A stretch of DNA of 59,184 nt, taken from contig WELB01000006.1 in NCBI GenBank assembly GCA_009602725.1, positions 244,183-303,366 of the forward strand, read 5' to 3'. Below the pieces are notes generated by a model. That model did not search any database, was not told the DNA's origin, and saw only the letters and a list, made by a program, of their open reading frames with translations. This document shows positions 1 through 59,184 of this stretch, piece by piece; the first letter of the stretch is position 1; each line of letters starts with the position of its first letter. This DNA is from Spirogloea muscicola. Its lineage: Eukaryota. The position numbers and the translations under genes are program-made.

Positions 1-126
<126 letters not shown>

Positions 127-245
127 CCCGCCGCCAAGCCCGCCGCCATGGCCGCAGCCGCCACGGCCGCCGGCGGCAGCGCCGAGAGCCCGTCCGGGCC
201 TCGCCGCCCTGACCCGCGCCCGCGGCGGCGGCGGCGGCGGCGCAG

Positions 246-3200
246 TGGAGGAGTTCCGGCGCGGGCAGCGGTACGCCAACTGGAAGACCAACGAGGCCAA
301 CACCGAGGAGGGCCAGGGCGGCCAGGTTCGAGTCCCACCGCCGCCGCCGCCTCCGGCCGACGCTTTTTTACTTAGTCAGACTTCCGAAGAGATGAGATTG
401 CGTCCGCCATTGCCGTTGCGGCGCAGCTGCTGTCGTCGGCGCCCTTCTTCGACGAGGCCTGGGGCGAGGGCCTCTTCACGCACACCCTCTACCGCCTCGG
501 CGACCGCCTCCCGGACTGGGTCCGCCAGCCCGCCCGCCAGCTCGTACATAGCTGTTGTAAACAGATTAAATGAAAGTACGGAGCGACCGTTTGCAGAGGC
601 TTCAAAGTAAAGGAAAAGCCCAAGTGACTTGCCGAGCCCAACGCCACAACGCAACGTCGCGGGACCTCGTGTCAGTAGCCGCTTCTCTCGTCCGTGAGGG
701 TCGAACCCAAGTCTCAAGCTGTGGACTCTCCGCTGACGTCCCCGACGGTGGTGGTGGGCACAGGTGACGCGCCTGGTGCCGGCCAACGCGATGGTGGTCG
801 ACGAGAAGAGCTGGGTGGCGTACCCCCACATGCGCTCCGTGCTCACCATCCCCTTCTTCTCCAAGGTGCGCGCTCCCAGGGCCACTGAGGCCACCTCGTG
901 GAGGTCGGACGGCCAGTCTGAGCCAGTTGTCCATCCTCATGGAGCCTTCGGGGAGGTGGGCGGTCTGCTCTCATGCCCAACTGACCTTGCCGTTGTGCGT
1001 GCTGCAGCTGCGGTACGAGATCACCACGCTCTGCCTCGATGATGACGGGTCGTCAGAGAACGTCCACAAGCTCCCGCCCGCCGAGCTGGAGCAGCGCAAG
1101 GTTGACCGCTTCGACATTGCGGGCGACAAGGTGGCCAACGGCATCTGTCTGAATAATCTCATTGATTGCATCCTGTCTGCCTTGCATTTGCATTGATGGG
1201 CGCAAGTCCTCCGTTGTGCATTTGACTCAATTAGCCCTACACACATGTTAAAGAGAAGAACCTCACAGGAAAGGAACCGTCCCTGCGCTCCTGTCCAAAT
1301 TTGTCTTGTGCACGTCTAGGAATGCTTGGAGCTAAGCACAGCAGTCCTCTGACAAGCATGCCTCTCATCATCCCTTGATAAATTTCCAAAAGCGTCGGGT
1401 CTTAGACTTCACGAGTGTAGAGAGGCGCAATTGCTGAACCCAATGACCAAGTCGCTTGGCTGGTGATTGAGACGCGGTTGTCAGAGGTTTGACTCGCCAT
1501 TGGAGGCAAACTGCTGACCCAGGTTGCACGGCGGGACTACGTGCAGGCGCTTGACCCGCCACTCTTTGCCTCTCAGAAGACAGGGTAGGTGAGCTGCACC
1601 TTTCATATGCTTGCCAGCCCACACTGGGCTGATCACAAGCAGTAGCTAAGGGACAAGTATGTAGTGCTGCATAACTTTGTCGGACAGCAAGCGATCGTTG
1701 TTGAGATCAATTTGATGCTAAGTGTGCTTCTACCGCAGCTACACAGCTATCTGATGCTGATTGCATCAACTGTGCTGGGAGTGATCAGACGAGGCCCACT
1801 GCGCCCCGGGTGGCAGTCGAACACCAAGCCCCTCATGTGCGCCTACAAGCTCGTCAAAGCGCAGGCCAAGTGAGAGCTTTACCGCAAGAGTAGCTCAGCG
1901 ATGCAACTTTCCACCAATCTGACAAACATTTCATATAGTGGGATTTTAATTTTTTTTGGATTCTTAGCAGGGGAACGGACTCCATGTGCCGGTTGAAAGA
2001 ATTTCCAAATATATGCTGTGGCCAAATGCATCAGCAGCTTTCCTCTGCGCTGCAGCAGGCTGCAGCTTTCAGAGCAGAAGCTGATGCTCGCCTCGAGATG
2101 GCATCCATTACAGCTACTGGGGAGTGCAGCGACGTGCAGAGGGCTTCATGATCTCTGGCCTCCGCTCGGTGAGGCCGTGTTCCTCGATGTCACACTTCTC
2201 ATTTCAGCTCATCCTACGCCAACGTTTCTCCTTCCTCTTCATTTGCTGACCACTTCATGCTTCGCTCGCCTTCAATAAGCCCAATTGACTGGCCAAATCA
2301 CTCATCGAGCACTCAATGATGACATGTTTCTGGCCCAGCTGTTTCTGCTCACGCATCGAAATGCTTTCTGCTACATCGATCAATGGTGGAACCTCACGTA
2401 CGAGCAGGTATGAAGGACGACAAGCATCCTGGAGTCAAGAGGAGATTTTAGATTTTAAGCATCCAGCATCCAGCATCCAGCATCCAAGCATTCATAGGTT
2501 CAGAGAATTTTTGGATGGCCAGGGCCACTTGACGACCTGGCTTACATTGACAAGACAGTCAGCTGTTGGGCTTGCCTCATAAGCCTGTGTGTGTGAGTGA
2601 ACATTATTCCTTAGTATCATCGTCTAAACGCCTCAATGCAGATTATGGAGCTTGAGATGGGAGAGAGAGCTGTACTGAACAAGAGAGTGAAGCAGCCCAA
2701 GCTGGTCATCCCCATCGATGGCCTGGCAGTTGAAGAGCAGGTGCAGAAGGATGAATGGGCCAGTGACGATGACGAAGACCTGGACATTGAATTCTTTGAG
2801 GCTGAGGTGAGCAGGCGCAGGTGCCACTGACAGTATCCTTGCTTGGTTGCCAGAAGTAGAGTCAGCCCAAGTAAACGAATGAGCCATAGCTGCTTGCTGT
2901 AGATGCTTTGGTAACACTACCATTTGACTCTTATCTCGCAGGCCGAGTGGGCTGCCCAAGAACAAGAGCTTCTGGAGGGCACCATTGCAGGTCAGAGGCT
3001 GCAATTGTACAATTGCCCTGCTTTCTGTATTGGTTTGCCGTCAACATCTTCAGTCGGAGATGCCAAAATGCTGACTTATAAGCGAGCACTTCATGGCGCC
3101 AGCTATTACACCAGGAGGAGAGGGCTCCACGTACCCAGGCAGAGGACTGGCTCCAACCCATTGCCCAGCTTGTCAGGAGCTCCGTCAGCAGAAAGATGGA

Positions 3201-6120
3201 GAGGCTTGGAGGCCTCCTTCAGTGTATTGCGAGGCTTGCCAAGAGTACTTCTGTCAGGGCTGCTATGCTCAGGTTTGCACAGTAGGCTGCTCAGAGTGCC
3301 AAGGGTCTAGGGCGCAAGATGGCTGCCTGTCACCTTTGTCAGATTGAGGCCAATTACATGAAAGGAAAGATCATTTTGCTGATAGAGCTTATATTCCTGA
3401 AGCATGAATACATACAAAGCACGTTACCAGATGTTGAGGTGCTCACGAAGCCTCTTGCTTTTGCAGATTCATGTGACGATGCAAATGCGGCAGCACCGGT
3501 TGAAGTACTTGGTGCCTACATCAAGCGCGCGGTCATCAACTTCATTGCGGGCACTGCAGCCAATTAGCCTTCAAAGCGGAGGCGCACTTGAGGCTGCTGC
3601 AGCACTGGCTCCAGTTGAGCGTACAGGATCCAGGGAGTCCGCTGGAGTATATGGAGATAATGCTGCAGCGACGCGCTCAGATGAGCAGAAGGTTCTCAGG
3701 GAGTCCTCTGATCCAGTCGAGAATAAGGTATTTCAAGTTGTCTGGCCTCATTGCAATGGAGGAATTTCACGAGGGCACGCCAGTCTCACATGTCGAGGGT
3801 ATGCTTGAGTAGCGCTGTGCAGCTTCGTCAAGCAACCTCCAAAGCTTAGCCTACCAGTTTACGTGCATACATATGCTTGGCAGGGTCTGACACGTGCTGG
3901 CTTGTTTGCTGGTCAGCCCGTTGAGCTCTCGGCAGAGTTGGTGGCTACCATGCTAGGCATATACAAGTACGGCTCTTCGTCCACCTCTTATGCATCTGAG
4001 AAGAGCAGTCTTGGGTACTACTTACTGCATACGACTTACTGGCTTGAAGGTGAAGGTCCAAAGCATTTGCAGGATGTGCAACAAAGCACAAGGTCAGCCT
4101 AAGTGGTCCAGAGTAACTTATTTGGAAGATTGTAATCTATCCGTTGATGCCATTGCAGGAAGCTTCTACCACCAGATCGATCCCCTGCGCAGAAGGCATC
4201 CAGCCTTGACCCGTATGGATCTCGCAGCGAAGTGGCAATTGGCAGCATTGGTCCATATGGGGAGCTAACAGAGGTCTCGTCCATGGGCGACAAGGCGAGC
4301 TCCTCAGTTGTCGCAAAGGAGTGCTTGGTTGCCAGGCATGCTTAATACCTCGTCCTGCCCTAACCATATATCGGCGTTGCATATGTTAAGCACCGTGTCT
4401 GCTGCTGAGAAATTGCAGAAGTGGCCTATTCGCTCGTCAGGGCTGCATATACGAAGCATGTCATTCTCCCACATTGGAGTGCCTGACTTCAGGAGACTTC
4501 TGAAAGGGCATCTGCGATGATAAGAGAGGATTAGGAAGGTGGTGAGGACAGCCTTGTCGCGCTGAGCGCCTTCCTTATGCTGCATTTGAAGTATATGAGC
4601 ATTGTGACTTGACAGGCGTCTGGTGGAACAACTGGTTCATGTCGTTCCTCGACTTCTCACGCATGAGGAGCGCTTGGCTTTCTGGATCAACATCTACAAT
4701 GCACTTCTTATGCAGGTCTTATGATCTTAGAAAATTACCTGTTTGATAGGTTTTATATACCATAGTGTAACTTGCATCTTGATTTGATGTATGGTGCCTT
4801 TGCTGTTGAGGCAGGCCAGAGCCAGCTGGCCACCTTGTGCCACTGAAGAAGACGGCAACTCAGCTTTAGCTGTGCTTCAATGGCAGGCCTATCTTGAGCA
4901 AGGCATACCAGGCAACCACTACAAGCGAGTCAACCTCATGGCAAAGGCCACTTACTCTATTGGCGGGCTCAACTTCAGTGCCCTTCAGATAGAGCACGCA
5001 GTGTTGCGAGCTTGCTCCTCTCGGCCTGCCCTTGTAAATTCCCTCTGCGAACCTCAGAGGCTGTGTGCACGTTGCTTCTGATGATTGTGGAATGATTACT
5101 GTAGATCTTAAACTAGAAAGAATGTTGTGCAGCATCTGTGACTGGTTCATGCTCTGATGCCTTCTTTGCACATATTTCACGCTGACACACGGTTATTCAT
5201 CTAGTGCATAGTTTCTGCATATCTTGAAAATTGCTAGAATGGGTTTCTGCATCTACCTGATCGATTTCATATTGTGCTGTCTGCAGGCTGGTCTTCTGCC
5301 AGTTCACAAGTTCAAGAACTCTGATGAGCGCCTCGCATGTGCCCTGGATCGTCCCGAGCCTCTTGTTAGCTTTGCCCTGTGCTCCGGCTGCAGATCAGCC
5401 CCAGCTGTACGCTACAAAGCCCCACCTAGTGTCTGCTGGAGTGCCATGCAAGGAGCACAACAGGCCTCTCAGTAGCACATCATAGAGTCGTCCAACTAAC
5501 TGCAAGCTTGGCCAAGTAGAGAAGCTCTTCCTGAGACATGCCTGCTGAAACAGGCTGACAGTTCCAATGTGTGTGCAAGTTGACCAGGTCCGTTTGTATT
5601 CGGCGAGCAATATCAGTAATGAGCTGCAACATTCAGCCCGAGACTATCTGCAAGCCGCCATCGGTCTGAGCAAGAGTGGCAGGATCCTCGTTCCAAAGAT
5701 CCTGCACTGGTATGCCAGGGACTTCTCGGACGATGCATTCTCGCTTCTGTCGTGGATCTTTGCGCGGCTTCAGCCCTTGCAGGTATGCTTCGTCCTCTCC
5801 GCATAACATAATTTCTTGGCACAAATTCTAGACATTATTCATTCGTGGTTCAAGTCCAAAGTCGAACTTTTGATACCATGACATTTCACATACTCATTTT
5901 GTGCTCTCTTACTTTGCCAACATGAAGAGCATGCAGTGACAGCAGTGCTCACAATTTGCAACTACTCATCATGGTGTATGCGCCAAACGAGCTGATGTGT
6001 TGTTGCGTGCTCAATAACCAGCATGAGGTCCTTCAAGAGAAGATGCCAAAGAGGCCCAAGGATGCATCCAGGTCTATGCTCGTAGTTCCATACGACTGGA
6101 ACTTCAGGTATGTATTGTGA
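246..6120 (+). CDS. Multidomain protein: START-like phosphatidylinositol transfer protein domain (IP_trans) + acidic tract/FFAT-like motif + B-box zinc finger + DUF547; true 5' end not resolved
   Basis: Hand-spliced in-frame exons: 246-325, 427-519, 764-865, 1008-1130, 1523-1584, 1789-1869, 2114-2168, 2339-2407, 2642-2806, 2942-2990, 3103-3272, 3467-3727, 3917-3966, 4159-4335, 4616-4715, 4887-5033, 5287-5406, 5588-5782, 6022-6120 (TGA). PITP motifs: EEFRRGQRY, GLFTHTLYRL, DEKSWVAYP, ENVHKL, KTGRGPL, MCAYKLV, YWGVQ, HRNAFCYIDQW. B-box: CPAC..CEAC..CQGC..H..H. DUF547: LAFWINIYNAL, IEHAVLR, PEPLVSFALC, VPKILHWY, PYDWNFRY. Confidence 0.85.
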
Positions 6121-7337
6121 GCAATGACTCGTCAACTTTGATAGACCATTGATGGCCCTCCTTTCGACCATCTTCGTGGAGGAGCATGGCACCAGCCAGC
6201 CAGTTTCCCACTCCCACCTTGACAAAGTGGGAATCCCACGTGGCCATTATACAGTATAACAACTCATCTGCGGAGCCCAGGAGGACATGCTACTCCAGCA
6301 TGCCCTGGAAGTGAGGGCTATGACACAAGGAGAAATGGCAGTTGGCAGACATGTATTAGAAGACGAGAGTGGATGGAAGAGCTTTGGAGAAGCTTTAGTA
6401 GCAGAAATTGTCTATTTGGGTCATGGAAGAGAAGTAGCTCTTCCAAAGTAAGTCGATGGGTGTGAGTGACTCCTGGAGTGACCCTTAAGTATGTACGTAC
6501 TAGACAATTGACGCCGTGTCAAGTAGCCGATGGCTCCACAAACCGTCGGATCAAGGAACCTCCCATTATTTACAGGACGTGGCTGCTGATATTGGCAAGG
6601 GGCGGCTATGAAAGTCAGCCATCTTAATCAAGCTCGGCTGCGTGCTCGCAGAGAAGCTCGAGCAGCAACATCATCTCTTCATACGAAGGTCAAGGACCCC
6701 TGGGGAAGACCCACAAGTACTTATATGGAATTCAGGTGAAGAGAATCTTGGTTTTCGAGCCCTGTTTGTGCAGCCAGCGGCTAGAGCAGTTTGCGTCGGG
6801 TAATAAATGACACCGGCACCAACCCAGCCGAAATCGGTGTTGCTGACGGCGGCTCACCGTCACGTCAGGTTCGAGGGAAATGGCGCGAGCCCTTGACGGC
6901 GGCCCCGGGGTCGCCGAGAGCCGCTGATCCCGCGGCTCGGAGGCAGCGCATCGGATGGGCTGCGTGCGTCGCACGGCGCCAGTGAGTCGGCTGGCGACGT
7001 TTGAGGATCGACGGTCCGGGCGGGCCCACGGTGGCCACGTGGCGAGCATCGGAAGGCTCTGCGTGGGGCTCCTGGCCGAGAGAGCTCTGTTTGGCGGAGT
7101 TCGGTGGGCCCGCAGAATACGCCGCGGTCCCCGCCGCCTCTCCCGGCGCACTCCCCGCCGCCGCCGCCGCCAACGCCGCCGCCGCCGCCGCCTCCGCCTT
7201 GGGCCAGCCCTGTCCTGGCGGGCCTCCGGCGGCTGCCGTTCCGTCCTCTATCTCCGCCTGGCTTCTCGCGTGGGAGGTGAAGGCGAGCGAGGCTCGCCGC
7301 CGGCGGCGGCGGGTGTCGCCGCGGGGCTGCCGCCGCC

Positions 7338-12983
<5,646 letters not shown>

Positions 12984-14272
12984 CTCCCACTTAACGGAAG
13001 TATTTCTGGGCGTCTATCACTTGATTACTGTGTCGCAAGCACTAAGGTCGACTGTGGAGCTCCAAGCACTGTGCCTTCCTCGAGTTGTATCCTTCCCGAA
13101 GGTCACGGACAGCCTTGAGCAGCACAGCGAATCTAACATCTAAGCCTGAAACTACAGCTAAGCCTATATGACAATCAGTAGTAGGCGTGCACAGAAAGGG
13201 GGCGGGGGTTGCTCCAAAGAACGTAGCCAGAGTTTTGTCGATTGTCGAAGGCGGCTGGATAAAAACGATGACTTCAGTCTTGGTCCAAGTATTGCAGCGA
13301 TTGATTAAAATCTTGCAATTGTCGTCATAATGCTTTGTTCAGATTCTTGATGAACCTCAGTAACCAGGCTACTATACCAGCTACACTCTCTCCACGAAGG
13401 ACAGTGGTAATCCTCATCCATCCGCGATATACATTAAAGATTGGCCAGAAAGATGGCACCAGTGAACGAGCAAGCCCGCACTCATACCTAGTAACAGGTC
13501 AGCAGCATGCAGCTCAAAAGAAGAAGCAGCAACACTTGCAAAGGGCTGTGAAAAGCCAGCCCACCAAAGGTCGAATAAGGATCTGGGAGTGAGTTAACAT
13601 GCGCAGAGACCAGTAAGGATGTCTGCTCAGAAACCCCCAGTCAGCAGCTGTAAGTTGTAAGTAGCAGCCAAAATGTATAGCTATTGGTTTGGCCATTGAA
13701 GAAGCGAGCTCCAAAGGGGGCCCGAAAGGAAGACTCTTCCAGTGGAGGGCGATGGCTGTGAAAGGCCAGAAGGACCTTTGAAGAAGTTGCTGTTCATTGG
13801 CGTGTTCTCACTCTTGATGTCCAAGATGTGAACTGAATAGATAGAAAGATAGAAAGATCGTGAATGCTGGCTCTTATTCATCATATGGCAGACAAGGCCT
13901 CAAGTTGAGTAAGAGATGTTGTATACGGGATGTTGTTTGAGTGCGCGCGACTGGCGGAAATTTGAATATCACAAAATACCTGCCTACATGGGATTTCTTA
14001 CGATGTGCACGCATACAATTCTCGGATTTTTCCTTTGATACTTCACAATTATCGGGCTTGACAGTTAGCCTCGAACAAAATGCCATCCCTTTGGTTGTTG
14101 GTATTTCTGTTTCTTCTTTGCTGCCTCTTTCGTGGAGGTAGCACCACGCAAGTAGATGTCTAATCAGGCTCTGCTCTTAAGACAGCCATGTAGCATATGG
14201 GTCGCACATTTGCAGCAACCTGCTTTGCACGACCTGCAGTAGAAGCCCTCATCTGTGGACACAGTGGTCCAC

Positions 14273-17200
14273 TCAGACAGTCTCAGCTGCCACAAGGCCA
14301 GCGGTAGCCTTTGAGGCCTTCACGAGGTATGCGCGGCTGTCTGAGATGGTGCCCAGCTCGAGGCTGGTGACAGACATAGGGTGCACGTCGAGGAGCATGT
14401 CCTCGCTCGAGTTGTGTACAGCCCGTCTTCTGAGTGCAACCTGTGACGACAAGATATGTCGTGATTTCAATTATCTGCTAGAAAGAGAGTTGAGGAAAGG
14501 GCGACAACCAGGGGAATGGCTTAGCTGCCACTAAACACGTACTGCTAGAAGCAGGAGGACAAGTAAGGTCCAAGGTGACTCACTTTTCTGGGCTCGAGGA
14601 AAGAGTTCTCGTCTGTTGCGCTTTCCCCTCGGAGAACAGTGATTGTGGCATCAGGGTCAACCAGTGCATCTTCGAGCCCCTTCACTCTCAGTCTGACTTG
14701 CACAGTCTCCTTCCCTATGTTGACAACCTGGGTAGGGCCAGGCAAACCATATTGTGGACAATATCATTAGTAAATGAAGGAATTGGCAGCCTGGCTAGCA
14801 GAATATACATAGCCAGCAAGTCATTGAAGAGCTTGGCTGGCCATATGCCTTAATGCAACTTGTAATAACATCCTGTTATGAATGAAAGGATTGGCAGCCT
14901 GGCTGGTAGGAAACACCTACTGAGCAAGCAATGACAGAGCTTGACTGGACATATGCCGTACAGCTACTAAAAGTTGGTAGAGTGGAGGGAAGCAATGTCA
15001 GGGGAGTACAAGAAGGTCCACTGCTGGTTACCTTGAGGAGCAAGAAATGTCGGTCCCGAAGTGAGCAATAAAAGCGCACCACTGATGCAGCTGTGACGGG
15101 GGCTGCGCCTGGGTCAGCTTCCATGGTGGCAGGCAGCAACACAGCGCTATTTGAGGTTCTGAAGAGCTTTTGCACATAGTAGCTTGGAGTGCCGTATGCT
15201 TTGTAGCTGTTGAAGACAATGGCGTCTGGGTTCCACCGCCGGTCGTGGTCATTCACCAAGAGGGGGGCGTAGCTGGCCATGGCCACAATGTCGCTGCCAA
15301 TTGCCACGAGCACCCATAAGGTGAAAGCCAAGTCAAAGCAAAAGCCAAAGCCCAAGCCACAGCCACTTAGACCGAGGATGTCAAATGTCGCAGACTCAGT
15401 CAGACCTGTTCTGCTCGAGGCCCATCATGTAGGCGGCTTCTGCGACTGCGCCCAGGAGGCTGCCTTTGCCAGCATCTGTGCCCACCACGGCGTACTCGCT
15501 TACAAAAACCTGAGGCATAGTCACATGTGTCAAGCTCATCACAAGTAGCTAGGTGACAACTGTTTGACAAGTGTGCCTTCCTGGCTTGACTGGCAAGAAA
15601 GCTGCAGCTACTTTATCAGCACCTCACAGCTGCGCAGTTCAGAGGATCTTTCTAGTCTTGCAATTTGGTATCTCCGTACAACTGCATCCGACCCCAATTA
15701 TACACTGATGTGAGAGGGAAACAGACCTTGGGGCCCTTGCGGTCGACCTTGTCAAAGAACGTCCTGCCCTCGAAGAGGTTTGCAGCTGAGGTGTAGATCT
15801 GCATGCGGTGGTCAAAATGGAAGGAGGTTAGATGGACGCACTCCAGTATGTGCATGTGATGTAGAACAGTAAAAACCCACTGCTTACGCCGTATCAGTAA
15901 TGTAGGCAGCAATCAGATCAGACTTACATGGTAGTCGAAGAGATCAGCCGGATGGTCAAGCGGGCTATATGTGGCATCGCAGTTGGAGATGAGCTTGATG
16001 TCTGGATACTTGGCCTTGATGGCTGTGTAGAATCGCAGATAGCTCCCTGATACATATAATATAAATGACAAGCTTACCTTACTAAGATGGAAGCTACATC
16101 GGAGACCTAGGAAATTCATGTGCCCTGCAGGCCTTCCACAAGCTGTGGTCAACCATCATAGAAGATAACCTGTGCCAGACACTCCTCTTCAGCCAGCACA
16201 GCAATTGACAAGTTTATTCTGTGTCGCCGAAGCTTTGGAGCTTGACTGGAAGTTTGAAGGAATGCTCACCTCTGTAGTTCCAAGCACCGCAGTCCTCATT
16301 GCCAATTGCAATGTGGTGGAGGTGGAATGGCTCGGGGTGGCCCATGTCCGCCCTCAGCGAGCCCCACCTGCTGGAGGCAGGGCCCCTGGCAAATTCAACA
16401 CCATCCAGAATGTCCTGCTCACGATATGCGACAACTGCTTCCTATATAAATGCTTAATAATCTGTGCAGTGATAGCTTCAATGATGGGGTCATGTTTAAA
16501 TACATGGGGTGCAGAAGTCTAATGCAATTATCTGCAGCTTGAAGAAGAATCACTAATTTAGAGAATGGTTCTCATATAAGAGATATAAGGTGGAGAGCAA
16601 TCTCTGAAGGGGTGGCAGAGACAAGCTAAAGTCCAAGAGTATGGACATAGCAGAGGTGAGTATAAGGAGCAACTTAAACTTTGGATTGGCTATGAAGAGT
16701 GTAGCCTATCCTTGCTATGGCAGCACATTACTGACCTTGATGAAGGGGCCCAGAATGGGGTAAAAGACCTGCTGCGAGTGGCTGATGCCTACAAGAAGTA
16801 TGAAGGAGGCTTAGCTTCTTGAGCCCTTGGAGTTTATCCAGCATTTCAGAAGATGGAGAAGGCCGTCATTACGATGCTCGGTTGCTTCTTCTTGTGTCAA
16901 AAGCAAGTGCACATTACAAAGCCCACCATTATTGAAAACCCAGACAGGAACTGCTCCCAGGTCCTCGCAAAACTGCAGGGTTTATTTGAGGACCTCATTC
17001 AGTGCTTGCGATCAGATTCGATCAAACCACCTATTTATATCAAAATGAATGTGGAATTCTTCAAGTGGCCGTTCTCAGCTCTGATCTGCTACCACAATCA
17101 TGTCCATACACATTTTCCACATTCCGTTCCTACGAACATGTCCCAGCCTTCATAGTCTTCTGGGGCTTTGGGCCTCACCTGGAGGTACTCGAACAGGCCA

Positions 17201-19926
17201 AGCTGGTCATCGGACCAGTACTGCCAGACGCCGTTGAAGTGGCCAGGCCGCTCCTCCCATGGCCCCACCGACTGGCGCCATCGAAAGGCATCGGCCAGCC
17301 GGTCGCCCTCGACGTAGCAACCGCCTGGTCAGCAACTCTAGCTTAGCATAGCAAGGGTATAGCAGGGTACAGGGTTCCAATGCAACGCCTCGAAGTTCCA
17401 ACAATTATGATATGATAGCTTCAGCAGGACCACCTCGGCTATGGCAGTCAGAGGAATGACCTTGCATGCAATGCGAATTGGTCAGCTAGCACGTATATCT
17501 CTGCAGCCGCTTTACCTAGGCCAGGTTCTTGACTTCTGATCAGAGCTGATTCATCAGGGTTAGGACTGCCTTGTGGCAAATCTAACAACAACAGAAGAGG
17601 TTTGTGTAAAGAAGAGAATGAAGAGATTCACCAGGGAATCGGACAAATCCGGGCTTCAAGTCGGCGAGCAGGTTTGCCAGGTCGAGCCTCATTCCATGCC
17701 CCTGCCGAAGGAAAGAGAGCACGTGTCATGAGTGTTGTTAAGGTATTAGCAAGTGACTGTTGATCTCTTTCAAGTGTAGCGCGAACTGTTAGTGCTTATT
17801 TGTTATACCATGAGTTGAGCTCAGAGCTGATCACCATGTCTTGTTCATACTTACTGAAGTTTAAGCAAGACTTGCAGTCAACTTGAGATGGGACAGAACC
17901 TTCGCACAACTGTAATCAGGTTGCGGACCTGCAACCTGGCTCAGCAAAGATTGGGTCTGCTTGTACCTTGAAGGTGCGAACAGGCGTAGCCGAGATCTGG
18001 TCCAGCCAGATGACGCCCTTTTTGGTTGTGGTAATGGCGAGGTGAGCAGCGTGGTCACTTCGGTTGGGCCGCAAGAATACTTCCTCCTTACGCCACCTGA
18101 ATGCCAGCTGCTCGGCGAGCCTGCAGACGATGTCAAGGTGGACAGGATTGGTCCCGGGGTTAGTATTTGCTCTTGAAGCATTGATGAGAAATTCTAAGAA
18201 ATGCTGTAAGCGGAAATGAAGGAAACAATAGCCTGTGACGGAGTACCACAGAGCTAGCTGCCCAATCGGTGCAACTTGCCATCCTGTGCTTCAGACTTAC
18301 TTTGATAGTCGAGAACCTGAGCCCACCTAAGATGCGTGGCGGCGATGGTGTCTTGCTCGTCGGCCGCCGAGACGAATGCGATCCTCAGGTCCACCTCGTC
18401 AGCCGACCGCAGCCAGATGATGACCCTGTACTCCTCGCCCTCCTCCACATTCTGTTGGAAGAGCACTGGTTACCACAGTCATCCATGCCCTTCACAGATG
18501 CATGACTTCTCTTTCAATTGCTGAAGGAGCCTTTCTGCTGTTGGCATTGCGATTCTGCAGCATCCAAGTATGTCACATACTTTCTGGACTCATGGGCACC
18601 ATGCCTGGCCTTCTTGGTCATTGATCACAAGCTGCCTGTACTATTACCATGAGTGCAACAATCATGAAGTTAATCAGCTCCCCTGGATGAGGAGTTTTTG
18701 GAGAGCATACGTTCTTGGTAGCTTTACCATGCCCCAATAACCAAGGTTCTTGACACCAACGCCATGGGAGCAGGGGGTCTCGTACTCTTCGCACCGGATC
18801 TCCATGCGCAGTGCAACCGGGTTGCGCACAAACGGCGAGCAGCGCTCCGTCTCCAACCACACTTGTGCTTCCGTGCCCACAGGAAACCACGGCTCAATGG
18901 AAGATGGCGTGTTGGGCCCGCCCGCCTCAAAGCCTGCAGGAATTCGCACGGACTTCTGTGACCAGCAGCTACATCGAGCACATGTATAGTGATAGGTCAG
19001 GACTCAGAAGCAAGATATGATGTGTGGGTCAAGGACGTAGGTTTTGGGGCTTTGACTTGAGGACCTTCGGGATGACTTGGGGGCTGCCGTGCCAGCACTT
19101 CAAGGACCACATCATGGCCTGGCTTAAGGCACCTCAAGTAATCCCAAGAGCCCCTCTTCAAACGCTGAACCCTATCTAAGCACGTCATTCCAGCTCTGCT
19201 CCCCCAAATGCTGCTGAACTTTTGTTCGCCCAAGCAGCAACTTGGGTGTTCGAGCTCAAACTTGCGACCATGCAAGCTTCCCTCCTGAGCCTCACACCCC
19301 TACCAAGTGCCCAACTCTGGCTTCTCAGGACGTCCAAGGGCATCCTGATATGCAGCAGAAGTGCTTGCAAGGCCCTTGGGTGCCGCCAGGCGTCAATGCG
19401 CAAGGCTTGCAAGAGTTCGATTGAAGCACAACGACCCAAACGTCGCAGGTAGGAGAATGAGCTGTGTTGTGTGGCAACTGGCCACAGCCGGCCTTTTTCA
19501 GGGGGCCGGCGGGCGGGCAAAGGCGGGCAGCGAGCTAGCGACCGGACCTCTGTTCTGCACCAGCTCGGCGCAGAGGCCGCCCATGCCCGCATGGTTGATT
19601 TCCTGCGCCGGCCGCGCAGCAGCGAACGATTATGCCGCCAAGTCATTGAACCGCTATTGAGATTAATGCAGCTCTGTGGCATGCGCTGGCCAACGCAGCG
19701 GTGTTCGCGCCGTGCTGACCTCGAAGAAGATGCCAAAGAGCGTGTGGGGGATGCGGCGGCCGCTGGCGCCAGCATCCACCGTGATGTCGACGCCATTGCC
19801 GAGGCCGGGCTCGCCCCAAGCCTGCCTCGGGAGGTGGCTGGCACACGCCACGCACACCAGCGACAGGAGGAAAGTGGTGGCGGCAGCGGCAGCGGCAGCG
19901 ATGGAGTGTCGAGACGACATCGCCAT
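14273..19926 (-). CDS. Alpha-L-arabinofuranosidase, glycoside hydrolase family 51 (plant ASD1/ARAF1-like), secreted
   Basis: Signal peptide (TTFLLSLVCVACA), FGIFFE/EINHAG, GFEAGGPNTPSSIEPW, RFPGGCYVEG, WEERPGHF, AIGNEDC (acid/base Glu), VFVSEYAV (nucleophile Glu), SDIVAMASYAPLLVNDHDRRWNPDAIVFNS, DENSF. Stop taken at 14273-14275; the last exon is somewhat uncertain. Confidence 0.92.
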
Positions 19927-20893
19927 AGTCCCTCCCACCAAGGCCGATGGTGGAGCGGCCGAGCTCACAGCAGGAGGCCCTGAGGTACCCCTCGGAGCAG
20001 CTGCCCCAGACGCCACACTTAACTTCATGGAAGGTTCAGGTCTCTCTTTACAAGCGAGGTCTGCGTCGATCAACAGGCGGGAGCTGGTTCCGAAGCCCAT
20101 TTGACGGTCCGTCGGTGGGCTTGCCACCTTGGTCGCCAGTCATGCAGGCGGAGCCAGCGGGTGGATCTTGCATGCACACTTCCACGACCAGCAAATCCAT
20201 GTCAAAGTTGTGCTCGTCGACTCTGGAGCCTTGCTGCCTCAGGGAACTCCAGAGGTAAGCGAGGCGTTCGGCTCATTCTTGTTCTTGCATCTTTGTCGAG
20301 GCAGCTATGGAGCTAACCCACTGTGCATGGCGAGACATATCACCACTTGGATACTGCCACTCAAACCACTCATGGCCTCAGCTCTTACCGACCTTGGACC
20401 GCATCATTCTGCTCTGAACCCAGTGTAACATTCATAATCTGATGCAACCAGAGGCACCGACGCACATGTCCATCGTGAGGCGTTGGCCTCTCAAAGTCAA
20501 GGTGCAAAGTTGGGGCGCAATAAGTCACAGAGTTCAGTAAGTAACAAGGGGCCTCAAGTGGTGCACGAGGGGAGGGAGCGGAGGGGAGAAGAGAGGAGGG
20601 GGGAGGGGGGAGGAGAGGCAGGAATAGATAAAGAGCGAGGAGACTGAGACCAGGCCCTTGTAGCCCAGGTGGCCACTCAGTAACGGCGCAAGTCCGCTGG
20701 CCTGCTCTACTCCGCAGCCTGCCCTTCACCTCTAGTAGAAGACCTACGAGCTGCTGCTGGACCAAATGGAGGTCCCTGTCACGCGCGCAGAGGCCAAAAA
20801 TTCAATGCCAGGATAAGCTGGGGTCGGGCTCTACGCTGCTGCTCCTGGTCTCCCTTTGACGAATCGCGGTTGCCGCCCTGCCCCAATTGCCAC

Positions 20894-24184
<3,291 letters not shown>

Positions 24185-24227
24185 GTCGCGCGGCGGCNAA
24201 AGTGAAACTAACTGCCATGGCGGCAAG

Positions 24228-24265
<38 letters not shown>

Positions 24266-24377
24266 GGGGCTGGCAGGGAGGTCGGGAGGGCGTGAAACTG
24301 GACCAGCGAAATTACAACCGCTGCGCCCGCGGGGGCAGTAACGGACACCGGGCCCCGGCGACTCCGATTTAGGACGT

Positions 24378-24509
24378 CCAAATCCGTGGTCCAATGCCGC
24401 CCCTGCCCAGGGCGGGGGGGCACGGGGCCCCCCCTAGGCCCTTAAATCAAATCCGTGGACAAATCCCGGGAACTCGTGTGGCCCAGGGCGGCCCGATCCT
24501 GGGGATAAG
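24378..24509. promoter_or_regulatory. Candidate GAPA upstream elements: CAAATCCGTGG twice, CAAATCC once, I-box core GATAAG
   Basis: CAAATCCGTGG at about 24379 and 24448, CAAATCC at 24460, GATAAG at 24504-24509; 200-330 bp upstream of the GAPA ATG. Function is inferred. Confidence 0.35.
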
Positions 24510-26329
24510 GGGCCCCCCCGCTGGGCGCGGCCGCCAATGGGCGCGCCGCCTGGCAGCCCCCCCGCCGGCCGTCCGATTCCCGATCGCGATCCGCGGCCTT
24601 GCGCGCCCCGCGGCCCCGGCGCCTGATCTGCGCCGCACGATCTGGGGCGCCCGTGCCCCTGTGTGTGAACCCCCGGGTCCGGGAGCTGCAGGTGCTGACT
24701 AGAGGTTATTGAGCGCCCACTGGCGGTAAGTCATGGACAAATAATAGTATTCTGCTTTTTGCGCCTTCCAGCCCTTCCAGGCCCTGTGATTTCCTTGGGG
24801 CTCGGCCACTCACAGCCATTTGCCTTCCATTGGAAGAGCTGTTTCTCCAGAACCCCCATTGCAATTCTTGTTTGCCACTCCTTTACTGGGCTGGCCAAAC
24901 ACAGACATCGCCCTCTCTAAGAGTGAGAGTAAGAGTCTTTCTTCTCTTGTGCTGGCTTCTTCCAAGCATAGCCTCACTGAGAAAGGAGAAAGGAACATCA
25001 GTAGTGGTTGAGATGGAGCCCTCAGTTTCTTCCACTTGCTGAGCATTTGGCTTTGCAGCTTTTGTGTGCGACCATTCCAGTCTTTCGCACGCGACCCTTC
25101 ATACAACTTCTAGCGAAGATCTGAGCCAGGAGATGCCCAGCGATCTGAATATCAGCTATATGGATAGGCTCATCTTGTTGGCAGTCGATTAATTCATTGC
25201 ACACGTAAATAGTATCACGCGCAGGTGGCCAATATAGATGACCGAGGGGACATTGCTCCCTCGCTGGATGCACCTCGACTATGAGCCTTGAGTATGGAGC
25301 GAGGTTGATTGATGAGAGGTGACTGCTTGGCTCTCTTGGCAAGCAGCAATGAGGTCTTTGCTGCAACTGATCATTACTTACCTGCCATCAAATACCGTAA
25401 TACGACATCATTACCAGCTGCGCAGGTGCTTAGAATTTGCCTGCTCAAAGCTTTGCCAGCAACCTCGTATGCAAATGGGCCTCAACAACCTCAGTGGTAC
25501 CATTGCTGTGGGCAGGCAGCCCTTTCTAAGGCGCCTGTCGACTGGCAGGACAACTGGGTGCACTAGAGGCATGCAGAATCTGAACAGAAGCAGCACCTGC
25601 ATTCCGCTGGGAAGCGAAGGCGACCCAGCAGAGCCAACCCCGCGCGGCAGCTCTTTTTTCCTCTCCAAAGCAGCCACCAGAGTCATCTCCCACCACCGAG
25701 AGCTCGTCGACTATGGGTCGATCCGATCCGCTCGCCAGCACTATGCATCGCGCTTGCCACTTAACGTCTCTGCTCGTCGCTTGTCGAGTGGCTCCTCTTC
25801 TGTGCTCTTTAGATGCCATTACGACGAGGACTCGGCGTCTGGAACCCGACCAAAGTGAGCCTAGGGAAGCTCTCCTACGGATAGTAAGCAAACGGTTGAC
25901 TATTGCAGGTGGCCAGCCCACCAGGAGGAAAGTGTGGGGGCATGAGCACACTTGAGACGAGCGCTGGGCAATCTGGCAATGTAAGCCGGCCTTGCAGCTG
26001 ACACTGTGACGTTCATAAGCCTGGCCGGCCATCACAGCCGCTCTCACTTTTCGCCTCTCCCGGACCTTGCTCAGTCGTTTGTAGTTCTAAGAATCTGAGC
26101 ACCATTCGTAGTAGCAAGCTGCGTTACTTTGTGGTTTAGCTAACCCCCTCAGTCCTTGTGTAGTCCTTTCACCCTTATGAAATCTGTCGCCTTACCCTAA
26201 AACAGCTGTTCTCTTCCTCCTCTCCTCACGGCCGTCGCCCCTTTCTGAGAGAACAGCTCTTCCGATCTACGGCAATGGCTTCTGAGAAGAACGTTCTGCT
26301 AGTCTTTCTCGCGAGCTGGCCCATCAGCT

Positions 26330-27060
26330 TTGTTGAGCTGGCACTTGGCAGCCCTCACTCGCTCTTACAGGAAGAAGAAGGTGGCGGCTGCTGATGTTCA
26401 GAGAGCGGCCTTTTACGTTTACGTTGCTGACTTCAACGCCGCTGGCTCGTGGGCTCAAGTCTATCGCATGAGATTGTCTGTATCCCTTCAGCGGTCCATG
26501 GCCCACGCTCTGCATCTGCGTGCTGGCCGTGCTCTCACTGCGGCCTCCGGCATTTGTCAGGGGGATAATTTTCCGGCAGCTAGTCTGTCGGATCTGAGGC
26601 TTCTCACTCGTAACTACTGAGTGAGTTCTGACATAGCATCTTCAGGCCCCTTTGTAGCTGCTACACGCTTGTAGGCCCCTCCAAACCTTTGTCAGTTCTC
26701 TTTGGGCTGGCTTTTCGCAGCCCTTGCCCCCATGGGGAGTGCCACTTCTTCTTCTACGTTAGCCCCTCTTCTCTATGGGCGCGCAATTTCTTCTTTGAAA
26801 ACGAAAGCGCGGCCTCCTTTCCCGCAGCGAGCTACTCTGACCTGATGTTGCTCACTCGCGGGTACTGAGCTTCCCTAGAGTGTTGTCATGTTTGGTAGTG
26901 TAGTCCTTTCCCAGCACCACTATCTTCGGCTTCAGAGATTGTCCATTGTTTTTGGGCTGGCTTTGCCAGCCCTTCGTCTCCATGGGCGAGCACACTTTCT
27001 TCTTTCACGATAAGCCGCTTCGTCTCCTCGCAGCCTCCCCCAGTGGGCTTTAGGGTTTAG
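26330..27060 (+). pseudogene. Degenerate ~249-bp direct repeat (about 3 copies) that still shows coding-type conservation; possible pseudogene or TE relic
   Basis: CTCACTCG at 26354, 26603 and 26851. Copies 2 and 3 translate FPAASLSDLRLLTRNY* and FPAASYSDLMLLTRGY* with mostly synonymous differences. TTTGGGCTGGCTTT recurs at about 26701 and 26951. Confidence 0.5.
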
Positions 27061-27175
27061 GGGCTGGCACCACGCCTTTACCACCCAGGCAGGCGCTCCC
27101 CACAGCAGCAGCGGCAGGGAAGGAGGGGGCCTGCCACGTGGCAGCGCCTGACGAGATTGCCGCGCAGTCCGGCCC

Positions 27176-29127
27176 ATGCCGCTGCCCCGCCGCCTGCCGC
27201 CGCCGCCGCCGCCGCGCCGCCTGCGCCCNNNNNNNNNNNNNNNNNNNNNNNNNNNNNNNNNNNNNNNNNNNNNNNNNNNNNNNNNNNNNNNNNNNNNNNN
27301 NNNNNNNNNNNNNNNNNNNNNNNNNNNNNNNNNNNNNNNNNNNNNNNNNNNNNNNNNNNNNNNNNNNNNNNNNNNNNNNNNNNNNGGCGCTCCCCCGCCG
27401 CAGCCGGCCGACGAGGACGACGACAGCGCCGGCGGCGGCTGCCGGCCGCACAAGCTCGACTTCTCCCGCGACGGCGATGGCTATGGCGAGCCCGCCAGCA
27501 GCGGCGCAGCGGCGGCGCGCGGGCCGCGCCACGGAGCTCCGTTAGCGGATCGTAACGACGAGCCTGACGGCAGCTCGTCGTCTGGCAGCTTGACCTCCAG
27601 CCAGGACGCCACGGGAAACAGGTCTTCTGCCGGCTGCCTTCGTGGGTTTGCGCTAAAGAAATTACGGTGTAAGGTTTAGGAGGTCTAAACCCCAAGCCCT
27701 GAACCCTAGACACCTTCTAAACCTTATACCCCAAATCGTAAACCCTGAGTTATAATGTTAGTGGCAGGAGTTCGAGTCGCAGCAGTGTTGTCAGCGCAGC
27801 TTCAGAGGTGGTCAGTCGAGGTACCTATTCAATGCCGCACACCACTTGACAAGTTCAAATTACTGGAGATTATATTAAGTTTCATCGTCGTGATGGAGGT
27901 CAAGGCTAATGCTGACGGCTTAGTAGCAACACGAGCTCAATCACTGTGCTCCACTGGAAAGCTCCCGGAGGCCACCTGAGCCTTGTTCTCTTGGTGCTCA
28001 GGGTGCTCGGGGGCTGGCTCGACCTCGGCCGCGGGGCATCGCTGTCGGCGGGAACGCCAGGGCTCCGGCCGCCGGAGCTCGACGACGACAGCGACCCGCC
28101 CGAGCCCTCCATGGCGACGTTGCTGCGACAGGTGGGTGCAACAACTAACAAATAGTCCACGTATCTACGACAGTCCAGGGATCTTGCACCTCCATCAGAT
28201 GCTTTTGCAAGCACAGAGGGCCATGACAAGCGCAACATATGGGTTTGGAGACCTGAACTTGAGTCAGTATTTTGAGGGAATGCGTTCACAGGGTGTTTTA
28301 TTGCGGTGGTATTTGGTCATGACACCTAACTCACTTGACACTGACGAGGCCCTATTGTGTGTCGTACATGTGGTCTGTCAGCGCCTGACTACGGCCTTCT
28401 ACACGTGGCCTGCTCCCGAGTAAGCCGCCTGCTCTTCAGGCGCTCTACTTCTACTGTGGCATCTTGGTTGATGCTCCTGCTGATAGCTGAGGGCGCACAG
28501 TCATTGAACCCTGGACCCTAGACAATCCACACAGTCACTGGCTAGAACAGGTCCTCATTGCTGCTGATACGAGATGACATGCCACTTTGAGCAGTAGTGC
28601 TGAGCCTACGAGCCCCCTGAAATGACTAACTGTGATTCAGACCCGACTATGCATGCAGGGATTGGTCCAAGACTGTGCCCGTCGTCCTCATCTTTGCGGT
28701 GCTCGTTCTTCCTGTCGTCTACCACTCCCACCTCCTCGACCTCGGCAAGGTGTCCTTCTCGCGCGGCCTCTTCATCAAGTCCTTCTTCGTGCCATGCCTA
28801 TTGGAGGAGTCTGCGTTCCGCGTCCTCCCCAATCCCCACCCGCGCGAGCCCGTGTCAGCACTCCGCCGTGCTCTGTGGGGCATTGCATCAGTGGTGCTCT
28901 ACGTCTCGTGGCATCCTCTCAACGCCTGGCTGCTGACGCCGATCATGCGGCCCATATTCTATGACCCCCACTTTCTTGTCGTCACCACCCTCCTCGGGCT
29001 CGCTTGTACTATACTATTTATCCGCACAGGGTCTGTCTGGCCGCCCGTCTTCCTGCACTGGGCCACAGTCACGGTCTGGCTGACGCTTGGTGGGAAAGCC
29101 CACTTGCCTGGTGTTGCTACCTCATAG
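27176..29127 (+). CDS. CPBP (CAAX/Abi, type II) intramembrane glutamic endopeptidase, cyanobacterial-like subtype, probably plastid-targeted; 5' part crosses a gap
   Basis: Exons 28382-28419 (RLTTAFYTWPAP) and 28659-29127 encode VPCLLEESAFR (EExxFR), YVSWHPLNA and GSVWPPVFLHW, the CPBP motifs 1, 2 and 4. Candidate ATG 27176 lies before gap 27229-27385. Confidence 0.82.
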
Positions 29128-30694
29128 CGGAGCCTGTGTCCATACCAAACATGTGTATTTTGCCTTCTCAGAGGGTGCTATACCTTCCACAAATTTGCTT
29201 AGGTAGGGTAGAAGTTCACCATTAAGTCAGCTTTCTAGAAGTGAAAATAACAGTGAAGCTTTGCTCAGTTGCAACATTCTCAGTATTTATTGTCATAGTT
29301 GACACTCTAGAGTCCCTGTGAAGAGATGCATATGCAGAACTACTTGCCGTTGTTTATTAGCCCCTTCAAGGCATGCAGGTGAGGATCTATGTCAACCAGT
29401 GTGCATCTTTTTGCAACTAGTGATAGATAAATAGATTGGTGAACAGATGGATAGATATATGCTGATCATGTAGTTAAGTGTACCAAGGCAAGCGACAGAC
29501 TTTATGCATAGCTGTCAGATCGGCTGTGCATCTAACATGAAGCTCTGCCCAACTTTTAAGTTTCCGTTTGTCAGCCATCACACTGGACGATAACAGGACA
29601 TTGTGAAGAGGTGCTTGTGCAGAGCACTTGCTCTCACCAATGTAGCCCCTTAAGGACATGCAGGTGTCATTTGTGACGATAAATGCCAGCCATTGTGCAC
29701 GTTGTGCAACTTACGCGTGAGCGCATGCAGGTGTCAGCGAAGCAACTGACACCTGCAGGATCAGGTTTCCTAAACAATGTTTGCAGAGGACATGCGTCAC
29801 ACCCCCAGGTTGCCGGGCTTTCACTTCCGAAGACCTAGCAGAAAGACCCAACTGATATAAGTAGCATCACTACATTGTTCAGAGCAGCTATGTCTAGGAA
29901 TTGGCCTTGGAGAAGACAAAAGGCTCGTCATTTGCAAGAGGATGGATATGACTATATCATAGGATGTGCAGAGCAATGGCTTTGCGATTGACGTGGTAAG
30001 CGAAGGCTAATGCTTTGTGATGAGATACTCATTTGCTCATAACACCTCACACTAGCGAAGTCCTGTTGTTATGGACGCTGTTCTGCTGCTTTGGACTCAA
30101 GTCCACGAATAATTTAACATTCTGAAAGACCGTGATTGGTAAATGTGACATTCTAATTTTTTAAAAAACAGCATACTCAACCTTTGATCAGCTTCGCGGC
30201 TGTCCATTCAGCCAGTCAGTGAAACTCATCCAAAAAGGTAATTGCAGGCTCTCCTGGTGCGTCACTCACCATCAGATGCATACGTCCTGGCCCCTTCAGC
30301 AATCTACGGTCATCACCGTGCATACGCTGGTCATGAGGCCAGGTGCATCTGGCTGTCAGTGGGAAGTCACTATCTCTAGGTCCAGTATGTCAGGACAATG
30401 CTCCTGACCCGTGGCTAATGAACCTGCGTATGCAGTCCCGCTGTGGCTAATCGGCGAGGTGCCCATTGCAGCCCCAACGCAGCCCTGATCCTACTTGATC
30501 GTCCTTCATCCGAGCTGACAAGGAACTCTACTCAAGGGCTCCACCCAAAAAACCTTGGTCGCTGTCAAAATTTAGCCACCAAGAGGGCAGCTGCAGGCGC
30601 TCACTGCAGTGTGAGCTCCACACTAGGAGCTGAGTTCTATGTAACACACTGTTGCTTCGAAGTAGAGGCTGCTGTGTGGCATGACAAGACGTGG

Positions 30695-33600
30695 CTAGCC
30701 GCGAATGGTGCAACCATCCTGCGCGCATGATCCATCCAAATCATCGTCAGAAGTTGCAGGTACTCTGATGCACAGACACCTTAAACTCGCCATCTACCAT
30801 GCACACTGCAGACATGCTACCGCCTTGGAGCTGGACTGCTGCGCTACCGGCACTTGCAAGTTGCAAGTTGCTGCTATCATGAGCAATTTGCAGGAGAATG
30901 ATGACAACTGGTGGCTAAAAAGTGTCACTCTTCTGCAGCGCAGATGCATCTCCAATACTTGAGCATCGTGCTGGAGGGTGGCTGGGGTGCGACGAACCTC
31001 AGAGCAATTTACAATCCCAAACTCTAGGCCATCCACGAGCGCACGAAAGCTTGCCTCCACAATGGACGTGTGTGCCCCCACCTGGCATACAAGGTGAGAC
31101 TTGCTTGCATTATCATCTACGCATGTATGCATGCAAATCAGCTTGGCAGAGGCCCTCATCGGAAGACAAAGTAGTCAGACAGAAAATGCTGCTACAGCAA
31201 GAGGCACTCTCAACTGCAAGAAATCTACATCACTAGGATAATCCTCCTGGATTCCAACAGCCGACATAGGAGGTCTCACGAATTATAGTAACAAGACCTA
31301 CAGCACATGCCAGAATATGCATGGGACCTGCATAAGCATCACATAGTTGCATACTGAAGCCTCAGAAGGTGATAGCGGACAGCTAGTGGAGTCAAAGGAC
31401 ATGGCTTTACCGTGGTCCACTTGGTGCCTCGGGAGTCCCGAAAGTCAATCGTCACGCGCGTGGTAGACATGGTGCCCTTGCGCCTTTCTGAAGGCTCCAG
31501 CAGCCGCACCCTGAAGTCTGCCAGCTCCACACCCTTGAGCTGGGGATAATGCCTCTCCAAAGCACTCCTGCAACGAAAGCAACTTCAGTCCTGCCAATGG
31601 TTGCGTGACAATACGGGCATAGTCAAAGCTGCAAGATACATCCCTGTAGGTTGGCTAAGAACATAAAGACAAGCTAGAGATATTGCAGGCACAAATCTCA
31701 TGCGGCTGAACCTCCACCTCAGTGCGTGACTGAGCGCATCCACGGGCCCATTTCCCTCAGCAGCGGTCATCTGGAGGCAAGTAGCAAAAGTAGCAAGTCA
31801 AGAGTCCATGAGTATATCACAATCATCAGTACAGGGAGAACAGCAAACATTAGCAGAGGTTGTCTGCACCCCTTGCAAAGAGAGGCCATCAAAGCAGAGA
31901 CCTGTGACAAGACCATATTACAGACAAGCAGGCTACGTGGCAGAACTCTGTAAGACCCACTTTTCTTGTTTGAACTCACCAATGATCAGCTATCTGATCT
32001 AACCCTGCTCTTACAGCTGTCTTTGAGCAGAAACCTGATGCATCAATGATCCACTTGCTTTGCATTGAATTGTCTTGAGAGTGACATACCTGGTACTCGC
32101 CATCCACCCGGAGCTTTACAATGGCCTGATTGATGTGGCTGCTGTGCCAATCCATGCAGTGGCCTCGTCCTCCCTCCTCACCATCCTCTGGCTCCCTCTC
32201 ATAGTCTCCACGATTGCTTGAAATCACTGAGAATTCTTCTACTCGAAATCTGCAAAAATCAAACAATCCAGGCTCAGTGCATGCAAAGTATACGCTTTCA
32301 GAGTTCGCATAGACTGGACGCCAGAGCAGGTATTTTATTGCCAACTGTATTTTCATTTGACGAAGCTTACATGGGACAAAGTGAACTTGAAATATGCTCG
32401 TGTGCAATGATGTGATAGAAGAGATCAGATTTAATGGAGCCAACAGATTTGAACCGTGAATTTACTACGTGAAAAGCATGCAATCTACCAATAGAACCAC
32501 AACCCAGCATTGATTCACAATCTAACCACGAAGTTGACATGCAGGTGCTCGAGATCAGGTGAACCAATTCAGCATTGAAAACCGAAGTCCCAGTGTTGAT
32601 AGCTGGTGATATTGATATCAGGGCAACTGTGGCTTACGGCTGCTTGTAACCTTGGCCCCTTCACACGATGAGTATATCAACTGAAGCTGACGCATTCTCA
32701 AAAGCACAGCCCTGAATCCGAGAAAGAACTTGCTCAGATGTCAAGCCCCACACTCTTCAACAATGTGTTCAACTTCTTTGCACCTCACTGTATAATTGTC
32801 AAGTGGCTTGCTTTGTAAAGTGTACGAGAATAGCTACATGGAGATGCCTAGCCTGAGAATCTTTGACTGAGGGGGTAATCTGTCTTACTTCGCTCTCCAT
32901 TTCCTTGATCCGGGCAAGCACGCTTCCAGCCACATCCCTGTCCAGTTCCAGGCCTGCCCTCTCAGCCTGACAATGTAGCGGCACTTATCAGAACACATAT
33001 TGTTCGCCAAACAGAGCTCAGCTCTGCACGACTGTGACTTTACAATCCCCGAATTCTTGATCTGCTGGATGGACCCCTATCATGACCTAGAAGCACAGTT
33101 CATCATCCATGCCATGCACACAAGCAATCATGTTGTACCAATATTCTGAGTTGACTACATTATTTGTAACTTTGTAGTAGAGGAGGAGAAGGTTGACCGG
33201 GAGCTTAGGCATGACATGTCACACTAACCTTATCAAGAATATTGCCACGGCCAGAGAGCTCTGAGACTACTGATCGCATCTCATTGCCCACCAATGAGGG
33301 CTCCATATGATTGTAGCTTTCTGGCATCTGCAAACAGCACAGTCCATGCCAGCTTGTGGGATGGCTTCCAGTTGGACTTAGTGCAGGTTGGACTGATCAA
33401 TGTGAGAACAATTTGTGTGCGACTTACCAGGATTTAACACCAAGGAACAATGGGCAGATGCTTAATTTCTTCAAGTGCAACTCATTGAAGTATCAGGATG
33501 TGAAGCCTTACTACATGCTCAAGTGCAAGCAGTACTTCAGATAGGCACCCTGACTGCAAAGGCTATGAGCTCTGCACTTGAAAGAAAGACAACAATCACG

Positions 33601-49431: not shown

Positions 49432-52220
49432 TCACAGCCACAAGCAGGCTACCAAGACTGCTGCCAACCAGATTGAGCCCCCACCAAAGGACAGGAGTGA
49501 GGTTGGTGTTGCCAATGGGGCCAGGCTTGCGCTGGGCTTAGGATGTTCCTCTGGTCAGTGGCAACAACAAATCAGACCATCAGCTTCCACTTAGACCGGA
49601 CTATTAGTGCAGTAATCTTGCAGAGATATCTATGTCCAAAAAACCCACTGATTATATAACGTACGTGCCCGTTGCAGAGTGGCTTCCGACTTTGAGCCCC
49701 TCAGCCAGTAAGAGGAGCTTTCTTGCATGATAAGCAGACCAAGCATGTAATGCAAGCTTATGCTCCGCTGTAATTAGCAGGCTTGGACACCTGATGGAGG
49801 TTTCGACTCGTGCTTGGGGTGCGGCCCTTGGTTGGTTGTATGTGGGAGCCCAGCTGGGCCAGGTACTGGTGGCAGCAGGTGCCCAGGATTTGCAGCTGGT
49901 AGCACCTTGCACCCTGACTCGATCGCCACAAATGAGTAGGCCACCGATGATGCCTGCATGTAGACAGTGCCATCATTGCATCACACGTAATGCTCTTGCA
50001 AGGTCCAATAGGCACAGTGAACACTTGGACTTGGAAACGAAGCACAGCCACGAAAGAGTCACTCTGCCCCCGACAGCTGACGAAGCATGTAACAGACCGA
50101 GGTGCCTGTCACCTTCTCTTGATGGAGGTCTTGGCAGATATACATTAAGTGCCCAGGACTTATTCGTGACCTCTTGGCTTATCCTGGACAAGCAACAAGC
50201 CCCTCTTGTATGCAGAGTTGCTCTTGCCCCTGCAATGCACGAATAGCTTCAGCGGCTCAATATTTGAGTATCTTTGCTGGCCTGCTCACCTGACTCTGTG
50301 CGAGGCGAACCATGACAACCGTCTGGCAGTCCTGCGCCACCTTCTTGGAAGATGACCCCTGAGCAAGCTTGGTGGCAGCCTGTGTGATGTTTCCAACGCA
50401 AGTGGAGCACGCCGTGGAAGTGTCTGCGCACGCCTGAGCCAGCTTGGGAAGCTTCACCCTGCACCAACCTCGAGGCGCCTATAAGTACTGCTTCCACTGG
50501 AGTTGGCGAATGAAGGTGCAAGCTAGCCAAATGTAGGATACCTTAGCACTCACCACCACCTCCACACCCGCATCCGTGTTTCATTTTCATTTCCTTAATA
50601 AGATACGAGAAGGCAGATCGCCGGTATGAGCAATTTCTGACAGCAGGTTGCCCAGTTCGGCTTAGACTCCAGAGAGGCCATCAGTTGGTTGCATGCTGAT
50701 TGCATGCTCACCTGGCGGATACATCCCCAAGCAATGTGACCGGGCACTTGTTTGCAGGGGTGACAACAAGCTGAGGAAGCAGCTTCGAGTTGGGGCAGAG
50801 CTTGAAGATGTTCGTCTTCAGCTTCACGCCGTGAGCAAGCTGTGCCTGGGGTTCCTGGCAAAGTGGAGAGCAGTGTAGCATGTTGAGAGATGCTTTTTTG
50901 TTGAGGCTGTACCCTGGCTAGACTTGCAGGCTTGCATGTAGAATTGACTAAACTAAATGTCCTACTGCACTCATGTGCACCAAATACCAGAAGACACCTA
51001 AACGGGTACACAAGGTGACTTGATCAAACTCAATAAGCTGCATTCAAGCGTTGAGTAGTACCGTACCTTTTTGCAGGGCTCATTCATGGATGGCTGCGTT
51101 TGCACTGCAAGGTAGAGATCAGGGTTCTCAATGGCAAGCGTCTGAAGCATTTGACTGACTCTGGAGCAGCACGACTTCTTGGCAGGTTGTTTGGGTTGGC
51201 CCGTGCATGCAGAGAGCCCTCTTGTTGCGCTGCAAAGGAGTGCAGCATGCAGATGGCATGTGGTCAGATCAAATTCGTACTACATGTGCATATCGTCGTG
51301 GTTAGCTTGTAACATCAGTTGACAAGTTCTGGTCTGCAGGCCTGTTGGACCTCAGACTAGGCGAAGGGAAGTTGCTCTGGCTAACTAGAGCAAAGAGGTT
51401 GATATGACAATCGCAATGGAAGTGCACTGGCATAAGAAGCCGCGGCACACGACACACGAAATGCAGTAACGAGGAAAGACAAAGCACGCTCATTGCGCAC
51501 AGAGAGGGTGCTGTATATCAATCACCTAATAGCTGACTCGAACTGTAGGGCACATTGGTCCGATTGCCCGACTCCAGGCGTGTCTGCTTCTGGATTAGAC
51601 TTGATCTGACACAGAAGCATCATGCAGTCCTCTCTGGAAGATCAGAACAGCTGCTGACTAAAGGTGGCAGCGACGAGCAGCGGTAATGATGTAGTTCATC
51701 AAGTTCTGCACAGACAGCAGGCAGCAAAATCTCTTCCTAAAAAGCAGCAATTTCGTTCACTTTGATGATCTGCATAATCGAGTCAAGGCTCAAAGTCCGC
51801 TTTGTCAAGGAAAGTTCAGATCACAACCGACGTCCATGCCACAGAGACTAGTACTACACGTTCACGATGTCAATAGCCGGCCCATGCAGGTGCGAGGCGA
51901 TCATGGCCAGCAGGATGCAGCAAGTTACGCGGTAAATCTTGGCGAGATTGACGACCAGTAAGACCACATGAGCAGGACGTGTGCGTGCAGCTCCACAGAT
52001 GATCAATGGGAGGCACTCATTAAGCTCCCATGAATGGGAGGCAGTCATCAAGCTGGAGCTGCACGTCCTAGAGCTCTGACGGTGTGATGCGCATGGGGCT
52101 CGTCGGAGGTACCGGGTGCGCGGCGGGGCTCGGAGCGGCGCCGGAGGCAGCGACGGCGAGCCGCGCGCGCAGCAGCACGGCGACGGCCGCCAGCCGCAGG
52201 GCGAGGCGCGCGGCGCGGCC
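49432..52220 (-). CDS. Secreted cysteine-rich SPARK-domain-like (At1g61900-like) protein with probable C-terminal GPI signal
   Basis: Signal-like LALRLAAVAVLL; spliced core QCALQFD..SAC..SCCSRV..PCKK..NIFKLC..KCPV..LAQAC..CSTCVGNITQAA..DCQTVV..SGCKV; Pro-rich stalk; ends SIWLAAVLVACLWL* (TGA 49432-49434). The start codon is lost at the N/poly-A at 52221. Confidence 0.62.
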
Positions 52221-52221
52221 N

Positions 52222-52318
<97 letters not shown>
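52222..52318. other. Poly-A homopolymer next to an N, probably an assembly artefact that replaces the start of the SPARK-like gene
   Basis: 97 A immediately after the N at 52221, inside a GC-rich 5' region. Confidence 0.6.
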
Positions 52319-52319
<1 letters not shown>

Positions 52320-55200
52320 CGTTGGCGATGGCGATGGCGGCGGCGGCGGCGGGCGGCGAGGGCCGCCTGCAGGCCCCGCGCCCGGGCGAGGCCCCCGAGG
52401 CGCCGCCACGTGTCCCCCCGACGAGCCTTAACTCGGCGGGCACGCAAGGGCTCGGGATTAGCGGTCCGGTGTTCGAGCACCAATTGTTGGCGACGTACCA
52501 CTTTGTTCCACTTTTTGGCGCTTTCCGGCCCCTCCGGACCTCGTCCAGTCTTTTCGGGCGGGCTTTCCAAAGCCCCTCGCCCCCCTTTGGTTTTCAATAA
52601 GGTCACACTGTTACCTTGGCCACGTTAGCAAAGGAAGAAGAAAGGGCTCGCCCATAGAGAAGAGGAGCTGTCAGCCCAAAAAGAATGGACAATGTCCAAC
52701 GCCAAAGAAAGAGGATGCCGAAGAAGGACTATACTACCAAAAGACAACAACACACTAGGGAAGCTCAATACCCACGAGTGAGCAACAGCAGGTCAGAATA
52801 GCTCGATGCGGGGAAGGAGGCGCTCCGCCGAGACCCGGAGGCGGCGGCCAGAGCGCGTCCTGCGCGCATGTGGACTGCGAGGGCAAGGGCTTCGTTTCAT
52901 GTAGCCTTGCTTTTCCTGCACTAATTATTTCCCTCAACAATGTATTGGCTTGGATTGGCCTCCCTTTCATTTCATGCGCACACCGCGCCGACTCCTTTGG
53001 GCGATCGCCGCTTTGTCCATTTAACTCTACTCGGCGGGCACGATCAACCGTCCGGTGTGCAGGCACCGATTTAGGAAGTGGACGTCGCCCACTTTCTGCT
53101 GGCCCGTGGTTACCAAGCGGGTCGACTTAGCAGCAGGTGATGTGCGTCTGTGGGATGTGCTTGCCCTTGTACTTGGCCACTCGGGCCCTCCATCAACAAA
53201 TAAGCGTCTCCCCCCCAAAAACCCACGAGCTTTAGTAGATGGCAGACTGGGCTGCCAGTTTGCCGTCCGGTATTCGGGCACCAGTTCCCGATCTCTCCTG
53301 GCTGACCAGTGACTACTGAGCGGGTCTTAATACCGAGCGGGTCAGCTCAGTATCAAATGAATGTGCATCTGAAGATGTGCTTGCTTTCGTCACCACGCAG
53401 GCCCTCGATCACTCAGTCAGGGAATATCCCCGCGCCGGCATAAGAGTAGGTGTAGTTGTGCTTGTCGATGGCCGCTTCTCTCCTCTGCCGTCGCCTCCCA
53501 GCGACGGGCCAGTGGCCCCAGCGCTCTCCCGGGACGCTCTCGGACTCCCCAGGTCTCCTGCGTCCCGTAATCCGAGCTGCCTGGCTGCCTGCGACCACCA
53601 CGCTCTGGCTGGAGAGCGTCTTCGCCATACCTTGCCAAGTGCCAACCCTTGCGTAGGGCTTCGGTATTTGTTGCACAGACCTTGTATTTCAATGCAATGG
53701 CTGCACACCTGGAAAGGCTCCCGGTTAAGTGTCTTGCCATATCACACTGCTGGTGGCGAATCCTTCCTGGCCGCTCGTAGGAGAAGCGCCGGGAGCCCAC
53801 TAAACGTGCCACACCTTCACGGATCTCCTTTCAGTGAACCCTTGGCAAGGGTTTGATACGGCGTGATGACATTGCAGAGCAGCAAAGGTGGCAGTGCTGC
53901 ATGCGATTGTGCTATTGCCTCAATTGATCCTTACGGCTTGCAGCTGCTGAAGTAATATTGCTGGACCTTGGCACAAATTGCAAGACCCTAGCTTCCTACT
54001 TGTCGACTGCGGGATGCGTACTTATTGTGACTGCAAGTGTTCATAATCAGTTTCTGCCTAGCAAGACTTACATGCTCAATGAGCAGGTTAGAAGCATAAA
54101 AGTAAAGAAGTCAGATTTCAGCGGAAGAGAACGATTTAGGGATCCATTCAGAGACACATGATATGTCAATATCTCGCTCCACAAACCAAGTGTACAGATC
54201 TTACATTCTGAATACTAATTTGAATTTTGCATCGCTCGCAATTTAGTGGCCTGAGATTTGGACACTTGGTAAATTCTAAACTATCTGCGACTAGATGGCA
54301 GTGCCATTTTCTGAACCACATGCGAGAGACATACTGGTCACAGCCTGGTAGCCACTATTTTCATCGCAACAGAGAGAAGGCGCGCGGTGCGCATCAGATT
54401 GAAAGGAAGGCCAATTCTAGCTTTGCAAATGTCTCGTTAACGGGGTAATGAGCTGGCTAAGGGGGACACTAAACATCCCCGAGTGAGCACATGCATGTCT
54501 GACAAGCTAAGCTGAGGAGCCGAACCACCATTACGGCAGACATTAACCTGGGCTAATGCACGCCCAGCATGCTGGTGTATCGCGAGTGCCTGGGAACGCT
54601 GTAGACTCAATGATGGCCACATTCTATAGCATGCAACGATGGCTTGCGGGACGCTAGCATGTCCTCAACCACCAGCCCAACTACGTCGGTGGGCATCGAC
54701 AAAACAACAGTGATGAGTTGTGAAGGGCAGCAAATTTGCTGGCAACACAGATCATGTGTTACAGCTCAAGGATTTCATAAAAGGATGTGGAATTGTACAT
54801 ACTAGGGATTGACCGACTCATATCACCTACGAGTCTGTCTAATCTTTCTGTAGATTTCAACAGCGTCGGCAAAATGTGATAGGAAGGCTGAGTAGGGATT
54901 GCTGGAAAGAGGGTTGGTCCCAGTTAATGAGTATAGATACCTACATTGAGCGGAATGGTCCCAGACTTTGCGACTTTTAGGATGGCTACCAATCAGCCAA
55001 GAGGAATGGAAAGTGACTGGAAAAACCCATGGCACTTCTAAGTAATCTATATTTGGCCCCCGACCAACAATGGCGAACTTCAACAGCACCTTGTACATGT
55101 CGAAGCTTGCAGTGGAGACTGCTGCTATACACAATCTGAACCCAGTTCATCACTTGTCTGGAGCAGATTTTAGCCACTTGTGCAACTCTCCACTGAAATC

Positions 55201-58200
55201 TCAGACTGCAGCAACTGTCTTGGCAGGTGCAGCTCCAGGTGCCCCGTTGGTATCTATGTAGTCCTGATAGCCACTTGCTCCTCGCTCGGAGCGTGCATTC
55301 TCTGCAAACTTGAGGGATGCAGCGTGCTTGTTCTCCATCTTTTCCTCGGCTGACCACTCGTTGCCATAGTAATTCTCCTCTGCAGGAAGATTGGACGAGG
55401 CAAGGATAAGCACAGAGAGCATACCATCAGACACGCCTGGCATCATGATGTATGTCCCTAGACAACTTCATAGACCTGACTAGCTGATGCCGAGCATGAG
55501 CAAGAATTGTAAGCCTTGTACCTATCGAACCTAGCTATTCCTTCTCTTTTTGTCAAAACAAGATGTGACTGAACATGTGCCACTTTCAGCCCAAATTACC
55601 TGTGCTTGCTGCACGAGCAGGTAAGATAGCTCCACCCCACATGGGGAACCAGACAAGGAGAATGATGACGCAGACGCAGATGATCATCACACCCATCCAT
55701 GTGAGCCCTTGCTCTGTCGTATAGGCAGTTCCCGTGAAGAATATAGCCTGCAAAAGCAGCAAGTTGTTGGGGTCACTTGCTGCCAAAGTAGCAGTCAGGG
55801 AAGTCTTGTCGGCAAGTCAGAGACAATAAAATTATAGCAACGCCAATGCGCCTTACCTGAGTGATGGCAGAACCAGCATTCCCTCCAGCACCCACAAGTC
55901 CAGAAATTACGCCCAATGAGCGTCTGGAGATGAAGGGGATGATGCCAAATGTACAACCACAGGCAGCCTGCCATGGAAGTACGAAGGATGCCAGCCCATG
56001 TTAGTGACTCTTTGAAACATGCTGCAATCAGTAATCCTAAGTGTTCCTTCCCTTTCTCCTGCCACAGCATGTCTATTTATTGAGCACATATCATAGTATA
56101 GTCTCCGTATACAGATATGTTGTGGCGCAATTAGATCAACGGTGCAGACTTAGCACCTGCACGAAGAAGCTGAAAATAAGCATGATGACGATGGAGAGCG
56201 CCAGCGTATTGATCTTGCCCAGGATGAGGCAGAAAACTCCTCCAAGTGTCTGCAATGTGATAGACAAGACTGTGAGCAGGTTGTATAATAAATGCAGATG
56301 TCTTTGCACGAAACCTGAAATTGAGACATGGCACTAACGCTGACAGCACTGCATCAGTGTGTGTACTGTCTTCTTTGTTCAAAGAGTGACCCAGCTGACC
56401 TGCATGATGTATAGGAGCCATATACGGCCCCTCATTCCGTATCTGGCACCAGACATGTCAGACATTACACCACCCAGAGGCCTAGAGAAAACATTCATCA
56501 GACCAAAGGAAGCTGCAACGTAGCCAGCATCTGCAGAGGCGCGAGTACAGAGAGGTGAGAATGAAGCTGACCCAGTCTTTGTTGGCATTTGGGAATAACT
56601 GTGATGAATAGAGTAATTTATCATCAGATTGGGATAAGTCCTTACCTGTGAGGTTCATGTCGAAGCGATCGTAGAAATAGTTGGCAATGACGTTATCAAT
56701 AGTCAATTCAACTCCAAAGCAGTAGCCGTAAGTAATGGTGAAAATCCAAGTACGATAGTTGGTGACAGCATTCCAGATTACCTGCACATCATAGGTAAGA
56801 GTCAGCAGAGCAGTTCTTGCCGAAGGGAATGGCCTCGAATTTGCAAGGAGCCAAGCTGCAGAATCGTGCAACAAAGTAATCAAACGCACCTTAGCTCCGT
56901 TGTCGCTGACCCTCTGACCCGACTTCTTCAGGGCTCTGTACTGCCCATCGGGCAAGTCTTGAGCAAAGAACAGCAGAAGAAGTCCCATCAAAATATGGAC
57001 CACAGCTGGTACGAAGAAGGCAATGCGCCACGCGGTGAAGTCCGATGATCCAATGTCCTTATGGATGAGGTTGTAGATAAGAGGCATGATGAGCTGCAAG
57101 AAACATCACAGTGCTGAGTGTGAGGGCATTTCTCAACCAGATCTTATGACAATAGGCTGCAAGGGTTAAGTGGACTTGTAATTGGAGATTTGCGCAGCAA
57201 AAAGCGCAGCAACTTGAAGATCTGCGACAATCCTTCAATACTGAGGCGACAGGAAGCCTCAACAAGCTGCTGCCAATAGACCTTGGCAGGACCATGTCGT
57301 CTGAGCGGGCTACAGATTCTCCAAATCGATACACGCGTTTGATAGCTTGAGAAGATAGTGGTTGTACCTGGGTTGCCCCTCCCCCAAGGTTCCCCCAACC
57401 AGCAGCTAGACCATTTGCCACTCCAATGATTTTGGTGTTGAACATGCTGCTCATCCAATACTGCATGCCACAGAAACGGCCACGATATTTTAAGAGCAGC
57501 CTGTGAGCAACACACCTCTAAGTGAGCTTGTCGACCGAGACAAACCCCAGTGCCACACCCCTCTGGACTCCACAAGTAAGAGCTGCTGGTGTTTTGACAA
57601 CTTTGGATGCAGACGCTACGAAATACGCACCCTTGTGTAAGCAATGTAGTCCCTACATGTCCCTCACCTGGCAGCTGACGAATGTACCCAAAGAAAGGCC
57701 GATGCAGCACCTCACGATCATGAACCCTATGTAGTTGCGAACGAAGCACATGGACATGACTGCCGGAGCAGTGAGCATGAGCAGAGCAGCAGCACTCTGC
57801 CGAGGTCCGAAAAGGTCGCACAGTGTTCCTGAAGAGAGGACCCCCATCCCACATGAAAGATGTCAGTCAAGAACAAAATCACACTCTGTTGTCTGGCGTG
57901 GGACAATCTTTATAAATTCAGCTCGGCCTGGTCAATTGCTTGCAATTACAGACAGACACCCAGTGGCAAGAATGACGTGCCAGGGTAGGAGAGAGTAGCT
58001 TGGAGGAACACTTGAGAACTGAGGCAGACTTACCGATCAACAGACGGGAGAACAATGCACCAGTGACAGCGGCGATTCCAGCATTGCCGATATCAGCCTT
58101 GGTCAAGTCCAAGTTCTCTCGAATGATGGGGATCAGTGGAGGGGCTGTTCAAGGACAAAGTGGGAGCTGCAGTCAGCATGGCATCCAGCAGATTTTAAAG

Positions 58201-58924
58201 CTCTGAAATTGCTGCGAGGTTGGAAGCCCGCCCTAGGTCTGTAGGCCTGAGTGCCTGACTCAGAAAGAGAAAGACTGCGTCTCACCAGCAAAGGCGGACA
58301 CGAAGGCTGTGAAGAAGGAAATCCAGGAAAGGTGGAATGATCGCATGTGCGGCTGTGCGATGCTGCATGCACAACGAAATCATAGGCATTAGGCAGGCCC
58401 AAGTCAGCCACACCAGCTGCTTGGTCGTCTGAATGATGTCCCAGGTGGCACAGAATGCTAGGTCTGCTGTCCCACGAACAATATGACGGGAGGCGGGAAA
58501 GCTTCAAATAGTTACCATTTTATTCATCAGAAGCCTGTGCACCTCACCTGTAAAGCCTGATGGTCGTCGCCTTGTGCTCAGAGTCCACCGGCAGCTTGAA
58601 ATTGCTGGCGGGGTCGTTGTTCTTACCGGCCCAGCTGTTGTATCCAAACACAGCTTCCCTGCAATCGCGGCACCATGCAACAGGGCACTGGTGAGCAAGA
58701 GGCTTCAATCAAGGAAGTGACGTCTCCAGGGGTGCCAGACACGGAGACAGTGAGTGACGTTGCCAATTGCTGTCAGAAGCGAGATCAGCTTGACGATCAC
58801 ACAAGGTCAGTGGCGAACAGGGGCGAGGCGATGGCGGGCCTTACTTGCCAGTGACGCCCCTCATGGACGACCCGGGCTCGCCGACGTCCTCCTGGCCCAC
58901 CGGGGCGCCCATGTGGCCCTCCAT
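55201..58924 (-). CDS. NRT2: High-affinity nitrate transporter NRT2 (MFS, nitrate/nitrite porter family)
   Basis: ATG 58924 [70 protein letters not shown], nitrate signature [55 protein letters not shown] 55201-55203. Confidence 0.96.
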
Positions 58925-59184
58925 GGCCAGCTACGGCGCCGCGATCGGCCGCCACAAGCCGGAGCAAGGAGGGAGCCGAGCGAGCGAGCGAGCGAGACGA
59001 GACGAGCGCCGGAACCGGCGCTGGCGAAGCTGCGGGCTCGTCGGCGAGACGAGGCAGAGGCGCTGAGGCTAATGGGAAGCGCAGGAGGCGGCGGCGGGGC
59101 TCGGGCTCGGCCTTTGGGGCGACTGCCTGCAGTGGAGACTGAGCTTCGGAGCGCTGCAATGGCGGGCCTTAAGCTCCGGGGGGG

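What the first reader, a model, noticed from the sequence alone, without database searches (positions are those of the whole stretch)
246..6120. Unusual architecture: animal-type PITP + FFAT-like motif + B-box + DUF547 in one reading frame
Seen: 19 exons splice in compatible phase with no stop, from a near-complete START-like PITP domain through an acidic tract ending EFFEAE, a B-box zinc finger and a full DUF547 domain. Established: PITP followed by an acidic FFAT motif is the layout of animal RdgB/Nir (PITPNM) membrane-contact-site lipid exchangers; land plants use Sec14-type PITPs; the plant DUF547 proteins I know carry a MIP1 zipper or glutaredoxin/DEP domains. Inference: this may be an undescribed lipid-transfer tether that binds the ER through VAP27 and uses DUF547 as the second-membrane or cytoskeleton anchor, which would also hint at a function for DUF547.
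Basis: partly seen in the sequence, partly recalled or inferred. Interest (0 to 1): 0.9.

Follow-up and report, generated by a model that had tools for sequence, protein, structure and literature searches.

The report
Inositol-blind lipid carrier of early plants
This algal gene joins an animal-style lipid-carrier domain, an ER-docking-like motif, a zinc finger and a domain of unknown function in one protein that mosses and liverworts also have, and because the carrier lacks two residues needed to hold phosphatidylinositol it likely moves or senses a different lipid, probably phosphatidic acid, where the ER meets the plasma membrane.

Summary
The gene is real. Spliced contigs of one run show 13 of 18 junctions as GT..AG joints and support 4 more indirectly. 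The PITP + FFAT-like + B-box + DUF547 layout is not an algal oddity: it recurs in Chlorokybus, Closterium, Spirogloea, three mosses and three liverwort genera, and 11 of the first 11 introns match a Sphagnum-type locus in position and phase. Corrections: exon 13 is probably 3884-3966, intron 14 has a GC donor, and the first exon lies outside the window. DUF547 folds confidently but matches no solved structure. Best reading: a VAP27-docked ER-plasma-membrane shuttle for a non-PI lipid, likely PA (0.42); a lipid-sensing switch is the main rival. Ligand, VAP binding and localisation are untested. Not found in print.

The parts
124..245 (+). 3' part of intron 1 (GC-rich, acceptor AG at 244-245); the exon with the first 14 codons is not in the window
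   Evidence: Phase-1 intron at codon 15 in Sphagnum-type locus L089; no similarity of 124-245 to the homologous N-terminus
246..2700 (+). START-like PITP domain, exons 246-325, 427-519, 764-865, 1008-1130, 1523-1584, 1789-1869, 2114-2168, 2339-2407 and start of 2642-2806
   Evidence: Pfam IP_trans on exons; joints; Marchantia orthologue model matches PITP-alpha 1T27 at TM 0.87, rmsd 2.0 A
478..486 (+). T59-H-T61: T59 kept, inositol-binding K61 replaced by Thr
   Evidence: Numbering from gap-free alignment of P0002 to rat PITP-alpha
803..817 (+). E86...V90: E86 kept, inositol-binding N90 replaced by Val
1847..2120 (+). K195 (1847-1849, kept) and membrane-docking W203-W204 equivalent, here Tyr-Trp (2115-2120)
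   Evidence: roles of these residues recalled from PITP-alpha literature
2765..2944 (+). Acidic tract (2765-2788) and FFAT-like core EFFEAEA (2789-2806 plus 2942-2944, split by intron 2807-2941)
   Evidence: Best FFAT-like site of the protein in 17 of 17 family proteins, same aligned place; junction by loose end and shared intron
3162..3499 (+). B-box type zinc finger, C-x2-C...C-x2-C-x4-C-x2-C...H...H, across intron 3273-3466
   Evidence: 8-ligand pattern in 16 of 17 proteins; PF22586 hits; joint 3272/3467
3500..3916 (+). Poorly conserved linker (rest of exon 3467-3727, start of exon 3884-3966)
   Evidence: pLDDT under 50 in the Marchantia model
3917..4335 (+). N-terminal helix and DPYG...GPY segment of the DUF547 unit (exon 3884-3966 and exon 4159-4335; GC donor at 4336)
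4616..6120 (+). DUF547 core and conserved C-terminal extension with a basic loop; exons 4616-4715, 4887-5033, 5287-5406, 5588-5782, 6022-6120 (stop TGA 6118-6120)
   Evidence: Pfam; four GT..AG joints; basic loop

Best explanation
It is a spliced gene of an ancient streptophyte family (PITP, FFAT-like motif, B-box, DUF547) whose lipid pocket lacks K61 and N90, and it likely works as a contact-site lipid shuttle that is predicted to dock on ER VAP27 through the FFAT-like motif, would bind the plasma membrane through DUF547, and likely carries a non-inositol phospholipid, most likely phosphatidic acid, between the two membranes. Shown: one reading frame, splicing, family-wide conservation, PITP fold, loss of two inositol-binding residues, retention of the phosphate-binding and membrane-docking residues. 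Inferred: (a) no PI transport, from K61A and N90F mutants of RdgB; (b) PA as cargo, because those mutants kept PA transfer and positions 95 and 225 resemble the PA-carrying class II more than the PC-carrying class I (roles of 95 and 225 recalled); (c) VAP27 binding, from motif score and position; (d) plasma-membrane binding by DUF547, from UCG and conserved basic residues; (e) a closed resting state with PITP packed on the B-box/DUF547 unit that would open on the membrane, from the pTM of one model. It would be the PA-return half of the RdgB/Nir cycle, with PI supply left to Sec14-type or canonical PITPs.
For: Family-wide architecture: 29 of 253 proteins held had both PITP and DUF547, and all 29 also the B-box (many are near-copies); named lineages. 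One intron-less 2,999-nt moss-like contig carries all parts (L081, two frameshifts). K61: 0 of 36 family rows against K/R in 84 of 84 other PITP rows; N90: 3 of 42 against 85 of 86; kept: T59 35 of 36, E86 41 of 41, K195 42 of 42, T/S97 42 of 42, Q22 31 of 34, Y-W docking pair 41 of 41 and 40 of 41. RdgB K61A and N90F lose PI binding and transfer, PA transfer largely unaffected at saturation (PMC4582195 passages). Position 225 is T/A in 40 of 40 family rows (F in 58 of 88 others); C95 in 2 of 42. FFAT-like score 1.5-3.0 in 17 of 17, at most 2.5 in 15 of 17, against 6 of 139 other proteins. UCG (At2g23700, MIP1+DUF547) is at the inner-lateral PM without TM helix or lipid anchor; DUF547 also occurs among Entamoeba PTEN homologues (figure legend) and with a DEP domain in class IV glutaredoxins. 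Eight DUF547 columns are K/R in at least 80% of 108 rows; net charge positive in 82 of 108.
Against: No binding, transfer or localisation data exist for any member. PA binding was reduced in all RdgB pocket mutants and K61A bound more PC, so PA is not singled out. The motif departs from EFFDAxE at positions 4 (E) and 7 (A/M/V in 15 of 17); the matrix used was adapted by me at positions 1, 4, 7 and the tract; with E at position 4 costing 1, only 11 of 17 stay at 2.5 or better. The segment is modelled as a low-confidence helix and carries a further conserved Trp/Leu, which could mean intramolecular packing rather than VAP binding. As of PMC11631713 no plant VAP partner had a proven FFAT. UCG may reach the PM through its zipper or a partner, not DUF547. 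If PITP is clamped to DUF547 (pTM 0.66) free shuttling needs an opening step that nothing here shows. No DDHD or LNS2 domain.
Confidence: 0.42

Rival explanations
1. Lipid-sensing switch: the PITP domain binds a lipid but does no net transport; it sits on DUF547 and turns its activity (membrane or protein binding, or an unknown catalytic or thiol function) on or off, as START domains do in some enzymes (recalled).
For: pTM 0.66 for the 847-residue Marchantia model is above what independent domains would give (0.40-0.50) and within the range for domains placed together (0.59-0.71), under assumed error values. The pocket is remodelled at many positions (R23 34 of 34, N26 34 of 34). Bacterial DUF547 has C-x4-C in 68 of 75 parsed proteins, and an FAD disulfide oxidoreductase lies near it in 9 of 80 loci; plant DUF547 is fused to glutaredoxin.
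Against: The second Cys of the bacterial motif is absent from all 10 fused proteins shown, and Chlorokybus and P0034 have no Cys there at all. Docking residues and the FFAT-like motif, which a shuttle needs, are kept. The inter-domain contact rests on one global score; no error map was seen.
Confidence: 0.25
2. Contact-site shuttle, but with another cargo or second membrane: PC, PE or DAG, or delivery from ER to plastid, Golgi or cell plate.
For: K61A raises PC binding in RdgB; Y/F63 and E86 are kept; bulky hydrophobic residues at 90 and 95 would also suit DAG (inference). Only one DUF547 protein has a reported location.
Against: C95 and F225, linked to PC handling in class I PITPs (recalled; one search found no paper to confirm), are lost; K195, Q22 and T97, which hold the phosphate (recalled), are kept, which argues against DAG.
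Confidence: 0.18
3. Still a PI/PA exchanger like RdgB/Nir, with the inositol site rebuilt (for example invariant R23 or K/R28 replacing K61).
For: T59, E86 and K195 kept; R23 invariant in 34 of 34 rows; layout PITP then FFAT as in PITPNM1 and Diphylleia P0141.
Against: R23 also occurs in Diphylleia PITPs that keep K61 and N90, so it did not arise as a replacement; two independent essential residues are lost; whether R23 faces the pocket was not seen.
Confidence: 0.1
4. Two neighbouring genes (a PITP gene and a DUF547 gene) joined only by prediction.
For: No contig spans the window's whole mRNA; Mesostigma and one Closterium model stop after the B-box, and a Calypogeia paralogue has PITP alone.
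Against: Contigs cross from the B-box exon into the DUF547 helix exon with 55-61 letters on the short side; same fusion annotated independently in 9 genera; intron-less contig L081; family PITPs form one clade (98/94).
Confidence: 0.02

Closest known systems
RdgB-alpha / Nir2-3 (PITPNM1-2), class IIA PITPs
   Same: N-terminal PF02121 domain followed by an acidic tract and FFAT-type motif; small residue at 225 and no C95; C-terminal module thought to bind the second membrane (PMC7387695 passages).
   Different: No DDHD or LNS2; B-box and DUF547 instead; K61 and N90 lost; motif is EFFEAxx, not EFFDAxE; not nested among animal RdgB/Nir in the tree, though one clade with them is not rejected (p-AU 0.16).
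PITP-alpha/beta (class I) and the single-domain green-plant PITP (Klebsormidium P0190, rice Os03g17800)
   Same: Same fold (TM 0.87 to 1T27) and about 36% identity.
   Different: These keep T59, K61, E86, N90 (P0190); no FFAT-like site (score 4.5), no B-box or DUF547; separate branch in the tree (one clade not rejected, p-AU 0.13).
MIP1-zipper + DUF547 proteins (UCHIGAWA/At2g23700, ternary complex factor MIP1)
   Same: Whole C-terminal unit, including the helix and DPYG segment before the Pfam domain.
   Different: Coiled-coil zipper replaced by PITP, FFAT-like motif and B-box; fused DUF547 domains fall outside the main unfused clades.
Class IV glutaredoxins (GRX + DEP + DUF547) and Entamoeba PTEN homologues with DUF547
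   Same: DUF547 joined to a membrane- or lipid-related module.
   Different: Different partner domains; no transfer domain.

Membership tests
PITP domain family (PF02121) | START-like PITP fold and profile match | tested here: met
   P0001 E 4e-52; Marchantia model against 1T27 E 1e-23, TM 0.87
PITP domain family (PF02121) | Four inositol-binding residues T59, K61, E86, N90 | tested here: not met
   Window T, T, E, V; family K61 0 of 36, N90 3 of 42
PITP domain family (PF02121) | Phosphate-binding Q22, T97, K195 and aromatic docking pair 203-204 (roles recalled) | tested here: met
   Q22 31 of 34, T/S97 42 of 42, K195 42 of 42, Y203 41 of 41, W204 40 of 41
PITP domain family (PF02121) | Transfers phosphatidylinositol | not testable with these tools
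   Needs an in vitro assay; predicted absent
RdgB/Nir (PITPNM, class IIA) | FFAT motif C-terminal to the PITP domain | tested here: inconclusive
   FFAT-like site at this place in 17 of 17, but D4 is E and E7 is missing in most; matrix partly assumed
RdgB/Nir (PITPNM, class IIA) | DDHD and LNS2 domains | tested here: not met
   No PF02862, PF24694 or PF24695 hit in P0001, P0031, P0034, P0180, whereas Diphylleia P0141 and owl PITPNM1 have them
RdgB/Nir (PITPNM, class IIA) | PITP domain descends from the RdgB/Nir clade | tested here: inconclusive
   Weak, open grouping with Diphylleia RdgB-like rows (84/71); AU tests reject neither an RdgB origin (0.16) nor an origin with canonical green PITPs (0.13)
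RdgB/Nir (PITPNM, class IIA) | VAP-dependent PI/PA counter-exchange at ER-PM contacts | not testable with these tools
   No VAP sequence was held and no assay is possible
FFAT motif | Aromatic at 2, acidic at 4, A/C at 5, upstream acidic tract | tested here: met
   Window DEDLDI-EFFEAEA; F/Y at 2 in 17 of 17, A at 5 in 16 of 17, D/E at 4 in 17 of 17
FFAT motif | Acidic residue at position 7 | tested here: not met
   A in the window; E only in Mesostigma and P0034, 2 of 17
FFAT motif | Lies in an unstructured cytoplasmic stretch | tested here: inconclusive
   pLDDT 41-50 over residues 271-310 of the Marchantia model, drawn as a helix
B-box zinc finger | Eight Cys/His ligands in B-box spacing | tested here: met
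   16 of 17; PF22586 precomputed on moss and liverwort members, below cut-off in P0001
MIP1-zipper + DUF547 family | DUF547 domain | tested here: met
MIP1-zipper + DUF547 family | N-terminal Lzipper-MIP1 (PF14389) | tested here: not met
   No hit in P0001, P0031, P0034, P0180
Class IV glutaredoxin | GRX and DEP domains | tested here: not met
   No hit
Any solved fold for DUF547 | Structural match in the PDB | tested here: inconclusive
   Model pLDDT 89.6; no Foldseek match at E 0.001; best VIA Z 3.8 over 52 residues, rmsd 2.7, of 48,161 chains

The most novel reading that the evidence does not exclude
Streptophyte algae and bryophytes run an undescribed ER-plasma-membrane lipid route: a naturally PI-blind PITP that returns phosphatidic acid to the ER, docked by a plant-encoded FFAT motif on VAP27 and gated by DUF547, which would be a new-fold acidic-membrane-binding module shared with UCG-type polarity proteins, class IV glutaredoxins and amoebal PTENs; flowering plants lost the route.
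Probability: 0.25. Interest if true: 0.85.

Novelty: new variant of a known kind. Interest (0 to 1): 0.68.

Why it matters
A 2023 paper states that no class I or II PITP had been reported in plants (PMC10255633 passage), and a 2024 paper that no plant VAP partner had a proven FFAT motif (PMC11631713 passage). This family offers both, in two easy knock-out models (one hit in Marchantia, Mp7g02200; two in Physcomitrium). It is a natural PITP with the inositol site removed, which tests what the fold carries without PI. It gives a direct handle on DUF547, a widespread domain with a confidently predicted structure and no solved relative, now tied to plasma-membrane polarity through UCG. Its presence from Chlorokybus to bryophytes and reported absence of any such gene from rice and Arabidopsis makes it a marker of how contact-site lipid traffic changed during land-plant evolution.

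Tried and rejected
No whole genome is held, so gene copies and VAP27 genes of this organism could not be counted. A closer read-laying of the middle of the gene was not obtained, so junction 3966/4159 and the window copy's own 3727/3884 junction rest on the divergent copy and on P0001. The complex predictor was not available, so the PITP-DUF547 contact was not tested with controls; no VAP27-FFAT model could be made. Fold searches for DUF547 found nothing usable in PDB (Foldseek, VIA wide) or viral models; this does not show a new fold. ESM Atlas returned only DUF547 clusters for the C-terminal part and no usable hit for P0034. Earlier scan notes: none. Exon 13 as 3917-4092 was dropped: contigs stop at about 3965, P0001 lacks the 42 codons, and 14% of 126-nt intron windows are stop-free by chance. 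An ATG at 148 as start was dropped: no donor in the right phase, no homology. Recent tandem duplication from the neighbouring DUF547 gene was dropped: the two domains are not nearest relatives. A spliced alignment of L085 to P0183 for the DUF547 half failed (score -82) and was discarded, so shared introns are shown only for the first 11. Absence from vascular plants is not established by my searches: no named tracheophyte was among 10 hits or 82 hits, but one search missed 4 of its own 8 query proteins and scored only 7,995 candidates, and one search shows one protein per 50% cluster without names. The original FFAT matrix paper was not held; the roles of C95 and F225 could not be confirmed from a paper.

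Full report
1. Observation. The window is eukaryotic DNA with short introns and GC-rich gene starts. Nineteen exons from 246 to 6120 join without a stop. Pfam finds IP_trans in the first half and DUF547 in the second (17 exons scanned). The only run that holds part of the stretch (X1, share 0.19, labelled 'RNA?', contigs only, one study) gave 40 laid records; 13 of the 18 junctions appear as exact GT..AG joints, three more as loose ends that read into the next exon, and two contigs of a divergent copy cross from the B-box tail exon into the exon with the first DUF547 helix with 55 and 61 letters on the short side. Of 34 coding differences listed there, 25 are synonymous (40 of 48 rows were shown, 6 lay behind the stop and were left out). 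Several copies are mixed in the run, so the joints show splicing of this gene and its near copies, not of the window's copy alone.

2. Corrections. The last long exon found one protein among 36 candidates: P0001, 645 residues, PF02121 + PF04784, named Spirogloea muscicola by EukProt, 92% and 94% identical to the window in the two domains. The window is therefore most likely another copy in this zygnematophyte alga or a close relative (genome triplication in this species is recalled, not tested). P0001 and the contigs move exon 13 to 3884-3966; intron 14 uses a GC donor; the revised frame has 742 residues. The first 14 codons lie outside the window.

3. It is an old family. Searches with P0001 and with a family alignment returned the same architecture in Physcomitrium (two paralogues), Ceratodon (two), Sphagnum (two), Marchantia (Mp7g02200), Riccia, Calypogeia and Closterium, Chlorokybus and an unnamed protein P0034; Mesostigma has the PITP, motif and a partial B-box in a model that ends there. 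Of 253 proteins held, 29 had PITP and DUF547 and all 29 had the B-box (many are isoforms or close Sphagnum relatives). All are labelled hypothetical, uncharacterised or by one domain. An intron-less 2,999-nt moss-like contig carries the whole layout, with two frameshifts that may be assembly errors. The first 11 introns of the window match a Sphagnum-type genomic locus in position and phase, 11 of 11; that locus has one more intron, and one at codon 15. The 16 family PITP domains form one clade (98/94) that roughly follows species order (48 rows). The 14 fused DUF547 domains need two label changes on a quick tree of 59 rows (40 of 97 unfused rows sampled), and one clade is not rejected (p-AU 0.42). 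Where the PITP came from is open.

4. The pocket. The moss protein aligns without gaps to rat PITP-alpha over residues 1-103, which fixes the numbering. In Drosophila RdgB, K61A and N90F lose PI binding and transfer and fail to rescue; PA binding falls but PA transfer is largely unaffected at saturation; K61A binds more PC (PMC4582195, passages). K195, Q22, T/S97 and the aromatic docking pair are kept; position 225 is T/A and C95 is almost always lost, as in class II (meaning recalled). The fold is intact: the Marchantia model matches 1T27 at TM 0.87 and rmsd 2.0 A. So the domain should still dock and hold a phospholipid, but likely not PI. A canonical PITP with all four residues exists beside it in Klebsormidium and a single-domain IP_trans gene in rice, lost in Arabidopsis (PMC10255633 and PMC8831610, passages).

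5. The acidic motif. With the matrix of PMC7705450 Table EV4 (supplement read), changed by me to a conventional form, the motif is the best FFAT-like site in 17 of 17 family proteins, always at the same place, scores 1.5-3.0, at most 2.5 in 15; 6 of 139 other proteins reach 2.5; shuffles reach the score in 0-9%. A score under 3 is called strong in PMC8306308 (passages). P0034 has SFMDALE and Diphylleia P0141, a PITP-LNS2 protein, EFYDALE, which suggests descent from a true FFAT. Against: E for D at position 4, no acid at position 7 in 15 of 17, and a low-confidence helix with a further conserved Trp or Leu.

6. B-box and DUF547. Eight zinc ligands are present in 16 of 17 proteins. A plant DUF547 unit (P0104, 108-row alignment) folds at pLDDT 89.6 and pTM 0.88 and has no match in PDB or viral models. 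It keeps eight mostly invariant K/R columns and is net basic in 82 of 108 rows. Arabidopsis UCG (MIP1 zipper + DUF547) localises to the inner-lateral plasma membrane without a TM helix or lipid anchor (bioRxiv 10.64898/2026.08.17.745151, passages; supplements closed). DUF547 is listed among the domains of Entamoeba PTEN homologues (bioRxiv 10.1101/2021.11.29.470399, one legend) and follows GRX and DEP in class IV glutaredoxins (PMC13621322, passages). In 80 bacterial loci (best 80 of 384) DUF547 has C-x4-C in 68 of 75 parsed proteins; 9 loci hold an FAD disulfide oxidoreductase and 7 a VTT (DedA-type) protein within 4 kb; the motif is not kept in the fused family. The full-length model has pTM 0.66 with 567 of 847 residues at pLDDT 70 or more; a rough calculation puts independent domains at 0.40-0.50 and jointly placed ones at 0.59-0.71. 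This hints at a compact PITP-B-box-DUF547 unit; it is one score with assumed errors, and the controlled test was not available.

7. Mechanism. Most likely (0.42): FFAT-like motif on ER VAP27, DUF547 on the acidic plasma membrane, B-box as structural or oligomer element, PITP carrying a non-PI phospholipid, probably PA, with a closed state between cycles. Rivals: sensor without transport (0.25), other cargo or membrane (0.18), rebuilt PI/PA exchanger (0.10), two genes (0.02). Every functional step is inferred.

8. Known systems and print. It works like RdgB/Nir in layout (PMC7387695, passages) but fails two membership features: DDHD/LNS2 and the inositol residues. Full-text searches found 0 papers with both DUF547 and 'phosphatidylinositol transfer'; 28 papers name DUF547 (26 listed, titles and abstract starts seen); searches listed none on this architecture. 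Passages of PMC2577659, bioRxiv 10.1101/2023.06.15.545175 and 10.1101/2025.03.13.638958 (a Sec14-type PITP) concern other proteins. Subscription journals and preprint supplements were not searched, and domain databases already list the architecture automatically.

9. Verdict. Observation confirmed with small corrections; interpretation partly supported. A new variant of multi-domain PITP, conserved from the earliest streptophytes to bryophytes, with a remodelled pocket and a tractable test in Marchantia. Interest 0.68.

Noticed in passing
window 7339-12983 (+): The next gene downstream is a second DUF547 gene with a coiled-coil N-terminus (no PF14389 hit on two single exons) and a gap of Ns inside an intron; its DUF547 exons join in frame and share three intron sites with the fused gene, but it is not the fused gene's nearest relative.
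   Followed up: partly
window 1-123: A pure run of T at the start of the window, directly upstream of the missing first exon; probably an assembly end, not biology.
   Followed up: no
window 3645-3710: The window copy has 22 more codons in the linker than P0001 and two contigs, bounded by a short direct repeat (RES...RES); an indel between gene copies.
   Followed up: partly
P0006 / P0027 (Calypogeia fissa): A stand-alone paralogue of the family PITP (N61, I90, but C95) without FFAT-like motif, B-box or DUF547, beside the full-length P0179.
   Followed up: partly
P0034 (unnamed, 861 aa): Most distant full-length member, long branch outside the named streptophytes; keeps N90 and a near-canonical FFAT core but has Q59 and A61. 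Suggests K61 was lost before N90; its lineage is unknown.
   Followed up: partly
L006:2459-4636, L075:922-3096, L028:23-1018: Bacterial DUF547 at the C-terminus of about 725-residue proteins whose N-terminus has a motif I recall from glycoside hydrolases of the MGH1/GH63 type; not scanned.
   Followed up: no
L041:4849-7041 and 11 other bacterial loci: DUF547 genes beside an FAD disulfide oxidoreductase and/or a VTT (DedA/TVP38) membrane protein, once fused to each other; 12 of 80 loci have one or both.
   Followed up: partly
P0064 (unnamed, 783 aa): A eukaryote-like protein made of two tandem DUF547 units.
   Followed up: no
window 14879-48618: Ordinary genes by Pfam on 63 open frames: alpha-L-arabinofuranosidase (-, 14.9-15.4 kb), GAPDH (-, 21.6-21.9 kb), CAAX protease-like (+, 28.6-29.1 kb), signal peptide peptidase (+, 38.8-39.2 kb), PRA1 (-, 41.7-43.1 kb), adenylate kinase (+, 43.6-44.3 kb), CaMKII-association-domain protein (+, 45.9-46.3 kb), alpha-SNAP (+, 48.2-48.6 kb).
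   Followed up: no

What the first reader, a model, noticed from the sequence alone, without database searches (positions are those of the whole stretch)
478..830. The PITP domain lacks two of four canonical inositol-binding residues
Seen: an ungapped by-eye alignment to mammalian PITP-alpha puts T59 at T (478-480) and E86 at E (803-805), exactly 27 residues apart, but K61 is T (484-486) and N90 is V (815-817). C95 is M and the F225 position is T (LFLLTHRNAF, class II-like). Phosphate-contacting Q22, T114 and K195 equivalents are kept. Established: K61 and N90 are needed for PI binding/transfer in PITP-alpha, and C95/F225 relate to PC binding. Inference: the domain probably carries a different lipid (PA, PC or a green-lineage lipid) rather than PI.
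Basis: partly seen in the sequence, partly recalled or inferred. Interest (0 to 1): 0.78.

Follow-up and report, generated by a model that had tools for sequence, protein, structure and literature searches.

The report
Moss-algal lipid shuttle lacking inositol site
Algae close to land plants, mosses and liverworts share a phosphatidylinositol-transfer-type protein that has lost key inositol-gripping residues and carries a conserved motif predicted to anchor it to the ER, so it likely shuttles a different lipid, most likely phosphatidic acid, between touching membranes.

Summary
After removing intron 520-763 (joint seen in one probable RNA contig), the PITP domain reads T59, T61, E86, V90, M95, T225, with Q22, T114 and K195 kept. 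The gene is a PITP–B-box–DUF547 fusion, 93% identical to a Spirogloea muscicola protein. The changes mark a whole clade (Mesostigma, Chlorokybus, zygnematophytes, mosses, liverworts): 0 of 20 rows keep K61 and 2 of 20 keep N90, against 125 and 122 of 136 outside. The clade gains N26 (20 of 20 vs 0 of 131) and G40. The fold is predicted to be intact. Physcomitrium and Riccia also hold a separate canonical PITP. Best reading: a likely ER contact-site carrier of a non-inositol phospholipid (not PI about 0.8; PA specifically about 0.45). The ligand is untested, and the new residues might rebuild a PI site.

The parts
246..325 (+). PITP exon encoding helix A: Q22 (266-268) and clade-specific R23 (269-271), N26 (278-280), N30 (290-292), G40 (320-322). 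The upstream first exon is not in the window.
   Evidence: joint 325|427 in X5
326..426 (+). intron, GT..AG
427..519 (+). PITP exon with T59 (478-480), T at the K61 position (484-486), Y63, R64
520..763 (+). 244-base intron, GT..AG; its removal gives the T59-E86 spacing of 27
   Evidence: joint 519|764 in X5, absent from X1-X3
764..865 (+). PITP exon with E86 (803-805), V at N90 (815-817), M at C95 (830-832), S at T97 (836-838)
1008..1130 (+). PITP exon with T114 (1026-1028)
   Evidence: loose end in X5 fits 865|1008
1523..1584 (+). PITP exon
   Evidence: loose end in X5
1789..1869 (+). PITP exon with K195 (1847-1849)
2114..2168 (+). PITP exon with Tyr-Trp at the W203/W204 membrane-docking position (2115-2120)
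2339..2407 (+). PITP exon, helix F, T at F225 (2351-2353)
2642..2806 (+). exon with helix G (lid) and linker; ends in an acidic tract and the FFAT-like core (about 2765-2806)
2942..2990 (+). exon completing the FFAT-like motif
   Evidence: loose end in X5 at 2807
3114..3505 (+). B-box-like zinc finger, two exons (about 3114-3272 and from 3467); outer limits approximate
   Evidence: Pfam score is below the curated cut-off
4614..6117 (+). DUF547 domain and C-terminus over about five exons; limits approximate

Best explanation
The gene encodes a PITP-fold protein fused to a B-box-like finger and DUF547, from an algal and bryophyte clade that has lost K61 and mostly N90; it likely docks on the ER through a predicted FFAT-VAP contact and likely carries a non-inositol phospholipid, most likely phosphatidic acid, to or from a neighbouring membrane. 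Shown: the residue changes, their clade-wide spread, the domain order, the conserved motif, and separate canonical PITPs in Physcomitrium and Riccia sorocarpa. Predicted: an intact PITP fold. Inferred: (1) loss of PI binding, from K61 and N90 mutants of PITP-alpha and RdgB (about 0.8); (2) a phospholipid cargo, from retained K195, T/S97 and T/S114; (3) PA over PC, from C95 to a bulky hydrophobic residue, F225 to T/A and the class II-like layout; (4) VAP binding; (5) B-box/DUF547 as the second targeting module, by analogy of position with DDHD/LNS2 only.
For: Clade tallies over 166 of 174 sequences, near-duplicates included: K61 0 of 20, N90 2 of 20, both lost 18 of 20; outside K61 125 of 136, N90 122 of 136, both lost 6 of 136. 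By genus: K61 lost in 10 of 10, N90 in 9 of 10. Kept in the clade: E86 22 of 22, T/S97 22 of 22, T/S114 22 of 22, K195 21 of 21, W204 20 of 21. The PITP domain is more conserved than the DUF547 part in 4 of 5 comparisons (67 vs 56% to Marchantia). AlphaFold2 model of P0006: 225 of 370 residues at pLDDT 90 or more, Z 30.6, rmsd 2.5 over 257 residues to PI-bound 1uw5. The clade is one side of a branch (SH-aLRT 92; FastTree 0.96), apart from canonical P0159, P0110 and P0171 (names). FFAT-like block in 22 of 22 long members; strict pattern in 14 of 20 derived and 0 of 6 canonical plant-type rows, and in 0-2% of shuffles; it aligns with the Nir2 motif of P0009. RdgB K61A and N90F lose PI binding and transfer while PA transfer is largely unaffected (PMC4582195). 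C95 and F225 matter for PC (PMC8266687).
Against: No lipid binding was tested or modelled. In RdgB the same mutants showed strongly reduced PA binding in cells, and K61A bound more PC. Residues for PA binding are unknown even in class II PITPs. Known class II PA carriers keep all four inositol residues, so their loss does not itself point to PA. N26 and R23 are invariant polar gains that could replace N90 and K61; their position relative to the cavity could not be measured. Q22 is L, Y or F in 4 of 20 clade rows. Position 7 of the motif is not the Glu of the recalled FFAT consensus. No canonical PITP was shown for the window's own genome (none held). The fold was predicted for a relative 66% identical, not for the window's protein. 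The careful tree did not finish.
Confidence: 0.45

Rival explanations
1. Same architecture, but the cargo is another non-inositol phospholipid (PE, PS, PG or PC), read by T59, S/T61, E86 and the new N26.
For: Position 61 is S, T or N in 19 of 20 rows and E86 is invariant, which suggests a headgroup beyond the phosphate. N26 20 of 20 vs 0 of 131. RdgB K61A bound more PC.
Against: For PC: C95 is kept in 2 of 22 rows and F225 in 0 of 19, and both matter for PC. Hydrophobic residues at 90 and 95 probably shrink the polar pocket (inference). E86 is also near-invariant outside the clade, so it is not diagnostic.
Confidence: 0.22
2. The pocket still binds PI: N26 took over from N90 and R23 or water from K61.
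For: V26N with N90V looks like a reciprocal swap. Mesostigma has both N26 and N90, a possible intermediate. T59 and E86 are kept.
Against: Single mutations of any of the four residues impair PI binding; here two are lost and bulk is added at C95, which lies next to the inositol ring. Canonical paralogs can supply PI transfer in Physcomitrium and Riccia.
Confidence: 0.15
3. The domain binds a lipid as a sensor that controls the B-box/DUF547 part and does no net transfer.
For: Fusion to a zinc finger and a domain of unknown function in the full-length members.
Against: The docking aromatics and the lid helix are kept. Calypogeia has a short member, P0006, without motif, B-box or DUF547 that keeps the altered pocket.
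Confidence: 0.1
4. The cargo is a phosphorus-free lipid such as the betaine lipid DGTS, or a glycolipid.
For: Members were found only in streptophyte algae, bryophytes and unnamed rows. Betaine lipids occur in algae and non-vascular plants and are absent from seed plants (PMC10685587 passages).
Against: The phosphate-contact residues are kept. DGTS occurs in some ferns, where no member was found. Absence from vascular plants is weakly tested.
Confidence: 0.07
5. Sequencing error, misalignment or a decaying gene copy.
For: The window starts with a poly-T run, lacks the first exon, and DNA runs show several divergent copies.
Against: Same changes in 10 genera; spliced contig; gap-free alignment to rat PITP-alpha; no stop in the 276 residues joined from nine exons.
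Confidence: 0.01

Closest known systems
Class IIA PITPs (Nir2/PITPNM1, Nir3, Drosophila RdgB-alpha): PI/PA exchangers at ER-plasma membrane contacts
   Same: N-terminal PITP domain followed by an FFAT-type motif in an acidic tract; small residue at 225; no Cys95 in most; Tyr-Trp docking pair.
   Different: They keep T59, K61, E86, N90 and need PI binding in vivo. Their C-terminus is DDHD and LNS2; here it is B-box-like and DUF547. The tree does not group them with this clade.
Class I PITP-alpha/beta (PDB 1uw5, 1t27, 2a1l): PI/PC exchangers
   Same: Same predicted fold (Z 30.6-31.2), about 35% identity, phosphate-contact set kept.
   Different: K61, N90, C95 and F225 replaced; multidomain.
Canonical green-lineage PITPs (Physcomitrium XP_024359613, Riccia sorocarpa KAL3691814, Klebsormidium P0171)
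   Same: Same Pfam family IP_trans; two occur in the same species as the derived clade.
   Different: Keep all four inositol residues and C95; no FFAT-like motif, B-box or DUF547; 35-36% identical to the window's domain; separate branch.
Ups1/PRELID1-Mdm35/TRIAP1 PA transporters
   Same: Next fold matches after the PITPs (4xhr Z 11.8); PA cargo in a related StARkin fold.
   Different: No sequence similarity (10-12% identity); mitochondrial heterodimers. The match says nothing about the ligand here.

Membership tests
StART-like PITP domain (Pfam PF02121) | Profile match above the curated cut-off | tested here: met
   P0001 177.6 bits vs cut-off 21.3; P0167 258.7
StART-like PITP domain (Pfam PF02121) | PITP fold with helices A, F, G around a curved sheet | tested here: met
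   Predicted for relative P0006: Z 30.6-31.2 to 1uw5, 1t27, 2a1l
PI-binding PITPs (class I and II) | T59, K61, E86, N90 all present | tested here: not met
   Window T, T, E, V; 0 of 20 clade rows have all four vs 114 of 136 outside
PI-binding PITPs (class I and II) | Phosphodiester contacts Q22, T97, T114, K195 | tested here: met
   Window Q, S, T, K; T97 is a conservative Ser
PI-binding PITPs (class I and II) | PI binding and transfer activity | not testable with these tools
   Needs recombinant protein
Class I PITP (PI/PC) | C95 and F225 | tested here: not met
   M95 and T225; definition from PMC8266687
Class IIA PITP (Nir2/RdgB) | FFAT motif after the PITP domain | tested here: inconclusive
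   Conserved FFAT-like block at the same place; last position differs from the recalled consensus; VAP binding untested
Class IIA PITP (Nir2/RdgB) | DDHD and LNS2 domains | tested here: not met
   Pfam finds DUF547 and a weak B-box instead
Class IIA PITP (Nir2/RdgB) | PA binding and transfer | not testable with these tools
   PA-binding residues are not defined
B-box zinc finger | Conserved Cys/His ligands and B-box fold | tested here: inconclusive
   Five Cys and two His invariant in 22 of 22 rows; Pfam score under cut-off; weak fold matches to CONSTANS-type B-boxes, Z 6.3, rmsd 2.1 over 49 residues

The most novel reading that the evidence does not exclude
Streptophyte algae and bryophytes evolved their own Nir2/RdgB-like ER contact-site transporter and split the PI/PA exchange between two paralogs: a canonical PITP that carries PI, and this PITP-FFAT-B-box-DUF547 protein, a natural PITP that carries PA (or another non-inositol lipid) alone through a rebuilt pocket (R23, N26, G40) and was later lost in vascular plants.
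Probability: 0.25. Interest if true: 0.85.

Novelty: new variant of a known kind. Interest (0 to 1): 0.68.

Why it matters
The four inositol residues are treated as a hallmark that predicts PI binding in PITPs, and the residues that bind PA are still unidentified (PMC8266687). A natural, well-conserved clade without K61 and N90 would separate PI binding from counter-lipid binding, and its clade-specific residues give direct mutagenesis targets. It also points to an undescribed ER contact-site lipid route in early land plants, which Arabidopsis cannot show because it has no PITP of this type. It is testable in Marchantia (MPTK2_7g02200) and Physcomitrium.

Tried and rejected
No genome is held for this window, so paralogs in the same genome could not be searched; only one PITP gene lies in the window. 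No run is on record as RNA; X5 is RNA by guess. Read-level variants at the key codons remain unseen. No vascular-plant member appeared, but one search also missed the Closterium and Chlorokybus members, so absence is weak evidence. The Atlas gave only generic PITP clusters; a search for the DUF547 part did not complete. The 645-residue model was poor (mean pLDDT 54) and gave no clear fold match for DUF547 (best Z 6.7), which shows nothing about its fold. The ATG at 148 is not in frame with exon 246 through the nearby GT and lacks the first strand, so it was rejected as the start. Seven paper look-ups were not held. PMC11099152, PMC10225987 and 10.1101/152587 gave no useful passages. Look-ups of earlier scan notes gave one unrelated viral PITP note and otherwise nothing.

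Full report
Observation. The stretch 478-830 spans two exons of a + strand gene. Run X5, contigs guessed to be RNA from one study, joins 325|427 and 519|764 with GT..AG ends, and DNA runs X1-X3 do not. Joining nine exons by their splice sites gives 276 residues without a stop. T114 is at 1026, and T97 is Ser. The numbering is secure: the window's exons align without gaps to the liverwort protein P0006, which aligns without gaps to rat PITP-alpha over residues 1-103. I could not see read-level variants at these codons, because one search showed 40 of 513 differences.

The gene. Exon 1008-1130 found one protein among 6 candidates, P0001, 93% identical, recorded as Spirogloea muscicola. The window is therefore probably another copy from that alga or a very close relative (inference). 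P0001 starts at residue 82, so it lacks position 61, but it has V90 and M95. Pfam gives IP_trans, DUF547 and a sub-threshold B-box. The first coding exon is missing from the window.

A clade, not a one-off. Searches with P0001, P0006 and P0002 and name look-ups gave relatives in Mesostigma, Chlorokybus, Closterium, Physcomitrium, Ceratodon, Sphagnum, Marchantia, Riccia and Calypogeia, plus unnamed rows. Of 174 sequences, 166 were aligned; 8 fragments or repeated-domain records were dropped. Isoforms and near-copies are included in the counts. In the 22-row clade, 20 rows cover all four positions: none has K61, 2 have N90 (Mesostigma and P0029), and 18 lack both. Outside, of 136 complete rows, 125 have K61, 122 have N90, 114 have all four and 6 lack both. 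By genus, K61 is lost in 10 of 10 and N90 in 9 of 10. The clade also gains residues: N26 20 of 20 vs 0 of 131, G40 19 of 20 vs 0 of 135, N30 18 of 20 vs 1 of 134, R23 20 of 20 vs 15 of 125. That V26 lines the headgroup pocket is recalled, not tested.

Not a decaying domain. E86, T/S97, T/S114 and K195 are kept in every clade row that covers them, and W204 in 20 of 21. The PITP domain is more conserved than the DUF547 part in 4 of 5 pairs; Chlorokybus is the exception. A model of P0006 from 98 aligned sequences is confident over the domain and matches PI-bound PITP-alpha at Z 30.6, rmsd 2.5 over 257 residues.

A second paralog. Physcomitrium (P0159) and Riccia sorocarpa (P0110) hold both a derived member and a PITP with all four residues; for Klebsormidium only a canonical one was found. 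A quick IQ-TREE run on 48 of the 166 rows puts the 12 derived rows on one side of a branch (SH-aLRT 92), away from the canonical plant rows; the careful search did not finish. FastTree on all 166 agrees (0.96). This fits an old paralog that was freed from PI duty (inference). No canonical copy was shown for the window's own organism.

An acidic tract followed by two aromatics, an acid and Ala/Thr follows the domain in 22 of 22 long members. MAFFT placed it on the FFAT motif of an owl Nir2. A strict pattern matched 14 of 20 derived rows, 0 of 6 canonical plant-type rows and 0-2% of shuffles. In Nir2 and RdgB this motif binds VAP and anchors the protein to the ER; Arabidopsis has 10 VAP27 genes (PMC7889955 passages; 10.1101/2020.10.19.345074 passages). 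The last position differs from the recalled consensus, and binding is untested.

Mechanism. Mutating any of T59, K61, E86 or N90 impairs PI binding; C95 and F225 matter for PC; Q22, T97, T114 and K195 bind the phosphodiester; PA residues are unknown (PMC8266687 passages; PMC2635478 passages). RdgB K61A and N90F lose PI transfer and largely keep PA transfer (PMC4582195 passages). Against a simple PA reading, the same paper reports strongly reduced PA binding in cells for these mutants and more PC on K61A. Taken together, I put loss of PI binding at about 0.8 and PA carriage at an ER contact at 0.45. Another phospholipid gets 0.22, a rewired PI site 0.15, a sensor role 0.10 and a phosphorus-free lipid 0.07. 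The last rests only on overlap with the range of betaine lipids (PMC10685587 passages). The role of B-box and DUF547 is unknown; a second targeting role is an analogy of position.

Novelty. Ten searches (listings and abstract starts) found no paper on this clade, on the PITP-DUF547 fusion or on Mp7g02200. A review states that Arabidopsis lacks this PITP type, and a rice survey lists one IP_trans gene (PMC10255633 passages). PMC2577659, PMC12979188 and 10.1101/2025.05.16.653879 (passages) added nothing on it. The library lacks most subscription journals, and the main structural papers and the 2011 family review were not read, so an earlier mention is possible. No supplements were read. A few unrelated protist PITPs also lack both residues, so such loss has probably happened more than once.

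Verdict. A real, clade-wide variant of the PITP family with an altered headgroup site and an RdgB-like layout. It fails the PI-binding hallmark and is not a class I or class IIA member by the tested features, but it likely works like a class IIA contact-site carrier. New variant of a known kind; interest 0.68.

Noticed in passing
window ~9200-13000, + strand: A second DUF547 gene with no PITP match follows the PITP-B-box-DUF547 gene, forming a tandem DUF547 pair.
   Followed up: no
window 1-123: Poly-T run at the start of the window; the first coding exon of the PITP gene is missing, and the public model of the sister copy P0001 also lacks its first 81 residues.
   Followed up: partly
window 125-6300: DNA runs X1-X3 hold several divergent copies of this gene (many contigs at 85-95% identity), as expected of a polyploid or duplicated genome.
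   Followed up: no
P0136/P0156, P0042, P0085, P0078/P0163: Unrelated PITPs from Leptophrys, Stenamoeba, Vermistella and an unnamed source also lack both K61 and N90, which suggests independent losses.
   Followed up: no
P0006 vs P0169: Calypogeia has a short 370-residue clade member without the FFAT-like motif, B-box or DUF547, beside a full-length one; it has N61, I90 and keeps C95.
   Followed up: partly
P0029: An unnamed metagenome protein is the deepest branch of the clade: PITP, B-box-like cysteines and DUF547, with Q59, A61 and N90. Its organism is unknown.
   Followed up: no
P0025, P0146, P0014: PITPs with LNS2-type domains or an FFAT-like pattern that group with a Diphylleia protein, suggesting RdgB-like architecture outside animals.
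   Followed up: no
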